From contig JBBPIP010000010.1 in the NCBI GenBank assembly GCA_038040265.1, positions 9,901-73,900 on the forward strand: DNA of 64,000 nucleotides, given 5' to 3'. The notes beneath the pieces are model-generated. The model ran no database searches and was not told the origin of the DNA. It was given only the letters and a program-made list of their open reading frames with translations. Source of the stretch: Chloroflexota bacterium (GTDB lineage: Bacteria > Chloroflexota > Limnocylindria > P2-11E). Of the stretch, positions 1 through 64,000 are shown piece after piece. The translations under genes were made by a program, and so were the position numbers. Positions within the stretch are counted from its first letter, which is position 1. Every line of letters starts with the position of its first letter.

Positions 1-2
1 CG

Positions 3-230
3 CGTCGAGTTGGTAAGGACGCGGAGACCGTCCGCCGTTGGATCCGCTCCGGCAAGCTGCGCGCGCGCAGGGTCGGAACCCAGCACATCATCGAAGAGGA
101 CGATCTCCGCGCTGTCGTTGCGGTGAAAGGCGCGCAGCTCCCCGTGCCTGCGGAGTGGCGCCGCACCTGGACCGGCGAGCCGATGCCCAATGTGGTCAGG
201 CTGATCGAACGCAGCCGTAAAGGCCGATAG
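3..230 (+). CDS. Partial HTH antitoxin (excisionase/MerR-type helix-turn-helix, VapB-like); N-terminus lies outside the window
   Basis: Frame 3 translates to ...AETVRRWIRSGKLRARRVGTQHIIEEDDLRAVVAV..., a typical HTH_17 DNA-binding motif. Its TAG stop at 228-230 is directly followed by the ATG of the PIN gene. Confidence 0.5.
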   Translation, partial: RRVGKDAETVRRWIRSGKLRARRVGTQHIIEEDDLRAVVAVKGAQLPVPAEWRRTWTGEPMPNVVRLIERSRKGR

Positions 231-623
231 ATGCTCGTCGTCGATGCCAGCGTGGCATTCCTAGCGTGCTCCTCCCCGGATGGCTTCGTCCCGTTCGGCC
301 GCGAACAGCTCCTCGCACCGTCACTCATGTGGTCGGAGGTTCGCTCGTCCCTGCACGAGGCGCGTTGGCGCGGTGAAGTTTCCGACGAGCAGGCGAGGCG
401 CGCTGTCGCCACGCTCGACGCGTCGCCGATTCGCATGCGGTCGCACAAGCGTCTCGGCGTTGAGGCTTGGCGGATCGCCGATGAGTTCGGCTGGGCGAAG
501 ACTTACGACGCCGAATACCTAGCGCTAGCCTCACTTCTGGGATGCCGTCTGGTCACAGCGGACGCGAGACTCCGTCGCACGACCGGCCGCTTGGGTTACG
601 TGATCGGCCCTACCGATCTGTGA
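231..623 (+). CDS. vapC: PIN-domain toxin (VapC-like ribonuclease)
   Basis: 130 aa. Acidic PIN residues are present (MLVVDASV..., TYDAEYLALA). The ATG sits immediately after the upstream HTH gene's stop. Confidence 0.75.
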   Translation: MLVVDASVAFLACSSPDGFVPFGREQLLAPSLMWSEVRSSLHEARWRGEVSDEQARRAVATLDASPIRMRSHKRLGVEAWRIADEFGWAKTYDAEYLALASLLGCRLVTADARLRRTTGRLGYVIGPTDL

Positions 624-669
624 GAGGAGGCGAACCATTGAGCCGCTCCGATCCTGGTCGGCGGCACCG

Positions 670-1569
670 CTACTTCAGTCCGGTCGTCGCGACTCCCTGC
701 ACGAAGTAGCGTTGGCCGAGGACGTAGATGATCAGGATGGGCAGGATCGCGATGACCGAGCCGGCCATGATGAGATCCCACTGGTTCTGATAGACGCCGC
801 GGAAGGCGGCGAGGCCGAGCTGGATGTTGAACATGTCCGGCGTCTGCATGTAGACGAGCCAATCGAAATAGCTGTTCCAGTGGTCCTTGAACGAAAGGAT
901 GCCGAGCGCGAGCAGCGCGGGGCGCGCGACCGGCAGCACGACCTTCCAGAAAGCGCCGAACCACCCAACGCCATCCATGATCGCGGCCTCCTCGAGCTCG
1001 CGGGGGACGCTCCTGAAGAACTGCGTCATGAGGAAGATGCCGAACGGGGTGATGAAGGACTGGATGAGGAGTGCACCGTAGGTGTTGACGAGGCCGAGGT
1101 TCTGGATGAGCACGTACTTCGGGACGAGCGTCACCCAGGACGGAATGACCATCGTGCCGAGCATGATCGCGAAGAGGAGGTTGCGGCCTGGGAACTCGAG
1201 GCGCGCGAACGCGTACGCGACGAGGGAGCAGAAGAAGAGGTTGCACCCTACGAGAAGCAGCGTGACGATGAAGCCGTTGACGACCTGGCGGAAGAAGTTC
1301 GGGTTCGCAATGAACACCTGGATGTAGTTCTCGGGATGCCACTCGGACGGCAGGAACGTCGGCGGATATGCGATCACCTCGGATGAGGTCTTGAACGACG
1401 AGAGCACGGTCATGACGAAGGGCGTGAACAGGAACACCGTTACGACGATGTAGAGGATGTAGCGGAACGTCGTCTGGAGCCGCTCCACGCGCTCGGTGGT
1501 GTCGCGCGCTGCGGGTCGGAAGAGGGTTCGGTCGGCCGTATGGCGGATGGGCTGTGGAGTCTGCTCCAC
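670..1569 (-). CDS. Carbohydrate ABC transporter permease (MalG/UgpE-like)
   Basis: 299 aa, 6 TM. Carries the EAAxxDG permease signature (ELEEAAIMDGVGWFGAFWKVVLP). GTG start. Confidence 0.9.
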   Translation of the reverse strand: MEQTPQPIRHTADRTLFRPAARDTTERVERLQTTFRYILYIVVTVFLFTPFVMTVLSSFKTSSEVIAYPPTFLPSEWHPENYIQVFIANPNFFRQVVNGFIVTLLLVGCNLFFCSLVAYAFARLEFPGRNLLFAIMLGTMVIPSWVTLVPKYVLIQNLGLVNTYGALLIQSFITPFGIFLMTQFFRSVPRELEEAAIMDGVGWFGAFWKVVLPVARPALLALGILSFKDHWNSYFDWLVYMQTPDMFNIQLGLAAFRGVYQNQWDLIMAGSVIAILPILIIYVLGQRYFVQGVATTGLK

Positions 1570-1570
1570 G

Positions 1571-2482
1571 CTAGTAGTCGATCCTCGCGTCGAGGTAGCG
1601 CCGCGACACGATGGTGAGGATGTAGATGATCACGCCGAGCGTGAACGCCATGGCGCACGCGACGCCGACCTGACCCTCGTCACGGAAGACGTTCTGGTAG
1701 ATGAGGTACGCGACCGTGAGCGTCGACTTGAGCGGCCCACCCTGGGTCATGATCGAGATCTGGTCGAAGACCTGGAACGTGCCGATGATCCCGAGGGCGA
1801 CGACGAGGAAGATGATCGGGCGCAGGAGCGGGATGGTGATGCTGAAGAAGCGCCGGAGCGGCCCCGCGCCGTCCACCTCGGCCGCCTCGTAGATGGATCG
1901 AGGGATGTCCTGGAGTCCCGCGAGGAACACGATCATGAAGGTGGGCGCGGTGGTCCAGATGTTGAGGCCCATGATGGCGGGCAGCGCCGTTCGCGTGTCC
2001 AGTAGCCAGTTCTGCTGTGTCGTGAAGCCGAAGATGCCGAGGACCGAGTTCAACAGGCCGGTCGGGTGGTAGATCCAGAGGAAGATCATCGAGATCACGA
2101 CGGTGGATGCCACGGACGGCGTGTACCAGGTTGAGCGGAAGAATCCGCTCCCGCGAATCTTCGCATTGAGCAGGACGGCCATGATGAGCGCGAAGATCGT
2201 CTGGAAGATCGTGACGACGACGGCGTAGTACGTGGTGTTAGTGAGCGCGATCCTGAAGTTCTCGTTGTCAGCGAGATTCGTGTAGTTGGACAGCCCGCGG
2301 AACGGGTTCTCGAGCGCCAGCAGGTCGTAGCGGTGCAGGCTGAACCAGAACGCGAAGGCCAGCGCACCGGCCTGCATAACGAGGAAAAAGATGACGTAGG
2401 GGAGGACGAAGACGAGGCCGGCCCGCACTTGAGAAGCGTGGAATCCGCTTCTCCCGCGCCGCGCTACCGCGGTGACGGCCAT
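1571..2482 (-). CDS. Carbohydrate ABC transporter permease (MalF/UgpA-like)
   Basis: 303 aa polytopic protein with EAAxxDG motif (YEAAEVDGAGPLRRFFSITIP). Abuts the downstream permease gene. Confidence 0.9.
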   Translation of the reverse strand: MAVTAVARRGRSGFHASQVRAGLVFVLPYVIFFLVMQAGALAFAFWFSLHRYDLLALENPFRGLSNYTNLADNENFRIALTNTTYYAVVVTIFQTIFALIMAVLLNAKIRGSGFFRSTWYTPSVASTVVISMIFLWIYHPTGLLNSVLGIFGFTTQQNWLLDTRTALPAIMGLNIWTTAPTFMIVFLAGLQDIPRSIYEAAEVDGAGPLRRFFSITIPLLRPIIFLVVALGIIGTFQVFDQISIMTQGGPLKSTLTVAYLIYQNVFRDEGQVGVACAMAFTLGVIIYILTIVSRRYLDARIDY

Positions 2483-2517
2483 CGTCTCGCCTCCCCGTCC
2501 GCTCTAGACGCTCTGCG

Positions 2518-3777
2518 TTACTGCTTCAGCGCCGTATTCGCGTCGGCGACTGCCTTGTCGAGCGCCTCCTTCGGCGTTGACTTGCCCAAGAGGATCGCGC
2601 CCAGCGCATTGCTCATCGCTTCCTGGATCTTGGCCTCGTGCGGCCCGAAGGTCCAAGGCACCGCGAATTGCGCGCTGTCGAAGAGGGTCTTCTCGTTCGG
2701 GTGCGTCGAGAAGAACGGATCGTTCGCCAGGTCCTTGCGGGCCGGCAACGCGAAGCCGCTTTCAAGGACTTGCTTCTGGACTTCCTTGCTGGTCATGTAC
2801 TTGACGAAGAGGAAGCAGGCATCCGGGCTCTTCGTCTTCGCGGCGCAGCCCCACGCGTTCGTGAAGAGGAGCGTCGCTTGCTTTGAGGGACCGGCCGGGA
2901 GAGCGATCGTGCCGTACTCGACCGCGGGATAGGTGTCCTTCATGTACGGAATGAGCCAGCCGCCCTCGATGACCATCGCCGCCTTCTGCTTGCCGAACGC
3001 ATCGCCGGCCCAGGTGGCACCGAGGTTGGATGGCAGGTCCGACGACTTGTCCGTGAGCTGGAAGGACGCGTAGAAGGTCGCGGAATCGATAGCGGCCTTG
3101 TCGTTGAAGACCGCCGTCTTGCCGTCCGGGCTCAGGACGTTGCCGCCCCAGCCGAACAGGAGTGCGTTCCAGCGGGCGCTGTCGTCGGGCAGGCTGATGC
3201 CTTTCGCGTCGCCCTTGGTGAGCGTCTTTGCGGACGAACGGACCTCGTCCCAGGTCTTCGGCGGTTGCAGACCAGCCGCCGTGAACATCTTCTTGTTGTA
3301 GAAAATGACCAGATCGCCGAAGTCCTTCGGCAGGCCGTAGAGCTTGCCGTTGTACTCCCAGGGGCTGAGCAGGCTCGGCACGAACTCGTCCCTCGAGACG
3401 CCCCACTTGCTCATGAGCGGGCCCAGATCGAGGAGCCGACCTGCGGGAGCCGCGAAGTTCATGAGCTTCGTGCTGACATACATGGCGTCCGGCTCGCTGC
3501 CGGCCGTCATCTGCGTCTTGATCTTGTCCTCGAACGCGTCAGGAATCTGCTCCTGCGTGACCTTGATCTTCGGGTACTTCTTCATGAAGTCATCGATGTA
3601 CTTCTTGACGAGGTTGTTCTCCGTCGGGTTGCCGCCCCAGTTCGCGGCGCGGAGATCGCCAGTGATGTCCTGCTCGTTAGTCGCGCTGGTTCCAGCGCCT
3701 CCGCCACCGGCGGAGCAGGCCGCCAGGATCAGCGCCGCAATGAGACCGAACGCGAGCACAAGTCGTGATGCGACCAT
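2518..3777 (-). CDS. Extracellular solute-binding lipoprotein of a sugar ABC transporter
   Basis: SBP_bac_1-like sequence. Likely ATG start at about 3777, preceded by GAGAGGTGG. Lipobox LILAAC. The six-frame track extends the ORF to 3843. Confidence 0.85.
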   Translation of the reverse strand: MVASRLVLAFGLIAALILAACSAGGGGAGTSATNEQDITGDLRAANWGGNPTENNLVKKYIDDFMKKYPKIKVTQEQIPDAFEDKIKTQMTAGSEPDAMYVSTKLMNFAAPAGRLLDLGPLMSKWGVSRDEFVPSLLSPWEYNGKLYGLPKDFGDLVIFYNKKMFTAAGLQPPKTWDEVRSSAKTLTKGDAKGISLPDDSARWNALLFGWGGNVLSPDGKTAVFNDKAAIDSATFYASFQLTDKSSDLPSNLGATWAGDAFGKQKAAMVIEGGWLIPYMKDTYPAVEYGTIALPAGPSKQATLLFTNAWGCAAKTKSPDACFLFVKYMTSKEVQKQVLESGFALPARKDLANDPFFSTHPNEKTLFDSAQFAVPWTFGPHEAKIQEAMSNALGAILLGKSTPKEALDKAVADANTALKQ

Positions 3778-3891
3778 CGTCGCCACCTCTCTCACCGCAT
3801 TCCCCCCTTGCGTCGCGCAAACGGCGGCCGGATTTCTCCGCACCTGCGGTCTAGGGATCGTTTCTGCTCCACTGGTAAAGGGTTGTCAAAT

Positions 3892-3909
3892 AGTCAGCTA
3901 GCGCTGACT
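3892..3909. promoter_or_regulatory. Inverted repeat AGTCAGC-tagc-GCTGACT overlapping the glycoside-hydrolase stop, upstream of the sugar-SBP promoter region
   Basis: 7-nt perfect arms. Located between two co-directional minus-strand genes, about 115 nt upstream of the SBP start. A TTGACA hexamer lies immediately adjacent on the minus strand. Confidence 0.25.
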
Positions 3910-5960
3910 GATACACCGGTTGCCCGCACGTCAGTCACGCGCGCGCGGCCGCGTTTGCGCTCAAGTCGGACAGCGATCGTGCCGGCGCCAACCCGGAGGT
4001 CACTTGCTTCGAAGCGGTTTATCCCGTCGGGAAGTAGTGGATCGAGCGTGACCCCGAGACCGTCCGGGGCGACCACGAGTCCGAGCATCGTCCGGATGCA
4101 AAGAAAGGTCGCCGCCGCCGACCACGCTTGCGGTACGCAAGCGACCGGATAGCTCGTGGGCGACACCCCGCGTCGTTTGGGTTGGCCGCCGAACAGCTCG
4201 GGGATGCGCCAGTCGGGGAACGCCTTCGCCGTCGCGATCATCTCGGCGATCGTCCTCGCCGCGCCCGCCTTGTCACCGTAACGGGCCATGCCCGCGGCCG
4301 CGATCGCGGTGTCGTGCGGCCACACCGCGCCGTTCTGATAACTGACCGGGTCGTAATGCTTCGAGCGTGAGCTCCGCGTGCGGATGCCCCAGCCGCTCGC
4401 GAGATCGGGTTTGCGCAGGCGCAGCGCCGTGGCGCGGCCGTGCGCTGGAGTCGCGGCGCCGGCCCAGATCACGTGCCCCGGGTTCGACACGATGTCCGTC
4501 ATCTGACGCTTGAGGCCGTCGAGCGCCTGCGAGTAGAACGAGCGCTCCGGCATCCAGAACGCACGCTCGAATTTCTGACGAAGCGTGTGCGCGCGATGCG
4601 TGAGCTTGGCGGCCCACGTCGGATCACGCTTGGCGACGACTTCGGCGAGCGATCGCAGCGCGGCATACGCATACGCCTGCACCTCGACCGCCGCGATCGG
4701 TCCCGGCGGCCGCTGCCCTTTCGAAGCGAGGTAGCTGTCGCCCGAGTCCTTCCAGACCTGATTGAGGATCCCGCTCGGACGTTTGCGTTCGAACTCGATG
4801 AACTGGTCCCCGTCGAGATCACCGCGCGTCTCCATCCACTCGAGCGCCCTGCGGATGTTCGGCTCGAACTCGCCGATGAGATCGCGCTCCGGGATCCAGC
4901 GCGCCGCCTCGGCCGCGAGCCACACGAAGAGCGGCGTCGCGTCGACCGATCCGTAGTACGGCGAGCCGAATGCGCCGCCGGTGCGCACGATCTCGCCCTG
5001 CCGGATTTCATGGGCGATGCGGCCGGGCTCCTCGTCGCGCTCGGGGACGTCGCGCGTGCCCTGCTTATCCGCGAGCAGGCGCAGCACCGCGGGGGCGAGA
5101 TCGCGGCGCAGCGGCAACGTCATGAGCGCGGTCGTGATCGAGTCGCGGCCGAACGCGGCAACGAACCACGGGATGCCCGCGGCGGGGAAGTAGCCGTCGG
5201 TGGTCTGGTCCGAGAGCAGGAAGAGATCGAGCGAGCTGCGCGCGATCCACGCGTCGAGATCCGGCGAGTCGCTGGCGAAGCGCGTCGAGGTCCGCTGCCA
5301 CGCGTCCCAGTCCCGATCGGCGACGACGGGGGAGGGGAGCGTCGATCGCACGCGGATGTCGAGCTCGATCGAGCGTCGGTCGCCAGGCGAAACCGTTACG
5401 CCAACTCGCCCACGAGCGGGCCCGTCCCCGGTTTGCCATGCGTCGACCGGCGCCAGGACCTCCGTCGACTGCTTCACGCCGTCGACCGCGGTGTACTGAA
5501 AGAGGAGGCGATGGCCGTTCGCGGCTGTCGGCTCGCGGCGCCCCTTGGTGGTGCGCTTGATTCGTCGCACCTCGAAAAGATCGCGGAAGTCCGCATCGAC
5601 AGTGACGTCGGCTTCGAACGTGGCGGTGCCCGGTCCGGGGTTCTCGATCGACCACTGGTCGGCGATCGCGTTGTCGACGCGGATGCGGCGTCCGACCCGC
5701 AGCGCGCCGAGCCGATACATCAGGAGCGCCCCGTCCGGCAACACCTCGGCCGAAATGAGGCGCAGGCGGCCCCTGCGCGGGCGGACCTCGTACGTTGAAA
5801 GGTGGCGGGTGTCCCAGGCGTATACCCCTGCGCCACGGCGAGAGGGGCCGCGGATATCGGCGCCTGTCGTCGCGACGTACACCAGCCCGGAGCCCTTCAA
5901 AGAGAGCCCAGGCTTGGGTGGCCCAGCGTTTGCACGTCGTCTAGGCAGGCGAGCGAGCAC
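3894..5960 (-). CDS. Glycoside hydrolase, amylo-alpha-1,6-glucosidase / GDE_C (glycogen-debranching-like) family
   Basis: 688 aa. Central (alpha/alpha)6-barrel-type motifs match GDE_N_bis + GDE_C proteins: GIPWFVAAFGRDSITTALMTLPL, SPYYGSVDATPLFVWL, QNGAVWPHDTA. Sits immediately upstream of the sugar ABC importer. Exact start uncertain. Confidence 0.65.
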   Translation of the reverse strand: MLARLPRRRANAGPPKPGLSLKGSGLVYVATTGADIRGPSRRGAGVYAWDTRHLSTYEVRPRRGRLRLISAEVLPDGALLMYRLGALRVGRRIRVDNAIADQWSIENPGPGTATFEADVTVDADFRDLFEVRRIKRTTKGRREPTAANGHRLLFQYTAVDGVKQSTEVLAPVDAWQTGDGPARGRVGVTVSPGDRRSIELDIRVRSTLPSPVVADRDWDAWQRTSTRFASDSPDLDAWIARSSLDLFLLSDQTTDGYFPAAGIPWFVAAFGRDSITTALMTLPLRRDLAPAVLRLLADKQGTRDVPERDEEPGRIAHEIRQGEIVRTGGAFGSPYYGSVDATPLFVWLAAEAARWIPERDLIGEFEPNIRRALEWMETRGDLDGDQFIEFERKRPSGILNQVWKDSGDSYLASKGQRPPGPIAAVEVQAYAYAALRSLAEVVAKRDPTWAAKLTHRAHTLRQKFERAFWMPERSFYSQALDGLKRQMTDIVSNPGHVIWAGAATPAHGRATALRLRKPDLASGWGIRTRSSRSKHYDPVSYQNGAVWPHDTAIAAAGMARYGDKAGAARTIAEMIATAKAFPDWRIPELFGGQPKRRGVSPTSYPVACVPQAWSAAATFLCIRTMLGLVVAPDGLGVTLDPLLPDGINRFEASDLRVGAGTIAVRLERKRGRARVTDVRATGVSVSAS

Positions 5961-6008
5961 CTTTCTTATGGTCGTGGGCTACTTTGCGAAGGAGAAGTGC
6001 CGAAGGGA

Positions 6009-6914
6009 ATGCGCGTACGGCTCAGTTTCGCGCTTGCGCTCGTCGCGGCGCTTGTCGTCACGGGCTGCGGCGGTCTCGGCTCGTCCGGTGGCGCTGTCTG
6101 CCCCGCGCCCGCGCTCGAGGCGGTGACCATGCCGGCGACCGCCGGCGCGTCCGTCACCTACGGCTTCCTCATCGACCGGGCGTACACCGGCGACGCCAAG
6201 CGCTCTCCTTCCTATCCCTGGCCGCAGCTCCCGACGACCGCGCTGAACACCGTCGCCGGTGCCCTCGTGAAGCTCGACCTGCGCCCGGGCGATTCGGTCT
6301 TCGGGACCTGGATCAGCCACAACTCGAACGACACGCGCGAGATCTTCCTGCCGCTCAGCCAGGTGCCGAAATCTTCCGCGACCGAATATCCGGCACCGCC
6401 CGCTGAGCCAAAGGCGCCGGTCAATCAGCTCGACTGCAACGACTACGCGACGAAGGTTCGCGCGTACAACACCGCGGCGAAGGAGTGGCAGGTGAAGGTG
6501 AACGACATCGCACAACGCGCCGCGGCTGACGATGCGCGCGCGGTCACCACATTCATCGAGCGCACGCAGGCCTCGATTCAGGCGGTCTCGCCGGTGCAGG
6601 ATACGGTCGGCACCGACATCTACGGCGGCCTCGCGGTCGCTGGCGGCGTGTTCGGCGCGAACCCGGGCAAGCACAAGCTCGTGCTCTTCTCGGACATGAC
6701 CGACACAGTCGGTAACCCGGTGCGACCAGATCTCGTGCAGAGCGACATCGTCATCGGGCTCTATCACCGCGACGACCCGAGCGATCAGGGCAAGGGCCAG
6801 CGCGATTGGGAGACGACGTTCAAGACTCTGAACGCGCGCGTGCCCGTGTTCCTCCCGTGGGCCGCGACGACGACTGACAAGATCGTCGAGCAGCTGAAGG
6901 CGACCGGCCGATGA
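6009..6914 (+). CDS. Hypothetical lipoprotein with vWA-like C-terminal half
   Basis: ATG at 6009 is preceded by AAGGAG. Signal peptide plus lipobox (LVVTGCGG). The C-terminal part (DIYGGLAVAGGVF...KHKLVLFSDMTDTVGNP) resembles a vWA/MIDAS fold. The track ORF starts earlier, at 5802. Confidence 0.55.
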   Translation: MRVRLSFALALVAALVVTGCGGLGSSGGAVCPAPALEAVTMPATAGASVTYGFLIDRAYTGDAKRSPSYPWPQLPTTALNTVAGALVKLDLRPGDSVFGTWISHNSNDTREIFLPLSQVPKSSATEYPAPPAEPKAPVNQLDCNDYATKVRAYNTAAKEWQVKVNDIAQRAAADDARAVTTFIERTQASIQAVSPVQDTVGTDIYGGLAVAGGVFGANPGKHKLVLFSDMTDTVGNPVRPDLVQSDIVIGLYHRDDPSDQGKGQRDWETTFKTLNARVPVFLPWAATTTDKIVEQLKATGR

Positions 6915-8353
6915 ACGAGGTCGTCGCTCTCCTCGAGTCGCTGCGGCCGATCCTCGAGCGCTGGTACCTGCTGCTCTTCGCGGTCGTTCTCGTGACGCTC
7001 CTCGGCATTCCGGCCCGTTGGTTGGTGAGCTCGGTCGCGGCGCTTCTGCGTGTGCCCGCGAACTTCACGCGAGCGGAGATCGATCCGCCGCTGCACCGCG
7101 CGACGCCGACCGCGCCGTACCGGCTGCTCCGTAACCTCCGTGATTACTTCCGCCCGGTGCTCGATCGTCCCGCGCGCGCTCTTGCGGGCGCGGCCGCTGG
7201 GCTCTTCTTCACCGCCCGCGACGCCGCGAACTGGCCGGTCGCCGCGATCACCGGCGCGGTCGTCGGGCTCATCAGCCCGCTCGTGGACCAGGCCGCGACG
7301 CACGCCGAGAACGGAAGCGATCGTCTCGGCGCCCAGTCGCGCTCCGCCGCGGGCGCGCTCCGCGGCGACTCCGGGCAATGGGCCGGATGGCGCGTGATCG
7401 GCGGGTTCCTGTTCTTCGGCGGGCTGCTGCTCTTCCTCTACGCCGATGCCGCGCTCTCCATCGCGAGCCACGAGAAGGCGATCGGCGCGACGGTCACGTT
7501 CCTGCCGGACTGGTTCCGGGAGATCACGGTCGCGTACGCGATCGCCTCGTTCGTTGGCGCGCTGATGCTCGGACTCGTGTTCTTCGACCTCATCGGGATG
7601 ACGCACCTCGGGCCGTGGGACGACCTCGCGCCCACGCCGCGGAAGTGGCTCACGCGTCTCGCGCTTGGTCTCGCCGTGGGCTTCCTGCTCCTGTCGCTGT
7701 TCCTCGCGCTCTGGCGGTCCTCTGTCGTCGTGCCGGACTTCATCCCTGCGGACGTCGCGAACAAGTTCGAGGGCCTCGCGCTGACATTCCCGATCCCGCT
7801 CATGCTCGTCGCCACAGGGCTCATCGCGTGGGGCGCGATCGCGATGCCGTGGCTTGCCTGGATCCTGGTCGTCGGCGCGCTCGCGATCATCATGCTGATC
7901 GTGGCCCTCGTTCTCCGCGCCGTGAGTCGCGCGCTCCCGCCGCTCGCGGTACTGCTCGGAGGACTCCTGCGCGTCCTTGGGATCGTCGGGATCGTCCTAT
8001 TAATAGGAGTGATCGCGTTCGCGACGGGTGTGTACTTCGTGCTCAGCGTTGTCGCGGTCGGCGTCGTGTTCCTCGGAGCGTTCGCCGGACTCCTGCTCTG
8101 GACTGCGGCCTGGCTGGTCGCCGAGGCGATCGTTTACGTGTTCCGCCTGATCGCGAAGGTCGCGGACGCGCTCGAGCTTGTATTGCAGCGGCTGATCGAC
8201 GCGGTCATGTATCCCGGCCGCGTGCTCTGGAACTGGATCGCGAGCTTCGATCGGTCTCGCGCAATCCACCTGCAGCCGATCCGTACCGTGGAGACGCGTG
8301 CGCTCCGGCTCGCGGCCGGCGAGCAGCGGGAGATCGAGGAAGCCGCTCGTTAG
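6911..8353 (+). CDS. Hypothetical polytopic membrane protein (more than 10 predicted TM segments)
   Basis: Its ATG overlaps the lipoprotein's stop (ATGA), implying translational coupling. The sequence is strongly hydrophobic throughout. I recognise no family. Confidence 0.55.
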   Translation: MNEVVALLESLRPILERWYLLLFAVVLVTLLGIPARWLVSSVAALLRVPANFTRAEIDPPLHRATPTAPYRLLRNLRDYFRPVLDRPARALAGAAAGLFFTARDAANWPVAAITGAVVGLISPLVDQAATHAENGSDRLGAQSRSAAGALRGDSGQWAGWRVIGGFLFFGGLLLFLYADAALSIASHEKAIGATVTFLPDWFREITVAYAIASFVGALMLGLVFFDLIGMTHLGPWDDLAPTPRKWLTRLALGLAVGFLLLSLFLALWRSSVVVPDFIPADVANKFEGLALTFPIPLMLVATGLIAWGAIAMPWLAWILVVGALAIIMLIVALVLRAVSRALPPLAVLLGGLLRVLGIVGIVLLIGVIAFATGVYFVLSVVAVGVVFLGAFAGLLLWTAAWLVAEAIVYVFRLIAKVADALELVLQRLIDAVMYPGRVLWNWIASFDRSRAIHLQPIRTVETRALRLAAGEQREIEEAAR

Positions 8354-9010
8354 TTAGGCGACAGCGGGCCTTCCTTCACGGGCCAGACCGCGCGCGGTGA
8401 GATAGGCGATCGCGCCGAAGAACAAGAGGTTGAGGACCGCCCCTATCAGGGGTGGTCCAACCGGGACATTCGAAAGGGCGAAGAGAAGGAAGAGGAGCCC
8501 GTACCAGCGCCCCGCCGGGGGCCTACGGATCGCGGCGACGACCGCGGCTGCCAAAGAACCGAGGAAGAACGGGATGATGCCGGGCATCAAGAGCGTGCTC
8601 GCCGCGCTGCTTACTTCGCTTGCGGCCGCCTCAAGGCCTGGCCGTAGCGACTCGGCTCCGCCCGCGTAGCTCCTGCTCAGGAAGAGCGTCGAAAACTGCG
8701 CTCCGTCGCCCGCGAGGTTTATGGCGGCTCCGGCAAAAAGCAGGACGACGACCACCGTCGCGGCCCAGCCCCGGCCGATCGCGCGCCAGATGGCTGGCAG
8801 CAGGGCGACGAGGACGATCCACATGGCGATCGCGGCGAAGAGCCACGCGATGAAGAGTGACTGGTTCGCCGCGAAGTACGTGAGACGCGCCCGCATGTCC
8901 TCGGGGTTGCCGCTCGCGTCGATGATCACGCGGAATGTATAGGCATGCACGGCGGCGAGAATCGCACCCGCAGAACCGAGGACCAGCACCCAGTTCCGAT
9001 CTGGCAGCAC
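8354..9010 (-). CDS. Hypothetical membrane protein (about 6 TM)
   Basis: 218 aa hydrophobic ORF, convergent with the previous gene. Composition is coding-like but I recognise no family. Confidence 0.45.
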   Translation of the reverse strand: MLPDRNWVLVLGSAGAILAAVHAYTFRVIIDASGNPEDMRARLTYFAANQSLFIAWLFAAIAMWIVLVALLPAIWRAIGRGWAATVVVVLLFAGAAINLAGDGAQFSTLFLSRSYAGGAESLRPGLEAAASEVSSAASTLLMPGIIPFFLGSLAAAVVAAIRRPPAGRWYGLLFLLFALSNVPVGPPLIGAVLNLLFFGAIAYLTARGLAREGRPAVA

Positions 9011-9224
9011 GGCGGCGCGAGTCTAGATCGGACTTCCCGTACAGGATTTCGCGTGCGATCTCAACGTCCCAAGGTCGCGCGACGGTAGCGGTTTGCCGCT
9101 CGGATCACGCGCGCGCTTCACGAGTTCGCGCTCCTCTTTCAGAACTGCGTAACGCGGATAGGACATCAGTACCTGGGACCTTGTCGCAACCAGTGGCCGC
9201 TAACTAACTTGCAGTCTCCTGCAG

Positions 9225-10382
9225 ATGCGTTGGGCCGCTGTTATTCCGATGGTTCTCGCCTTCGCGCTCTTGGCGCCTGCGCCTGCGCTTGCCGCGCCCC
9301 CGTCCTACTACCCGCCCCTCGACTGGATCCCCGCGGCGCGCAGCAACTACGACGTTGGGCGCACCGCCGCGATCAGGGTGATCGTCATCCACGAGACCGA
9401 CGGGTCGTACATCTCAGCGGCCAACTGGTTCATGAACCCGCGCTCGCGCGTGAGCGCGCATTACCTGGTCCGCGCCTGGGGCGGTGGCATCACTCAGTTC
9501 GTCGCCGAAAGCGACACCGCGTACCACGCGCGCAACGCGAACCCCTACACGATCGGCATCGAGACCGAGTACAACCCGCGGCAGGCCATCTGGCACACCG
9601 ACGCGCAGTACCGGAGCGCAGCGCTCCTGGCGTGCGCGATCGCCCGCCGCTACGGGATTCCGACCGATCGCGCACACATCGTCGGGCACAGGGAGCTCCC
9701 CGGCGCCGATCACGCCGATCCGGGTCCGACCTGGAACTGGAGCTACTACATGTCGCTCGTCAACGCGTGCTCCTGGCAGCGTGTGCAGCCGGTCGCGCGC
9801 GCCGCCCTACGGACGGTCGCCAACCACGGCTACGTCCCCACGCCGGGTCTCGAGTTCGACAACGTCAGCGACGAGGTCGCGCTTCTTCAATGGGACCTCG
9901 TGTACCTCGGCTTCATGGATGCGGACGAGGTCGCCGGGGGCGGCAGCCGGTTCGGGCCGCTCACGGAGGTCGCGGTGAAAGCATTCCAGGAGGCGAAGGG
10001 TGTCGAGACGACCGGCTCATACGGCGAGCAGACCGCCGCGGCGCTCGTGGAGTCGATCCTCGCCGATCCGGCGGGCGTGCCGGCCAAAGATCTCAACTCG
10101 GGCGACGAGTCCGACGACGTTGGGGTGCTCCAGACGGCGCTCCAAGAGCTTGGCTACATGGACATGGTCACGGGCTACTACGGCGACATCACGACCGACG
10201 CGATGACCACGTTCCAGCACGACAACGGCGTCTACGCCACAGGCACCTATGGACCGATCACGCGCATGGCCCTCGCCTCGCGGGTTCGCGCCGCGATCGC
10301 TCGCGAGGAGGTCCAGGACGAGGTTGTGAGCGAGGCAGTCACGTTTGTCGGCATGGTGATGTTCGAGATGCTCGTCCCCTAA
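9225..10382 (+). CDS. Secreted N-acetylmuramoyl-L-alanine amidase (Amidase_2/PGRP) with two peptidoglycan-binding repeats
   Basis: Signal peptide (LAFALLAPAPALAAP). Amidase_2 motifs: VIVIHETDGS, HYLVRAWGGGITQFV, HARNANPYTIGIETE, HIVGHRELPG. C-terminal PG_binding_1-like repeats: GVLQTALQELGY, VKAFQEAKGVETTG. Confidence 0.85.
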   Translation: MRWAAVIPMVLAFALLAPAPALAAPPSYYPPLDWIPAARSNYDVGRTAAIRVIVIHETDGSYISAANWFMNPRSRVSAHYLVRAWGGGITQFVAESDTAYHARNANPYTIGIETEYNPRQAIWHTDAQYRSAALLACAIARRYGIPTDRAHIVGHRELPGADHADPGPTWNWSYYMSLVNACSWQRVQPVARAALRTVANHGYVPTPGLEFDNVSDEVALLQWDLVYLGFMDADEVAGGGSRFGPLTEVAVKAFQEAKGVETTGSYGEQTAAALVESILADPAGVPAKDLNSGDESDDVGVLQTALQELGYMDMVTGYYGDITTDAMTTFQHDNGVYATGTYGPITRMALASRVRAAIAREEVQDEVVSEAVTFVGMVMFEMLVP

Positions 10383-11362
10383 GGCGCGAGCAGGTCCTTC
10401 ACGAGGTCGCGTTCCTTCTCGAGCTCAGCGATCGTCGCGGCAATTTTTCCCTTCGCGAACTCGTCGAGCGGGACGTTCGGGACGATCTGGAATGCGCCGT
10501 CACCCTTTGAGTGCAGCGGGAACGAGCTGACCAGACCCTTCGGCACGCCGTAGCTCCCGTCGCTCACGATCGCGGCCGAGAAGCAGTCGCCCTTTGGCGT
10601 TGGCGTGACCAGCGATCGCACGTGATCGATGAGCGCCTGCGCCGCCGAGAACGCGCTCGACGCGCCGCGCGCTGCGATCACGGCCGCGCCGCGCTGCTGC
10701 ACCTGCGGAATGAACTCGGTCTCGAGCCATTTGCGGTCGACGACCTGGTCCGCGGGCTTGCCGTTCACCTCGGCGTTCGTGAAGTCGGGGTAGAGCGTCG
10801 CCGAGTGATTTCCCCAGATCGCGAGCTTCTTCAAGTCGCGAACCCGTGCGCCGGCCTTCGCTGCGAGCAACGACCGCGCGCGGTTCTGGTCGAGCCGGGT
10901 CATCGCGCTCCACCGGTCGTCGGGGATCGTGTGCGCGTTCGCGCGGGCGATGAGGCAGTTCGTGTTGCATGGGTTCCCGACCACGACGACGCGCACCGAC
11001 GATGACGCGTACCGCTGGATCGCCTTGCCTTCCTCGACGAAGATCGGCCCGTTCTTCCGAATGAGGTCGCCGCGCTCCATGCCCGGGCCCCGCGGCACCG
11101 ATCCCACGAGAAGCACCCAGTCCGCGCGGTGATGACTTTCCGCGCGGTCGGAGCTCGCGCTGACGCGCGAGAGCAGCGGAAACGCGCAGTCCTCTAGCTC
11201 CATAAGGACGCCCTTGGCCTTGTCGATCATCGGCGGGATGTCCGACAGACGAAGGTCGACCTCCGTGTCGGGCCCGAACATCTCACCCGCGGCGATCCGC
11301 GGCAGGAGCGCATAGGCGACCTGGCCGGTTGCTCCGGTGACGACGACGTTCACGGTGCTCAT
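10379..11362 (-). CDS. mdh: Malate dehydrogenase (NAD-dependent, cytosolic-type)
   Basis: 327 aa. Motifs: VVVTGATGQVAY, VVVGNPCNTNCLIA, AIWGNHSATLYPD. 4-nt overlap with the upstream RidA gene. Confidence 0.9.
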   Translation of the reverse strand: MSTVNVVVTGATGQVAYALLPRIAAGEMFGPDTEVDLRLSDIPPMIDKAKGVLMELEDCAFPLLSRVSASSDRAESHHRADWVLLVGSVPRGPGMERGDLIRKNGPIFVEEGKAIQRYASSSVRVVVVGNPCNTNCLIARANAHTIPDDRWSAMTRLDQNRARSLLAAKAGARVRDLKKLAIWGNHSATLYPDFTNAEVNGKPADQVVDRKWLETEFIPQVQQRGAAVIAARGASSAFSAAQALIDHVRSLVTPTPKGDCFSAAIVSDGSYGVPKGLVSSFPLHSKGDGAFQIVPNVPLDEFAKGKIAATIAELEKERDLVKDLLAP

Positions 11363-11805
11363 TTCTTCACGTTCGACTTTCCGTCGGGGAGTTCGTCGGC
11401 TCCGCCGAAGACCGCCTCGGCTTCGATCTCGACCAGGATGTGCGCGTCGATGAAGTCCACCTTCACGATCGTCATTGCGGGCCGGATGTCGCGGAACACC
11501 TCGCCGTGGACGACGGCCACATTCTGGATGTCGGCAGCGTTCCGCACGTAAACCCGCGTCATGATCACGTCGGCGAGCGTGCAGCCCAGGTCCTCCAGCG
11601 ACTCCTTCACCGTCCCGATCGCGGCGCGCATCTGCTCGACGACGTCATCAGACACCACGCTTCCGTCCTCGCCGATCCCGGCGGTTCCGGCGACGCGCAC
11701 CTTGTTGCCGTGCCGGACTGCCCGCGAGAACCCGAACTGGAACTCCCCGCGACTCCCGGTCGTGTACGTGAACCGCTTTGAGTTGTTCTTGTCGACTGTG
11801 GGCAT
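11359..11805 (-). CDS. RidA/YjgF-family reactive-intermediate deaminase
   Basis: 148 aa chorismate-mutase-like fold (TRVYVRNAADIQNV...MTIVKVDFIDAHILVEIEAEAV). Embedded between the isocitrate-dehydrogenase-family gene and mdh. Confidence 0.85.
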   Translation of the reverse strand: MPTVDKNNSKRFTYTTGSRGEFQFGFSRAVRHGNKVRVAGTAGIGEDGSVVSDDVVEQMRAAIGTVKESLEDLGCTLADVIMTRVYVRNAADIQNVAVVHGEVFRDIRPAMTIVKVDFIDAHILVEIEAEAVFGGADELPDGKSNVKK

Positions 11806-12890
11806 CAGTTGCGCATCCTTCTGATCACCGCGTCGGCGAATTCCTTTGTTCCGACCGCGGATGGATCGTCGCGGTCCGCTTTGAGGTCATACGTGACTTC
11901 CTTGCCCTCGGCTACGACCGAAGCGATAGCCTTCTCGAGCCGGTCGCCGGCTTCGCGCTCACCTATGTGGCGAAGCATGAGAGCCCCCGCAAGCATTAAC
12001 GCCATCGGGTTCACTTTGTTGAGTCCCGCGTACTTCGGCGCGGATCCGTGGATCGCCTCGAACATGGCGATGCCGCCCTCACCGATGTTCGCGCCCGGCG
12101 CGACCCCGAGCCCACCGACGAGACCGGCGACCAGGTCGCTCACGATGTCGCCGTAGAGGTTGGGAAGTACGAGGACGTCGTACAGGTCGGGCTTCACGAC
12201 GAGCTGCATGCACATGTTGTCGACGATGCGGTCCTCGAACTCGATCTCGGGGTAGTCGTTCGCGACCTCTCGCGCGACGCGGAGGAAGAGCCCGTCGGCG
12301 TATTTCATGATGTTCGCCTTGTGTACGGCCGTGACTTTCTTGCGGCCGTTGTCCCGCGCGTAGTCGAAGGCGAACTTCACGATGCGCCGCGAACCGAAGT
12401 CGCTGATCGCTTTGATCGCGAGCGCCGAGTGCTCCCGGATCTTCATCTTCGAGACGCGCTCGATGACCTCCTGGACCTCGCGCTCCTCGGGGGAGTCGAC
12501 GTCGAACTCGATCCCCGCGTAGAGGTCCTCGATGTTCTCGCGCACGACGACCAGGTCGACGTCGCCGCGCGGCGCGGGAACGCCGGGATAGGTCTTCGCG
12601 GGCCGCAGGTTCGCGTAGAGGTCGAACTCCCTGCGGAGCGCGACGTTCACGGAGCGAAAGCCCGTGCCCAGCTCGGTCGTGAGCGGGCCCTTGAGCGCGA
12701 TGCGGTTGCGGCGGACGGACTCGATCGCGTCCTTCGGGAACGGGGTGCCGTGCTTTGCCATCGCCGGCGTGCCGATGTCGTGCACGTCCCACTGGATCTT
12801 CACACCGGTAGCCTCGATTGCACGGCGGGTGGCCTCGACGATCTCCGGGCCCGTGCCGTCGCCCGGGATCAGCGTGATTCTGTGGGTCAG
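11805..12890 (-). CDS. Isocitrate / homoisocitrate / isopropylmalate dehydrogenase-family enzyme, most likely NAD-dependent IDH/HICDH; proposed CTG start
   Basis: Family motifs: ITLIPGDGTGPEI, NLRPAKTYPG, NLYGDIVSDLVAGLVGGLG. Homology begins at ...THRITLIPGDG. No ATG/GTG/TTG precedes that region, but a CTG at 12888-12890 lies 7 nt downstream of AAGGGGAGGG. The track ORF's 80-aa upstream extension (to 13133) is Cys/Arg-rich and not family-like. Confidence 0.75.
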   Translation of the reverse strand: MTHRITLIPGDGTGPEIVEATRRAIEATGVKIQWDVHDIGTPAMAKHGTPFPKDAIESVRRNRIALKGPLTTELGTGFRSVNVALRREFDLYANLRPAKTYPGVPAPRGDVDLVVVRENIEDLYAGIEFDVDSPEEREVQEVIERVSKMKIREHSALAIKAISDFGSRRIVKFAFDYARDNGRKKVTAVHKANIMKYADGLFLRVAREVANDYPEIEFEDRIVDNMCMQLVVKPDLYDVLVLPNLYGDIVSDLVAGLVGGLGVAPGANIGEGGIAMFEAIHGSAPKYAGLNKVNPMALMLAGALMLRHIGEREAGDRLEKAIASVVAEGKEVTYDLKADRDDPSAVGTKEFADAVIRRMRN

Positions 12891-13017
12891 TGAAACGCCC
12901 TCCCCTTGGCGATTACGACGCTGGCATCGTACTTCGCCATTCCCCAGCCCGCACGGCTCGGTCGTGGTCTGTCTCGAAAGTGCCGCCTCGATGCGGTCGC
13001 ACGCGCTGATACCTGAA

Positions 13018-13032
13018 GTCGCAATTTGCGAC
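13018..13032. promoter_or_regulatory. Perfect 7-1-7 palindrome GTCGCAAtTTGCGAC in the divergent icd/NMO intergenic region (candidate operator)
   Basis: Both arms are exact reverse complements. It sits between the two divergently transcribed genes. Confidence 0.3.
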
Positions 13033-13098
13033 CTCAAGTAGCAGGGCTGCTCGCGCAGAGCGTGAATCGCGACTACCGTTCCGGCGTGGGGAGCGCCG

Positions 13099-14073
13099 GT
13101 GATCAAGACACGACTAACTGAACTGCTCGGCATCCGTCATCCGATCGTTCTCGGCGGCATGTCGCGCGCGACCGCGGCGGACGTGGTCGCTGCGGTGAGC
13201 AATGCCGGTGGCCTCGGGACTCTGGGCATCTCGTCGATGACGCCGGAGGACATCCGCGCGAGCTGCGAACGCATCCGTTCGCTCACGAGCGCCCCCTTCG
13301 GATTGAACGCGCTGCTCTTTCTGGTATCGCCGGAGCAGCTCGACGCGACCTTCGCCTGCCGCCCGCGCGTGATCGCGACGGCGTGGCGGCGTCCCGAGCA
13401 GGACCTGGGCGCGGTCACAAAGCGCGCTCACGAGATCGGCGCCCTGCACATGCATCAGGCCGACACGCTCGACGAGGCGAAGCGCGCCGCCGAGGCCGGC
13501 GCGGATGTCGTCGTGGCGCAGGGGACCGAGGGCGGGGGACACGTCGGTGTCATGGCGACACTGCCGCTCGCGCGGATGGTCATTCGCGCGCTTCCGGACA
13601 TTCCGGTCCTGGTCGCGGGTGGCATCGCGGACGGTGCCGGGATCGCGGCGGCGCTCGTCCTCGGTGGCGACGGTGTTCTGCTCGGAACGCGATTCCTGGC
13701 GACCGATGAGGCGCCGTTCCCCGACGGGTACAAGCGCGCGATCGTCGAGAGCGACGGGCACGACACGCTTATCAGCGAGATTCCGGACATCGCGGCTGGG
13801 CAGGTCTGGCCTGGCGCGTACGCCCGCGTTCTCCGCAATGCGTTCATCGAAGAGTGGATCGGCCGCGAGGGCGAGCTTCGACGACATCTCGCCGAGGTAC
13901 GGCAGTCATTGCAGGCCGCGCGCGCTGCCGGCGACGCGAAGCGCGGCACCCTGCTGCTGGGTCAGGACGCCGGACTCATCGATTCAATCGAGCCCGCAGG
14001 CGCGCTCGTCGAGCGTCTCGCGGCGGACGCCGAGGCCGCGCTCCGCGAACGCGGGCGTCTGGTGAGTCGCTAG
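13099..14073 (+). CDS. Nitronate monooxygenase (NMO / 2-nitropropane dioxygenase) family flavoprotein
   Basis: 324 aa, GTG start. Motifs: HPIVLGGMSRATAADVVAAVSNAGGLGTLG, VVAQGTEGGGHVG. Confidence 0.8.
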   Translation: MIKTRLTELLGIRHPIVLGGMSRATAADVVAAVSNAGGLGTLGISSMTPEDIRASCERIRSLTSAPFGLNALLFLVSPEQLDATFACRPRVIATAWRRPEQDLGAVTKRAHEIGALHMHQADTLDEAKRAAEAGADVVVAQGTEGGGHVGVMATLPLARMVIRALPDIPVLVAGGIADGAGIAAALVLGGDGVLLGTRFLATDEAPFPDGYKRAIVESDGHDTLISEIPDIAAGQVWPGAYARVLRNAFIEEWIGREGELRRHLAEVRQSLQAARAAGDAKRGTLLLGQDAGLIDSIEPAGALVERLAADAEAALRERGRLVSR

Positions 14074-14092
14074 AAGCGGATCGTAGCCGCCT

Positions 14093-14995
14093 TCATCTCG
14101 CGCCGGCCGCGACCGCGGGAATCTGCGAGTCGAGGAACGCGCTGAGGCGGGCCTGGTACTCGAGCGGGTAGCGGTTGAACGCCCAGGAGTGCTGGCAACC
14201 CGTGGCGATCCAAAGCTCGGACGCCTTGCTCGCGGCAAGAAGCTCGCGCGGGTGATGAAGGGCGATGAGCTCGTCCGCGTCGCAGTGGATGAAGAGGATC
14301 GCACGCTCGGGGTGGGCGCGGACGACGTCGATCGGGCGCACCTGATCTCCATCGAGGCCGAAGACGACGTTCGAGAAAAACAGGACCCCGGGCGTGAACC
14401 AGCCGGGAACCCCGGCTACCACCTCGAGGTCCTCGCCGACGATGGTCCGGGCATCGGTATACGAGGAGTCGGCCACGACCGCTCCGACATTCGGGTGAAG
14501 CAGTAGCGCCTGCAGCACCGTTCCGGCACCCATCGAGATGCCGATGAGCGCGATCCGGCTCTCGGGCACACCGCGACCGGTCACGTAGTCGATCGCGGCG
14601 GCGACGTCGCGGCGCTCGAGGTAGCCGAGCGAGAACCGTTCGCCGTCGCTATCGCCGTGACCGCGGAGATCGAAGAGCAACACGTCGTAGCCGTCGGCAA
14701 CGAGGAAGTCGGCGATCTTCTCCGCGGTCCTGTTCTCTCCCGCGACGCGGTTGCTGTCCTTCCCGTGGACCACGATCGCGGCGCGATCGCCGCCGGTCCG
14801 GAAGTACCAGCCTCGGAGCGTGAGGCCGTCGTTCGTTCGAAAGCTCACGTCTTCGTACGCGGGAGCCACGACGAGCGGCGCCCGAGGCACGCGGTAGCGG
14901 ACGGCGTGCGTGAAGCGTTCCGCCACGACGTACGAGACGGAGAGGTAGCCCACCACGCCAGCGAACAAGGCGACCGCGAGGAGGCGGCGTTTCAA
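14093..14995 (-). CDS. Alpha/beta hydrolase (membrane-anchored, S9/hydrolase_4-like)
   Basis: N-terminal TM helix. Nucleophile elbow GISMGAG. Asp and His motifs: LFDLRGHGDSDG, IHCDADELI. Confidence 0.75.
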   Translation of the reverse strand: MKRRLLAVALFAGVVGYLSVSYVVAERFTHAVRYRVPRAPLVVAPAYEDVSFRTNDGLTLRGWYFRTGGDRAAIVVHGKDSNRVAGENRTAEKIADFLVADGYDVLLFDLRGHGDSDGERFSLGYLERRDVAAAIDYVTGRGVPESRIALIGISMGAGTVLQALLLHPNVGAVVADSSYTDARTIVGEDLEVVAGVPGWFTPGVLFFSNVVFGLDGDQVRPIDVVRAHPERAILFIHCDADELIALHHPRELLAASKASELWIATGCQHSWAFNRYPLEYQARLSAFLDSQIPAVAAGAR

Positions 14996-15891
14996 CGGAC
15001 GACCGAAACCGGGATCTGCGCCTCGAGAAATGCGAGCACGTGGGTGCGGTACTCAGCGGGATAGATGTCCATCGCCGCGGCGTGATCGCACCCGTGCGCG
15101 ATCCAGAGAGCGCTCGCCGAATTCGCGCTGGCCGCGCGCAGGTCCTGAGCGTGATGAACCTGGATGAGCGGGTCGGTGTCGCAGTGGATGAAGAGGATCG
15201 CCCGCTCGGGATGCGCGCGCACAACTTCGATCGGGCGGACCTGGTCACCGTCGAGGCCAAAAGCGATCCGGGTCATCAAGAAGACGCCAGGCGTGAACCA
15301 GCCCGGCACGCCGCCCTCGCGAGGGAGCACCTCCTGAACTTCCGTGAAGGCGTCCATGTACGAAGAGTCGGCAATGACCGCGCCGACCTTCGGATGCAGG
15401 AGCAGCTCCTGTATCGCGGTGCCTGCGCCGAGCGAGATGCCGAGGAGCGCGATTCGCTTTTCCTCGAAGCCGCGGCTCGCTACGAAGTCGATGGCCGACG
15501 CGACATCGAGGCGCTCGAGCTGGCCAAGCGAGAAACGATCGCCATCGCTGTCGCCGTGGCCCCGAAGATCGAACAGGAGAACGCTAAAACCCTGGGCGAT
15601 GAGGAAATCGGCGATGTGCTCGAGCCGACCCTGGTACTCGGCGCGATTCGCGTGCCGGCCGTGGATCAGGATAGCGGCGCGGTCACCGCGAACGGGGAAG
15701 AACCAGCCCCGGAGGGTGAGGCCGTCGCTCGTCCGAAGGACGACGTCCTCGTACGTCGGGGCGGCCACTTGCGGCGCCCGGCCGATCGGGTGCCGCTCGG
15801 CGTGGGTGAGGCGGTCGGCGACGACATAAGACACCGAGAGGTAGCCGACCACACCGGCGAGAAGGGCGACGGCGAGGATCCTGCGTTTCAT
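14992..15891 (-). CDS. Alpha/beta hydrolase, tandem paralog of 14093..14995
   Basis: Roughly 65% identical to its neighbour along the full length, with the same TM anchor and the same GISLGAG and HGDSDG motifs. Start taken at MKRRILAV (15891); the track ORF begins at 15936. 4-nt overlap with the downstream paralog. Confidence 0.75.
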   Translation of the reverse strand: MKRRILAVALLAGVVGYLSVSYVVADRLTHAERHPIGRAPQVAAPTYEDVVLRTSDGLTLRGWFFPVRGDRAAILIHGRHANRAEYQGRLEHIADFLIAQGFSVLLFDLRGHGDSDGDRFSLGQLERLDVASAIDFVASRGFEEKRIALLGISLGAGTAIQELLLHPKVGAVIADSSYMDAFTEVQEVLPREGGVPGWFTPGVFLMTRIAFGLDGDQVRPIEVVRAHPERAILFIHCDTDPLIQVHHAQDLRAASANSASALWIAHGCDHAAAMDIYPAEYRTHVLAFLEAQIPVSVVR

Positions 15892-15926
15892 TGAGGGTGG
15901 CGACCCTAGGTTGGCCCTATCAGGCC

Positions 15927-15942
15927 GTCCCGGCAACGGGAC
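15927..15942. promoter_or_regulatory. 6-4-6 palindrome GTCCCGgcaaCGGGAC in the divergent hydrolase / repeat-membrane-protein intergenic region
   Basis: Perfect inverted repeat. A CGGCAAC direct repeat lies nearby (15931-15937 and 15955-15961). Confidence 0.25.
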
Positions 15943-16003
15943 TCATCCGGAATGTCGGCAACCTCACGTTTCGCGCTCAACCGAGGCGCATCATCAGAGC
16001 TTC

Positions 16004-18403
16004 ATGAACGAAGGGCGCACCCTCCCAGCGGTCCAACGCGCATACCTCTACATCGTCGCGCTCGTCGGAATCCACATGGTCGTCCTCGCGGTCGCGAACC
16101 TCCTGCGGGTCGGAGCGGAGATCGCCGTGAGCGCGCCATCCGGTGGTTTCACCGGACTCCCCTTCGTGTTCAACGACTTCAACCGCCCGAGCGAGCTCTA
16201 CCGCGAGCAGGCCAGCCTCGCGATCGCGCTCCTCGCCGTCGGCGGACCCGCGTGGTGGCTGTCCTTCCGCGCCGCCGACAACGCCGCCCGCCGCGACGTC
16301 GCGGCCCGCGCCTCGGCGATCCGCAGCTTCTACGTGCACCTGGTCATCTTCGTCACCGCGCTGCTCGTGTTCGGCTACGGGCAGCGAACGCTCGGTCTGG
16401 TCCTTCAGGGAACGTTCGCCGGCGCGCTCCCCGGGCTCTTCCTCGAACCCGCGTGGGCCGCGCGCGCGGCGGGTGCAGGCGCGATGGTCCTTACCGCTGC
16501 GGGCGCCCTTGCGTACCACGTCCGCCTCTCGGAGTCGGATCGCCGCGCCACGGTGATCGGGGGACGAGCCGCCGAGGTCCGGCACCTCGCCCTCTACGGT
16601 CTCGCGGTCATCGGCCTCTTCTTCGCGGCCTTCTCGACGGCGTTCACGCTGCAAGGGCTCTGGGACCGTGTGGTCGCTGATTCGCTCGTCACGTTGAACC
16701 GTCCCGACTTCGGACCGCCGGACTTCCAGGCGCCGACCCGCGACGAGATGCTGCGCATTCAGCTCGTAAATCAGATCCCCCCGATCCTCGCGGGCCTCGC
16801 GCTGTGGCTCGGCACGTGGCTCCCGCTGCAGCGCGGGCTGCGCCGACCGAACGCGGACGGCGAGATCGAGCGTCGATCCGTCATTCGCAAGCTCGCGATC
16901 TATCTCATCGTCGGGCTTTCGGCCATCGTGGTCCTGATCTCGACGACGTTCGGTTTGGCGGCGGTCATCCGCCGTCTGCTCGGCGATCCGTTCCAGGAGC
17001 AGTTCACGAGCGTCGTGCACGACCTCGGATTCCCGGTCGCCTTCACGATCATCTTCGCGCCGCTCTGGCTATTCCACCGTCGCGTCGTCGAAGCCGAAGC
17101 CGCGCGCGAGACCGAACTCGGCCGGGCCGCAGCCATCCGACGCCTGTACACGTACGTCGTCGCAGCGTTCGGCCTCGCGATGGCCGCGATCGGCGCGGCG
17201 GGAACGATCGGCGTCTTCGGCAGCCAGCTCATGGGGATGAACACCCATCAGAACGGGGAGACCGCGACGTACCTTTCTCTCGTTCTCGTCGGTCTCCCAG
17301 CGTGGGGCTTTCACTGGTTGCAGGCGCAGCGGCGGCTCGACGAGGCCGAGCGGCGCGCGACGCAGCGTCGCGGTTATCTCTACCTCGCGGTTCTCGGTGG
17401 CGCGATCGGGTTGCTGGTGTTCGGCTCGGCCGCGCTGTACCGGCTCCTCAACGCCGCCCTCGCAGCCGACTTCCCGCTCTCGACCTGGCACGACATCTGG
17501 CACTTCACCGTGGACGCCGCGGTCGCAGGTACGGTGTTCGCGTTCCACTGGCGCGTGATCCGCGCCGATCGGGTCGTGACCGCAGCCGCCCCGGCCATCG
17601 AAGCCGCGCCCTCGGTCTTCACCTACGTCGTGCGCGTGCCCGCACCGACCGCCGCCGAGGCCCGAGCGCGCCTCGCGGCCGCGCTCCCGGAAGCGCAGGT
17701 GACCCCTGCGGACGCGGCGTCCGGCGAAGGGGACGGCGGCCCGAGCATCGTCGCCATCGCCGGGACGCTCTTAGGCATCCTTCTCCTTCTCTTCGTTGTT
17801 TCGACGTTCGCGCTGGGCCCGTTCTTATCGTCGCAGGGCGGCGCTCCTGCCCCTGGGCCTCAAGCCCTGCCCGCGGGTCGACCGATTTGGGTCGCGACCG
17901 TGACTCAGGATCCCTTCGCGACGGAGACCAGCGGCGGTGCCTACATCCGCAGGGAAGGCGCTCTCACCTTCAATTTCAAGGAATCAGGCCAGGCGACCGT
18001 CACGTTTCCCGAGTTTGCGGCACCGTTCATGGCGATCGCGGTGATCTCCAGCACGCCGGAGTCGGATGGAACGCTCCTGTGGCGAGTGCGCGCGGTCGGC
18101 GAGAGGAGCGTGGCGCTGCGGGTCAACGTGTCCAGCCACTCGGCCGATCTCGTCTACCACGACGAGACCAGCGGCGTCACGGAAGTGCTCGGCAATGCCA
18201 TACCGCTACGGGACCTCTCGACCCCGATGGAGTTCGCAGTCCTTGTGCGCACGCCCGGCTACGTGGTGTTCATGGACGGAAAGCCGATGATCGAGGTGAC
18301 CGAAGAGCGTCTCGATACAACGAGCTCCGCGCTCTCGATGACGGCAACCGGGACCACGGGGATGATCGCGTTGATCGAGCTCCGCGTGCACGAGGCACCC
18401 TAG
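16004..18403 (+). CDS. Large integral membrane protein with 4-5 tandem two-helix repeats and a C-terminal beta-rich domain of about 200 aa; hypothetical
   Basis: ATG at 16004 (MNEGRTLPAVQRAYLYIV...). Repeated unit is [PxWxxxW/H...RR] helix + [AIRxxYxYxV...G] helix: AIRSFYVHLVIFV / VIRKLAIYLIVGL / AIRRLYTYVVAAF / QRRGYLYLAVLGG. The track ORF starts at 15911. Confidence 0.6.
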   Translation: MNEGRTLPAVQRAYLYIVALVGIHMVVLAVANLLRVGAEIAVSAPSGGFTGLPFVFNDFNRPSELYREQASLAIALLAVGGPAWWLSFRAADNAARRDVAARASAIRSFYVHLVIFVTALLVFGYGQRTLGLVLQGTFAGALPGLFLEPAWAARAAGAGAMVLTAAGALAYHVRLSESDRRATVIGGRAAEVRHLALYGLAVIGLFFAAFSTAFTLQGLWDRVVADSLVTLNRPDFGPPDFQAPTRDEMLRIQLVNQIPPILAGLALWLGTWLPLQRGLRRPNADGEIERRSVIRKLAIYLIVGLSAIVVLISTTFGLAAVIRRLLGDPFQEQFTSVVHDLGFPVAFTIIFAPLWLFHRRVVEAEAARETELGRAAAIRRLYTYVVAAFGLAMAAIGAAGTIGVFGSQLMGMNTHQNGETATYLSLVLVGLPAWGFHWLQAQRRLDEAERRATQRRGYLYLAVLGGAIGLLVFGSAALYRLLNAALAADFPLSTWHDIWHFTVDAAVAGTVFAFHWRVIRADRVVTAAAPAIEAAPSVFTYVVRVPAPTAAEARARLAAALPEAQVTPADAASGEGDGGPSIVAIAGTLLGILLLLFVVSTFALGPFLSSQGGAPAPGPQALPAGRPIWVATVTQDPFATETSGGAYIRREGALTFNFKESGQATVTFPEFAAPFMAIAVISSTPESDGTLLWRVRAVGERSVALRVNVSSHSADLVYHDETSGVTEVLGNAIPLRDLSTPMEFAVLVRTPGYVVFMDGKPMIEVTEERLDTTSSALSMTATGTTGMIALIELRVHEAP

Positions 18404-18975
18404 GAGCCAGCGGTCCGCGAAACGCGGGCGTGATCCTCTGGTGTGTCGATGTCGTCCAGCGAACCCAGCGCCTCCGTGACGGCGAATTCGACGACGTCTT
18501 GATCCTTGAGCACCTCACGCATACCGACATCTTTGTGAAGAGCGAACGCGGCGGGCCAAAGGCTCTTGTGAAGGACCACCGGCGGCGAACGACGACCGCG
18601 CCAGACCGAGACAACCGCTGACGCGCGGGTCTCCCGGCCACGGAAGACGAGCTCGTCGATCAGCGCCGTAGTCACACCGGGAACGTCGCCGAGGAGCACG
18701 AGCGCGGCGTGCAGGTTTGAGTCGAGGCCGCGCAGGCCGATCTGGAGCGAGCTCGCGAGGCCCCGCGCGGGGTCCGGGTTGTGCACGACGCGCGCTCGAC
18801 CCGCGTCCAGCTGAGCCAGGAGATCGTCCCCGCTCGGGCCGACGACCAACACGATGTCCTCGAGGCACGATGCGTTCGCTGCGTCGATCACGTGTTGCAG
18901 CAGCGGTCGACCACCGAGTGGCGCGAGCAGCTTCTGGGCGCCGAAGCGGCGCGCTTCTCCCGCCGCGAGGATCAC
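18400..18975 (-). CDS. MobA/MocA-like nucleotidyltransferase (molybdenum-cofactor cytidylyltransferase-like)
   Basis: The GTG at 18975 gives IGGVILAAGEARRFG...KLLAPLGGRPLLQHVID, a NTP_transf_3 motif. It is the last gene of the cox operon. The track ORF's 94-aa N-terminal extension is Ser/Arg-rich and implausible. Confidence 0.7.
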   Translation of the reverse strand: MILAAGEARRFGAQKLLAPLGGRPLLQHVIDAANASCLEDIVLVVGPSGDDLLAQLDAGRARVVHNPDPARGLASSLQIGLRGLDSNLHAALVLLGDVPGVTTALIDELVFRGRETRASAVVSVWRGRRSPPVVLHKSLWPAAFALHKDVGMREVLKDQDVVEFAVTEALGSLDDIDTPEDHARVSRTAGS

Positions 18976-19000
18976 TCCGCCGATCTGCGGCGGGTCGGCC

Positions 19001-20062
19001 TCAGCGCGCGGCTGCAACCGGCTCGGCGGAGAGGCTCCGACCGCCGCGATGACGGCGAACCGCGACGATCTCGGCGAGGATCGCGAGCGCGATCTCCTCG
19101 GCGGTACCGGCGCCGATGTCGAGACCAATGGGCGCGTGGACGCGCGCGAGGTCGACCTCTCCGAAGCCCTGGTCGCGCAGCCACGCGAAACGTTCCTCAT
19201 TGGTTGTTCGGCTTCCGATCGCGCCGATATATCCGGACTCGGTTCGTAGTGCCGCAACGAGCGCGGGGTGGTCGAACTTTGGATCGTGCGTGAGGACCAC
19301 GATGGCCGAACTCGCGCCGAAGGTCAGCTTCGCGAGCGCGACGTCGGGCCATGCGAGCAGGAGCTCGTCAGCGAGAGGAAAGCGCTCGCGGTTCGCCAGC
19401 GCCTCGCGTGGATCGGCGACGACCACGCGATAGCCGACTGCTTTCGCGAGCGACGCCAGCGCCTGGGCTGTGTGCGTCGCCCCGACGATCGCGAGGAGCG
19501 GCGGGGTCCCGAGCGCCTCGAGGAAGATCGTGGCCTCGCGTCCGCCGAGTGTCGCGGGAACAGAGCGAGGTCTTCCCTCGGCCAGTGCGGCGACCGCCTG
19601 GACCTTGCTCGCCTCGAGCTCTGGAGGCCACCGGTCGACGCGATCCTCCCGCAGGATCGCGACTGTGCCAGCGCGGTCGGGAGGTGCGACGACCCGCAGG
19701 AGCACGGCTGCGCGCTCAGCGCGCACGGCTTCGAGCGCCGCGCGGTGCAGCGCGCCGACCGGCTCAATGAGCACGTCGATCTCACCCCCACACGAGAGAC
19801 CTACCGTGAAGGCGAACTCGTCGCTGATCCCATAGGTCACGACCCGCGGGTGGCCATCCTTCAACACGGCCATGGCTTCCTCGTACACCGCGGACTCGAC
19901 GCACCCGTTGCTGACTGAGCCCGCGAGCCGGTCGCCGGCGCGCGCGATGAGCGTGGCGCCGAGCTGCCGTGGAGCTGATCCCGCGATGCGCACGACGGTC
20001 GCGATCGCCACCGGCTCGCCCGTGGCGAGCCACTGCTCGAGCTCGGCCGCGACCTCTTTCAT
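19001..20062 (-). CDS. XdhC/CoxI-family molybdenum-cofactor insertion chaperone
   Basis: XdhC_CoxI N-domain (EPVAIATVVRIAGSAPRQLGATL) plus Rossmann XdhC_C (PLLAIVGATHTAQALASLA). ATG start at MKEVAAEL (20062). Confidence 0.8.
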   Translation of the reverse strand: MKEVAAELEQWLATGEPVAIATVVRIAGSAPRQLGATLIARAGDRLAGSVSNGCVESAVYEEAMAVLKDGHPRVVTYGISDEFAFTVGLSCGGEIDVLIEPVGALHRAALEAVRAERAAVLLRVVAPPDRAGTVAILREDRVDRWPPELEASKVQAVAALAEGRPRSVPATLGGREATIFLEALGTPPLLAIVGATHTAQALASLAKAVGYRVVVADPREALANRERFPLADELLLAWPDVALAKLTFGASSAIVVLTHDPKFDHPALVAALRTESGYIGAIGSRTTNEERFAWLRDQGFGEVDLARVHAPIGLDIGAGTAEEIALAILAEIVAVRRHRGGRSLSAEPVAAAR

Positions 20063-21039
20063 CGCGTGGCCGCGAGCGCGGCGGCGGGGTCCTTCAGGAA
20101 TCGGCGGCGGCACCCCTCGCCGCAGAAGTAATAGGTGGTGCCGTCGTAGTCGGCGCGGAGCGCGGTCGGCGTGATCGCGACGACCATGTCGCAGATCGGG
20201 TCGACCGCCTCGGCCGGTTTGGCCATCGGCTGGAAGTTACGGTGGGTCTCGGGCAGAGATGCGGCGACGCTCTCTCGCGCGTGCCGGTGCATCAGGATCT
20301 GCGCGAGGATCGAAAGCGCGATCTCCTCGTCGCTGGCGTGACCCATGTCGAGCCCGGCGGGATAGACGAGCCGCGTGACCTGCGCCTCGGTCAATCCGCG
20401 CCGCATCAGCGTGTCGCGAATCACGTCGCCCCTGGTCTGGCTTGCGACGAGGCCGATGTAGCTCGCCGGAGTCCGGAGCGCCTCCTCGGCCGGGTCCTCG
20501 TCCGCGTCGCCGCGCATGGCGATGACGATCGACGTGCGCGCGTCGACGTTGACGTCCGCGAGCTCGGTCGTGATGCGGTCGGCGGTGGGAAAGTCGACGG
20601 CGTTGACGTTCGGTTCCGCGACGACCACGTATCGGCCGAGCGCCGATCCGAGCGCCGCCAGCGCGCGCGCGACCGGCGTCTTTCCCAGGACGACGAGCTG
20701 CTCGGTCGGAAGGAGCGGTTCGATATGGATCTCCAGCGTGCCGCCTGAGTGGCACGTCATAGGAAAGTGTCGCACTCCAGGTCGCGGCGCTCCGGAGGTC
20801 TTGGAAATCTCGATCAGCCGTGCCTCGCCGTCGGCGATCGCCGCGACGGCCTCGCGGATAACCACCGGCGCCGCGCAGCTCCCGCCGATCCAGCCGGTGA
20901 GCCTGCCGTCCGGAGTGATGATCGCCTTCGCCCCGGGCTTCGCGGACGTCGGCCTGTCGGCGCGAACGACGGTCGCCGTCGCGAAAGGCTCGCGTCGCGC
21001 GAGGAGCTCGGCGGCGAGCTCGAAGAACGACGCGCTCAC
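20059..21039 (-). CDS. XdhC/CoxF-like protein fused to a C-terminal YHS/TRASH metal-binding domain
   Basis: Starts ...SASFFELAAELLARREPFATATVVRAD... (GTG after GGAGG) and ends DPICDMVVAITPTALRADYDGTTYYFCGEGCRRRF, a YHS consensus. The track's 560-aa ORF 20059..21741 is an artefact that runs through the upstream coxE gene in another frame. Confidence 0.65.
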   Translation of the reverse strand: MSASFFELAAELLARREPFATATVVRADRPTSAKPGAKAIITPDGRLTGWIGGSCAAPVVIREAVAAIADGEARLIEISKTSGAPRPGVRHFPMTCHSGGTLEIHIEPLLPTEQLVVLGKTPVARALAALGSALGRYVVVAEPNVNAVDFPTADRITTELADVNVDARTSIVIAMRGDADEDPAEEALRTPASYIGLVASQTRGDVIRDTLMRRGLTEAQVTRLVYPAGLDMGHASDEEIALSILAQILMHRHARESVAASLPETHRNFQPMAKPAEAVDPICDMVVAITPTALRADYDGTTYYFCGEGCRRRFLKDPAAALAATR

Positions 21040-22193
21040 GCAGCCTCCGCGCGGCGAACCGGCCGGCCGCGGCCGACGTGTCCGAGAAGCTCCGCGATGC
21101 GCGCCAGTCCGTCGAGCGTGTTCGCCGCGAGATGGTCGTCGGCGTGACCACTCAAAGCGCGCGCGCCGCGCGCGTCGGGCGAGTAGTCGCGCGTGCCCGA
21201 GAGTGGATCGAGCCAGATGAGTCGGTAGGCCGCGCGCTGCAGGCGGGCCGCTTCGCGCTCGAGCAGCGCGGGATCTCCGCGCTCCCAGCCATCGGTGACG
21301 AGTAGGACGATCGCGCCGCGGCCCAAGACCCGCCGCGACCACCGGAGATTGAACTCGTGCAGCGCTTCGCCGATGCGGGTCCCGCCGGACCAGTCCGCTA
21401 CGGCGCGCGAGACGTGCGCGAGGGCGGCATCGGGACGGCGCTCGCGCAGCTGTCGCGTGATGCGGGTCAGGCGCGTGCCGAAGGTGAATGTCTCGACGCG
21501 GCCCCAGCCTCGCGCGAGTGCGTGAGACATGTGCAGGAGGAGGCGGGTGTACGCCTCCATCGATCCGGAGACGTCGCACAGGATGACGAGCGGGCGCCGC
21601 TTCACGCGTCGCGCCCGGCGGATGAGCACGGCGGGCTCGCCGTGCGTGGCGAGCGATTTCCTCATGGTCGCGCGCGCATCCAGGCGCGACCCGTTTCGCG
21701 AGGAACGGAAGCGCCTGCTCGGGCGCTGGCCCGGCGACCACTGCAAACGCTCGAGGAAGCGCGCGGCCGCGGCGCGCTCGGCGGCGGTCATGGCCGAGAA
21801 GTCGGTGCTGCGCAGGAGCTCGGTCGGGCTTGCCATCACTCGGACGGTGCGCTCGATGAGCGACGTCATTCGGCTCGGCAGGTGCCCGAGCGGGACCTCG
21901 ATCTCGCCGGTCTCGACATCGGGCCGGCGGGCGCTGGGGATCGGCGACGAGAGACGTCCCCCGCGGAGGAGGGACCAGAAGATGTTGAACGTCACATCGA
22001 ACGCGGTGAGGTCGGCCTGGCGGGACACGAGGGCGGTGCGGCTCGCGGCGCGCACGTCGTCGGGACGCTCCAGGTCGATCTCGGCGATCGCCTGAAGATA
22101 GACGCGGGAGCGCTCGGCGTTGACGTGGACACCGGCCCGGCGAAGGAGTCGCGGGAGCATCAGGAGGTTCCGCGCGACGCGGTCGTCAGTCAC
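21036..22193 (-). CDS. coxE: CoxE-like vWA-domain protein
   Basis: vWA/MIDAS motifs: PLVILCDVSGSM, IVLLVTDGWERGDP. GTG start at 22193, overlapping the coxG stop (GTGA). Confidence 0.75.
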   Translation of the reverse strand: MTDDRVARNLLMLPRLLRRAGVHVNAERSRVYLQAIAEIDLERPDDVRAASRTALVSRQADLTAFDVTFNIFWSLLRGGRLSSPIPSARRPDVETGEIEVPLGHLPSRMTSLIERTVRVMASPTELLRSTDFSAMTAAERAAAARFLERLQWSPGQRPSRRFRSSRNGSRLDARATMRKSLATHGEPAVLIRRARRVKRRPLVILCDVSGSMEAYTRLLLHMSHALARGWGRVETFTFGTRLTRITRQLRERRPDAALAHVSRAVADWSGGTRIGEALHEFNLRWSRRVLGRGAIVLLVTDGWERGDPALLEREAARLQRAAYRLIWLDPLSGTRDYSPDARGARALSGHADDHLAANTLDGLARIAELLGHVGRGRPVRRAEAA

Positions 22194-22633
22194 GTGGCCT
22201 CGAGCTTCGCCTTGATGCAGGAGAACATCTGCTGGGTGATCTTGTCGGCCGCGCCCTGCATGAGCCTGGCGCCGACTTGCTGGATCATCCCGGACACCGA
22301 GACGTCGCTCGCCCATTTCATCGTGGTGCGCGTCCCGTCGAGCGCGGTGAGGTCCATCGTGCTTCGCATCTCGACGGCGCTCCCCGGCGCCTGGCCGCGC
22401 GCCAGCACGGAGGCATGACCGGGCTCCTCGAGCTCCGTGAACTCCACGTTCATCGAGAAGGTTCCCTTGATGGGCCCGACGCCGGCCCGGACCACGACCT
22501 TGAAGTGGCGCGGGTCGGTGATGTCGAGACTTTGCACGTCGGGCGCGCACGTCGTGACCTGCTTCGGATCGGTCAGGAAGGACCACACCCGATCGCGCGG
22601 TGCGGCTATGTCGAGCGTGCCCTCGAAACGCAT
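22190..22633 (-). CDS. coxG: CoxG (SRPBCC-fold CO-dehydrogenase subunit G)
   Basis: 147 aa; MRFEGTLDIAAPRDRVWSFLTDPKQV is typical of CoxG/polyketide_cyc2. Positioned directly after coxL. Confidence 0.8.
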   Translation of the reverse strand: MRFEGTLDIAAPRDRVWSFLTDPKQVTTCAPDVQSLDITDPRHFKVVVRAGVGPIKGTFSMNVEFTELEEPGHASVLARGQAPGSAVEMRSTMDLTALDGTRTTMKWASDVSVSGMIQQVGARLMQGAADKITQQMFSCIKAKLEAT

Positions 22634-22646
22634 CCCTTGGGCTAGG

Positions 22647-24998
22647 TCACTCCGCCACGCCGTTTTCCTTGAGGATCTTCTGCACCTTCCACGGTGTGAT
22701 TGGGATGTCGATGTGCCGAACGCCGAGATGAGCGAGCGCGTCGACGACCGCGTTCGCGATCGCCGCGGGTGCGCCGACGGTCGCTGACTCGCCGACGCCC
22801 TTCGCGCCGATGGGGTGGTGCGGCGATGGCGTCACGGTTTTGCCCAGCTCCCAGTTTGGGGTTTCCATCGCCGTGGGCAGGAGGTAGTCCATGAAGTTGC
22901 CGCCCTGTATGTTCCCGTCGTCGTCGTAGTTGATCTGCTCGTAAAGCGCGGGCGCGAGGCCCATGGTGAGGCCGCCGTGGACCTGACCCTCGACGATCAT
23001 CGGATTGATGATGGTCCCGCAGTCGTCCACCGCGACGAAGCGGCGGATCTTCACCTCGCCGGTGCCCTTGTCGATGTCGACGACGCAGATATATGAGCCG
23101 AATGGGTAGGTGAGGTTCGGGGGGTCGTAGTAGTCCACCGCCTCAAGCCCCGGCTCCATGCCCTGCGGGTGGTTCGTGTACGCGGCGAACGCGATCTCCT
23201 GCATCGTCTTCGACTTCGTCGGGACGCCCTTGACCTGGAACTTGTAGTCCTTCCACTCGATGTCGTCGGGGTTCGCTTCGAGGAGATGCGCCGCGATGAG
23301 CTTCGCCTTCTCGCGGATCTTCCGCGCCGCCAGCGCTGTGGCCGCGCCCGCGACCGGCGTGCTCCGGCTCGCATAGGTGCCGAGGCCGTACGGCGCGGTG
23401 TCCGTGTCGCCCTCCTCGACCGCGATGTCGCCGACCGGAAGCCCGAGCTCCTCGGCGACGATCTGCGCGAACGTCGTCTCGTGACCCTGACCCTGTGACT
23501 TCACACCGAGGCGGACCATCGCTTTGCCCGTCGGGTGCACGCGAATCTCGGCGGAGTCGAACATCTTGATGCCAAGGATGTCGAAGTGCTTCGACGGCCC
23601 TGCGCCGACGATCTCCGTGAAGCTTGAGATGCCGATGCCCATGAGCTCGCCCTTGGCGCGCTTCGCGGCCTGCTCCTTGCGGAGCTCGGCGTAGCCGATC
23701 TTGTCCATCGCCAGCTTGAGCGCGCGGCCGTAGTTACCGCTGTCGTATTCCCACCCGAGGACGGACTTGTACGGGAATGCTTCGGGCGGAATGAAGTTCT
23801 GCATCCGTAGCTCAGCGGGGTCCTTCTTCAGCTCGAGAGCGAGCACGTCGACGAGCCGCTCGATCGTGAAGGCGGCCTCGGTGACGCGGAACGAGCAGCG
23901 GTACGCGATGCCCCCCGGAGGCTTGTTCGTGTACGCGCCATCGACCTCGACGAACGACTTCTCGAACGGGTAGCTGCCGGTGACGACGTGGAAGAGCCCC
24001 GCCGGGAACTTGGACGGGTTCGCCGCGGCGTCGAACGCGCCGTGATCGGCGATCGTCTTCACGCGGAGGGCCTGCATCGTGCCGTCCTTCTTCGCGGCGA
24101 GCTCGGCGGTGATGTGGTAGTCCCGCGCGAACGAGTCGGCCTGGATGTTCTCGGAACGGTCTTCGATCCACTTGACCGGATGCCCGGTGAGGACCGACGC
24201 GCCGATCGCGAGCACGTAGCCCGGGTAGACCGGCACCTTGCCGCCGAAGCCACCGCCGATGTCCGGCGAGATGACGCGGATCCGCTCCTCGGAGAGGCCC
24301 AGGTGACCGGCGACGAGCGCGATGACCGTGCGAATCGCGTGGGGCGCCTGCGTCGTCATCCAGACGGTGAGCTTGCCATTGATCTTGTCGAAGCTCGCCA
24401 CCATGCCACACGTCTCGATCGAGGCGACGTGGATTCGCGGGATGTAGATGTCCTGCTTGACGACGACCTCGGCGTCGGCGAAGGCCTTGTCGGTCCCGGC
24501 CTTGTCGCCGACCTCCCAATGCCAGATGTGGTTGTCCTTCTGCGCGCGGTCCTCGCGCACGATCGTGGCGCCCGGTAGGAGCGCTTTGATCGGGTCCACC
24601 ACGACCGGAAGCGGCTCGTAGTCGACCTCGATCGCCGCGACGCCGTCGGCCGCGATGTAGCGCTCGGTCGCGACGACCGCCGCCACCTCCTGCGCCTGGT
24701 AGAGCACGGTGTCCGTCGGCAGGACCATCTGCTTGTCCGACATCAGCGTCGGCATCCACTCGAGCTTGAGCGGGACGAGGTCCTTGCCGGTGATCACGGC
24801 GAGCACGCCGGGGATGGCGAGCGCCTTCGAGGTGTCGATGCTCTTGATGCGCGCGTGCGCGTAGGGGCTGCGGGCGATGTCCATGTAGAGCATGCCCGGC
24901 AGCTTCACGTCGTCGACGTAGTTGCCGCGGCCGCGGATGAAGCGCGCGTCTTCCTTGCGCTTGACGCTCACGCCGATGCCGCCGATCTCTGTAGCCAC
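22647..24998 (-). CDS. coxL: Form I carbon-monoxide dehydrogenase large (molybdopterin) subunit
   Basis: 783 aa in the aldehyde oxidase / xanthine dehydrogenase molybdopterin-binding family. Contains the form-I-specific active-site loop GGIAYRCSFRVTEAA (AYXCSFR). Confidence 0.9.
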   Translation of the reverse strand: MATEIGGIGVSVKRKEDARFIRGRGNYVDDVKLPGMLYMDIARSPYAHARIKSIDTSKALAIPGVLAVITGKDLVPLKLEWMPTLMSDKQMVLPTDTVLYQAQEVAAVVATERYIAADGVAAIEVDYEPLPVVVDPIKALLPGATIVREDRAQKDNHIWHWEVGDKAGTDKAFADAEVVVKQDIYIPRIHVASIETCGMVASFDKINGKLTVWMTTQAPHAIRTVIALVAGHLGLSEERIRVISPDIGGGFGGKVPVYPGYVLAIGASVLTGHPVKWIEDRSENIQADSFARDYHITAELAAKKDGTMQALRVKTIADHGAFDAAANPSKFPAGLFHVVTGSYPFEKSFVEVDGAYTNKPPGGIAYRCSFRVTEAAFTIERLVDVLALELKKDPAELRMQNFIPPEAFPYKSVLGWEYDSGNYGRALKLAMDKIGYAELRKEQAAKRAKGELMGIGISSFTEIVGAGPSKHFDILGIKMFDSAEIRVHPTGKAMVRLGVKSQGQGHETTFAQIVAEELGLPVGDIAVEEGDTDTAPYGLGTYASRSTPVAGAATALAARKIREKAKLIAAHLLEANPDDIEWKDYKFQVKGVPTKSKTMQEIAFAAYTNHPQGMEPGLEAVDYYDPPNLTYPFGSYICVVDIDKGTGEVKIRRFVAVDDCGTIINPMIVEGQVHGGLTMGLAPALYEQINYDDDGNIQGGNFMDYLLPTAMETPNWELGKTVTPSPHHPIGAKGVGESATVGAPAAIANAVVDALAHLGVRHIDIPITPWKVQKILKENGVAE

Positions 24999-25002
24999 CG
25001 AA

Positions 25003-25526
<524 letters not shown>

Positions 25527-25527
<1 letters not shown>

Positions 25528-26399
25528 TAGGCACCTCCCTTCGCGCGAGCGACCGCTTTGACGATCGCCCGCTGCGTGAGCACGCGGACGACGTCCTTCT
25601 TGTATTCGGCAGGCCCGCGCAGGTCGGAGACCGGCTGGGCCGCCGCCGCCGCCCTGGACGCAGCCTCAGTGATCGTCTTGTCGTCGGGAGTCTGGCCGGT
25701 GAGCACGTCCTCGGCCCGGCCTGCGCGGATGGCTGTCGGCCCCACATTGGTGAGGCCGATGCCCGCCCGGGCGACCTTTCCGCTTGCGTCGAGCGTGAGC
25801 ATGACGGCGACGCCCGCGATCGCGAAGTCTCCGACCTTGCGCTCGAACTTGAGGTACACGCCGCCGCTCTTGGGAGCCGGCTTTGGGACGCGGATCTGAA
25901 TGAGAATCTCGTCCGGCGCGAGCGAGGTGGTGAACGTGTCGACAAAGAGCTCGTCGATCGGGATCACGCGCTCGCCCTTCGGGCCCTGCACCACGACGGA
26001 CGCGCGAACCGCGAGCATCGTCGCGGGGTGGTCGTTCGCGGGATCGGCGTGCGCGAGGTTGCCACCGATGGTCGCGAGGTTGCGCACGAGCGGATCGGCG
26101 ACCACCGCGGCTGTGTCGACGAGGATCGGATACCGCTGCCGGACGATGGGATTCGCTTCGAGGTCGTTCTCGCGGACGAGCGCACCGATGCGGAGGTCGC
26201 CGTTCTCCTTGATCTCCGACAGTCCGGCGACGCGGTTGATGTCAATGAGCAGCGCCGGTTGCGCGAGCCGGAACTTCATTAGTGGGATAAGGCTCTGGCC
26301 ACCGGCGAGGATCTTTCCCTCGCCGCCCGAGCCTCGCAGGAGCTCGATTGCGTGGGCGACGTCGCGCGCGACCGCGTAGTCAAACGATGCCGGGATCAT
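25527..26399 (-). CDS. coxM: CO dehydrogenase medium FAD-binding subunit
   Basis: FAD_binding_5 + CO_deh_flav_C: ILAGGQSLIPLMKFRLAQPALLIDI, ATIGGNLAHADP. GGAGG lies upstream of the ATG. Confidence 0.9.
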
Positions 26400-26477
26400 G
26401 TCCGCCTCCCCAAAACCCTCGCCAGACGTTCGAACTTTACACCCGCATACGTTTGAGGCCTGGGACTGGATGCCCCG

Positions 26478-27023
26478 CTAGCGGACGACCACCTCGGTGA
26501 ACACGCCCTGATCGCGCAGCCAGCCGACCGCCACGATGGTGGGGCGGACGTCGATGCGATAGGTGCCCGGGGCAACGCCCTTGACCTTGAAGGTGAACGT
26601 CGCGACTTCGCCGGCTGCCACGACCTCCTCGGCCTGGACCGCGGGCCGATCCGGTAGCGGCCAGTTGACCGCCATCTGGGGATTGAACTTCGCCGCGGTG
26701 CCGACGAAGGCGAGGCTCGCCTCGGAGCCTGTGCCGCGCGCCCACGCGGCCTTGCCGGTGTTCTTGAACTTGAACGTCACGGTCGTTTCGGCGCCGACCG
26801 CGATCTGCGCCGGCACGGTCTGGCTGACCCACGCGCTATCGAGGTCGGCCGCCTTTGGCAGCGGGGCCGTCGGACTCGCGGCGGCCGACGGCTGCGGGCC
26901 TTGCGATGAACGCGCGGGCGTGCCGCCGCAGAGACCGGAGATCGCGATGAGGACGAGGCCGAACACTCCGGCGAAGACCATCGCGCCGGTGTGCGAGCCC
27001 GTGCGCGGCGCCCTCATGTACAT
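26478..27023 (-). CDS. Hypothetical secreted lipoprotein with an Ig-like beta domain
   Basis: Start at MYMRAPRTG. Signal peptide plus lipobox (AISGLCGG). Beta-rich C-terminal region. The track ORF extends to 27098. Confidence 0.5.
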   Translation of the reverse strand: MYMRAPRTGSHTGAMVFAGVFGLVLIAISGLCGGTPARSSQGPQPSAAASPTAPLPKAADLDSAWVSQTVPAQIAVGAETTVTFKFKNTGKAAWARGTGSEASLAFVGTAAKFNPQMAVNWPLPDRPAVQAEEVVAAGEVATFTFKVKGVAPGTYRIDVRPTIVAVGWLRDQGVFTEVVVR

Positions 27024-27072
27024 CGCGTTGAGTGTGGAAACCGGGGCGGTCAGCCGGTAGGACAGCGGCGTA

Positions 27073-28197
27073 TCAATGGCCGACCGCGGTGCGAACACGC
27101 TCGGCCGTAACGTTCAGCCTCGCGAGCATTTGCACGGCAAAGCTCTCGTCGTTGCGCACGATCGCGAGCAGAAGATGCTCGGGGAGGACGCCGATGTCCG
27201 GACCAGATTCCTGGACGACCACCTCGAAGATCTCCTTCGTCTCCGGGCTGAGGACGACCTCCCATTGGGGCGTCCGTTGCTCGACGTGAGGGATGATCTC
27301 GGCAAGCTCGGCGCGCAGCGACTCCACCGTGAGACCGAGCTCGTCGAAGATCCGCTTCATCGCCTGGTCGGCCTGACCCACTCCGGTCAGGCGCGCGAGA
27401 CCAAGAAGCAGATGCTCGGGTCCGATGTAGTTATGGCCCATGCGGACGGCCTCGTCCTGAGCCAGCGCGAGTGCACGCTTCGCGCGGTTGCTGAATCGAT
27501 CGAACGGCCCGGTGTGGTGGCGGCGGAACGGCGGTGCGTAGCCTGCCGGCGCGGCGGTGCCGGATTCGCTGAGCAGCTCGAGCACCTTGGCGCGTAGGGT
27601 CTCGAGCGGCACGCCGAGCGACTCGAGAATGCCCGAGGCGATGCCCTCGCCCTCGTCGACGAGCCCGAGAAGAAAATGCTCCGGGCCGACGTGAGACTGG
27701 CCCATCTGCCCAGCCTCGGCGATCGCGAATTCGATGACCTTCTTGGTGCGCGGCGACAGCGTGATCTCGCTCGGCGACGTCGTTTGATCCCCACGGCCGA
27801 CGATGAAGTCGAGGGCGCTTCGGATCTTCGTCAGATCGATTCCCACGGAAGTGAGTGCGCGGGCCGGGACCGTGTCGCCTTCCCGGATGAGCGCGCAGAG
27901 CACGTGCTCCGTGCCGATGTAGTTGTGGTTGTGTCGAATGGCTTCATCCTGCGCCAGCGCGAGCACCCGTTTGCCGCGATCGCTGAACCGATCGAACGGG
28001 CCCATGGCCTGCGCGGAGCCCATCCTTATGTTTGCCCTCGGGGCGTGCTCGAACCCAGGCGTGTGCCTCATAAAGGTCTGAGTCCGTGATCCTTTGCCGC
28101 CAGCCATCCAAGCCTGGATGGCCCCCATCACGACCGCGGCAACCGCGCCGCCGGCGAGCCCGGCGAGGAGCGCGACAAGGATGACCTCGACCGTCAC
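27073..28197 (-). CDS. Membrane-anchored protein with two complete ClpC-type N-domains (four Clp_N repeats)
   Basis: N-terminal TM helix (VILVALLAGLAGGAVAAVV), then two copies of FDRFSDRGKRVLALAQDEAIRHNHNYIGTEHVL...LSPRTKKVIEFA and FDRFSNRAKRALALAQDEAVRMGHNYIGPEHLLLGL. Confidence 0.75.
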   Translation of the reverse strand: MTVEVILVALLAGLAGGAVAAVVMGAIQAWMAGGKGSRTQTFMRHTPGFEHAPRANIRMGSAQAMGPFDRFSDRGKRVLALAQDEAIRHNHNYIGTEHVLCALIREGDTVPARALTSVGIDLTKIRSALDFIVGRGDQTTSPSEITLSPRTKKVIEFAIAEAGQMGQSHVGPEHFLLGLVDEGEGIASGILESLGVPLETLRAKVLELLSESGTAAPAGYAPPFRRHHTGPFDRFSNRAKRALALAQDEAVRMGHNYIGPEHLLLGLARLTGVGQADQAMKRIFDELGLTVESLRAELAEIIPHVEQRTPQWEVVLSPETKEIFEVVVQESGPDIGVLPEHLLLAIVRNDESFAVQMLARLNVTAERVRTAVGH

Positions 28198-28820
28198 GAC
28201 GTCGGTCCATCAACGATCTCGCGGATCCGCTGAGGCGTCGCGCCCAAAGATGCGAGCACGTCCGCGCCAGCGCCGCCGCCCTCGACGGCAACCGCGATCA
28301 GCAGGTGCTCGGGCGCCACCTCATCGCGGTGGCGTTCCTCCGCGCTCGCGCGCGCTAGGGCGACGATCCTCGTAGCGCGCTCGGTCCAGGTCCCTTCCGT
28401 CGGGAAGGTCCCGAGGATCGGTGGTACCGCCGCCTCGATCCGCCGCCGCAGCACGTCAGACTCGATTCCAAGCTCGCTCCAGATCTTGTCGAGCATCGGC
28501 GTGGAGTAGAGCCGGAGCGCCATCGCCAGGTTTTCGCTACCGATATACGAGTGGCCGCTCTGGATCGCTTCCTGCCGCGCGAGCGTGAGGACCTTCTGCG
28601 TATCGACGTCGAGGTGATCGACGGCTATCGCCCGGACGGTGAAGTGGTCGAACTGCGCTGTGCCCCCTGGCGTGGGCCGGGCGACGTACCTCGAGCCACG
28701 TTCCCTATGGGACTGCCGCTGCCGCAACATTCCTTCGACGGTCCCGACGAGCGCGGCACCGACCGCACCGCCGGCAAGGCCGGCGACGACCGCGACGACC
28801 GCGACTGTTCCGAGGTCCAC
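28194..28820 (-). CDS. Membrane-anchored Clp_N-domain protein
   Basis: N-terminal TM helix (VAVVAVVAGLAGGAVGAALV) followed by Clp_N repeats (KVLTLARQEAIQSGHSYIGSENLAMAL; HRDEVAPEHLLIAVAVEGGG). 4-nt overlap with the next gene. Confidence 0.7.
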   Translation of the reverse strand: MDLGTVAVVAVVAGLAGGAVGAALVGTVEGMLRQRQSHRERGSRYVARPTPGGTAQFDHFTVRAIAVDHLDVDTQKVLTLARQEAIQSGHSYIGSENLAMALRLYSTPMLDKIWSELGIESDVLRRRIEAAVPPILGTFPTEGTWTERATRIVALARASAEERHRDEVAPEHLLIAVAVEGGGAGADVLASLGATPQRIREIVDGPTS

Positions 28821-28826
28821 GCGAAG

Positions 28827-29075
28827 CTACTCCGGTGGGCGGGTTGCCTCGTCCTCTTGCTCGGGGTGGGGTTGAGGTTCGGCGTGCGCGAGATGCCGGG
28901 CGAGGGGTCCGGTCGGGGTGCGCCACTCCGTCGTCGGGTGGGGTGCGCCGACGGTGGTTCCGCCGAGATGGCGCTGCGCGCGTATCACGCCTAGAGAGAC
29001 CACCACCGCGACGAGCGCACCGGTGATGCCACCCGCGATCGCCGCGACGATGATCGCGCTGTCGAAGATGTTCAT
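28827..29075 (-). CDS. Small membrane protein (82 aa); same N-terminal TM anchor as neighbours but no Clp_N domain
   Basis: MNIFDSAIIVAAIAGGITGALVAVVV..., then a Pro/His-rich tail. Abuts the upstream Clp_N gene (stop/start adjacent). Confidence 0.45.
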   Translation of the reverse strand: MNIFDSAIIVAAIAGGITGALVAVVVSLGVIRAQRHLGGTTVGAPHPTTEWRTPTGPLARHLAHAEPQPHPEQEDEATRPPE

Positions 29076-30008
29076 CTATTCACTCATCCTGTCGAGAATT
29101 TCGCGGATACGTTGCGGGGTCGCACCGACCGCCGTGAGAACCGTAGCGCCGATGCCTTCGCCGGCCGCGATCGCGAGGAGGAGGTGCTCGTTGCGGATCG
29201 ACGCACAGCTGCGCTCCGCCGCGAAGGACGCTGCACGTGTGATCACGTCGGAGAGAGCGCGGCCCTCTGTGAGACCGGCAGGTCTCGGGCCTTGTCGCGG
29301 GGGTGCCGCGGAGTCGATGCCTGCCACGAGATCCGCGAAATCGACGCCAGCGTCTGCGAGCACGCGGCGGATCCACACCTCTTCATTGGCAACGAGCGCG
29401 AGCAGGAGATGGTGCGGCTTGATCTCTTCCTCGTTCGCGCGGCCTGCTTCCCAATACGCGCGCGCCCGGGCGCGGCGCGCGCCGCCGTCGAGCCGGTCGT
29501 GCGGCATCGACTGGAAAGCCATCGCGGAGATCTCCGGGCGCGCGGGTGTGGTCCGGGCGTCAGGGTGTTGGGCGAGAGTCGCGATGACCTGCTCGCGCAC
29601 CGTATCGAGAGCCACTCCGAGAGACTGAAGGACACCCGCGCCGATGCTCCCGCCTTCGCGGACGATCCCGAGGAGCAGATGTTCGGTGCCGACCCAGCCG
29701 TGGCCGAGTTTGCGCGCTTCGTCGATCGCGAGCTCGATGACCTTCTTTGTGCGCGGCGAGAGGATGATCTCGCTCGGCGTCGTCGTCGCGTCGCCGCGGC
29801 CGATGATGAACTCGACGTTGGTGCGCGCCTTCGAAAGGTCGACGTCGAGTGAGTTCAGCGCCCGCGCGGCGACCCCTTCGCCTTCGCGGATCAGCCCGAG
29901 CAGCAGATGCTCGACTCCTATGTAGTTGTGGTTGAAGCGGATCGCCTCGTCCTGGGCGAGCGCCAGGACGCGCTTGGCGCGGTCGTTGAAGCGGTCGAAC
30001 GGCCCCAT
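29076..30008 (-). CDS. Soluble orphan ClpC N-domain protein (Clp_N double repeat plus a degenerate third/fourth repeat)
   Basis: MGPFDRFNDRAKRVLALAQDEAIRFNHNYIGVEHLLLGLIREGEGVAARAL...LSPRTKKVIELAIDEARKLGHGWVGTEHLLLGIV closely matches the ClpC N-terminal domain. No AAA+ module follows. Confidence 0.8.
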   Translation of the reverse strand: MGPFDRFNDRAKRVLALAQDEAIRFNHNYIGVEHLLLGLIREGEGVAARALNSLDVDLSKARTNVEFIIGRGDATTTPSEIILSPRTKKVIELAIDEARKLGHGWVGTEHLLLGIVREGGSIGAGVLQSLGVALDTVREQVIATLAQHPDARTTPARPEISAMAFQSMPHDRLDGGARRARARAYWEAGRANEEEIKPHHLLLALVANEEVWIRRVLADAGVDFADLVAGIDSAAPPRQGPRPAGLTEGRALSDVITRAASFAAERSCASIRNEHLLLAIAAGEGIGATVLTAVGATPQRIREILDRMSE

Positions 30009-30042
30009 TGGTAAGCGAGGCTAATCCTCGCTTGGTCGCTTA

Positions 30043-31689
30043 CTAGAGGAGGGTGCCGTAATCCTTGATCGTGTAGCGGAAGTCCTCACGAGTGTTGTCG
30101 AGGGCTTTGACGATGAGCTGCATCGTCTTGCTGACCGCCTCCATCTTGGAGCCGATGGCCTTGTCGTTCTGCAACACCGTGTTCAGGTCGTACGCGGCGG
30201 CCGACTTGAAGAGCATGCGGAACATCTCCATCTCTTCGTCCAGCGTGGCCGGTTTGTCCTTGGCCCTCTGGTATTCGGACCACATCTTGTCGACACCCTT
30301 CGCCTCGATCGTGTCGATCCACGCGCGTTCCTTCTTGTCGTCGACGGCGCGGTAGGAGTTGTAGACGATCTCCTTCGTGCCGGCGGGCGTTCGCCCGACG
30401 AGGAGGCGTGCCATGAACTCGTCGATGTTCAGGCGATCGACGATCACGTCTTCGTCGAAGTTGCGCTTGATGAGAAGCACCGCGTGGATGCGAGCGGGCT
30501 CCATCGGGTTCGTGAACACGCGCTCCTTCGGGAACACCGTGGTGATGTCGAGCATCGCGCGCGTGTTTTCGAACGCGAAGAAGCGGCCGACCATGTCGCG
30601 CAGGGTCTTTTCGTCCATGGCGTCGAACGGCGGCTTGTTCATGCTCTTGAGCTTCGCGGCGACCGCGTCGATCGTTGCCTTGTTCTCGTTCATGAACTCC
30701 GGCGTCACGTCGGGCGCGTTCTCGAGGCGGGAACGGACCATGTCGAAGGCCGCCTGCGGGAAGTTCTCTACCAGGTTCGAGCGAAGGTAGAAGACCTTCT
30801 CGCTCGTGTACGCGTATGCCTCGGGATGGTCCACGTCCAGGTCGCGCGCACTCGCGGTGACCTCGCGGTCGTCGAGTCCTCGACCTATCACGGTCGCGTC
30901 GCTCGACCGATGGTCCTCGAGCCAGCGGTACGTCTGGTAACCCTTTGCGACCTCCGCGCCGCCGTCGAGGATCCGCGCCGGCGAGAAGACCTTCCCGTCC
31001 TTGGCGCGGTAGGCGTAGCGGACGTACACCCAGTCGTCGGAGTGGAAGCGCGTGCCGGGGAACTCCATCACGCCGTATGTCGAGGTCGACTTCCCGGTGC
31101 CGGTGGGCGCGATATAGAGGATGCCCTTTCCGTCCTTGGTCACGACGGCGCCGTGGATGGAGTGGATGCCGTACTCGACCGCGAGCTTGCGCCCGACCGC
31201 GCCGAGCACCCACGACTTCAGCTGGCCGTAGTAGCTCGTGTTGAAGAAGATGACCGTGTCGTTCTGCCGCGAGTAGTACGCGGCCTCGGCCTCGCTCGGC
31301 ACGCGGCCAAGAGCCACGACCAAAACGTCGGGAGTTTCCGCCGGCTTCTGGCCGGTGATCCGCTGCCACTCGTCGACGCCGTACCAGTTGTCTTTCCAGT
31401 ACCCGTAGAGGTGCTCGCTGTTGGTGAGCGCGCGAACGCGCAGGCCGTGGATCACCACGTCGTGCGAGTACGTCGTCTCCTTCGCCGTCGCGATGTGCTC
31501 GAATGCGTTCGCGAGGAGGCGCTTGAAGAGGCCCGGCTTCGCATCGACCGTCTTGTCGCTGACGAGCGTTCGGCCCTTGGTGCGCGTGATCGTGTTCTTC
31601 GCGCCGATCGGCGTGCCTGCCCATTCCGGCGACGTCGCATCGGGCGCGGCAGGGAAGGTGTAGAGGTCCTTCTTTTCGGCGATTGCCAT
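30043..31689 (-). CDS. Divergent P-loop protein with a PEP-carboxykinase(ATP)/HPr-kinase-like nucleotide-binding core; function unknown
   Basis: 548 aa. Core NTSYYGQLKSW...IHSIHGAVVTKDGKGILYIAPTGTGKSTSTYGVMEFPGTRFHSDDWVYV parallels PEPCK kinase-1a ([28 protein letters not shown]...LIGDDEHGW) and HprK (GxxGxGKS...ADD). The flanking sequence is Lys/Asp-rich and unlike canonical PEPCK. GC is slightly lower than in neighbouring genes. Confidence 0.6.
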   Translation of the reverse strand: MAIAEKKDLYTFPAAPDATSPEWAGTPIGAKNTITRTKGRTLVSDKTVDAKPGLFKRLLANAFEHIATAKETTYSHDVVIHGLRVRALTNSEHLYGYWKDNWYGVDEWQRITGQKPAETPDVLVVALGRVPSEAEAAYYSRQNDTVIFFNTSYYGQLKSWVLGAVGRKLAVEYGIHSIHGAVVTKDGKGILYIAPTGTGKSTSTYGVMEFPGTRFHSDDWVYVRYAYRAKDGKVFSPARILDGGAEVAKGYQTYRWLEDHRSSDATVIGRGLDDREVTASARDLDVDHPEAYAYTSEKVFYLRSNLVENFPQAAFDMVRSRLENAPDVTPEFMNENKATIDAVAAKLKSMNKPPFDAMDEKTLRDMVGRFFAFENTRAMLDITTVFPKERVFTNPMEPARIHAVLLIKRNFDEDVIVDRLNIDEFMARLLVGRTPAGTKEIVYNSYRAVDDKKERAWIDTIEAKGVDKMWSEYQRAKDKPATLDEEMEMFRMLFKSAAAYDLNTVLQNDKAIGSKMEAVSKTMQLIVKALDNTREDFRYTIKDYGTLL

Positions 31690-31786
31690 GGAGACGACTC
31701 ACATTAGCGGCGCGCTTATTTCCTTGCTGCGAACCTAGCGGCCCGCGGCTCCCTATCCTTGCGCTATGGCCGCGCGCGCTGGTGCG

Positions 31787-32743
31787 ATGGTCGAACTGCG
31801 CGAGGTCACCAAACGCTACGGCGACACCGTCGCGGTCGACCATCTCAGCTTCACCGCTCCCGCCGGGCGGATCACTGTCTTGATCGGTCCGTCAGGCTGC
31901 GGAAAGACCACGTCGCTTCGCATGGTGAATCGGCTGATCGAGCCGACCTCGGGCGAGATCCTCATCGACGGGCACAACGTTCTTCAGGAGGATCCGACCG
32001 AACTCCGGCGGCGCATCGGCTACGTCATTCAGCAGGTCGGCCTGTTCCCGCACCGAACGATCGCCCAGAACATCGCCACGGTCCCGGAGCTTCTCGGCTG
32101 GCCGGAGGCGCGGATACGCGCGCGTGTTGACGAGCTTCTCTCACTTATCGGCTTCGACCCCGAGCGCATGCGCCACCGTTATCCAGCCCAGCTTTCGGGT
32201 GGCGAGCGCCAGCGCGTCGGCGTCGCGCGCGCGATGGCCGCCGAGCCGCCGCTCATGCTTATGGACGAGCCCTTCGGCGCGGTCGACCCGATCGTCCGCG
32301 AGCGCCTGCAGAACGAATTCCTGCAGCTGCAGCGCGCCCAGGGCATCACCGTCATCTTCGTAACGCACGACATCGATGAGGCGATCAAGCTCGGCGACCG
32401 CATCGCGATCATGCGTGCAGGGAAGCTCGTGCAATTCGCACCGCCCGCGGAGCTGCTGGCGCATCCCGCCGACGACTTCGTCGCACAGTTCGTGGGAAGC
32501 GATCGCGGCCTCAAGCGCCTTGCGCTTCTCACCGTCGGTGGGGCCGAGCTCGATCCGCCGGTGGATCCGTCGCGGCTCGATGGCGCGCCCGTCCTCTCGC
32601 CGGCGATGACGCTCCGCGACGCGCTCGCCGAGATGCTCGCGTCCGAAACGCAAGTGGGCATAGTGCGCGACGGCGACCGGTATCTCGGAGTGCTGACCCT
32701 CTCGCACATCGGGAGGCTGCTTCGCAGCGAGGACCACAAATGA
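31787..32743 (+). CDS. Osmoprotectant (glycine betaine/choline, OpuC/OsmV-type) ABC transporter ATP-binding protein with C-terminal CBS pair
   Basis: Walker A (GPSGCGKTT), ABC signature (LSGGERQRVGVARA), Walker B (LMLMDEPFGAVD). C-terminal ...QVGIVRDGDRYLGVLTLSHI is CBS-like. The track ORF starts at 31766. Confidence 0.85.
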   Translation: MVELREVTKRYGDTVAVDHLSFTAPAGRITVLIGPSGCGKTTSLRMVNRLIEPTSGEILIDGHNVLQEDPTELRRRIGYVIQQVGLFPHRTIAQNIATVPELLGWPEARIRARVDELLSLIGFDPERMRHRYPAQLSGGERQRVGVARAMAAEPPLMLMDEPFGAVDPIVRERLQNEFLQLQRAQGITVIFVTHDIDEAIKLGDRIAIMRAGKLVQFAPPAELLAHPADDFVAQFVGSDRGLKRLALLTVGGAELDPPVDPSRLDGAPVLSPAMTLRDALAEMLASETQVGIVRDGDRYLGVLTLSHIGRLLRSEDHK

Positions 32744-33393
32744 CCGCGGGCGAGCCGCTGATCCGCTGGGACTGGCTGGGGAGCCACGCGGAGGAGATCG
32801 GCCAGCGCATCGGCGAGCACCTCGAACTGACGGTCATCGCGGTCGTCGTTGGCCTCGTGATCGCTTTTGCGCTGTCGTTCGTGGCGTTGCGCGTCCCCCG
32901 CCTGTACCCGCCCATCACCGGTATCACCGGGATTCTCTACACGATCCCGAGCCTTGCGCTCTTCGCGTTTCTGGTTCCGTACACCGGCCTGTCGGTGCTC
33001 ACCGCGGAGATCGGGCTCGTCAGCTACACGCTGCTCATCCTCATTCGCAACATCGTGGGTGGGATCCGCGGCGTGCCGGCGGAGGTACGGGAGGCCGCGC
33101 TCGGCATGGGCTACACGACGCGGCAGATCCTCTGGCGGATAGAGCTGCCGCTCGCGCTCGGCGTGATCTTCGCGGGGATCCGCGTCGCGACGATCACGAC
33201 GATCGGTCTTGTCACGGTGACGGCGCTCATCGGCGAGGGCGGCCTCGGCTACTTCATCCTCCTCGGGATCCAGCTCTTCTTCAGCACCCCGCTCATCGTG
33301 GGCGCCGTCGGTTCGGTGCTCCTGGCGGTCCTCATCGACGGCGGGCTCGTTCTGGTGCAGCACGCGCTCACGCCGTGGAGCCGCGTCCGATGA
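32740..33393 (+). CDS. Osmoprotectant ABC transporter permease
   Basis: 217 aa, 5-6 TM. 4-nt overlap with the ATPase gene. Confidence 0.85.
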   Translation: MTAGEPLIRWDWLGSHAEEIGQRIGEHLELTVIAVVVGLVIAFALSFVALRVPRLYPPITGITGILYTIPSLALFAFLVPYTGLSVLTAEIGLVSYTLLILIRNIVGGIRGVPAEVREAALGMGYTTRQILWRIELPLALGVIFAGIRVATITTIGLVTVTALIGEGGLGYFILLGIQLFFSTPLIVGAVGSVLLAVLIDGGLVLVQHALTPWSRVR

Positions 33394-34073
33394 GCTTGCT
33401 GGGCGACGTCGCGCGATGGTTCGCCGATCCGGCTCACTGGCAGGGACCGCAGGGCATACCCGCGCGCGTCCTCGAGCACCTCGAGTACTCAGGCGTCGCG
33501 ATCGCGCTCGCGCTGCTAATTGCCTTACCGGTCGCGCTTTATCTCGGCCACACCGGGCGTGGCGGCTTCGTCGCGATCAATGTTGCGAACATCGGCCGCG
33601 CGCTGCCGTCGTTCGCGCTGCTCGGATTCGGCCTGCTGATCGCCATCCCACTGGGTCTCGGGCTTGGGTTCTGGCCGACGATGTTCGCTCTGGTGCCGCT
33701 CGCGATACCGCCGATCGTGACGAACACCTTCGTCGCCATACGCGAGGTTGATCGCGATGTCGTCGACGCCGCGCGAGGGATGGGCCTTGCCGAAGGTCAG
33801 ATCCTGCGCTCGATCGAGATACCCCTGGGTCTACCGCTGATCCTGGCGGGCCTCCGCACCGCCGCGGTGAACGTGGTCGCGACGGCCACCCTGGGCGCGG
33901 TCGTTGCAGGCGGGGCGCTGGGCCGGTTCATCGTCGACGGGTTCGCGCTCCGGGAATTCGACCAGCTGGTCGCAGGCGGCATCCTCGTCGCGCTCCTGGC
34001 GATTGTTACGGAGGCAACGTTCTCAGTTCTGGAGCGCGCCTCGCGGTCGCCGGGAATGGCTGCCATCCGCTGA
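33390..34073 (+). CDS. Osmoprotectant ABC transporter permease (second)
   Basis: ATG at 33390 (MSLLGD) overlaps the previous stop (ATGA). Polytopic. Track ORF from 33375. Confidence 0.8.
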   Translation: MSLLGDVARWFADPAHWQGPQGIPARVLEHLEYSGVAIALALLIALPVALYLGHTGRGGFVAINVANIGRALPSFALLGFGLLIAIPLGLGLGFWPTMFALVPLAIPPIVTNTFVAIREVDRDVVDAARGMGLAEGQILRSIEIPLGLPLILAGLRTAAVNVVATATLGAVVAGGALGRFIVDGFALREFDQLVAGGILVALLAIVTEATFSVLERASRSPGMAAIR

Positions 34074-34161
34074 GCGTTTGCGCTCGTAACGGGGTATTCG
34101 AAGCACATACTCAAACCGCGTGGCCGGAAAGACTAAGCGCTACGGCCGGGGAGGATCCCAC

Positions 34162-35094
34162 ATGAACCCTCGACGAGCTCTATTTGCGGCGTTCGTCGCC
34201 GCATCCGTGATCGTTACCGCCTGCGGCGGCGCCGGCACGGGCGGCGCATCACCAAGCGTGTCCAGGCCGGCGGTCACCGTCGGATCGACGAACTTCTACG
34301 AGCAGCTCACCCTCGGCGAGCTCTACAAGCAGATCCTCGAGGCGAACGGGTACAAGGTGACCCCCAAGTTCAACCTGGGGAACCGCGAGATCGTCTACCC
34401 GGCGCTCAAGTCCGGCCAGATCGACATACAAGCCGACTACCTCGCGACGCTCCTCGCGTTCGTCGACAAGGACGGCAAGATCGCCAAGCCGACGACGGAT
34501 AAGAACGAGACCCTGACCGGCCTGAAGAAGGCCATCGACGCTGACGGCCTTACCGTGCTCGACGCTGCTGACGCCACCGACCAGAACGGGTTCGTCGTCA
34601 CGAAGGACACCGCGACAGCCAAGAATCTGAAGAAGATCAGCGACCTCGCGTCCGTCGCGAGCACGATGGTGCTCGGTGGCCCGCCCGAATGCCCGCAGCG
34701 CCCGTTCTGCCTGATCGGACTGAAGAACACGTACGGACTCACCTTCAAGGAGTTCAAGCCGCTTGACGCGGGTGGCCCGCTCACGGTCACGGCACTCGAA
34801 GGCAAGCAGATCGATGTGGGGCTGCTCTTCACGAGCGACCCGAGCATCGTCGCGAAGAGCTTCGTTCTGCTTGACGATGACAAGCACCTGCAGCTCGCCG
34901 ACAACATCGCCCCGATCGTGCGGAAGGACCTGCTCTCGAAGGACGACGGGACGATCACCAAACTGCTGAACTCGATCAGCGCGAAGCTCACGCAGGCCGA
35001 GCTCAACGACATGAACAAGCAGGTGGCCGTCGACAAAGCGGACAGCAAGGTGGTCGCGGCCGCGTGGCTCAAGAAGCAGGGCCTCATCAAGTAA
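34162..35094 (+). CDS. Osmoprotectant (OpuCC-like) substrate-binding lipoprotein
   Basis: MNPRRALFAAFVAASVIVTACGG lipobox. OpuAC-fold motifs: LGNREIVYPALKSGQIDIQADY, CPQRPFCLIGL. Track ORF from 34120. Confidence 0.8.
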   Translation: MNPRRALFAAFVAASVIVTACGGAGTGGASPSVSRPAVTVGSTNFYEQLTLGELYKQILEANGYKVTPKFNLGNREIVYPALKSGQIDIQADYLATLLAFVDKDGKIAKPTTDKNETLTGLKKAIDADGLTVLDAADATDQNGFVVTKDTATAKNLKKISDLASVASTMVLGGPPECPQRPFCLIGLKNTYGLTFKEFKPLDAGGPLTVTALEGKQIDVGLLFTSDPSIVAKSFVLLDDDKHLQLADNIAPIVRKDLLSKDDGTITKLLNSISAKLTQAELNDMNKQVAVDKADSKVVAAAWLKKQGLIK

Positions 35095-35498
35095 CGACGC
35101 ATTGGACCGCGCTGGGCGGCGCGCTCCGCACAGGAGCCGCCGCTGCGGCTTGGGGCAATGCCGGCGAGACCGAGATCTTCGCCGTCCATGACGACGGCCA
35201 GCTCTGGGATCGCTACTGGGACGGAAAAACTTGGCACGCGTGGGAGTCACTCGGCGGCGCATTCACGGGACAGCCCGGAGCCGCCGCGCGCGACGCCGAC
35301 CGCATAGACGTATTCGCGATCGGCACTGACGGCGTGCTTCGCCATCGCTGGTGGGACGGAAAGCGCTGGGTCGAGTGGCGTGACGTCGAAGGCGCGCCCC
35401 GTGGCGGCCGTGCGGTGGCGTGTTCTTGGAGCGGCGTGCGGCTCGACGTGTTCATCTGGGGCGCGGACGGCGGTCTTCATTACGCGGATCTCGCGTGA
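35064..35498 (+). CDS. RSL/AAL-type (fucose-lectin-like) beta-propeller repeat protein, 3 blades
   Basis: Three ~45-aa repeats: ...EIFAVHDDGQLWDRYWDGKTWHAWESLGGAF / ...IDVFAIGTDGVLRHRWWDGKRWVEWRDVEG / ...LDVFIWGADGGLHY. These match Ralstonia RSL blades (ERCWDGKGWYTGAF / EWCWDGNGWTKGAY). The start is uncertain because the track ORF overlaps the binding-protein gene by about 31 nt. Confidence 0.55.
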   Translation: MAQEAGPHQVTTHWTALGGALRTGAAAAAWGNAGETEIFAVHDDGQLWDRYWDGKTWHAWESLGGAFTGQPGAAARDADRIDVFAIGTDGVLRHRWWDGKRWVEWRDVEGAPRGGRAVACSWSGVRLDVFIWGADGGLHYADLA

Positions 35499-36859
35499 CC
35501 GAACGGTTCGACTTCGTCGTCATCGGCGCCGGCGCGTCCGGCGAAGCAGCCGCGAGCCATGCGCGCGCTCGGGGCGCGACGGTGGCTCTTGTCGAGCGCG
35601 ACCTCTTCGGCGGAACGTGCGCGTTCTGGGGATGCATGCCGTCGAAGACGCTCCTCCACGCGGCCGAGATCCGCGCCTCCGGCGGCGACTATCCATGGGA
35701 GAAGGCCTCGGCGCGACGCGACTACATGATCGTCCGCGAGGGCCGCGATTATCCCGATGACTCGGGACACATCAAGGGGTACAAGGCCGCGGGGACTGTC
35801 CCCGTACGCGGTTCGGCGAAGATCGCCGGATCCGGCAAGGTGGTCGTGCGTACGGGTGACGGCGCGCGCGAGCTCGAGGCGCGCGACATCGTGATCGCGG
35901 TCGGGTCCGTGGCGAAGGTGCCGAAGATCGAGGGTCTCGCGGAGGCCGGCTTCTGGACGAACAAAGAGGGAACCAGCCTGCGCGAGCTTCCGAAGAGCAT
36001 CGCGATCCTCGGCGCCGGCCCGTCCGGCACCGAGCTCGCGCAGGTCTACGCGCGGTTCGGCGTGCGCACGACCCTCGTCAGCCCACGGCAGGTGAACCCG
36101 ACCGACCACCCACGAAGCTCGGCGCTGCTCGCAAAGGCGCTCCGCGCATCGGGTGTCGATGTGCGCGAGAACGCGCGTGCCCAGCGCGTCCGGCCGCACG
36201 CCGGAAAGGGCGGAGACCACGTCGTCGAGCTCGCCGACGGCTCGACCGTCGAGGCCGCGGTGATCGAGCTCAACGTCGGCCGCACGGCCGCGCCCGCGCT
36301 CTCCACGTTGGGTCTCGAAGCGGTCGGCATCGCCTACGACGGTGGCGACATCCTGGAGGTCGACGACAGGCTTCGCGCCGCCGATCACGTCTACGCGATC
36401 GGCGACTGCATCGGTCACGAGCTCTCCACGCACCTCGGGTACTACGAGGGCGAGACCGCGGTGAAGATCGCGCTCGGCGACAACATCCGCGCCGACTTGA
36501 GCGCGACGCCACGCGCCGTGTACACGGACCCGGAAACGGCCGCGGTCGGGATGCTGCTGGAACAGGCCAAAGAGCGCGGGATCGACGCGTACGAGGAGAC
36601 CGCCAACCTCGCGACGAGCGCGAAGGGCTACGTGAGCGAATCGGAGGGGCACGTCTCGATCGTGATCGACCGCAAGAACAAGGTCCTCGTCGGCGCGTTC
36701 ATCGGCGGCCCCGCGGCATCGGAGGCGATCCACGAGGCGGTGCTCGCGATCAAGCTCAAAACGCCGATCTCGCTCCTCGCGCAGACGATCCACGCGTTCC
36801 CCACGGTGACGCGCGTCATGGGCGGGCTCTTCGCGAAGGCCGACCTGGCGCTGCGGTGA
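35495..36859 (+). CDS. Class I pyridine-nucleotide-disulfide flavoprotein oxidoreductase (dihydrolipoamide dehydrogenase / mercuric-reductase-like)
   Basis: GTG at 35495 overlaps the previous stop (GTGA). Motifs: FDFVVIGAGASGEAAA, redox-active GGTCAFWGCMPSK, and a C-terminal dimerisation domain (HAFPTVTRVMG). Confidence 0.8.
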   Translation: MTERFDFVVIGAGASGEAAASHARARGATVALVERDLFGGTCAFWGCMPSKTLLHAAEIRASGGDYPWEKASARRDYMIVREGRDYPDDSGHIKGYKAAGTVPVRGSAKIAGSGKVVVRTGDGARELEARDIVIAVGSVAKVPKIEGLAEAGFWTNKEGTSLRELPKSIAILGAGPSGTELAQVYARFGVRTTLVSPRQVNPTDHPRSSALLAKALRASGVDVRENARAQRVRPHAGKGGDHVVELADGSTVEAAVIELNVGRTAAPALSTLGLEAVGIAYDGGDILEVDDRLRAADHVYAIGDCIGHELSTHLGYYEGETAVKIALGDNIRADLSATPRAVYTDPETAAVGMLLEQAKERGIDAYEETANLATSAKGYVSESEGHVSIVIDRKNKVLVGAFIGGPAASEAIHEAVLAIKLKTPISLLAQTIHAFPTVTRVMGGLFAKADLALR

Positions 36860-37455
36860 GCGAGGAGTACGTCACGCTTCTCGACTGGCGCCGTCGCGTC
36901 GCCGACCTCTACTCGACTGTGCGCGCGAAGCTCCGCACCGACGCGCCCGCCGCTCACGCGCTCTGGCGGGTCACGCGCGACGAGCTGTTTCGCGCGCACC
37001 CGCAGTCACCGATTCCCGAAGCCGAGCGCGCGAGCTTTCGCGGGCTCCCGTACTACGACTACGACCCGCGCCACGCCAAGCGCGGGACGATCCGGCCACT
37101 TCCGGAGGAGCGGTACGACGTGGCCACGAGCGGCGACGGAGTCATCCCGTTCGTGCGGTTTGGCGCGGTCGACCTCGATGTCGGGTCGCTCGAGGTGTTC
37201 TGGCTCGATGCGTACTCGGGCGGCGTGTTCGTCCCGTTCCGCGACGCGACCGCGGGCACGACGACGTACGGCGGCGGGCGTTATCTGCTCGACACGGCGA
37301 AGAGCGCCGACCTCGGCGCCATCGGCGACGAGCTGATCCTCGACTTCAACTTCGCGTACCACCCATCGTGCCGGTACGACCCGAAGTGGGTTTGTCCGCT
37401 CGCACCACCCGGGAATAGGCTCCAGGTCGCCATCGAGGCGGGGGAGCGGATGTGA
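36856..37455 (+). CDS. DUF1684-family protein
   Basis: 199 aa. ...LDFNFAYHPSCRYDPKWVCPLAPPGNRL is the hallmark C-terminal DUF1684 motif. GTG start overlaps the upstream stop. Confidence 0.7.
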   Translation: MSEEYVTLLDWRRRVADLYSTVRAKLRTDAPAAHALWRVTRDELFRAHPQSPIPEAERASFRGLPYYDYDPRHAKRGTIRPLPEERYDVATSGDGVIPFVRFGAVDLDVGSLEVFWLDAYSGGVFVPFRDATAGTTTYGGGRYLLDTAKSADLGAIGDELILDFNFAYHPSCRYDPKWVCPLAPPGNRLQVAIEAGERM

Positions 37456-39023
37456 GCAGTCGCGAGCGGTGGACGCTCATCGCTGCGGTCCTCGGTTCGG
37501 CGATCGTCTTCGTCGACTCGTCTGTCGTCGGCGTCGCGCTTCCACGCATCGGCGAGGAGCTCCCGACGACGGTCCTCGGTGTCTTCGAGGGCCTGTCCTA
37601 CGTGTACAGCGGCTATCTCCTCACGCTGTCGGCGCTCCTCATCCTCGCGGGCGCGCTTTCCGACTTCTACGGCCGGCGCCGGATGTTCCTCATCGGGCTC
37701 GTCGGCTTCGGCCTCACGAGCGTGCTCTGCGGGCTCGCCCCAAACATGGAATTCCTCGTCGTGTCGCGCGTCCTTCAGGGTGCGGCGGGCGCGATTCTCG
37801 TGCCGGGATCGCTCGCCCTCATCACGGCGACGTTCACCGGCGAGGCGCAGGGACGCGCGTTCGGAACGTGGGCCGCGGCGTCGGCGGCCACGACGATCCT
37901 TGGCCCCTTCGTTGGTGGGGTGTTCGTTGACACGATTTCGTGGCGCGCGGCATTCCTCGTGAACGTGCCGCTCGTCGTGCTCGCGGTCTGGGCGACCGTG
38001 CGCTACGTGCCCGAGAGCCGCAACGAGAGCGCGAGCGGGCGGTTCGACTGGCTTGGCGCGGCGGTGGTTGCCATCGCCGTCGGCGGACTCAGCTTCGGAG
38101 CGATCTACGGTGGGCAGCGTGAGTGGCGCGATCCGCTCGCGTACATCGCGCTTGCGGCCGGCGCTCTTGCGACGATCGCATTCCCGTTCCTCATGGCCCG
38201 CAACCGCGACCCGCTCGTTCCCCTCGAGCTCTTCCGCTCGCGCAACTTCACGGTGACGAACATCTCGACGTTCCTCATCTACGGAGCGCTGTACGTCTTC
38301 TTCTACTACTTCGGTGTGTTCGTCCAGGGAACGCTCGGCTACTCCGCTTCGGCCGCGGGCCTCGCGGGCATTCCCGGCGGCGTTCTGCTGGCGGCGCTCT
38401 CCACGCGTTTCGGTGCCCTTGCCGCGCGCCGGGGTCCGCGGTTCTTCATGAGCGTCGGTCCGGCGCTGATGGCGCTCGGCATGTTGTGGTTCGTGCGCAC
38501 GCCCGCAACGAGCCGGGCCTGGGCCTTCAATCCCGGCGATGTTTCGACATGGGTGCCACCGAACGACTACCTCATCGACTTCTTGCCGGGGCAGGTCGTC
38601 TTCGGACTCGGGCTCGCGATGATGGTCGCTCCTCTCACGACGGCGCTGATGACGAGCGTGCCGGTCCGCAACTCCGGCGTCGCGTCGGCGATCAACAATG
38701 CGATCTCGCGCGTTGGCCCCCAGCTCGCGGGAGCCGTGATCTTCGTCGTCATCACCGCAAGCTTCTACAACGGCATGGCTGCGCGTCTACCGGGAACGGA
38801 CCCGTCCGATCCCCAGCTTCGGAAGGACTATCCGCCGCTCCTCGTACCAAAGACGAACGACCCGAAGGCGATCGCGTCGCGCGGCCAATCGACAGAAGCG
38901 TTTCATCTCGCGGCCCTGATCTCCGCGGGACTGTGCGCCGCGGGCGCGCTGGTGAACTTCATCGGTATCAATGACGCGGTCGCGCTCAAGGCGGGGAAGC
39001 CCCGGGAGGCGGCGGCAAGCTAA
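37452..39023 (+). CDS. MFS transporter, DHA2 (EmrB/QacA) 14-TM family
   Basis: 523 aa. MFS motif A: GALSDFYGRRRMFLIGL. 14 predicted helices. GTG start overlaps the upstream stop. Confidence 0.85.
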   Translation: MSSRERWTLIAAVLGSAIVFVDSSVVGVALPRIGEELPTTVLGVFEGLSYVYSGYLLTLSALLILAGALSDFYGRRRMFLIGLVGFGLTSVLCGLAPNMEFLVVSRVLQGAAGAILVPGSLALITATFTGEAQGRAFGTWAAASAATTILGPFVGGVFVDTISWRAAFLVNVPLVVLAVWATVRYVPESRNESASGRFDWLGAAVVAIAVGGLSFGAIYGGQREWRDPLAYIALAAGALATIAFPFLMARNRDPLVPLELFRSRNFTVTNISTFLIYGALYVFFYYFGVFVQGTLGYSASAAGLAGIPGGVLLAALSTRFGALAARRGPRFFMSVGPALMALGMLWFVRTPATSRAWAFNPGDVSTWVPPNDYLIDFLPGQVVFGLGLAMMVAPLTTALMTSVPVRNSGVASAINNAISRVGPQLAGAVIFVVITASFYNGMAARLPGTDPSDPQLRKDYPPLLVPKTNDPKAIASRGQSTEAFHLAALISAGLCAAGALVNFIGINDAVALKAGKPREAAAS

Positions 39024-39032
39024 TTTCACGCG

Positions 39033-40115
39033 GTGAGTTTTGTCCGGGTCGCCGCGCTGATCGGGATTCTCGCGATTAGCTGCGCGCCGACCGCTTCGGC
39101 TCCGACCCCCGCCGCGTCGACCGCGACATCTCCGAGCGGCTCGCCCACCGCGTCTCCCGCACCGAAGCGGATCCAATCTGCAGAGACTCCATTCCCCGCG
39201 GCGCCGGGCGCCTTTGTCATATTTCAGCTCCCAAGCGAGACGCGACTCCGTGGGATCTCGTTCGGTGGCGAGGTGAACGGTCGGCTCGATGGTGGCGGGG
39301 CCGGCCAGACCTCAGAAAGCGCGGGCTGGTCGCAATCGCTACAGGGCACGCCCTATCTCGTCGGCACGACGGTGTACGACCGCGACGGCAAATCGCTGGG
39401 GACCATTCCGTGGGCCGCGAAGGAATCGAAGACATGGTCGAGCGACGGACGGTTCCTCTGCGCGGCGGTTCCGGGGACTGCCACGGCAGGAGCGCAGATG
39501 CGCCTGGAGATGGCTCTGATCGGCCAAACCGCGAAGGTGGTCGCGACCGGCTACACGACGTACAGCGACAACGCGGTGTACCGGGTGCTCGCGTGCGACC
39601 AGGGCACGGACCGCGCGATTGTTGCGTCGTTCGGACAGGGGACCACCGCCTCGAAGCTGTGGGTGTTCCGTCTCTCGAGCGGCGCCGTGGTTCGGTCGGT
39701 GGACTACGCCGGCGTGGGCGGATGGGTCGCAGCCAGCGCGGATGGGTCGATGCTTGCCGAGTCCGTCCCGCCGGTCGGTGCCGCGACTAATTGGAAGACG
39801 ACGATCCGTTCCGCGGACGACGGCGCGCAGCTCGCGACGATCGATGACCTCGTGGCTCGCGGCTTCTCGGGCGACAAATCGCTCGTTGTCGGCAACACAC
39901 CGGGTGCCGCAGCGGTCGTCGATTGGAAGACCGGGCGCAAGGTCTGGACCGCGAGCGGACCGTACGGGGGCTTTCTCGCCGAGCCCGCGGGGCGGCGCTT
40001 CGCGGTCGGCGTTGGGTTCGTCGGGGGTTCAGACCAGCGCGACGTGTATCTCGTTGCGGCGGACGGGTCCGCTCCTCTTCTGCCCGAGCGCGTGCGGGTC
40101 TCGCTCCGTTATTAG
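39033..40115 (+). CDS. Hypothetical secreted lipoprotein (beta-propeller-like)
   Basis: Signal peptide plus lipobox (LAISCAP) and a Pro/Thr/Ser-rich linker, followed by a beta-rich domain. Confidence 0.55.
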   Translation: MSFVRVAALIGILAISCAPTASAPTPAASTATSPSGSPTASPAPKRIQSAETPFPAAPGAFVIFQLPSETRLRGISFGGEVNGRLDGGGAGQTSESAGWSQSLQGTPYLVGTTVYDRDGKSLGTIPWAAKESKTWSSDGRFLCAAVPGTATAGAQMRLEMALIGQTAKVVATGYTTYSDNAVYRVLACDQGTDRAIVASFGQGTTASKLWVFRLSSGAVVRSVDYAGVGGWVAASADGSMLAESVPPVGAATNWKTTIRSADDGAQLATIDDLVARGFSGDKSLVVGNTPGAAAVVDWKTGRKVWTASGPYGGFLAEPAGRRFAVGVGFVGGSDQRDVYLVAADGSAPLLPERVRVSLRY

Positions 40116-40210
40116 AAGGAAGGCTCCCCGCGCGGCTTGCGTACTTGACGCCATTGGTAAGTGCGGACTAACGTAAGGAAGTTGGCGCCACGGCGCAAAG
40201 GGAGGTCCCG

Positions 40211-40561
40211 GTGGGCGATCCGGTCACGAATTTCGAGGTCAATAGCTCCGATCCCGCAAAGACACGGCGGTTCTACAGCACGGTCCTCGGCTGGAAGATG
40301 CAGGAGGCCCCGAACAACTACACGTTCGTCGACACCGATGCCGGCGGCAAAGGAATCGGTGGGGGCATCGGTCCGCTTCGCGGGCCGAAGCCGTTCGTCA
40401 CGTTCTATGTCGTCGTGCGCGACCTCAACGCGACATTGAAGAAGGCCACCGATAACGGTGGAAAGGTCGTGTTCCCCGTGACGAAGGTCGGACCGACGAC
40501 GACGATCGCGCTGTTCAGCGATCCCGACGGCAACGTCATCGGTCTCACCGACGGCAACTAG
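40211..40561 (+). CDS. VOC-family (glyoxalase/bleomycin-resistance fold) protein
   Basis: 116 aa. FEVNSSDPAKTRRFYSTVLGW...GNVIGL is a typical glyoxalase fold. GTG start preceded by AAGGGAGG. Confidence 0.7.
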   Translation: MGDPVTNFEVNSSDPAKTRRFYSTVLGWKMQEAPNNYTFVDTDAGGKGIGGGIGPLRGPKPFVTFYVVVRDLNATLKKATDNGGKVVFPVTKVGPTTTIALFSDPDGNVIGLTDGN

Positions 40562-40567
40562 CGCCTC

Positions 40568-42058
40568 CTAGGCGAGGAGGCCCTCGAGCGCGGCGACGAC
40601 CGCGCGCTCGTGATCGCGCGTGCGGAAGTCGTGAAGTGGATGCGGCGGCAGATCGTGCTCGGCACTGACGCCGCCGCGTCGCGTGTACAGGACCGGGTAG
40701 ATGTCTCCGTCGGTGTTCTCTTCAAGGGTCGCGGCGACCGCGTCGGCCGGGCCCGAGTCCAGAAAGCTCTGGAGCGGGAGAATCCCGTCGTCGACGATCC
40801 CACGCTTTTCGTCGCGGACGAGCACGCGCGCGAGGTAGGACTTCTGGTGCCAGAGCTCGGGCGCGTTGGTCACCTCGTGCAAGAGATAGGACACGAGCTC
40901 GGCGCGAGGCACGACCGGCCGTTCCGGATCTATGCCGAAGTGCTTCTTCGCTACCTGGCGCGCGAGGACCCGTCCGTTGTAGCGGTGTCCGTTCACGCCG
41001 CCGGAGTTGCTCGGCATGCCGTGCTTGCGGAGGCCGGGCGATGCCTGATGGATCGTTCCGCCGAAGTACACACCGGGTAGCGACGCGCTCTCCCAGAACG
41101 GAGTCTGCGCGGGCAGCTTGTTGCGTCCCACCGTCGCGACTCCGAGCTTCGGCAGGTCGTTGATCGGGCTCGTGAACCCGGTGGCGGCGATGACATCGTC
41201 GACTTCGAAGACGAGCTCGGCGGCGGTCTCGGCCCTGCGCGTGTGCACGAGGAAGGTCTTGCCCGTTCGCTCGATGCGCTCGATCGACGCGTCGAGCACG
41301 AGCACGCCACCAGCGAGGACGTGATCCTCGTACGGCTGAACGTATCGCGCGCGGACGCCGACGAGGGAGCGCGTGGTGATCGAGAGCTTCGTCGGCGAGG
41401 GTGAGGCGAGGACGATCTGCTTCGCCCACTGGAGGAATCCGGTCGCGAGCTCGAAGCCGGAGTTCTCCTTGCCGACGATGAAGACCCGCCGTCCCGCGTA
41501 GGTCTCCGCCGGTCGGGTCTGCGCGTAGTGCGCCGCGTCCTCGATACCCGGGATTTGCGGTCGCCATGGCTCAGCCACACCAACGGCGAAGATCGGCACC
41601 TGGCAGCGGTACTCGCCGTCGCTCGTCTCGAGCACCCACCGCTCGCCGTCGCGGCGGGTCCCTGTCCACCGGCATCCGTATCGAACCGCGACGTGGGTGC
41701 GGTCCGCGAACGCGACGAGGTTGCGCTCCATCTCCGGACGAGACGGGTAGTAGGAGGTGCCGTCCATCATCGAGCACATCAGCGCGCGACACTCCTTCTC
41801 TTCGGGAAGGAGGCTGTTCCAGTCGTAGCGCTCGTACTCGCGGGTGCCCTGCGCGAACGGTGCGTACGGCTTTGTCCACGAGAGAAGCCGCTGGAAGAAG
41901 GGCCACTTTCGAAACATGCCGCCGGCGTTCTCGTCCGCAGAGATCATGGCGTGCTTCACGCCGAGGCGCGAGAGCGAGTAGCTGATCTGAAGGCCGCCAG
42001 GTCCGCTGCCGACGAGGACGACGGGATAGTCGCCGGGCGGGTGCGGTCGGTCCGTCAA
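40568..42058 (-). CDS. FAD/NAD(P)-binding oxidoreductase, flavin-monooxygenase (CzcO/FMO)-like
   Basis: Two Rossmann dinucleotide motifs: VVLVGSGPGGLQISYSL and RVFIVGKENSGFELATGF. 496 aa. 4-nt overlap with the upstream cNMP-binding gene. Confidence 0.7.
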   Translation of the reverse strand: MTDRPHPPGDYPVVLVGSGPGGLQISYSLSRLGVKHAMISADENAGGMFRKWPFFQRLLSWTKPYAPFAQGTREYERYDWNSLLPEEKECRALMCSMMDGTSYYPSRPEMERNLVAFADRTHVAVRYGCRWTGTRRDGERWVLETSDGEYRCQVPIFAVGVAEPWRPQIPGIEDAAHYAQTRPAETYAGRRVFIVGKENSGFELATGFLQWAKQIVLASPSPTKLSITTRSLVGVRARYVQPYEDHVLAGGVLVLDASIERIERTGKTFLVHTRRAETAAELVFEVDDVIAATGFTSPINDLPKLGVATVGRNKLPAQTPFWESASLPGVYFGGTIHQASPGLRKHGMPSNSGGVNGHRYNGRVLARQVAKKHFGIDPERPVVPRAELVSYLLHEVTNAPELWHQKSYLARVLVRDEKRGIVDDGILPLQSFLDSGPADAVAATLEENTDGDIYPVLYTRRGGVSAEHDLPPHPLHDFRTRDHERAVVAALEGLLA

Positions 42059-42480
42059 CCGCCCCTTCTCGTCGCATTCGCGAGCTTGCGCGCCTCCGCC
42101 ACCAGGATCCGGTAGCAGACTCGCGGGTTGCTCTGCAGGAACTCGCGAAGGAGCTCGCCGGGAAGCACGAGGCAGCGCAGCGGACGCGCCGCCATGATGT
42201 CCGCGACCGGCGCCTCGCCGAGAAGCACCGAGATCTCGCCGAAGAAGTCGCCGCGGCCCAACGTATTGACGCGTTTACCCCCGGCCATGACCGCGGCTTC
42301 GCCCTCGAGGATGATGTAGAAGGCCGACCCGGAGAGGCCCTCGCGAAGGACCCGTTCGTCCTGCGCGAAGTAGCGCTCCTCCAGCGTGTGCGCGACGCGC
42401 TCCAGCTCGGGACGCGATAGATCGGCGAAGATCGCGAGGCCCGCGAGGGTATCGCTGATGTCGTCGGGGGCTGTGCGCAT
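42055..42480 (-). CDS. Stand-alone cyclic-nucleotide-binding domain protein
   Basis: 141 aa. cNMP_binding motifs: GSAFYIILEGEAAV...LGRGDFFGEISVLLGEAPVADIMAARP. Confidence 0.8.
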   Translation of the reverse strand: MRTAPDDISDTLAGLAIFADLSRPELERVAHTLEERYFAQDERVLREGLSGSAFYIILEGEAAVMAGGKRVNTLGRGDFFGEISVLLGEAPVADIMAARPLRCLVLPGELLREFLQSNPRVCYRILVAEARKLANATRRGG

Positions 42481-42544
42481 CGCTGTGGTCTATAGGCTCG
42501 CTTCGCCCTTGGCAAACGGCGAGAAGGCGCAGAATCAAAGGAGG

Positions 42545-45217
42545 ATGAGTTCGGGGAGAGGGTTGCCGGCCGGCACCCTCACGTTCCTCTTCACCGACAT
42601 CGAGGGCTCGACCAAGCTCCAGACCGAGCTCGGCACCGACCGCTACCAGGATGTCCTCGAGACGCACACGCGCATCCTCCGCCAGGCATTCAAAGATGGC
42701 GGCTTCGAGGTCCGCGTCGAGGGTGACGCGCTGTTCGTCGTCTTTCCGGTGGCCGCGCGGGCCGTCCACGCGACCGCAGAGGCGCAGCGCGGGCTCGCGG
42801 CGGCCACGTTCCCGCACGGGGCGACCGTGAGGGTACGGATGGGGATGCACACCGGCGAGGGCCGCCCTGCGACCGCTGAGGCCGGCGCAGATTACGTCGG
42901 CATCGATGTCAACCGAGCGGCGCGCGTGGCCGCGGCGGGCCACGGTGGCCAGGTCCTACTGAGCGAGGCCACGGCGACACTCGCGCGGCCAGAGCTTGGG
43001 AACGGAGTGTCGCTTCGCGATCTCGGCGAATTCCGTTTGAAGGACCTCGCGAATCCGGAGCGCATCTACCAGCTCGTGATCAGCGGGTGCGCGATCGACT
43101 TTCCGCCAATCCGGAGCCTTGACCGTACTCCTACGTTCCTGCCGTCACAGCCGTCGACCTTCATCGGCCGCGCCCGCGAGATTGCCGAAGGGCAGCGGCT
43201 CCTCGAGCGCTCGCGGCTCGTCACGCTGACCGGACCCGGCGGCACCGGAAAGACGCGGCTCTCCCTTCGCATCGCGGAAGAGTCGGCGGAAGCGTTCGCC
43301 GACGGCACCTGGTTCGTCCCGCTCGCCCCGATCAGCGATCCGGAGCTTGTGCCCTCCACAATCGCGCACAGTCTCGGCGTGCAGGTGAGCGGCACCGAGA
43401 TGCCGCTCACGCGAGTTCTCGATTTCGTGAAGAGCAAGCGCATCCTGCTCGTGCTCGACAACTTCGAGCAGATCCTTCCCGCAGCATCGGTCGTCGGGCA
43501 GCTGCTTGGCGCGAGCCCAGCCCTCAAAGTCATCACCTCCAGCCGTGCGCCACTCCGCATCGCGGGCGAGCAGGAGTTTCCAGTCCCGCCTCTGGAGCTG
43601 CCCGATCCGCAGCGTCTTCCGGCGCTCGAGGTGCTCGCGCAATCCGACGCCGTGCGCCTATTTATCGAGCGCGCCATGGCGGTGCGTCCCGACTTCCGCG
43701 TGACGCCCGAGAACGCGGCGGCCGTTGCCGAGGTCGTGTACCGCCTCGATGGTTTGCCACTCGCGATCGAGCTCGCCGCGGCCCGCGTCAAAGTCCTGAC
43801 CCCGCAGGCGATGCTCCCGAAGCTGCGAGAGGGCCTCGACGTCCTCGCATCCACCGCGCGCGACGTTCCCGAGCGCCAGCGGACGTTGCGCGGCGCGATC
43901 GCGTGGAGCTGGGATCTCCTGAACCCCGCGGAGTGCAAGCTCTTCTCGAGGCTCGCGATCTTCGTGAGCGGCGGGATGCTCGCGCAGATCGAGGAGATCT
44001 GCGGCCCGGCGAAGGACCTCGGGGGCGATGTGCTCGATGTCCTGAGCAGCCTGGTCGAGCACAGCCTGGTCCGACAGCTGGAGATGGCGGGGCAGCCGCG
44101 ATTCCGCATGCTCGTCACGATCCGGGAGTACGCGCTCGAGCGTCTGGATGAGAGCGACGAGCGGGACGCCATCCGCGTGCGCCATGCCCGCGCGTACCTC
44201 GCGCTCGCGGAGCATGCACGCACCTATTTTCAAGGCGCCGAGCAAAAGCGCTGGCTCGATCTTCTCGAGGACGAGCACGACAACCTTCGCGCGGCTCTCG
44301 ATTCGTCGATCGCGGACGGTCGTGGCGAGGACGCATGCCGCCTCGTCTTCGTTCTCTGGCGTTTCTGGCAAGTCCGCGGTCATCTGGTCGAGGGGACGCG
44401 GTGGCTCGAACGAGTACTCGCGCTTCCGACGGCGGGAGTGCCTCCTCTCGTTTTGATGGGTGCGCGGGAGGCTGCCGGCGGCATTGCCTACTGGCGCGGT
44501 GACTTCGGTCTGGCCGCGGAGCATTACTTGAGGGCCGAGGAGCTTGCGCGCGCGCATGGCGACGAGTCCGCGCAGGCAAATGCCGAATACAATCTGTCGT
44601 TCGCGTACGGGATGCCGCTCTCGGATCTCTCCCGCGGGCTGGCCCTTCTACGGAGCGCGCGCGAGAAGTGGGCCCGCGTCGGCGATGAGGTCGGGGTCGG
44701 GCGCGCCGCGTGGGGCCTCGCGACGTTTCTGCAGCTGGGAAAGCGCGGCGAGATCGAACCATCGCGTCTCGAGGAGGCGCGTGTCGCCGCGCACGAGGCG
44801 CTCGCCATCCACCGCCGGGGCACGAACCGCTTCGAGCTGGCATGGAGCCTCCACCTGGCCGGCATGATCGACGTCAAGCGCGGAGAGTTCGGAGAAGCTG
44901 CGTCCGCGTTCCGTGAGGCCGCACAGATCTTTACCAGTGACAACGATCTCTCGGGCCTCGTCATCATCGCGAGCGACTGCGCCGAGCTTGCGGCGGCGCA
45001 AGGCCAGCTGGAGAGGCAAGCGGTGCTCGTAGGACTCGCGGACGCGCTGGCGGTGCGTGCGGGGACCGGGATCTTACGCGAGATCTCGAAGCAGGATGGC
45101 CGGGCCGAGGTGAGCGACATCGCGCCCGAATTCAAGCCGGCTCTCGAGCGTGGCCGAGCGATGGAGGCGGCCGCAGGGATCGCGTACGCCCTCGATACGT
45201 CGGCCGCCCGGGTATGA
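42545..45217 (+). CDS. Class III adenylate/guanylate cyclase fused to AAA+/NB-ARC ATPase and TPR domains (mycobacterial Rv0386/Rv1358-like architecture; no LuxR HTH seen)
   Basis: ATG at 42545 follows AAAGGAGG. CHD motifs: TLTFLFTDIEGST, GIDVNRAARV. P-loop: LTGPGGTGKTRL. TPR-like C-terminus. The track ORF starts at 42386. Confidence 0.85.
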   Translation: MSSGRGLPAGTLTFLFTDIEGSTKLQTELGTDRYQDVLETHTRILRQAFKDGGFEVRVEGDALFVVFPVAARAVHATAEAQRGLAAATFPHGATVRVRMGMHTGEGRPATAEAGADYVGIDVNRAARVAAAGHGGQVLLSEATATLARPELGNGVSLRDLGEFRLKDLANPERIYQLVISGCAIDFPPIRSLDRTPTFLPSQPSTFIGRAREIAEGQRLLERSRLVTLTGPGGTGKTRLSLRIAEESAEAFADGTWFVPLAPISDPELVPSTIAHSLGVQVSGTEMPLTRVLDFVKSKRILLVLDNFEQILPAASVVGQLLGASPALKVITSSRAPLRIAGEQEFPVPPLELPDPQRLPALEVLAQSDAVRLFIERAMAVRPDFRVTPENAAAVAEVVYRLDGLPLAIELAAARVKVLTPQAMLPKLREGLDVLASTARDVPERQRTLRGAIAWSWDLLNPAECKLFSRLAIFVSGGMLAQIEEICGPAKDLGGDVLDVLSSLVEHSLVRQLEMAGQPRFRMLVTIREYALERLDESDERDAIRVRHARAYLALAEHARTYFQGAEQKRWLDLLEDEHDNLRAALDSSIADGRGEDACRLVFVLWRFWQVRGHLVEGTRWLERVLALPTAGVPPLVLMGAREAAGGIAYWRGDFGLAAEHYLRAEELARAHGDESAQANAEYNLSFAYGMPLSDLSRGLALLRSAREKWARVGDEVGVGRAAWGLATFLQLGKRGEIEPSRLEEARVAAHEALAIHRRGTNRFELAWSLHLAGMIDVKRGEFGEAASAFREAAQIFTSDNDLSGLVIIASDCAELAAAQGQLERQAVLVGLADALAVRAGTGILREISKQDGRAEVSDIAPEFKPALERGRAMEAAAGIAYALDTSAARV

Positions 45218-46887
45218 ATCAGACGGCGCCCTCCGCGGGACGAGGAGCCGCAGGAAGCAGCGAGCGCCGCCCCCTCACCGTGCTGTTCGCCGATATCGCC
45301 GGGTCGACCGCGATCGCCGAGCGCATGGACCCCGAGGACTGGACCGCCATCGTGAGCCAGGCCTTCGCGCGAATGAACGCGACCGTGACTCGGTACGACG
45401 GGACGATCGCGCGCCTGATGGGCGACGGCGTGCTCGCGTTCTTCGGCGCGCCCGTGGCCCACGAGGATGATCCGCTGCGCGCGGTGCGCTGCGGGCTCGA
45501 TATGGCGCGTGCGGTCGACGAGCTCAGCGCGGAGCTGAGTGCCAAGGAGCCGATCGATCTCAAAGTACGTGTCGGGATCAACACCGGTCCCGTCGTGGTC
45601 GGTATGGTCGGCACGCAGGCCGCGAGCGAGTACACCGCGATGGGCGACGCGGTGAACGTCGCCGCGCGGATGCAGGCGCTGGCACGGCCGGGGACGGTGC
45701 TCGTGAGCGGCGCCACCCACCGCTTCGTCGTCGCGCTCGTCGAGTCCCTCGATGTTGGCGCGCTCGACCTCAAGGGGAAAGCCAACGCCGTTCAGGCCTA
45801 CGAAGTGACCGGGTTGAAGGAGGGGGCTACGGGGCGCGGCCTCGCTGGCATCCATGCGCCGATGATCGGACGCGACGCGCAGCTACGCCGACTTCGTGAC
45901 GTGTTCGCGATCGCCAGGGCGGGACAGGGCCGATTCGCTTCCATCCTCGGCGAGCCGGGCATCGGGAAGAGCCGGCTCCTCGCCGAGTTGCGCGCGGAGA
46001 TCGGGGGCAGCGATGGTCAGGTGCGGTGGGTCGAAGGCCGTTGCCTTTCGTATGGTCAGACGCTGCCGTATCACCTGGTGCTCGATGTGATTCGGTCGGT
46101 GATCGGTGTGAGCGGATCCGCCGGCGAGCCGGAGGTGCGCGAAGCGCTGGAGAGAGCTCTGCGTGAGCTCGTCGGTGAGGACTGGGCCGAGCCGTACGCG
46201 TATCTGGGGCATCTGCTCTCGCTGAAGCTCGCGCCAGAAATGCAGGCACGCGTCTCGGCCAGCGAGATGGAGGCCGTCAAGCGGTACGTCTCGTCGCTGA
46301 TGCAGATGGTGCGGGCGCTCTCCACCCGCGGCCCGCTGGTACTCGTGTTCGAGGACCTGCACTGGGCAGATGCCGCCTCGGTGGATGCGCTGCTCGCGTT
46401 CATGCCTCTCGCGGCACAGATGCCGGTCCTATCGATCTTGAGCTCGCGCACGGATCGAGACGCCGAGGGCTGGCGTCTTGTTTCGGGCGCGCGCGACCTG
46501 TTCGGTGACGCGCTCACCGAGATACGTCTCGATCCACTCAAGAGCGATGAGACGCGAAGCCTCGTGGCGAGTCTGCTCGAGATCGAATCCCTGCCGCAAA
46601 AGACGCGCGACCTCGTCCTCGCCAAGGCCGAGGGCAATCCGTTCTTCGTCGAGGAGGTCATCCGGATGCTGATCGACCGCGGCGCGATCCAGCGCGAAGG
46701 CGACCGCTGGATCGCCACCGCGAGCGTCACGGGGGTTGAGATACCCGACACCCTTCAAGGGCTTTTGCTCGAGCGGATCGACCGCCTGCCGCAGGAGAGC
46801 AGACGTACGCTACGTGTCGCCTCGGTGATCGGTCGACAGTTCGGTGTGAGCATCCTGGAGCGGCTCCTCGAAGGGAGAACCACATGA
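45214..46887 (+). CDS. Cyclase/AAA+ ATPase N-terminal portion of a second cyclase-AAA-TPR protein (gene split by frameshift)
   Basis: CHD (LTVLFADIAGSTAI, GDAVNVAARM) + P-loop (ILGEPGIGKSRL). Ends ...VIGRQFGVSILERLLEGRTT*, where homologs continue. 4-nt overlap (ATGA) with the next ORF in a different frame. Confidence 0.7.
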   Translation: MNQTAPSAGRGAAGSSERRPLTVLFADIAGSTAIAERMDPEDWTAIVSQAFARMNATVTRYDGTIARLMGDGVLAFFGAPVAHEDDPLRAVRCGLDMARAVDELSAELSAKEPIDLKVRVGINTGPVVVGMVGTQAASEYTAMGDAVNVAARMQALARPGTVLVSGATHRFVVALVESLDVGALDLKGKANAVQAYEVTGLKEGATGRGLAGIHAPMIGRDAQLRRLRDVFAIARAGQGRFASILGEPGIGKSRLLAELRAEIGGSDGQVRWVEGRCLSYGQTLPYHLVLDVIRSVIGVSGSAGEPEVREALERALRELVGEDWAEPYAYLGHLLSLKLAPEMQARVSASEMEAVKRYVSSLMQMVRALSTRGPLVLVFEDLHWADAASVDALLAFMPLAAQMPVLSILSSRTDRDAEGWRLVSGARDLFGDALTEIRLDPLKSDETRSLVASLLEIESLPQKTRDLVLAKAEGNPFFVEEVIRMLIDRGAIQREGDRWIATASVTGVEIPDTLQGLLLERIDRLPQESRRTLRVASVIGRQFGVSILERLLEGRTT

Positions 46888-48362
46888 CCGCGAAAGCCGA
46901 GCTCGGAACTCTCGAAGCGAGCGGCCTCATCCAGATCGCGGCCGTGCAGCCGGAGCTCGAATACCTCTTCCGGCACGCGCTCGTTCAGGATGCCGCGTAC
47001 AGCTCCCTTCTCAAGCAGGACCGCCGCTCGCTCCACAAGCTCGCGGCCGAAACGCTCCTGTCGTTGTACCCGGAACGGCGTCGCGAGCTCGCGGCCGTCA
47101 TCGCCATGCACTTCGAGCAGGCGGGCGAGCCAGGCAGCGCCGCCGAGCATCTGATCGTCGCGGGCGAGCACGCTCTCGAGCGGTTCGCGCAGCGCGAGGC
47201 CGTCGCTTTCTTCGCTCGCTCGGCTGAGCTGCTGCCCGCGGACGACCCGCGGATCGACCTGCGCATGCGCGCGGCGATCGGCTCCGCGAGAGCGGGTTGG
47301 ACGTTCAGCGGGCTGGGCGGTGCCATCGAGCAGCTCGGGCGTGCCATCGCGATCGCTGGCGATCGTGCCGATCGCAGGCTGCTCGCCGACGCCTACTTCT
47401 GGGTGGCGTTCCTGCGGCGGATGACCGGCGAGTCGCCAGACTCCAGTCCGGCACTGAAGCACGCGCTCGAGCAGGCCGAAGCCATCGGCACCGAGCTTGG
47501 GGATCCGGCGGCGCACGCTATTCCCAAGGCGTTTATGGGAGTGGGGGTGATGTTTAACGGCGAGCTGCGTGAAGGTGCCCAGCTCCTTAGCGAGTCACTC
47601 GATGAGCTCGAGGGCAGGACCGATGCGGTCTCGACGGCCATCCTTTCTGGGTTCCTAGCGATCACGTACGCGCGCCTCGGCGAGTTCGCGGAAGCGGAAC
47701 GTGCCCTGAGCCGCGCAGAGCGCTTCGCGGCCGAGGGGGATGAGATCGCGAGGCTGGACACACTCATCACGCGAAGCGCTATTAACCTGGAGCGTGGCGA
47801 TATCGCCGAGGGCTCGGCGCTCGCGCTGCAGTGCGCCGAGACGTCCGAAGCGCTTGGCGCCGTTTCCTGCGCGGTCGCCTCGAACGTCTTCCTTGGACAG
47901 GGCCGGCTCATCCTCGAAGATGCGGTCGGTGCGCGCGCGCCGCTCGAGCGCGGCCTCGAGCTCTCGCTCGTCACGTACATGGCGCCGATGCGGACGCTTG
48001 CGACGGGCATGCTCGGGTCGGTGAGAGCGCGGCTCGGCGACCTACCTGCCGGCGACGCTGGCTGGAACGGCGCCCTCGAGGCGGCCCGCGCCGGCAGCGA
48101 TCGCTTCGGTGAGGCGGTAACGCTCTGGGGTCGTGCGCGAACGTACGTCCGGCAAGGAGCGCCGGACTGGGCGGCTGCTCTCAGCGACATCGACAAAGCG
48201 GTCGCCCTGTTCGACGCGATGGAGGCCCGTCCATCGCTGGCGCGAGCGCTACGTGATCGGGGGCAGGTGCTGCGCGCGATCGGTCGCAACTCCGAAGCGG
48301 ATGAGACGCAGCACCGTGCACTCGAGATCGCAGGTCAGATGGGGTTGAGGGACTTCAGCTGA
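46884..48362 (+). CDS. C-terminal portion (AAA lid / TPR) of the same cyclase-AAA-TPR gene
   Basis: Begins ...ELEYLFRHALVQDAAYSSLLKQDRRSLH, the conserved motif that in intact homologs directly follows the ATPase domain. TPR-like repeats run to the end. Confidence 0.65.
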   Translation: MTAKAELGTLEASGLIQIAAVQPELEYLFRHALVQDAAYSSLLKQDRRSLHKLAAETLLSLYPERRRELAAVIAMHFEQAGEPGSAAEHLIVAGEHALERFAQREAVAFFARSAELLPADDPRIDLRMRAAIGSARAGWTFSGLGGAIEQLGRAIAIAGDRADRRLLADAYFWVAFLRRMTGESPDSSPALKHALEQAEAIGTELGDPAAHAIPKAFMGVGVMFNGELREGAQLLSESLDELEGRTDAVSTAILSGFLAITYARLGEFAEAERALSRAERFAAEGDEIARLDTLITRSAINLERGDIAEGSALALQCAETSEALGAVSCAVASNVFLGQGRLILEDAVGARAPLERGLELSLVTYMAPMRTLATGMLGSVRARLGDLPAGDAGWNGALEAARAGSDRFGEAVTLWGRARTYVRQGAPDWAAALSDIDKAVALFDAMEARPSLARALRDRGQVLRAIGRNSEADETQHRALEIAGQMGLRDFS

Positions 48363-49506
48363 TCTCCGAGGTCATCGTTAGCGGAGCGCTGGCACGCGAC
48401 AGGACCGCAGCCACGATCGCAGCGACGGGCAAGGCGAGCGCCGCGGTCGCGATGAATGGCAGGAGTGGATCCGCCTCGTAGAGGAAGCCGGCGATCGTGC
48501 CTCCCGCTCCAAAACCGAGCGCGAACGCGACCTGGTACGTCGCGTAACCCTGCGCCGCGCGCGCGGGCGGGATGATCCGCTCCACCGCGGAGGCGACCAC
48601 GGGGTTTGCGGCCTGCGTGGCGCCGAGGAGGAGCGCGGCCGCGCCGACCAGAGGTTCCGCGCGTCCGGAGAGCGCCATGAGCACGCTCGCCGCGGTCATC
48701 AGCGCCGCCGCGCCGAGTAGGGCCGGCACCGCGCCGATCGCGTCCGCGAGCCGGCCGGCCGCCACCGCAAGACCCGCCGCGCCGACGGAGACCAGCCCGA
48801 GATAGATGCCGAGCCGATCGAGCGGGATCGCGGCGACCTCGCGCAGATAGACCGGCAGGAACGCGAGCGACACGATCGAAAGCCCCGCCGCGAACGGCGT
48901 GATCGCAAGGAGGACCCAGAACGTCCGCGGCGGCCGAAAGGGGCCGCGCTCGACGTGCGGCGGCACGGCTCGAAGGCCGAAGCTGAGGGCGCCCGAACCA
49001 GCGAGCAGCGCCGCCGCGATCGCGATCGCGGCGCGGAACCCGACCGATGCCGCGATCAGCCCGGCGAACGGCGCGCCGATGATGTTGCCGGCGAAGTAGG
49101 CGCCGAAGACGATCCCGAGCGCGCGGCCGAGGTCCGCGCGCGGCGTCGTGGACGTGACGTAGGCGATGATCAGCGGGACTCCGGCCGTGCCGGACCAGTA
49201 CAGCGCGGAGCCGACGAACGCTCCGTGCCAGTCCGTCAGCGGCACGAACGACGCGACGCCGACGGCGGCGACGAGCGCGGCCGCGATCATCACCGGCTTG
49301 CGGCCGATCCGGTCGGCGAGGTAGCCGGCCGGCAGGAAGCACAGGACCGCGACGAGGTTCCCTGCGCCGAAGACGATTCCGATCTCCTGCGGGCTCGCGC
49401 CGAGGTCCCGCAGGTAGAGGGGCCATACCGCTGACAGAAGCCCGAACCCGGACCCGAAGAGGATCTGCGCTCCGGTGAGGATCCAGATGTCGCGCGAGAG
49501 CTTCAG
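48355..49506 (-). CDS. MFS transporter (12 TM); proposed CTG start
   Basis: The track ORF (GTG at 49293) begins inside MFS motif A (PAGYLADRIGRKPVMIAAA), between TM2 and TM3. The frame stays open upstream, encoding TM1-TM2 (LKLSRDIWILTGAQILFGSGFGLLSAVWPLYL), with no ATG/GTG/TTG. A CTG at 49504-49506 lies 5 nt after GAAGGGA and overlaps the upstream gene's TGA (CTGA). Confidence 0.7.
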   Translation of the reverse strand: MKLSRDIWILTGAQILFGSGFGLLSAVWPLYLRDLGASPQEIGIVFGAGNLVAVLCFLPAGYLADRIGRKPVMIAAALVAAVGVASFVPLTDWHGAFVGSALYWSGTAGVPLIIAYVTSTTPRADLGRALGIVFGAYFAGNIIGAPFAGLIAASVGFRAAIAIAAALLAGSGALSFGLRAVPPHVERGPFRPPRTFWVLLAITPFAAGLSIVSLAFLPVYLREVAAIPLDRLGIYLGLVSVGAAGLAVAAGRLADAIGAVPALLGAAALMTAASVLMALSGRAEPLVGAAALLLGATQAANPVVASAVERIIPPARAAQGYATYQVAFALGFGAGGTIAGFLYEADPLLPFIATAALALPVAAIVAAVLSRASAPLTMTSEIS

Positions 49507-50717
49507 CTGCGTCCCTTCACGACGCCGCGTGCGCGGCGTTCATCGAACTCGCTTCGCGCTTTGCGAAGGACGTCGGGATCGGCGAGGACGTCGATCGCCG
49601 TCATGGCCAGCGCCTTCGCCGCGATGAGCGCGCTCTGATGCGCCTCGGGCTGGACGACGGCCTCGCGGAACGCATTCGAGTGGCCGGGGATCGACTCCTG
49701 TGAGATCGCGATGTACGGGTGGATCGCTGGGAGAACCTGCATGACGTTGCCCATGTCGGTCGAGCCGACGCGCTCGTCGTCGCGGGCCTCGAAGACCTGC
49801 ACCCCCAGCGAGCGCATGTGCTGCGTCCACCGATCGGCGAGCGGCGTGGAGAAGACCATGTTCTCGTACCCCGCGTTCTCGTTGACCGTGACGGTGAGCT
49901 TCGTGCCGGTGGCTTTTGAGGCACCTTCGGCGCACGCGATGAAGCGGCGCAGCACCTCCTGCTGGTAGCGGCGATCGAGCGCGCGGATCGAGAAACGCGC
50001 CGCGGCATAGTCGGGGATCACGTTCGCGGCGCTGCCCCCACTCGTGATGATCCCGTGCACTCGCGCGTCCGGTCGCAGCTGCTGTCGCATGGCATTCACG
50101 TTGTTGAAGAGCTGCAGCACGCCGTCGAGCGCGTTGATCCCGAGATCCGGTTGGGACGCCGCGTGCGCGGACTTTCCCTTGAACTCCACCATCACGCGAT
50201 TCGACGCGAGCGAGTGCCGTCCCGCGAGCGACCGTCCCGAGGTCGGGTGGATCATCATCGCGGCGTCCACGTCGTCGAACCCGCCCTTGCGGATAAGTGC
50301 GACCTTGCCGCCGCCGCCTTCCTCCGCGGGCGTACCGATGGCCGCGAGGTTCCCCGGCAGTTGGTCCATGACCGCGCGCACGCCGACCGCGGCGGCGACG
50401 CCGATCATCGCGATGAGGTTGTGGCCGCATGCGTGGCCGATCTCCGCGAGGGCGTCGTATTCCTGGAGGATCGCGACCGTCGGGCCGGGGGCGTGACCTT
50501 TCGCATCGCCGCGATATGAGGTCTCGATGCCCTTGTATCCGCGCTCGACGGCGAACCCCGCGCCCTCGAGAAACTCGGTGATGCGCAGCGCGGCCTCGCG
50601 CTCCTCGTACGCGAGCTCGGGCTTGGCGTGGATCGCGCGCGAGAGCGCGAAGAGCGCGTCGCGCCGCTCGTCGATGGCCTTGATCGCGTGCTGCCCGAGG
50701 ACCTTCGGGCCGCTCAT
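49503..50717 (-). CDS. M20D-family amidohydrolase (hippurate hydrolase / aminoacylase-like)
   Basis: 404 aa. Metal-binding motifs: IGHACGHNLIA, GTPAEEGGGGK, MIHP. Confidence 0.85.
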   Translation of the reverse strand: MSGPKVLGQHAIKAIDERRDALFALSRAIHAKPELAYEEREAALRITEFLEGAGFAVERGYKGIETSYRGDAKGHAPGPTVAILQEYDALAEIGHACGHNLIAMIGVAAAVGVRAVMDQLPGNLAAIGTPAEEGGGGKVALIRKGGFDDVDAAMMIHPTSGRSLAGRHSLASNRVMVEFKGKSAHAASQPDLGINALDGVLQLFNNVNAMRQQLRPDARVHGIITSGGSAANVIPDYAAARFSIRALDRRYQQEVLRRFIACAEGASKATGTKLTVTVNENAGYENMVFSTPLADRWTQHMRSLGVQVFEARDDERVGSTDMGNVMQVLPAIHPYIAISQESIPGHSNAFREAVVQPEAHQSALIAAKALAMTAIDVLADPDVLRKARSEFDERRARGVVKGRS

Positions 50718-51367
50718 CGGGTCTGGTGTCCCGCGATGAGCGCGAGGATCACGCGGTCGAGCGCGCGATCCGCCTCCTCGAACAGGAGCGCGGCCTGATC
50801 CGATCCGAGCGAGCGCCGTCGTGCGACGTTCGCGATCTCCGACATGAAGCGCGCGCGGAAGAAGAGGAAGACCTGCGTGCCCTCGCCGAGCGAGAGCCCG
50901 TGGCGGCGAGCCTCGACCCCGTACTCGCGGCCGAGCACCTCGGCCTGCGCGATGAGCTGATCGCGCCCGACCGCGCGTGTCGTATCGAGGTGCCCGAGCA
51001 GCAGGTCGCTCATCCGCACGCCGCGCTCGCGGAACCAGCGGAGCGAGTCCTCGTCGAAGCGCGCATACCAGTCCTGCGTCGCGAGGTCGACGCGGACGCG
51101 CTTGAGGAACTCTGCGGAGACGCGATCGGGAGCTTCACCGAGCGCGGAGAGCGACTGACGGCGCGCCTGCCGCGGGCGGGGAAGCATCGCGTCGATCGAG
51201 GCGCGCATGAAACGGCGATGCCCGCCGGGCGTGGTGAAGACCTCGATCTTTCCGGAATCGGCCCAGCGGCGAAGCGTGTCGGGATCCACGCCGAGGATCC
51301 GGCTCGCCTCCCCCAGCGTTAGCCAGTCACCGCGCTCGAGCGTCGTCGCCTTGGAGATACCGCAAAT
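50714..51367 (-). CDS. MerR/excisionase-type HTH transcriptional regulator with C-terminal effector domain; start uncertain
   Basis: The complete HTH (DWLTLGEASRILGVDPDTLRRWADSGKIEVFTTPGGHRRF) begins upstream of the first canonical start (GTG at 51289). The frame is open back to a TAG at 51368-51370 with only ATT/ATC/CTG-type candidate starts. Confidence 0.55.
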   Translation of the reverse strand: MCGISKATTLERGDWLTLGEASRILGVDPDTLRRWADSGKIEVFTTPGGHRRFMRASIDAMLPRPRQARRQSLSALGEAPDRVSAEFLKRVRVDLATQDWYARFDEDSLRWFRERGVRMSDLLLGHLDTTRAVGRDQLIAQAEVLGREYGVEARRHGLSLGEGTQVFLFFRARFMSEIANVARRRSLGSDQAALLFEEADRALDRVILALIAGHQTR

Positions 51368-51397
51368 CTAGGCGAAGCTGGGTCGCGCTGTCTCGGC

Positions 51398-51565
51398 TAG
51401 CCGCCCCCGCAGCCGTTGCCCTGGTCCGCGAAGCCGAGGGCAGAGAACGCGACCGTGCCCAGGAGAACGAGCACCGCCTGAACGGCCACGACGATCAGGA
51501 CGATCCGCCAGACGCGGCTGACCTTGGCGGAGACCGGCGGTTCGGGTGTCGTGGCGACGCCCATC
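51398..51565 (-). CDS. Possible small membrane protein (55 aa)
   Basis: MGVATTPEPPVSAKVSRVWRIVLIVVAVQAVLVLLGTVAFSALGFADQGNGCGGG. Its ATG overlaps the upstream gene's TGA (TGATG). Below the 60-aa cutoff, so absent from the ORF track. Confidence 0.3.
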
Positions 51566-51929
51566 ACGTGTGGAGTCTACGCGAGAGCACCAAGGGCAAT
51601 GCGGACGGAATCGTGTAGAGGATGAGCCACGTCCGCCAGGCGAGACCCGGCAGCAGGATGTTGAAGTCGAGCGAATCGCGATACCACCAGATCGCGACCA
51701 GCACGAGCGCCGGGACGATCGCCGCAACGCCGTGACCGATGCGGAGCTCGTGTAGCCCGGCGCGGTCTCCGGCGCGCCGCCAGATAAGGAACGCGGTGGC
51801 AACGAGGGTGAACGCGATGACAACGTCGAGCGGGCCGCCCCAGGCCGGGAGATCGGACCGCGTGCTCGCGATTAGAAGGAGCGCGAAGGACACAACGAGC
51901 TGAAGGAGCGCGAGCGCGAGAAGCGTCAA
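51564..51929 (-). CDS. Hypothetical 4-TM membrane protein (121 aa)
   Basis: Hydrophobic (LALALLQLVVSFALLLIA...). 4-nt overlap with the upstream gene. Confidence 0.45.
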   Translation of the reverse strand: MTLLALALLQLVVSFALLLIASTRSDLPAWGGPLDVVIAFTLVATAFLIWRRAGDRAGLHELRIGHGVAAIVPALVLVAIWWYRDSLDFNILLPGLAWRTWLILYTIPSALPLVLSRRLHT

Positions 51930-52405
51930 GAGTTTGGGCTATTGCCGAGGATCGCGCCGCTCCTGTTCTGGAGGACCTTTTGCGCTCTGGGGCCGGGAAT
52001 GAGACAACCGAGGGCGCCCCAAGCCCTTACCCGCTGCCATCCGCCGCGACCGTTCGGTCGTTCGAGTACCGCGCTGTCCGCCTTCCCGAAAAGGTACCGC
52101 TCGACGATCCGGTACTCGCCCGAGATAACGCCAGTAACCGCTTCGATGCAATCATCGAAGACTTCCTGTTTCCGGCAGGGAAACCATTCGACCCAGAAGT
52201 TCTTGCCCACGTTCAGATGGAGCTCGTCCAAGTTTTGGAGATTGATGCTTACGTTGAAGTCAAGGCCGGGCTGGGCGGGGATGTCAGCGATGGCATGAAC
52301 AGAGGGGTGCTCGCGTCGCACGTCCATGCGAAGCGATGGGAATTGGCTCCGTATTTTCTCGAGAGCTTGATCGAACCGCTCAATCTCTACCTTGCGCGTG
52401 CCCAT
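51926..52405 (-). CDS. Hypothetical cytoplasmic protein (159 aa)
   Basis: Coding-like composition. First gene of a three-gene run of overlapping small genes (51398..52405). No recognisable family. Confidence 0.45.
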   Translation of the reverse strand: MGTRKVEIERFDQALEKIRSQFPSLRMDVRREHPSVHAIADIPAQPGLDFNVSINLQNLDELHLNVGKNFWVEWFPCRKQEVFDDCIEAVTGVISGEYRIVERYLFGKADSAVLERPNGRGGWQRVRAWGALGCLIPGPRAQKVLQNRSGAILGNSPNS

Positions 52406-52413
52406 CGGCCTGG

Positions 52414-54249
<1,836 letters not shown>

Positions 54250-54343
54250 AGATGTAATTGTCGGGCATGGCGAACCCGCGGAAGTGAGTGTTTCGACTCT
54301 AAACGGCGCGAAAAGCGACCCAGGCGCGCTTGCGCCGGTGGTA

Positions 54344-54985
54344 TTACGCCACGTTGACGACGAACGTGAAGGTGCCGGTGACCGGGCTCGTGGCCGTATT
54401 CAGCTTCACGAGCATCTGCGAGCTGTAGATGGAGTCAGCCTCGTTCTGCGAAACGCCGGGGAAGAAGAGCTGCGATGTATAGGTCTGACCGTTCACCGTG
54501 ACCTTGAAGTGGATGTGCTCGGTGCGTCCCGGATACAGGCCAGGGATCACGGTCTCCAGCTTGTAGGCGCCATTCGCGTCGGTCAGCTGCCATCCGCGCA
54601 GGGTGTACCCCGAGTTGTCGTAGTTCCCGTTGCCGTCGGCCTGCCAGAAGTCGAGCCTCGCGTTCGCGATCGGCTGGCATGACTTGGAGACGACGTATCC
54701 GGTGAGGGTAAGCGGAGTGCCAGCGACTCCCGCCGTGCGCAGCGTCGCGTTCTGCGGTGGGTTGGCGGTGTAGTAGGGCCCCTCGGTGAGCTGGACGAGC
54801 GGCGTTGCCGGTGCGGTGCATGCGAGCGTGGCGCTCGCCGCCTGCGTTGCGGTCGCCGAGGTCGTCGGCGCGCTCGTCGCCGTAACCGTCGATGACGCGA
54901 CCGGCGTCGCGGTCGGAGCTGCCGCGGTGCTGCCCGCGCATCCGGCGATGAGGACCGAGATGATCGTCGCTGCTGCAAATCGCAT
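54344..54985 (-). CDS. Secreted lipoprotein with intradiol ring-cleavage dioxygenase-like (Dioxygenase_C) domain
   Basis: Lipobox (LIAGCAG) plus a Thr/Ala/Ser-rich linker. C-terminal domain motifs: [29 protein letters not shown] and [10 protein letters not shown], matching the catechol/protocatechuate dioxygenase fold. Start taken at MRFAAATI. Confidence 0.65.
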
Positions 54986-55169
54986 CGCGCACATCATGGC
55001 GGGGCCGCGAGGCTCTTGGGGTAAGACTTCGCTAAAGAGAGCTAGCTCGGCGCGTGGAACAGAAGCGCAACCGCGGGCTCGGCTACTGGGGCTGGCTGGC
55101 CGTGATCATTCTCGTGATCGTGCTTGCGTATGGATTGCTCTACGCATACCGCGCGTTCTCCCCACCGAT

Positions 55170-55745
55170 CTAACTACACCGGGCGGGCTTGCCCTTTGGC
55201 GTGTCGGGTGGTGGCGGCACGACACCGAACATCTTCGCGAGCTCAGCCGGCATCACGTGCGACGGCTCTTCGTCGAAGATCGCGGTCGTCCGCTCGAGCG
55301 CGCGAGCGACTAATCCGCTGCAGATCTGCTGGCCAGCGAATCCGAAGCTGACCTTCGCGCCGGTGAGGAGCGAGAGCGTGATGCTCACGATCTTGGCCCA
55401 GTCGTACTGGCCGCCCACCCAGTGTTCGGCGAACGCGACCATCTGCTTGCGGTCCTCGTCCGACGCTTCGATATGGACGACCGTGTACTGCGTGCCGTCG
55501 TAAGCCGCGAGCGTGTTCCGTTGCACGCCGGGCCCGAGCGCCTCGATGAGCGCGCCGTCCGCCGACACGATCAGCGCGCTGTGATTCCAGTACGTGTACG
55601 CGCGGTCGTCGTCCATGAAGCGAAGGCGCTGCCCGAACTGGATGACACGGCTGAAGAACTCACCGCCGTGCGTGAGGATGAAGTCGCCGGGCAGCGGGTC
55701 GGGATCGGTCTGGCCGGGCGGGATGTGCTCGAACCTCGCGTGCAT
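55170..55745 (-). CDS. Hypothetical protein, possibly a permuted papain-fold (YiiX/DUF830-like) amidase
   Basis: 191 aa with His (YTYWNHSALIV) before Cys (QQICSGLVARALE), the order expected for permuted NlpC/P60 enzymes. The assignment is tentative. Confidence 0.4.
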   Translation of the reverse strand: MHARFEHIPPGQTDPDPLPGDFILTHGGEFFSRVIQFGQRLRFMDDDRAYTYWNHSALIVSADGALIEALGPGVQRNTLAAYDGTQYTVVHIEASDEDRKQMVAFAEHWVGGQYDWAKIVSITLSLLTGAKVSFGFAGQQICSGLVARALERTTAIFDEEPSHVMPAELAKMFGVVPPPPDTPKGKPARCS

Positions 55746-55781
55746 CGCCGTCCGAGCCTAGCGGCCGAAAGGCTCCGCGCA

Positions 55782-56606
55782 CTAGCGCAGTGGCTTCTCC
55801 GACCCGATCCAGCGCAGGTACCGCTCTGCCGACCTCTCGATCGCCCCGATCCCGCCTGAGGGCGTGACGCGATCCCACCAACCGCCGTAGATCCGATCGA
55901 ACCTGTAGGGCCGCACCCGTTCGACGAGGTGACGGATCTCGTCCGCCGGTAGTGGAATGAGATTGGGGTAGCTGCGCATGAAGCTCACGAAGCGGACATC
56001 CGGAACGACGGTGATCGTGTCGCCGACTAGAAGCGCACCGCGGCCCTCCGCGCCGTCCGCCCAATGCAGGACCGCGCTTCCGTCGAAGTGACCGCCGCAC
56101 TGGACGACCGTGACACCGGGCGCGAGCTCTCGCGTGCCGCGCCACGTCACGATCGCGGCATCTTCGCGCTGGACCCACTCGCGATCGGCGACGGGGATGT
56201 AGATCGGTGCTCCACCGAAAGCCTGGCTCCACTCGACCGCCGCACCGTAGAAGTGCGGATGCGAGAACGCGATGCCGCTGATGCCGCCGCGCGCGCGGAT
56301 CGCGGCGACTACGTCATCGTCGATGTACCCGACGCAGTCCCAGAGGACATTCCCGCTCTTCGTTCGCACCAGGAGCGCACGCTGTCCGATGCCGAGCGAG
56401 GGCGTCACGCCCACGCCGACGAGACCGGTCTCGAGCTCGCGCAGCTCGATGCGGTGCCCCATCAGGCGAAGCTCCTCGAGCGTGGTCCAGGCTTGGCCAC
56501 CCTGGCGCACGTACTGCCGCTCGTCCTCGCAGATCGGGCAGTGCCTCGGTGGCGCGACGCTCGGCGACTGCTGCACCGCGCAGGTCGCGCAGATGTACGC
56601 CCTCAC
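55782..56606 (-). CDS. MBL-fold metallo-hydrolase with an N-terminal Cys4 zinc-ribbon
   Basis: GTG at 56606 overlaps the upstream MFS stop (GTGA). N-terminal CATC...CPIC, then a lactamase_B-like core (IAFSHPHFYG, VQCGGHFDGSAVLH). The track ORF extends to 56888. Confidence 0.65.
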   Translation of the reverse strand: MRAYICATCAVQQSPSVAPPRHCPICEDERQYVRQGGQAWTTLEELRLMGHRIELRELETGLVGVGVTPSLGIGQRALLVRTKSGNVLWDCVGYIDDDVVAAIRARGGISGIAFSHPHFYGAAVEWSQAFGGAPIYIPVADREWVQREDAAIVTWRGTRELAPGVTVVQCGGHFDGSAVLHWADGAEGRGALLVGDTITVVPDVRFVSFMRSYPNLIPLPADEIRHLVERVRPYRFDRIYGGWWDRVTPSGGIGAIERSAERYLRWIGSEKPLR

Positions 56607-57859
56607 TCGGCCGCCTGCTCCAACACTTCGTCGGCCGGCGGTTCGTTCAGGTTGTAGCCGCGCAGGGGCGTGAAGTACGTGACCGCGACGGCGAGGAGCG
56701 CTGACGCACCCGCGACGGCGAACGCCGCCGATGAGCTCGCGACGGCGACCACGAAGGCGAGAAACGGAGGTGAGGCGCTGTTCGAGATGAGCACGAGCGT
56801 GCGGAACGCACCGTTCGCCCGCCCACGGATCTGCGCCGGGACCTCGCGCTGCCGCGGCACGAACGCGTAGATGATGAAGCTCATCCACGCGACCTCCCGC
56901 GCGGCGAAGCCGGCGACGATGTAGCGCCAGTCGCGCGTCAGGGACGTCAGCAGCACGACGACGCCGGCCGCCGCGGCCGAGCCCAAGAGGGTGTGGCCGA
57001 GCGGACGTCCCCGCGCGAGCCGCGGCGCGATGAAGCTCGCGAGGACCGTGACGGCGCCGGCGAGCGACAGCGCGAGGCCGATGGTGACCTCGTCGAGGCC
57101 GTTCTCTTCGCGGAGCACGTAGAGGACGAGGGTCTGGATGCCCTGCTGGCCGAGGTTCGCGATGAACATCAGCACGAGCAGCCAGCGGAGGATGTGGTTG
57201 CGGAAGACGAACCGGAAGCCGTCGGCCATCTCATTCGCGAGGTTCCGCGCGGTGATCGCCGCGGTCGGGCGGTGCATGTCGTAGATCGGGGGCATGAGGA
57301 AGAAGATGAAGAGCGTCGGCACAAATGCCAGCGCCGCGATGTACATCGCGTTGGCCGTGCCGAAAGCCGCGATGGCCAGGCCGCCGATCGTCGGACCGAG
57401 GATGCGCGCGGTCCGGTCGATCCCGAAGTACGCCGCGTTCGCGCTCGTGAGCTCGTCGGGCTCGACGAGAGCGGGGATGACGCTGAAGTCCGTGGTCACG
57501 CCCCACGCCACCTCGACCGTGCCGAGGAGAAACCCGATCACGTAGAGCAGGTCGAGCGAGAACACCCCCGCCGCGAATGAGAGCGGGATCGCGAGGGTCA
57601 ACGCGATGCTCAATGCGTCGCACCCGATGAGGAGCTTCCGCTTGTCCGCGCGATCGATGAGGACGCCGAGGATGCCGCCGAAGAACACGTACGGGAGCGC
57701 CTGGACGAGCCGCAGGGCAGCCGCGGCGGCGATCGAGTGCGTCAGGTCCAGGATGAGGAGCGGTAACGCCAGGCGCGCGACTTCATCGCCGAGTCCGCCG
57801 AGGCCGACGGACCCGGAAAAGGCTGCAAACCACTTGTGACGGAGCGGGCCGAGCCGCAT
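56603..57859 (-). CDS. MFS transporter (EntS/YbdA-like, 12 TM)
   Basis: 418 aa. MFS motif A: GVLIDRADKRKLLIG. Confidence 0.85.
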   Translation of the reverse strand: MRLGPLRHKWFAAFSGSVGLGGLGDEVARLALPLLILDLTHSIAAAAALRLVQALPYVFFGGILGVLIDRADKRKLLIGCDALSIALTLAIPLSFAAGVFSLDLLYVIGFLLGTVEVAWGVTTDFSVIPALVEPDELTSANAAYFGIDRTARILGPTIGGLAIAAFGTANAMYIAALAFVPTLFIFFLMPPIYDMHRPTAAITARNLANEMADGFRFVFRNHILRWLLVLMFIANLGQQGIQTLVLYVLREENGLDEVTIGLALSLAGAVTVLASFIAPRLARGRPLGHTLLGSAAAAGVVVLLTSLTRDWRYIVAGFAAREVAWMSFIIYAFVPRQREVPAQIRGRANGAFRTLVLISNSASPPFLAFVVAVASSSAAFAVAGASALLAVAVTYFTPLRGYNLNEPPADEVLEQAAE

Positions 57860-57943
57860 GCTGAGCGAGCATACGAACGAGCGCGGGGTCGCGGCACGCT
57901 GCTTGCGAGGACTACGACCGACTTAGCGCGAGGAGGTTCCTAA

Positions 57944-58126
57944 ATGGGCCAGGTCAACGTAAACCCGGGTGGCGGGACGAGCGACGGTGGTTTTGGTGCC
58001 GGAATGATCATCGGGATCATCCTGCTCATCCTCATCGTTCTTGTTCTCATCTTCTACGCCGGTCCCCAGATCTTTAACTCGGGTACGAACACGAAGTCCT
58101 TCTTAGACATCCTGTCCATCGGTTGA
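57944..58126 (+). CDS. Small membrane protein (60 aa)
   Basis: GAGGAGG sits 7 nt upstream of the ATG. Gly-rich N-terminus, then one TM helix (MIIGIILLILIVLVLIFYAG). Confidence 0.5.
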   Translation: MGQVNVNPGGGTSDGGFGAGMIIGIILLILIVLVLIFYAGPQIFNSGTNTKSFLDILSIG

Positions 58127-58192
58127 TCGCACACACACCATGACTGGGGGTGGCGCCGGGCGTGAGCTCGGCGCCATCGCCATGCTTAGCGC

Positions 58193-58594
58193 GTGAAGCG
58201 CGTTCTGTTCCTCTGCTCCCATAACGCCGCGCGCTCTCAGATGGCCGAAGGCTTCCTGCGCACATACGCGGGCGATCGCTTCTCGGTGCAGAGCGCGGGA
58301 ACGAAGTCGACCGAACTCCATCCCCTCGCCGTCCGTGCGATGCGCGAAGTGGGGATCGACATCTCAGGTCAGCGGAGCAAGTCCGTCGAAGAGGTTGGCG
58401 AAGGGTGGGACGTCGTGGTCACGGTGTGTGACGCCAACTGTCCGATTCCCCCGCGATCCGGCCTGAAGCTTCGGTGGTCGTTTCCCGACCCCGCTCTCGC
58501 CGGTGGCGATGACGACGAGCGCCTCGCGGCGTTCCGAACGGTGCGCGACGGGATTCAGAAAAGGGTGCGCTCGCTGGCGATACGGCTCGGATGA
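58193..58594 (+). CDS. Low-molecular-weight phosphotyrosine phosphatase-family protein (ArsC-type arsenate reductase / LMW-PTP)
   Basis: CX5R P-loop: VLFLCSHNAARSQMAEG. Downstream Cys residues (VCDANCP) are consistent with a thioredoxin-coupled ArsC. GTG start. Confidence 0.75.
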   Translation: MKRVLFLCSHNAARSQMAEGFLRTYAGDRFSVQSAGTKSTELHPLAVRAMREVGIDISGQRSKSVEEVGEGWDVVVTVCDANCPIPPRSGLKLRWSFPDPALAGGDDDERLAAFRTVRDGIQKRVRSLAIRLG

Positions 58595-58730
58595 CTTTCA
58601 GCGAAGCTCAAGTCGTTACATCTGAGGCGACGAGCTTATTTAAGGTCTTTCTGAGTGATCGGCACGGCTAATGCTCGCTCCTTTGGGTGCACCTCTACCG
58701 AGGCGACAACTCAACGGAGGCGAATTGGAA

Positions 58731-58904
58731 ATGCAGGAGAAGAAGGACCAGCCGGGTCAGGGCGACATGGGCGAGAAGAAGCCGTGGCGGCCAGGTGACG
58801 AGGCCGGTAAGCAAGGCGGCGAGGGCGACATCGGCAAGAAGGGCGGCAGCGGTGACGTCGGCGGCGACAAGGTCTCGCCTCCGGGCACCGAGAAGAAGCT
58901 CTAG
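58731..58904 (+). CDS. KGG-repeat small stress-induced protein (YciG-like)
   Basis: GGAGG lies 9 nt upstream of the ATG. MQEKKDQPGQGDMGEKKPWRPGDEAGKQGGEGDIGKKGGSGDVGGDKVS contains KGG/KQGG repeats. The track ORF 58671..58904 starts earlier. Confidence 0.55.
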   Translation: MQEKKDQPGQGDMGEKKPWRPGDEAGKQGGEGDIGKKGGSGDVGGDKVSPPGTEKKL

Positions 58905-59054
58905 TGCAGTCGAAGGATCTGCCCAAGCGTCCGGGTGAATACGGACCGGACGACGTTGGCAACAAGGGTGGAGCTCCGCTCGATAACCCGAGCATCGAAG
59001 GGCCCACTGATGTACCCGACAAGGGCGGCGACGTCAGGCAGCCTCCGGCCTAGT
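58905..59054 (+). CDS. Second small Gly-rich KGG-like protein (49 aa)
   Basis: GTG immediately follows the previous TAG. VQSKDLPKRPGEYGPDDVGNKGGAPLDNPSIEGPTDVPDKGGDVRQPPA. Confidence 0.35.
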
Positions 59055-59087
59055 CCTCGCGACAACTGAATAGCACGTGAAGACGTG

Positions 59088-59122
59088 AGAGCGCCGGCTT
59101 TAACCGGCGCTCTTCGTTTTCT
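59088..59122. terminator. Rho-independent terminator between convergent genes
   Basis: AGAGCGCCGG-ctttaa-CCGGCGCTCT is a 10-bp perfect stem with a 6-nt loop, followed by TCGTTTTCT. Confidence 0.6.
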
Positions 59123-59409
59123 CAGGAGCCGTTGTTGAGTGTGTTGATCGATCCGGTCGTGTCGAGGAGCTGGCTGAAGATCGCGAAGATCGCGTAGCCC
59201 GCGATGAGCGCGGTCACGAAGATCCCACCGACCATCGCGGCGCTGAGCAAGATCGTCTGCCGCGTCGCGGCCCCGCCAGAGAGCTGTTTTTCCATCACGC
59301 GGTACGCGACGCTTCCTATCTGAATTGCGGACCGCGCGACCACAAATACACCAGCCGCGATGCCCGCACCGATAGCGAGCCAGACGAGGATTGCCGCTTC
59401 CACCGACAT
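59122..59409 (-). CDS. Small membrane protein (about 95 aa, 3 TM)
   Basis: Start taken at MSVEAAILVWLAIGAGIAAGVFVV. The track ORF extends to 59592 with an implausible N-terminus. Confidence 0.4.
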   Translation of the reverse strand: MSVEAAILVWLAIGAGIAAGVFVVARSAIQIGSVAYRVMEKQLSGGAATRQTILLSAAMVGGIFVTALIAGYAIFAIFSQLLDTTGSINTLNNGS

Positions 59410-59515
59410 TCCGCTGATTCTGCGTCCAGGGGTAGGGGCTGAGACCTCGCCCACACGGGGGTGTATTGAAATCTGACTAGCGTCGTTCTCAATCCAGATG
59501 CCCCGGAGCCCGTAG

Positions 59516-60148
59516 ATCGTCCAGGACGCCGGCATCACCGGTGAGACGGCAAGAGGCACGCAGCAGCGCGGTATCGACGCTGCGCTCGTCAAAGCCGCCC
59601 AGGCCGGAGATGCCTCAGCGTTCGGCCAGCTCTACGAACGCTATCGCGACCCGGTCTTTCGGTACTGCTTGTCGAGGACCGGCGCGAAACACGAGGCGGA
59701 GGACCTGGTAGCCGACGTATTCATCCGCGCGATGCAAGCGCTCGACAGGTACGAGGACCGTGGCCTTCCGTTCGTCGCGTTCCTCTTCCGGATCGCGCGC
59801 AACGCCGCGATCGACAAGAGCCGGCGCACCCGACCGGACATGTCGATCGACGAGCTCGTGAATCATCCCGAGTCGGGTCAGAACGTCGAGGCCGAGGCCA
59901 TTCGCTCGATCGAGCGGGACGCCCTCTACGGTGCGATGTCAAAGCTGAAGCCCGACTATCGCGAAGTCCTCCTCCTGCGTTTTGTCGAGGGATATGGCGC
60001 GGCGGATGTGGGGCGCATGACCGGTCGCAGCGAAGGTGCGGTGCGCACGCTGCAGCACCGTGCGCTCGATCGCCTTCGCAAGGAGCTCGAGCGGATGGGC
60101 GACCTTTCTCTCTTTGAACGCTGGTCGGGCGCGGACGCGGCCGAATGA
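59516..60148 (+). CDS. ECF (sigma-70 family group IV) sigma factor; start uncertain (non-canonical)
   Basis: Region 2/4 motifs: IDAALVKAAQAGDASAFGQLYERYRDPVFRYCLSRTG..AEDLVADVFIRAMQAL...REVLLLRFVEGYGAADVGRMTGRSEGAVRTLQHRA. The first canonical start (TTG at 59669) would delete region 2.1. The frame is open back to a TAG at 59513 with no ATG/GTG/TTG. Confidence 0.7.
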   Translation: MVQDAGITGETARGTQQRGIDAALVKAAQAGDASAFGQLYERYRDPVFRYCLSRTGAKHEAEDLVADVFIRAMQALDRYEDRGLPFVAFLFRIARNAAIDKSRRTRPDMSIDELVNHPESGQNVEAEAIRSIERDALYGAMSKLKPDYREVLLLRFVEGYGAADVGRMTGRSEGAVRTLQHRALDRLRKELERMGDLSLFERWSGADAAE

Positions 60149-61077
60149 TGCAGGACTCCCTCGCCCGCGCACTCGGCACGCTCAAAGGTGCGCGCATGGA
60201 CGACGTAGCGGCGGACGAGGTGCGCAGGCGCCTCGAGCAGGCCTGGGCCGAGCGCGCGACCCGACGCCGGCCGCGCTTCGTCGTTCCCTGGTTCGCTCGC
60301 ACATTCGTGGTCGCGACGCTCGTCGTCTTCGCAGCGTTCAGCACGATGCGCGCGGCCGCCGACAGCCCGCTGTACGGCGCGCGTGTCGCGGTCGAGGATT
60401 CGCTCGTCGCGTTCCAGTCCGACCCGGTCGGCTACCTGAGCCAGCTCTACGAGGAGCGGCTCGAGGAAGCGGCGCACTTCGAGGCGACCGGCAACGCGCT
60501 CGCCGCCTCACGCGCACACGACGCGAAGACCGAGGCCCTCCGTCTCCTGCATCAGATCTCGCCCCAGCCGGATCCGTCGCCCGAGCCATCGGTGAGCACG
60601 GCGATCACGCTGCCCGCGCCGACACAGACCCCCGAGGCGCCCGCGGCGGCGACCGAGTCGCCCACGCCGGTTCCGACGGCCACGCCGCGCCCGCCGGTGA
60701 TCGCCACGCCGAAGCCCGCGACGCCGAAGCCGGCGACACCCACGCCCAAGCCCACGGCGACCGCCAAGCCCACGGCCACCGCGAAGCCCCCGGCGACGCC
60801 TACGCCGACCCCGATGATCGTTCACGCCACTGGCGAGGTTCTCTACGCAGACGGTTCGCGCGTTGACGGCGGCTGCATTTCAACGGCACTCGACGGTCCA
60901 TGTATCGCGGGCACGATCAACGGAAAGATCGACATACAGCTGACCGCGAAGAAGGGGCAGTCGATCGCGATTTACGTCCGCAACTACGCCGACGGGCGCG
61001 CCGGAACGCTCCGTGGGAAGGTCATCGTCACCGTCGGCGGCACGGAGGTCCTGCTCGGAACGATCACGCTGCGTTAG
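60145..61077 (+). CDS. Putative membrane-spanning anti-sigma factor with Pro/Thr-rich linker and C-terminal beta domain
   Basis: ATGA overlap with the sigma-factor gene. Single TM helix (FVVATLVVFAAF). Linker PTATPRPPVIATPKPATPKPATPTPKPTATAKPTATAKP. Confidence 0.55.
   Translation: MMQDSLARALGTLKGARMDDVAADEVRRRLEQAWAERATRRRPRFVVPWFARTFVVATLVVFAAFSTMRAAADSPLYGARVAVEDSLVAFQSDPVGYLSQLYEERLEEAAHFEATGNALAASRAHDAKTEALRLLHQISPQPDPSPEPSVSTAITLPAPTQTPEAPAAATESPTPVPTATPRPPVIATPKPATPKPATPTPKPTATAKPTATAKPPATPTPTPMIVHATGEVLYADGSRVDGGCISTALDGPCIAGTINGKIDIQLTAKKGQSIAIYVRNYADGRAGTLRGKVIVTVGGTEVLLGTITLR
60700..60815 (+). repeat. Coding tandem repeat (ACGCCGAAGCCNGCG / AAGCCCACGGCNACCGCC units) encoding the P/T/A/K linker
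   Basis: Direct nucleotide repeats are visible: acgccgaagcccgcg-acgccgaagccggcg, and gcgaccgccaagcccacg-gccaccgcgaagccc. Confidence 0.5.
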
Positions 61078-61099
61078 TCAGCACGCGTGCCGGGAACGT

Positions 61100-62446
61100 C
61101 TACTTCGAGGCGAGGTACTCCAGGAAGAGCGCCTCGGCGAGCGTGGACCGCTCCAGATCCTTGAGATCGACGCTCTCGTCCTCGGAGTGGGCGTTCGAGA
61201 ACGGGTCGCCCGCGCCGGTGAGGAGAAGCGTGGCCTTGGGGAAGGCCTTCGCGAAGTCGGCGACGAAGGGGATCGTGCCGCCGGCGCCCATGAAGACGGG
61301 GTCGCGCTCGAATGCTTCCTTCATCGCCCGCCGCATCGCGTCGTACGCGGCGCCCTGCCCCTCGAGCTTGTACGGCTTGCCGGACCCGCGGGGAGTGATC
61401 GACACCTCCGCGCCCCACGGCACGTGCGTGCGGAGATGGTCGGCGAGCGCCTTGAGCGCGGCGTCGGCGTCCTGACCGGGCGGGATGCGCATGGACACGC
61501 GCGCCTTCGCGGACGGCACGAGCTGATTGGTGGACTCGGTGATCTTGGGCGCGTCGATCCCGAGGATCGAGATCGAGGGCTTCATCCACATGCGGTCGGT
61601 GATCCCGCCCTCGCCGATGAGCTTCGTGCCGGGCCGGAGCCCGACCTGTTTGCGAAGCTCTTCCTCGGTGAGGTCGAGCGGGTCGGCCTTCCCTTTCGCG
61701 ATGCCAGCAACAGCGACGTTGCCGCGCTCGTCGTGCAGCGTCGCGAGAGTCTTCGCAAGGACCGTGAGCGCGTCGGGCACGGGGCCGCCGAACTCGCCTG
61801 AGTGCACCGCGTGGTCGAGCGTCCGCACCTCGATGTCGCAGGCGACGATGCCGCGCAGCGAGATCGTGATTCCTGGCTGACCGGGCCGCCAGTTGCCTGA
61901 GTCCGCGAGGATCACCGCGTCCGCGCCGAGCTCAGTGCCGTATTCGTCCAGGAACTTCGCGAGGTTGGGCGAGCCCCACTCCTCCTCACCCTCGACGAAG
62001 ACCGTCACGCCGACGGGCGGTTGCGAGTCGTGTGCCCGCAGCGCGCCTGCGTGCATGACGACACCGCACTTGTCGTCCGAGGTTCCGCGGCCGTAGAGCC
62101 GGCCGTCTTTCTCGATGGGCTCGAATGGCTCGGAGTGCCAGAGATGGCGTCCTCCCGTCGGCTGCACGTCGTGATGCGCGTACAGGAGAACCGTCGGTGC
62201 GCCCGCCGGTCCCGCGACATGCCCGATGACCGCAGGCACACCCTCGATCTCGACGATCTTCGTCTCGCATCCAGCATCGCGGAGGATCTTCTCCGTCGCT
62301 TCGGCCGAACGTCGCAGCTGTGATGGGTCGTGGCCCGGATGGCTGATCGACGGAATGCGGACGAGCGTTTCGAGCTCCGCGCGAATGCGCGGCATGTCCT
62401 CGCTGACTCGGTCGCGCAACGTTACGGACGAAGTTCGTGTCGTCAT
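61100..62446 (-). CDS. M20A-family dipeptidase (DapE/ArgE/Sapep-like)
   Basis: ATG at 62446 (MTTRTSSVTLRD). Motifs: LLYAHHDVQP, GRGTSDDKCG, VFVEGEEEWGSPN. The track ORF extends to 62854 in an implausible N-terminus. Confidence 0.85.
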   Translation of the reverse strand: MTTRTSSVTLRDRVSEDMPRIRAELETLVRIPSISHPGHDPSQLRRSAEATEKILRDAGCETKIVEIEGVPAVIGHVAGPAGAPTVLLYAHHDVQPTGGRHLWHSEPFEPIEKDGRLYGRGTSDDKCGVVMHAGALRAHDSQPPVGVTVFVEGEEEWGSPNLAKFLDEYGTELGADAVILADSGNWRPGQPGITISLRGIVACDIEVRTLDHAVHSGEFGGPVPDALTVLAKTLATLHDERGNVAVAGIAKGKADPLDLTEEELRKQVGLRPGTKLIGEGGITDRMWMKPSISILGIDAPKITESTNQLVPSAKARVSMRIPPGQDADAALKALADHLRTHVPWGAEVSITPRGSGKPYKLEGQGAAYDAMRRAMKEAFERDPVFMGAGGTIPFVADFAKAFPKATLLLTGAGDPFSNAHSEDESVDLKDLERSTLAEALFLEYLASK

Positions 62447-62581
62447 GGAGAAATGCAGAGTACTCCGCCCGCGAGACAGGCGTGTAAAAGCGCTACGCGG
62501 GAGGATCGATTTCGTTGCGGATGCACTCTGGTACCCCGGCGACATTGACCGAAACATGCCGCCCAAATTGAATGCATCGTC

Positions 62582-62824
62582 ATGAAGAACCCCTCTTGGC
62601 CGAAAGCCTTGGCGTTCATTGGCTTCGCGATCTTCGGGCTCGCGCTCGCGTACTACTCGACGGCGATAGCGACCGCCGGTGTGGCGGCGGGGCGATTTGG
62701 GACAGACCGCTCGGGCGACTGGCTCACGACCGGAAGCGCTGTCCTGCTGGTCGGCATTGCAGCCGCCGCAGCGTTCGGCTTCCTCGCGCTCGCAAACGTT
62801 CGCGCGCTCATGCGTCGCGGCTAG
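62582..62824 (+). CDS. Small 2-TM membrane protein (80 aa)
   Basis: MKNPSWPKALAFIGFAIFGLALAYY...LLVGIAAAAAFGFLALA. Convergent with and slightly overlapping the MFS gene end. Confidence 0.4.
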   Translation: MKNPSWPKALAFIGFAIFGLALAYYSTAIATAGVAAGRFGTDRSGDWLTTGSAVLLVGIAAAAAFGFLALANVRALMRRG

Positions 62825-64000
62825 AACTCTCCCTCGCGTTGGGCGCCGGAGCACGATAGGAGACGAGCTCCGGCGCCCACAGCGCGACGAGGCCGACGCA
62901 CGCGACGGTGGCGACCCCTCCCGAAATCACGGCGAACTCGGGTGACACCGCGTCCGCGACCACCCCCGACTCGACCTGTCCCAGGTACGGCCCGCCGAGA
63001 AAGAACATCTGCCCGATCGAGGTGAGCCGGCCGCGGAGCTCATCGGGGACCAGGGTCAACAGGATCGTGTGGCGGAAGATCGCGCTCACCGTGTCGGCCG
63101 CCTGCGCGAGCGCGACGAACACCAGAGCCGGAACGAAGAGACCCTCGCGCATGAACCCGAATCCGACGATCGCGAGACCCCACGCTGCCACGGACACGAG
63201 TACCGCGACGCCCTGGCGGCGGACGCGAGGGATCCATCCGGCCGTCAGAGCGGCGATGAGGGACCCGATGCCTGGCGCCGCGAACAGAAGGCCAAGACCC
63301 TGCGGTCCGACGGCGAACACGCGGTCCGCGTAATACGGAAAGAGCGCGCGCGGAGAGCCGAAGAACGTCGCGAGGAAATCGAGGATGAAGGTCGAGAAGA
63401 GGATGCGGTTGGCCCGAAGATACGTGAGTCCCTCGACGAGTGCGCGCATCACCGGCGCGTGTTCGCGCGGCTGCGCGGGCGGCACGCGCATGGCCGCAAC
63501 GGCTGCGATCGCCACGGCGAAGGACACGACGTCGATCCAGTACGCGCCGGCGACCCCAAAGCTCAGGATGATCACCCCGGCGAATGCGGGCCCGGCGATC
63601 GCGGCCGTCTGGAAGAGGACCTGGTTGAGCGTGATCGCGGCGGGAATTTGATCCCCTCTTACGAGGCTCGGTGTGAGCGATCCACGGGCGGGGCCGTCAA
63701 TCGCGGAGAAGCCGGCGCCGATGGCGGTCATCGCGTACAGGAAGGGCACGCCCGCGACCCCGAGCTGCGTCCCGATCGCGAGGGCCGCGGAGGAAAGCGC
63801 GAGACCGCACTGGGTCAGCAGTAAGAGGCGCCGCCGGTTGAAGCGATCCGCTAGGACGCCACCGAAGAGCCCGAGAGATATCAGCGGGACCGCCTGGAAG
63901 AGCCCGATGAGACCAACGTCCAGCGAAGAGCCCGTGAGCAGATAGATCTGATAGGGGATGGCCACGAGACGCAGCTGCGTACCGGAGAGCGACACGAGCT
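62808..64000 (-). CDS. MFS transporter, partial (N-terminus beyond the window end)
   Basis: 395 aa of open frame reach the window edge. MFS motif A: GGVLADRFNRRRLLLL. Confidence 0.8.
   Translation of the reverse strand, partial: LVSLSGTQLRLVAIPYQIYLLTGSSLDVGLIGLFQAVPLISLGLFGGVLADRFNRRRLLLLTQCGLALSSAALAIGTQLGVAGVPFLYAMTAIGAGFSAIDGPARGSLTPSLVRGDQIPAAITLNQVLFQTAAIAGPAFAGVIILSFGVAGAYWIDVVSFAVAIAAVAAMRVPPAQPREHAPVMRALVEGLTYLRANRILFSTFILDFLATFFGSPRALFPYYADRVFAVGPQGLGLLFAAPGIGSLIAALTAGWIPRVRRQGVAVLVSVAAWGLAIVGFGFMREGLFVPALVFVALAQAADTVSAIFRHTILLTLVPDELRGRLTSIGQMFFLGGPYLGQVESGVVADAVSPEFAVISGGVATVACVGLVALWAPELVSYRAPAPNARESSSRDA

Follow-up and report, generated by a model that had tools for sequence, protein, structure and literature searches.

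A conserved CTGA stop/start overlap as the probable start site of an MFS transporter gene in Limnocylindria (Chloroflexota)

The window (the whole stretch of 64,000 nucleotides analysed here) contains an operon of three genes, HTH, M20D and MFS, all on the minus strand. The operon begins with a gene (50714..51289 in the ORF list) for a MerR/BldC-like HTH regulator. The product of this gene gives weak matches to the Pfam HTH_17/MerR models and also matches a BldC-like NCBIfam model. The second gene (49503..50717) encodes an M20D-type amidohydrolase of 404 aa and runs from an ATG start to a TGA stop at 49505-49503. The M20D product scores 216.1 bits against NCBIfam TIGR01891, for a cutoff of 153.75, and contains Peptidase_M20 (PF01546) and M20_dimer (PF07687) domains, both over the Pfam cutoffs. 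The TGA stop of the HTH gene (50716-50714) overlaps the M20D ATG as ATGA. The third gene encodes an MFS transporter. As re-annotated here it spans 48355..49506, with 383 codons counted from a CTG and a stop at 48357-48355. The same HTH-M20D-MFS order is found in related loci (L001, L081, L082, L083 and L085). No promoter-like site or terminator was found between M20D and MFS, and no tRNA genes within the 64-kb window.

The junction between M20D and MFS reads cagCTGAag. The CTG at 49506-49504, which we propose as the MFS start, and the TGA stop of M20D share the bases TG, forming a 4-nt CTGA stop/start overlap (49503..49506, minus strand). The two genes are co-directional and the overlap has the NTGA geometry, with CTG instead of ATG, GTG or TTG as the downstream codon at the -4 position. 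An SD-like GAAGGGA (49512..49518, minus strand) lies within the conserved V-K-G-R C-terminus of M20D. The distance to the CTG is 5 nt from GAAGGGA (49518-49512) and 6 nt from its AAGGG core (49517-49513). A sequence-only reading of the window had described a CTG overlapping the M20D TGA 5 nt after GAAGGGA, and the coordinates agree. Among lineages, the spacing between the SD-like element and the start varies, with values of 3, 6 or 9 nt. Folding of the junction RNA is no better than that of shuffled sequence (z = -0.41). Nine GC3-supported gene pairs of the window have canonical 4-nt overlaps (five ATGA, two GTGA and two TTGA). The geometry at M20D-MFS is therefore that of the other couplings, as the same reading had pointed out for ATGA and GTGA, and this junction is the sole 4-nt overlap of the window without a canonical start. 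A genome-wide habit of non-canonical overlaps was considered but not seen, the nine others in the window being canonical.

The MFS frame is open from an in-frame TGA (49540..49542, minus strand) down to its stop at 48357-48355, and this TGA limits any start to 49539 or downstream. From there to the CTG, the MFS frame contains no ATG, GTG, TTG, CTG or ATN codon. Its first canonical start is a GTG at 49291..49293, which the ORF tool gives as the start. This codon is the V of GYLADRIGRKPVM; with the CTG as codon 1 it is residue 72 and falls at the end of motif A. The earlier observation that the transporter has no canonical start covering TM1-TM2 is thus borne out: no ATG, GTG or TTG occurs between the stop at 49542-49540 and GTG 49293. 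As a codon, CTG is by itself common in this 67% GC genome.

Two other sets of canonical starts were also considered and rejected. In some loci, canonical starts occur 108, 143 or 308 codons upstream of the junction. All are located well within the M20D gene, in its -1 frame and in a region with an MFS-frame dN/dS above 1, and in the window, L001, L012, L024 and L053 in-frame stops separate them from the junction. An internal GTG at codon +14, used in public annotations of relatives, is not conserved as a start. The window and L001 have ATC at codon +14, and some other loci have GTC or GTA.

The MFS product matches MFS_1 (PF07690) with 133.6 bits, for a cutoff of 33.4, over model positions 3-288. 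Position 3 of this model aligns 12 residues past the CTG, and position 2 of NCBIfam TIGR00900 aligns at MFS residue 8. The region upstream of GTG 49293, already proposed from the letters alone to be an MFS N-terminus, is therefore recognized as such by the family models. Motif A is present between predicted TM2 and TM3 (GYLADRIGRKP, residues 59-69). An AlphaFold2 model of the CTG-started protein of 383 aa was obtained with high confidence (pLDDT 88.9, pTM 0.87) and shows 12 long helices, of which TM1 covers residues 5-34 and TM2 residues 39-67. The two six-helix bundles of the fold are complete with the CTG start only. Starting at GTG 49293, past TM1 and TM2, would delete these two helices, as had been anticipated, and leave 10. 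Search for structural similarities using Foldseek superposed the model on NorA (8ttf_A, E 1.8e-10, TM 0.74) over 381 columns and on VMAT over the same number. Besides NorA, the matches included VMAT2, MFSD10 and YajR. According to these predictions, the MFS product is a 12-TM DHA1-like major facilitator fold.

Searches identified 128 MFS homologs, and substitution patterns across the junction were compared in both frames. Codons +1 to +70 of MFS have a dN/dS of 0.049, and no other part of the gene is as constrained. The value for codons +1 to +13 is 0.15. In the MFS frame, the 11 codons preceding the CTG give a dN/dS of 6.1; read as M20D codons, this stretch gives 0.064. Because the MFS-frame value drops from 6.1 upstream to 0.05-0.15 downstream, the substitution pattern places the coding boundary of the MFS frame at the CTG. 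The alignment of MFS_1 from its position 3, the 12-TM AlphaFold2 model, the full-length Foldseek superpositions and the low dN/dS together argue that a complete transporter requires the N-terminal 71 residues and that these are translated. Several features of the CTG fit a non-canonical start: there is no alternative canonical start sparing the N-terminus, the codon is conserved in orthologs and the coding signature begins there.

CTGA is found at the junction in all of about 45 orthologous loci, from independent metagenome and MAG contigs (42 unique sequences). The core of the SD-like element, as AARGG, is kept in 42/42 of the unique sequences and also precedes the canonical GTGA starts of two more distant homologs (L078 and L080). 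The surroundings of the overlap are less constant. The final codon of M20D has the junction C as its third base. Its first two bases have changed 2 and 5 times, and the residue that it encodes is S, G, N or A, with CTGA unchanged in the 42 unique sequences. The MFS-frame codon directly before the CTG encodes Q, R, G, K or E.

The HTH-to-M20D overlap of the same operon served as a control in the same 27 loci. Its first base is A in 11 loci, T in 11 and G in 5, corresponding to 11 parsimony changes between ATGA, GTGA and TTGA and never to CTGA. At the M20D-to-MFS overlap the first base is C in 27/27. Taken alone, invariance of this base is weak evidence, since in the window's clade 7-9% of third positions overall, and 29% of those in two-fold NNC codons, have not changed either. 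As a stand-alone statistical argument the invariance of the C was rejected for this reason, with 7-29% of comparable sites being invariant.

Homologs with a canonical start (P0030/L078, P0046/L080, P0036 and P0043) begin at the equivalent point, with an N-terminus of the form M/V-x-R-L-P-R-D/E, and overlap the same M20D gene as GTGA. Orthologs starting at motif A, which would have spoken for the shorter protein, were not found. The canonical GTGA is restricted to the more distant homologs L078, L080 and L081, and CTGA recurs in two other clades (L045 and L075). Considering all loci, the comparative pattern at the CTG junction is not one that chance would produce. In L001, the closest relative, and in L015, a canonical TTG is present two codons downstream of the CTG. 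This TTG could serve as the start instead in those genomes.

The absence of a canonical start, the coding boundary, the invariant CTGA, the GTGA homologs and the control junction agree, making the CTG the more likely start. We propose that MFS translation most likely begins at CTG 49506-49504, probably by termination-reinitiation after M20D. The full proposal, in which the weak codon has moreover been retained, appears to us reasonably probable. Ribosomes finishing M20D at TGA 49505-49503 would remain on the mRNA, probably with help of the SD-like AAGGG located 6 nt upstream, and the initiator fMet-tRNA would read the overlapping CTG to restart at the -4 position. The product would be the transporter with all 12 TM helices, present in low amount relative to the M20D enzyme. 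The arrangement would be derived, with a canonical GTGA as the ancestral junction and the weak CTG kept since then, presumably for limiting expression of the transporter. That a weak restart codon has been retained, while the neighbouring junction cycles freely between ATG, GTG and TTG, suggests that selection favours little transporter relative to enzyme and that reinitiation sets this ratio.

Both bacteria and archaea are known to couple genes by termination-reinitiation at -4 nt NTGA overlaps (Huber et al. 2019, PMC6728339; PMC10666635; review PMC12548453). The M20D-MFS junction resembles these cases in that co-directional operon genes share two bases between the stop and the first codon, with an SD-like element in the upstream CDS. 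Nine other gene pairs of the window have this geometry together with a canonical start. The M20D-MFS junction differs in that N is C in the window and the non-canonical CTG is conserved as such. In addition, the MFS family has repeatedly swapped the canonical GTGA for non-canonical junctions. In these papers the motif is taken as ATG, GTG or TTG, and non-canonical starts are mentioned only as something that may give rise to rare oddities of annotation (PMC6728339; PMC10666635; PMC12548453).

The rare non-canonical starts of bacteria are the CTG, ATT, ATC and ATA of translation table 11, the best-known example being the AUU of E. coli infC. The CTG of the window is likewise a near-cognate codon, one position off AUG, and low expression is expected from it. 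By analogy, its role is likely to set a low expression level. It differs from the known rare starts by its position in a stop/start overlap, by its conservation over dozens of environmental genomes and by belonging to a family-wide loss of canonical starts. infC is subject to IF3-type autoregulation, of which there is no sign at the MFS CTG. In E. coli, CUG is documented as a weak start with about 1-2% of the activity of AUG (Hecht et al., bioRxiv 10.1101/063800).

Other lineages of the family raise the question of how far the identity of the codon counts. Junction variants are ATAA, ATAG, CTAG, GTAG and TAG-ATC. Sister lineages carry CTA or GTA, which are not near-cognate starts, at the equivalent overlapping position, and in three loci (L046, L051 and L057) no canonical or near-cognate codon is found from -30 to +12. 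In clade B, the junction begins with either A or C, and this base switches as an unconstrained third position of M20D would. In L083, the TAG is directly followed by ATC, and the M20D and MFS ORFs are in the same frame, parted only by this TAG. Because sister lineages carry CTA or GTA, some of them with no near-cognate codon nearby, codon-anticodon pairing may matter less than position, and describing the CTG as a start codon may be incomplete. Restart could then be defined by position. The codon overlapping or abutting the stop would be used, ribosomes being held by the SD-like tether, and the identity of the CTG would be incidental and hardly matter. A 4-nt overlap kept across clades, in which CTG, ATA, CTA or GTA is combined with TGA, TAA or TAG stops, would fit such a mechanism, as would the L083 junction, the flips of clade B and the three loci lacking a start-like codon.

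A relaxed choice of the restart codon is known from viruses. In calicivirus and influenza B RNAs, termination-reinitiation is tethered by TURBS and the restart codon can be non-AUG (PMC5972666). As in these systems, the stop and restart codons overlap, upstream mRNA-rRNA pairing would hold the ribosome and the codon variety at the M20D-MFS junction of the family matches non-AUG restart. The viral systems differ in being eukaryotic, with 40S/18S rRNA and unrelated components, so that the likeness is a mechanistic analogy only and implies no membership. Against a purely positional restart, the first base of the junction is C in 42/42 sequences of the window's clade, with no drift, even if this invariance taken alone is weak evidence as noted above. 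Moreover, codons that are not near-cognate initiate at just 0.01-1% of AUG in E. coli (bioRxiv 10.1101/063800), and we found no direct bacterial precedent in the open-access papers searched, for either conserved CTGA junctions or start-codon-independent reinitiation. For the window, we consider a restart indifferent to its codon unlikely. The corresponding general statement reads that tight-overlap restart in Limnocylindria needs no start-like codon, the site being set by the stop and the SD tether, and that GTG has been exchanged for CTG, ATA, ATC, CTA or GTA with MFS still translated. This general statement seems rather doubtful.

Another non-canonical codon near the junction might be used, namely ATC at +6 (49488-49486), ATC at +8 or ACG at -2. 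ATC is a near-cognate start of table 11 and the +6 codon is almost conserved in the clade. However, it is GTC in L039, the +8 codon is CTC in most loci and codon -2 varies between ACG, CCG and GCG. In addition, the SD-like element lies at least 24 nt upstream of either ATC, variation in codons +1 to +5 (K/R-L-S-R-D) is mostly synonymous and the N-termini of homologs with a canonical start align with these codons. A start at one of these codons is thus improbable, and the CTG remains the preferred site.

Programmed frameshifting at or near stop codons, +1 in prfB and -1 in dnaX, would give an M20D-MFS fusion that needs no start codon. The junction shares with these two cases an SD-like element upstream of the stop and a downstream ORF in another frame without a canonical start. 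The MFS frame is -1 to M20D, this relation is conserved, and a fusion is topologically possible with a cytoplasmic MFS N-terminus. In L083 the two ORFs even lie in one frame with only the TAG between them. Nevertheless, the 11 available codons (49539-49503) contain no X XXY YYZ slippery heptamer, the last M20D codons are variable and no stable, stimulatory structure is predicted. A -1 frameshift was rejected on these grounds. Lineages would also need differing recoding, a -1 shift in some and readthrough in another. Finally, relatives have their own GTG, ATG or TTG start for MFS, in part after spacers of 26-105 nt, and because of this MFS is to be regarded as a separate protein in the family. 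The junction does not fit the prfB and dnaX cases, and a fusion is very unlikely.

That the gene starts at GTG 49293 to give a truncated 10-TM protein, is a decaying pseudogene or results from a sequencing or assembly error is hardly credible: GTG 49293 is the first canonical start and public gene callers truncate most family members, but a residue-72 start strips TM1 and TM2 from a confidently predicted 12-TM fold, codons +1 to +70 are under strong constraint with the frame intact in all loci, and the identical junction in about 45 independent assemblies speaks against an error, including the indel that could have undone the sequence-only reading.

The CTG start suggested by that reading therefore gains support from the conserved CTGA, the switch in dN/dS, the GTGA homologs and the control junction, and the correct MFS CDS in the window would be 48355..49506. 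In public databases, 82/96 cluster representatives of the family (about 85%) are called without TM1, or without TM1-TM2 or more, because gene callers require ATG, GTG or TTG. If codon-free restart were true, gene finders would systematically miss or truncate such genes, and Limnocylindria would provide a parallel in bacteria to the loose choice of restart codon at viral TURBS. The current reviews considered here do not address how strictly restart depends on the codon. With GTGA, CTGA, ATAA, ATAG, CTAG, GTAG, TAG-ATC and a spacer followed by ATG or TTG, the family provides natural variants of a single junction, on which the strictness of the restart-codon requirement in bacterial termination-reinitiation could be tested.

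In the window, the M20D amidohydrolase ORF occupies 50717 to 49503 of the minus strand and its 3' end reads ...GGA CGC AGC TGA. On the same strand, the frame of the MFS transporter is open from an in-frame TGA (49542-49540) to its stop at 48357-48355. Its first ATG, GTG or TTG codon is the GTG at 49293, giving the V in GYLADRIGRKPVM; with a candidate CTG start at 49506-49504 as residue 1, this V is residue 72. The TG of this CTG also belongs to the M20D stop (cagCTGAag), and GAAGGGA (49518-49512) precedes the CTG by 5 nt. From the in-frame TGA down to the CTG, the window has neither a canonical nor a near-cognate start codon (NTG or ATN). Nine gene pairs supported by third-position GC content show canonical 4-nt overlaps (five ATGA, two GTGA and two TTGA), and the M20D-to-MFS junction is the sole 4-nt overlap of the window without a canonical start. 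The sequence-only reading had described the missing start before TM1-TM2, the CTG placed on the M20D stop after GAAGGGA and the ATGA/GTGA-type geometry elsewhere in the window; the window sequence bears out every element of that description.

The gene that ends at 3896 also has a CTGA at its stop (3893-3896, minus strand; gctagcTGAct). This junction does not parallel the M20D-to-MFS one: an in-frame stop closes the downstream frame, and 53 nt further on the next gene begins with a canonical codon. At its other end, the MFS gene overlaps by 8 nt (48355-48362) the 3' end of a convergent 492-aa gene (46884..48362, plus strand). The same overlap exists in L001, the closest relative of the window, where the convergent gene has a faint TPR match. 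Finally, an ATG-initiated shadow ORF of 363 aa (48335-49426, minus strand) covers most of the MFS gene in another frame. Because the true MFS frame has no canonical start, a gene caller could take this ORF instead.

The CTG-started protein of 383 residues matches Pfam MFS_1 with 133.6 bits (cutoff 33.4), the alignment beginning at model position 3, twelve residues past the CTG. Its AlphaFold2 model (pLDDT 88.9, pTM 0.87) has twelve helices and superposes on the 12-TM transporters NorA, VMAT2, MFSD10 and YajR over about 381 columns. In this model, TM1 spans residues 5-34 and TM2 residues 39-67. Both would be lost with a start at GTG 49293, as had been anticipated. The Pfam match and the predicted fold indicate that this transporter needs its N-terminal segment.

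A protein search identified 128 homologs in soil Chloroflexota of the class Limnocylindria, and 87 loci (L001-L087) were gathered from metagenomes, MAGs and contigs. About 45 loci, corresponding to 42 unique sequences over -300..+360 and encoding proteins 84-95% identical, all carry CTGA (nnC TGA) at the junction. Among them, the last M20D codon is AGC, AAC, GGC or GCC, and the codon just before the CTG reads Q, R, G, K or E in the MFS frame. Past the CTG, substitutions become coding-like (K/R; L as CTC/CTT/CTG/TTG; S as TCG/TCC; R as CGC/CGT; D as GAC/GAT). Nei-Gojobori dN/dS values, calculated with 27 loci, are 0.15 for MFS codons +1 to +13, 0.049 for +1 to +70 and 0.125 for +72 to +200. For the 11 codons before the CTG, dN/dS is 6.1 when they are read in the MFS frame, against 0.064 for the M20D frame, which places the onset of MFS coding at the CTG. 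Public gene callers choose a GTG at codon +14 in relatives (V/M-LFGCGF...), but this start was rejected: the window and L001 have ATC there, and other loci GTC or GTA. Codon +2, CTC in the window, is TTG in L001 (3001-3003), where JGI calls it as the start, and in L015. These loci belong to two separate sublineages, and the TTG may represent a secondary regain of a canonical start.

The comparison with orthologs, proposed as a check by the sequence-only reading, shows that canonically started distant homologs begin at the same point as the CTG. In P0030/L078 (V-I-R-L-P-R-E from DNA, annotated MIRLPRE) and P0046/L080 (V-S-R-L-P-R-D, annotated MSRLPRD), a GTGA overlaps the same M20D gene, which ends there in VKGR*. 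In ungapped DNA alignments, the CTGA of L071 is at the exact position of this GTGA, CGG TGA being replaced by CGC TGA, a synonymous change in M20D. The junction of the window's clade is displaced downstream by 3 nt, and no net indel accompanies the shift. CTGA recurs in three clades. As a control, we used the HTH-to-M20D 4-nt overlap of the same operon (50714-50717 in the window). In the 27 loci, its first base is A in 11, T in 11, G in 5 and never C, with 11 parsimony changes, so that ATGA, GTGA and TTGA switch freely; at the M20D-to-MFS junction of the same loci it is C in 27/27, with zero changes. By itself, the invariance of this C is weak evidence: lack of change is also seen at 7-9% of third positions overall and at 29% of those in two-fold NNC codons. 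At the control junction, TTGA equals ATGA in frequency, although it needs a last codon ending in T in a genome with about 88% GC at third codon positions. Taken with the coding boundary, the absence of alternatives, the homologous GTG and the recurrence in three clades, the control junction makes the CTG the strongest candidate for the true first codon. Sequence comparisons thus support the start initially suggested from the CTGA overlap.

Other lineages keep the tight juxtaposition of stop and first codon with differing sequences. The M20D-to-MFS junction is ATAA in L052 and L061, ATAG in L072 and L073, CTAG in L046, L051, L053, L074, L076 and L085/L086, and GTAG in L057; a spacer precedes ATG in L082 and TTG in L087. 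L083 and L084 (GCA_041643075.1) differ in geometry: M20D and MFS share one frame, with a single TAG between them, and the ATC directly after it is the first MFS codon (locus position 1866-1871; GGC CGC TAG ATC GGC ATC ACG CGC GAG). Here too the junction lacks a canonical start, the first one lying 44 codons further on. ATA and ATC count as near-cognate starts, unlike CTA and GTA. L046, L051 and L057 have neither canonical nor near-cognate codons from codon -30 to codon +12. The MFS ORFs of non-canonical lineages, these three included, are intact and conserved; over the first 32 codons, L046 and L053 differ by 6 synonymous and 6 mostly conservative nonsynonymous changes (dN/dS roughly 0.4, by eye). 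In clade C, a divergent gene lies upstream of MFS (L075, L081); judged by eye, that of L075 is an ArsA/ParA-like P-loop gene, and it is on the opposite strand. There, four-codon mini-ORFs end exactly on the NTGA, over a CTG start in L075 (2490-2504, GTG AGA ACG AAC TGA) and a GTG start in L081 (2489-2504, ATG CTA CCG GGG TGA). They may be leaders feeding reinitiation, or chance.

The most economical reading is termination-reinitiation at the -4 overlap. Such systems are described at NTGA junctions (PMC6728339, PMC10666635, PMC12548453); here the overlap is the same but the restart codon would be a near-cognate CTG. An SD-like AARGG lies upstream of the junction in all lineages, within the conserved VKGR codons of M20D. 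Neither a promoter-like nor a terminator-like site was found between M20D and MFS, nor any unusual RNA structure at the junction (z = -0.41). A -1 frameshift yielding an M20D-MFS fusion is unlikely, since the slippery heptamer is absent, the last M20D codons are variable and relatives have their own starts, some past spacers of 26-105 nt. In E. coli, initiation reaches roughly 1-2% of the AUG level with CUG, AUA, AUC or AUU, and 0.01-1% with most other codons (bioRxiv 10.1101/063800). The weak CTG may limit transporter synthesis relative to the M20D enzyme. In lineages with CTA or GTA, the stop together with an SD tether, rather than codon-anticodon pairing, may fix where restart occurs, a principle known from eukaryotic viral TURBS reinitiation (PMC5972666). 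A search of open-access literature found no bacterial precedent for such a restart.

Because the canonical start is missing, the transporter is systematically truncated at its N-terminus in the protein database. The true N-terminus is called in only 14 of 96 cluster representatives of the family (hits P0002-P0099). The other 82 start at an internal M or V, for example at MWPLYL, VLFGCGF, MFGAGN or VLPAG; 42 of these starts fall within TM1, 30 between residues 31 and 60, and 10 beyond. In the homolog P0042, the central third reads scrambled and Arg/Ser-rich between normal MFS sequence, which suggests compensating frameshift errors in the assembly. For the window, the sequence evidence supports 48355..49506 (minus strand), with CTG as first codon, as the correct MFS CDS. 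Rare CTG starts and -4 translational coupling are each known. Here the two are combined in a conserved and apparently maintained form, which belongs to a loss of canonical starts across the family.
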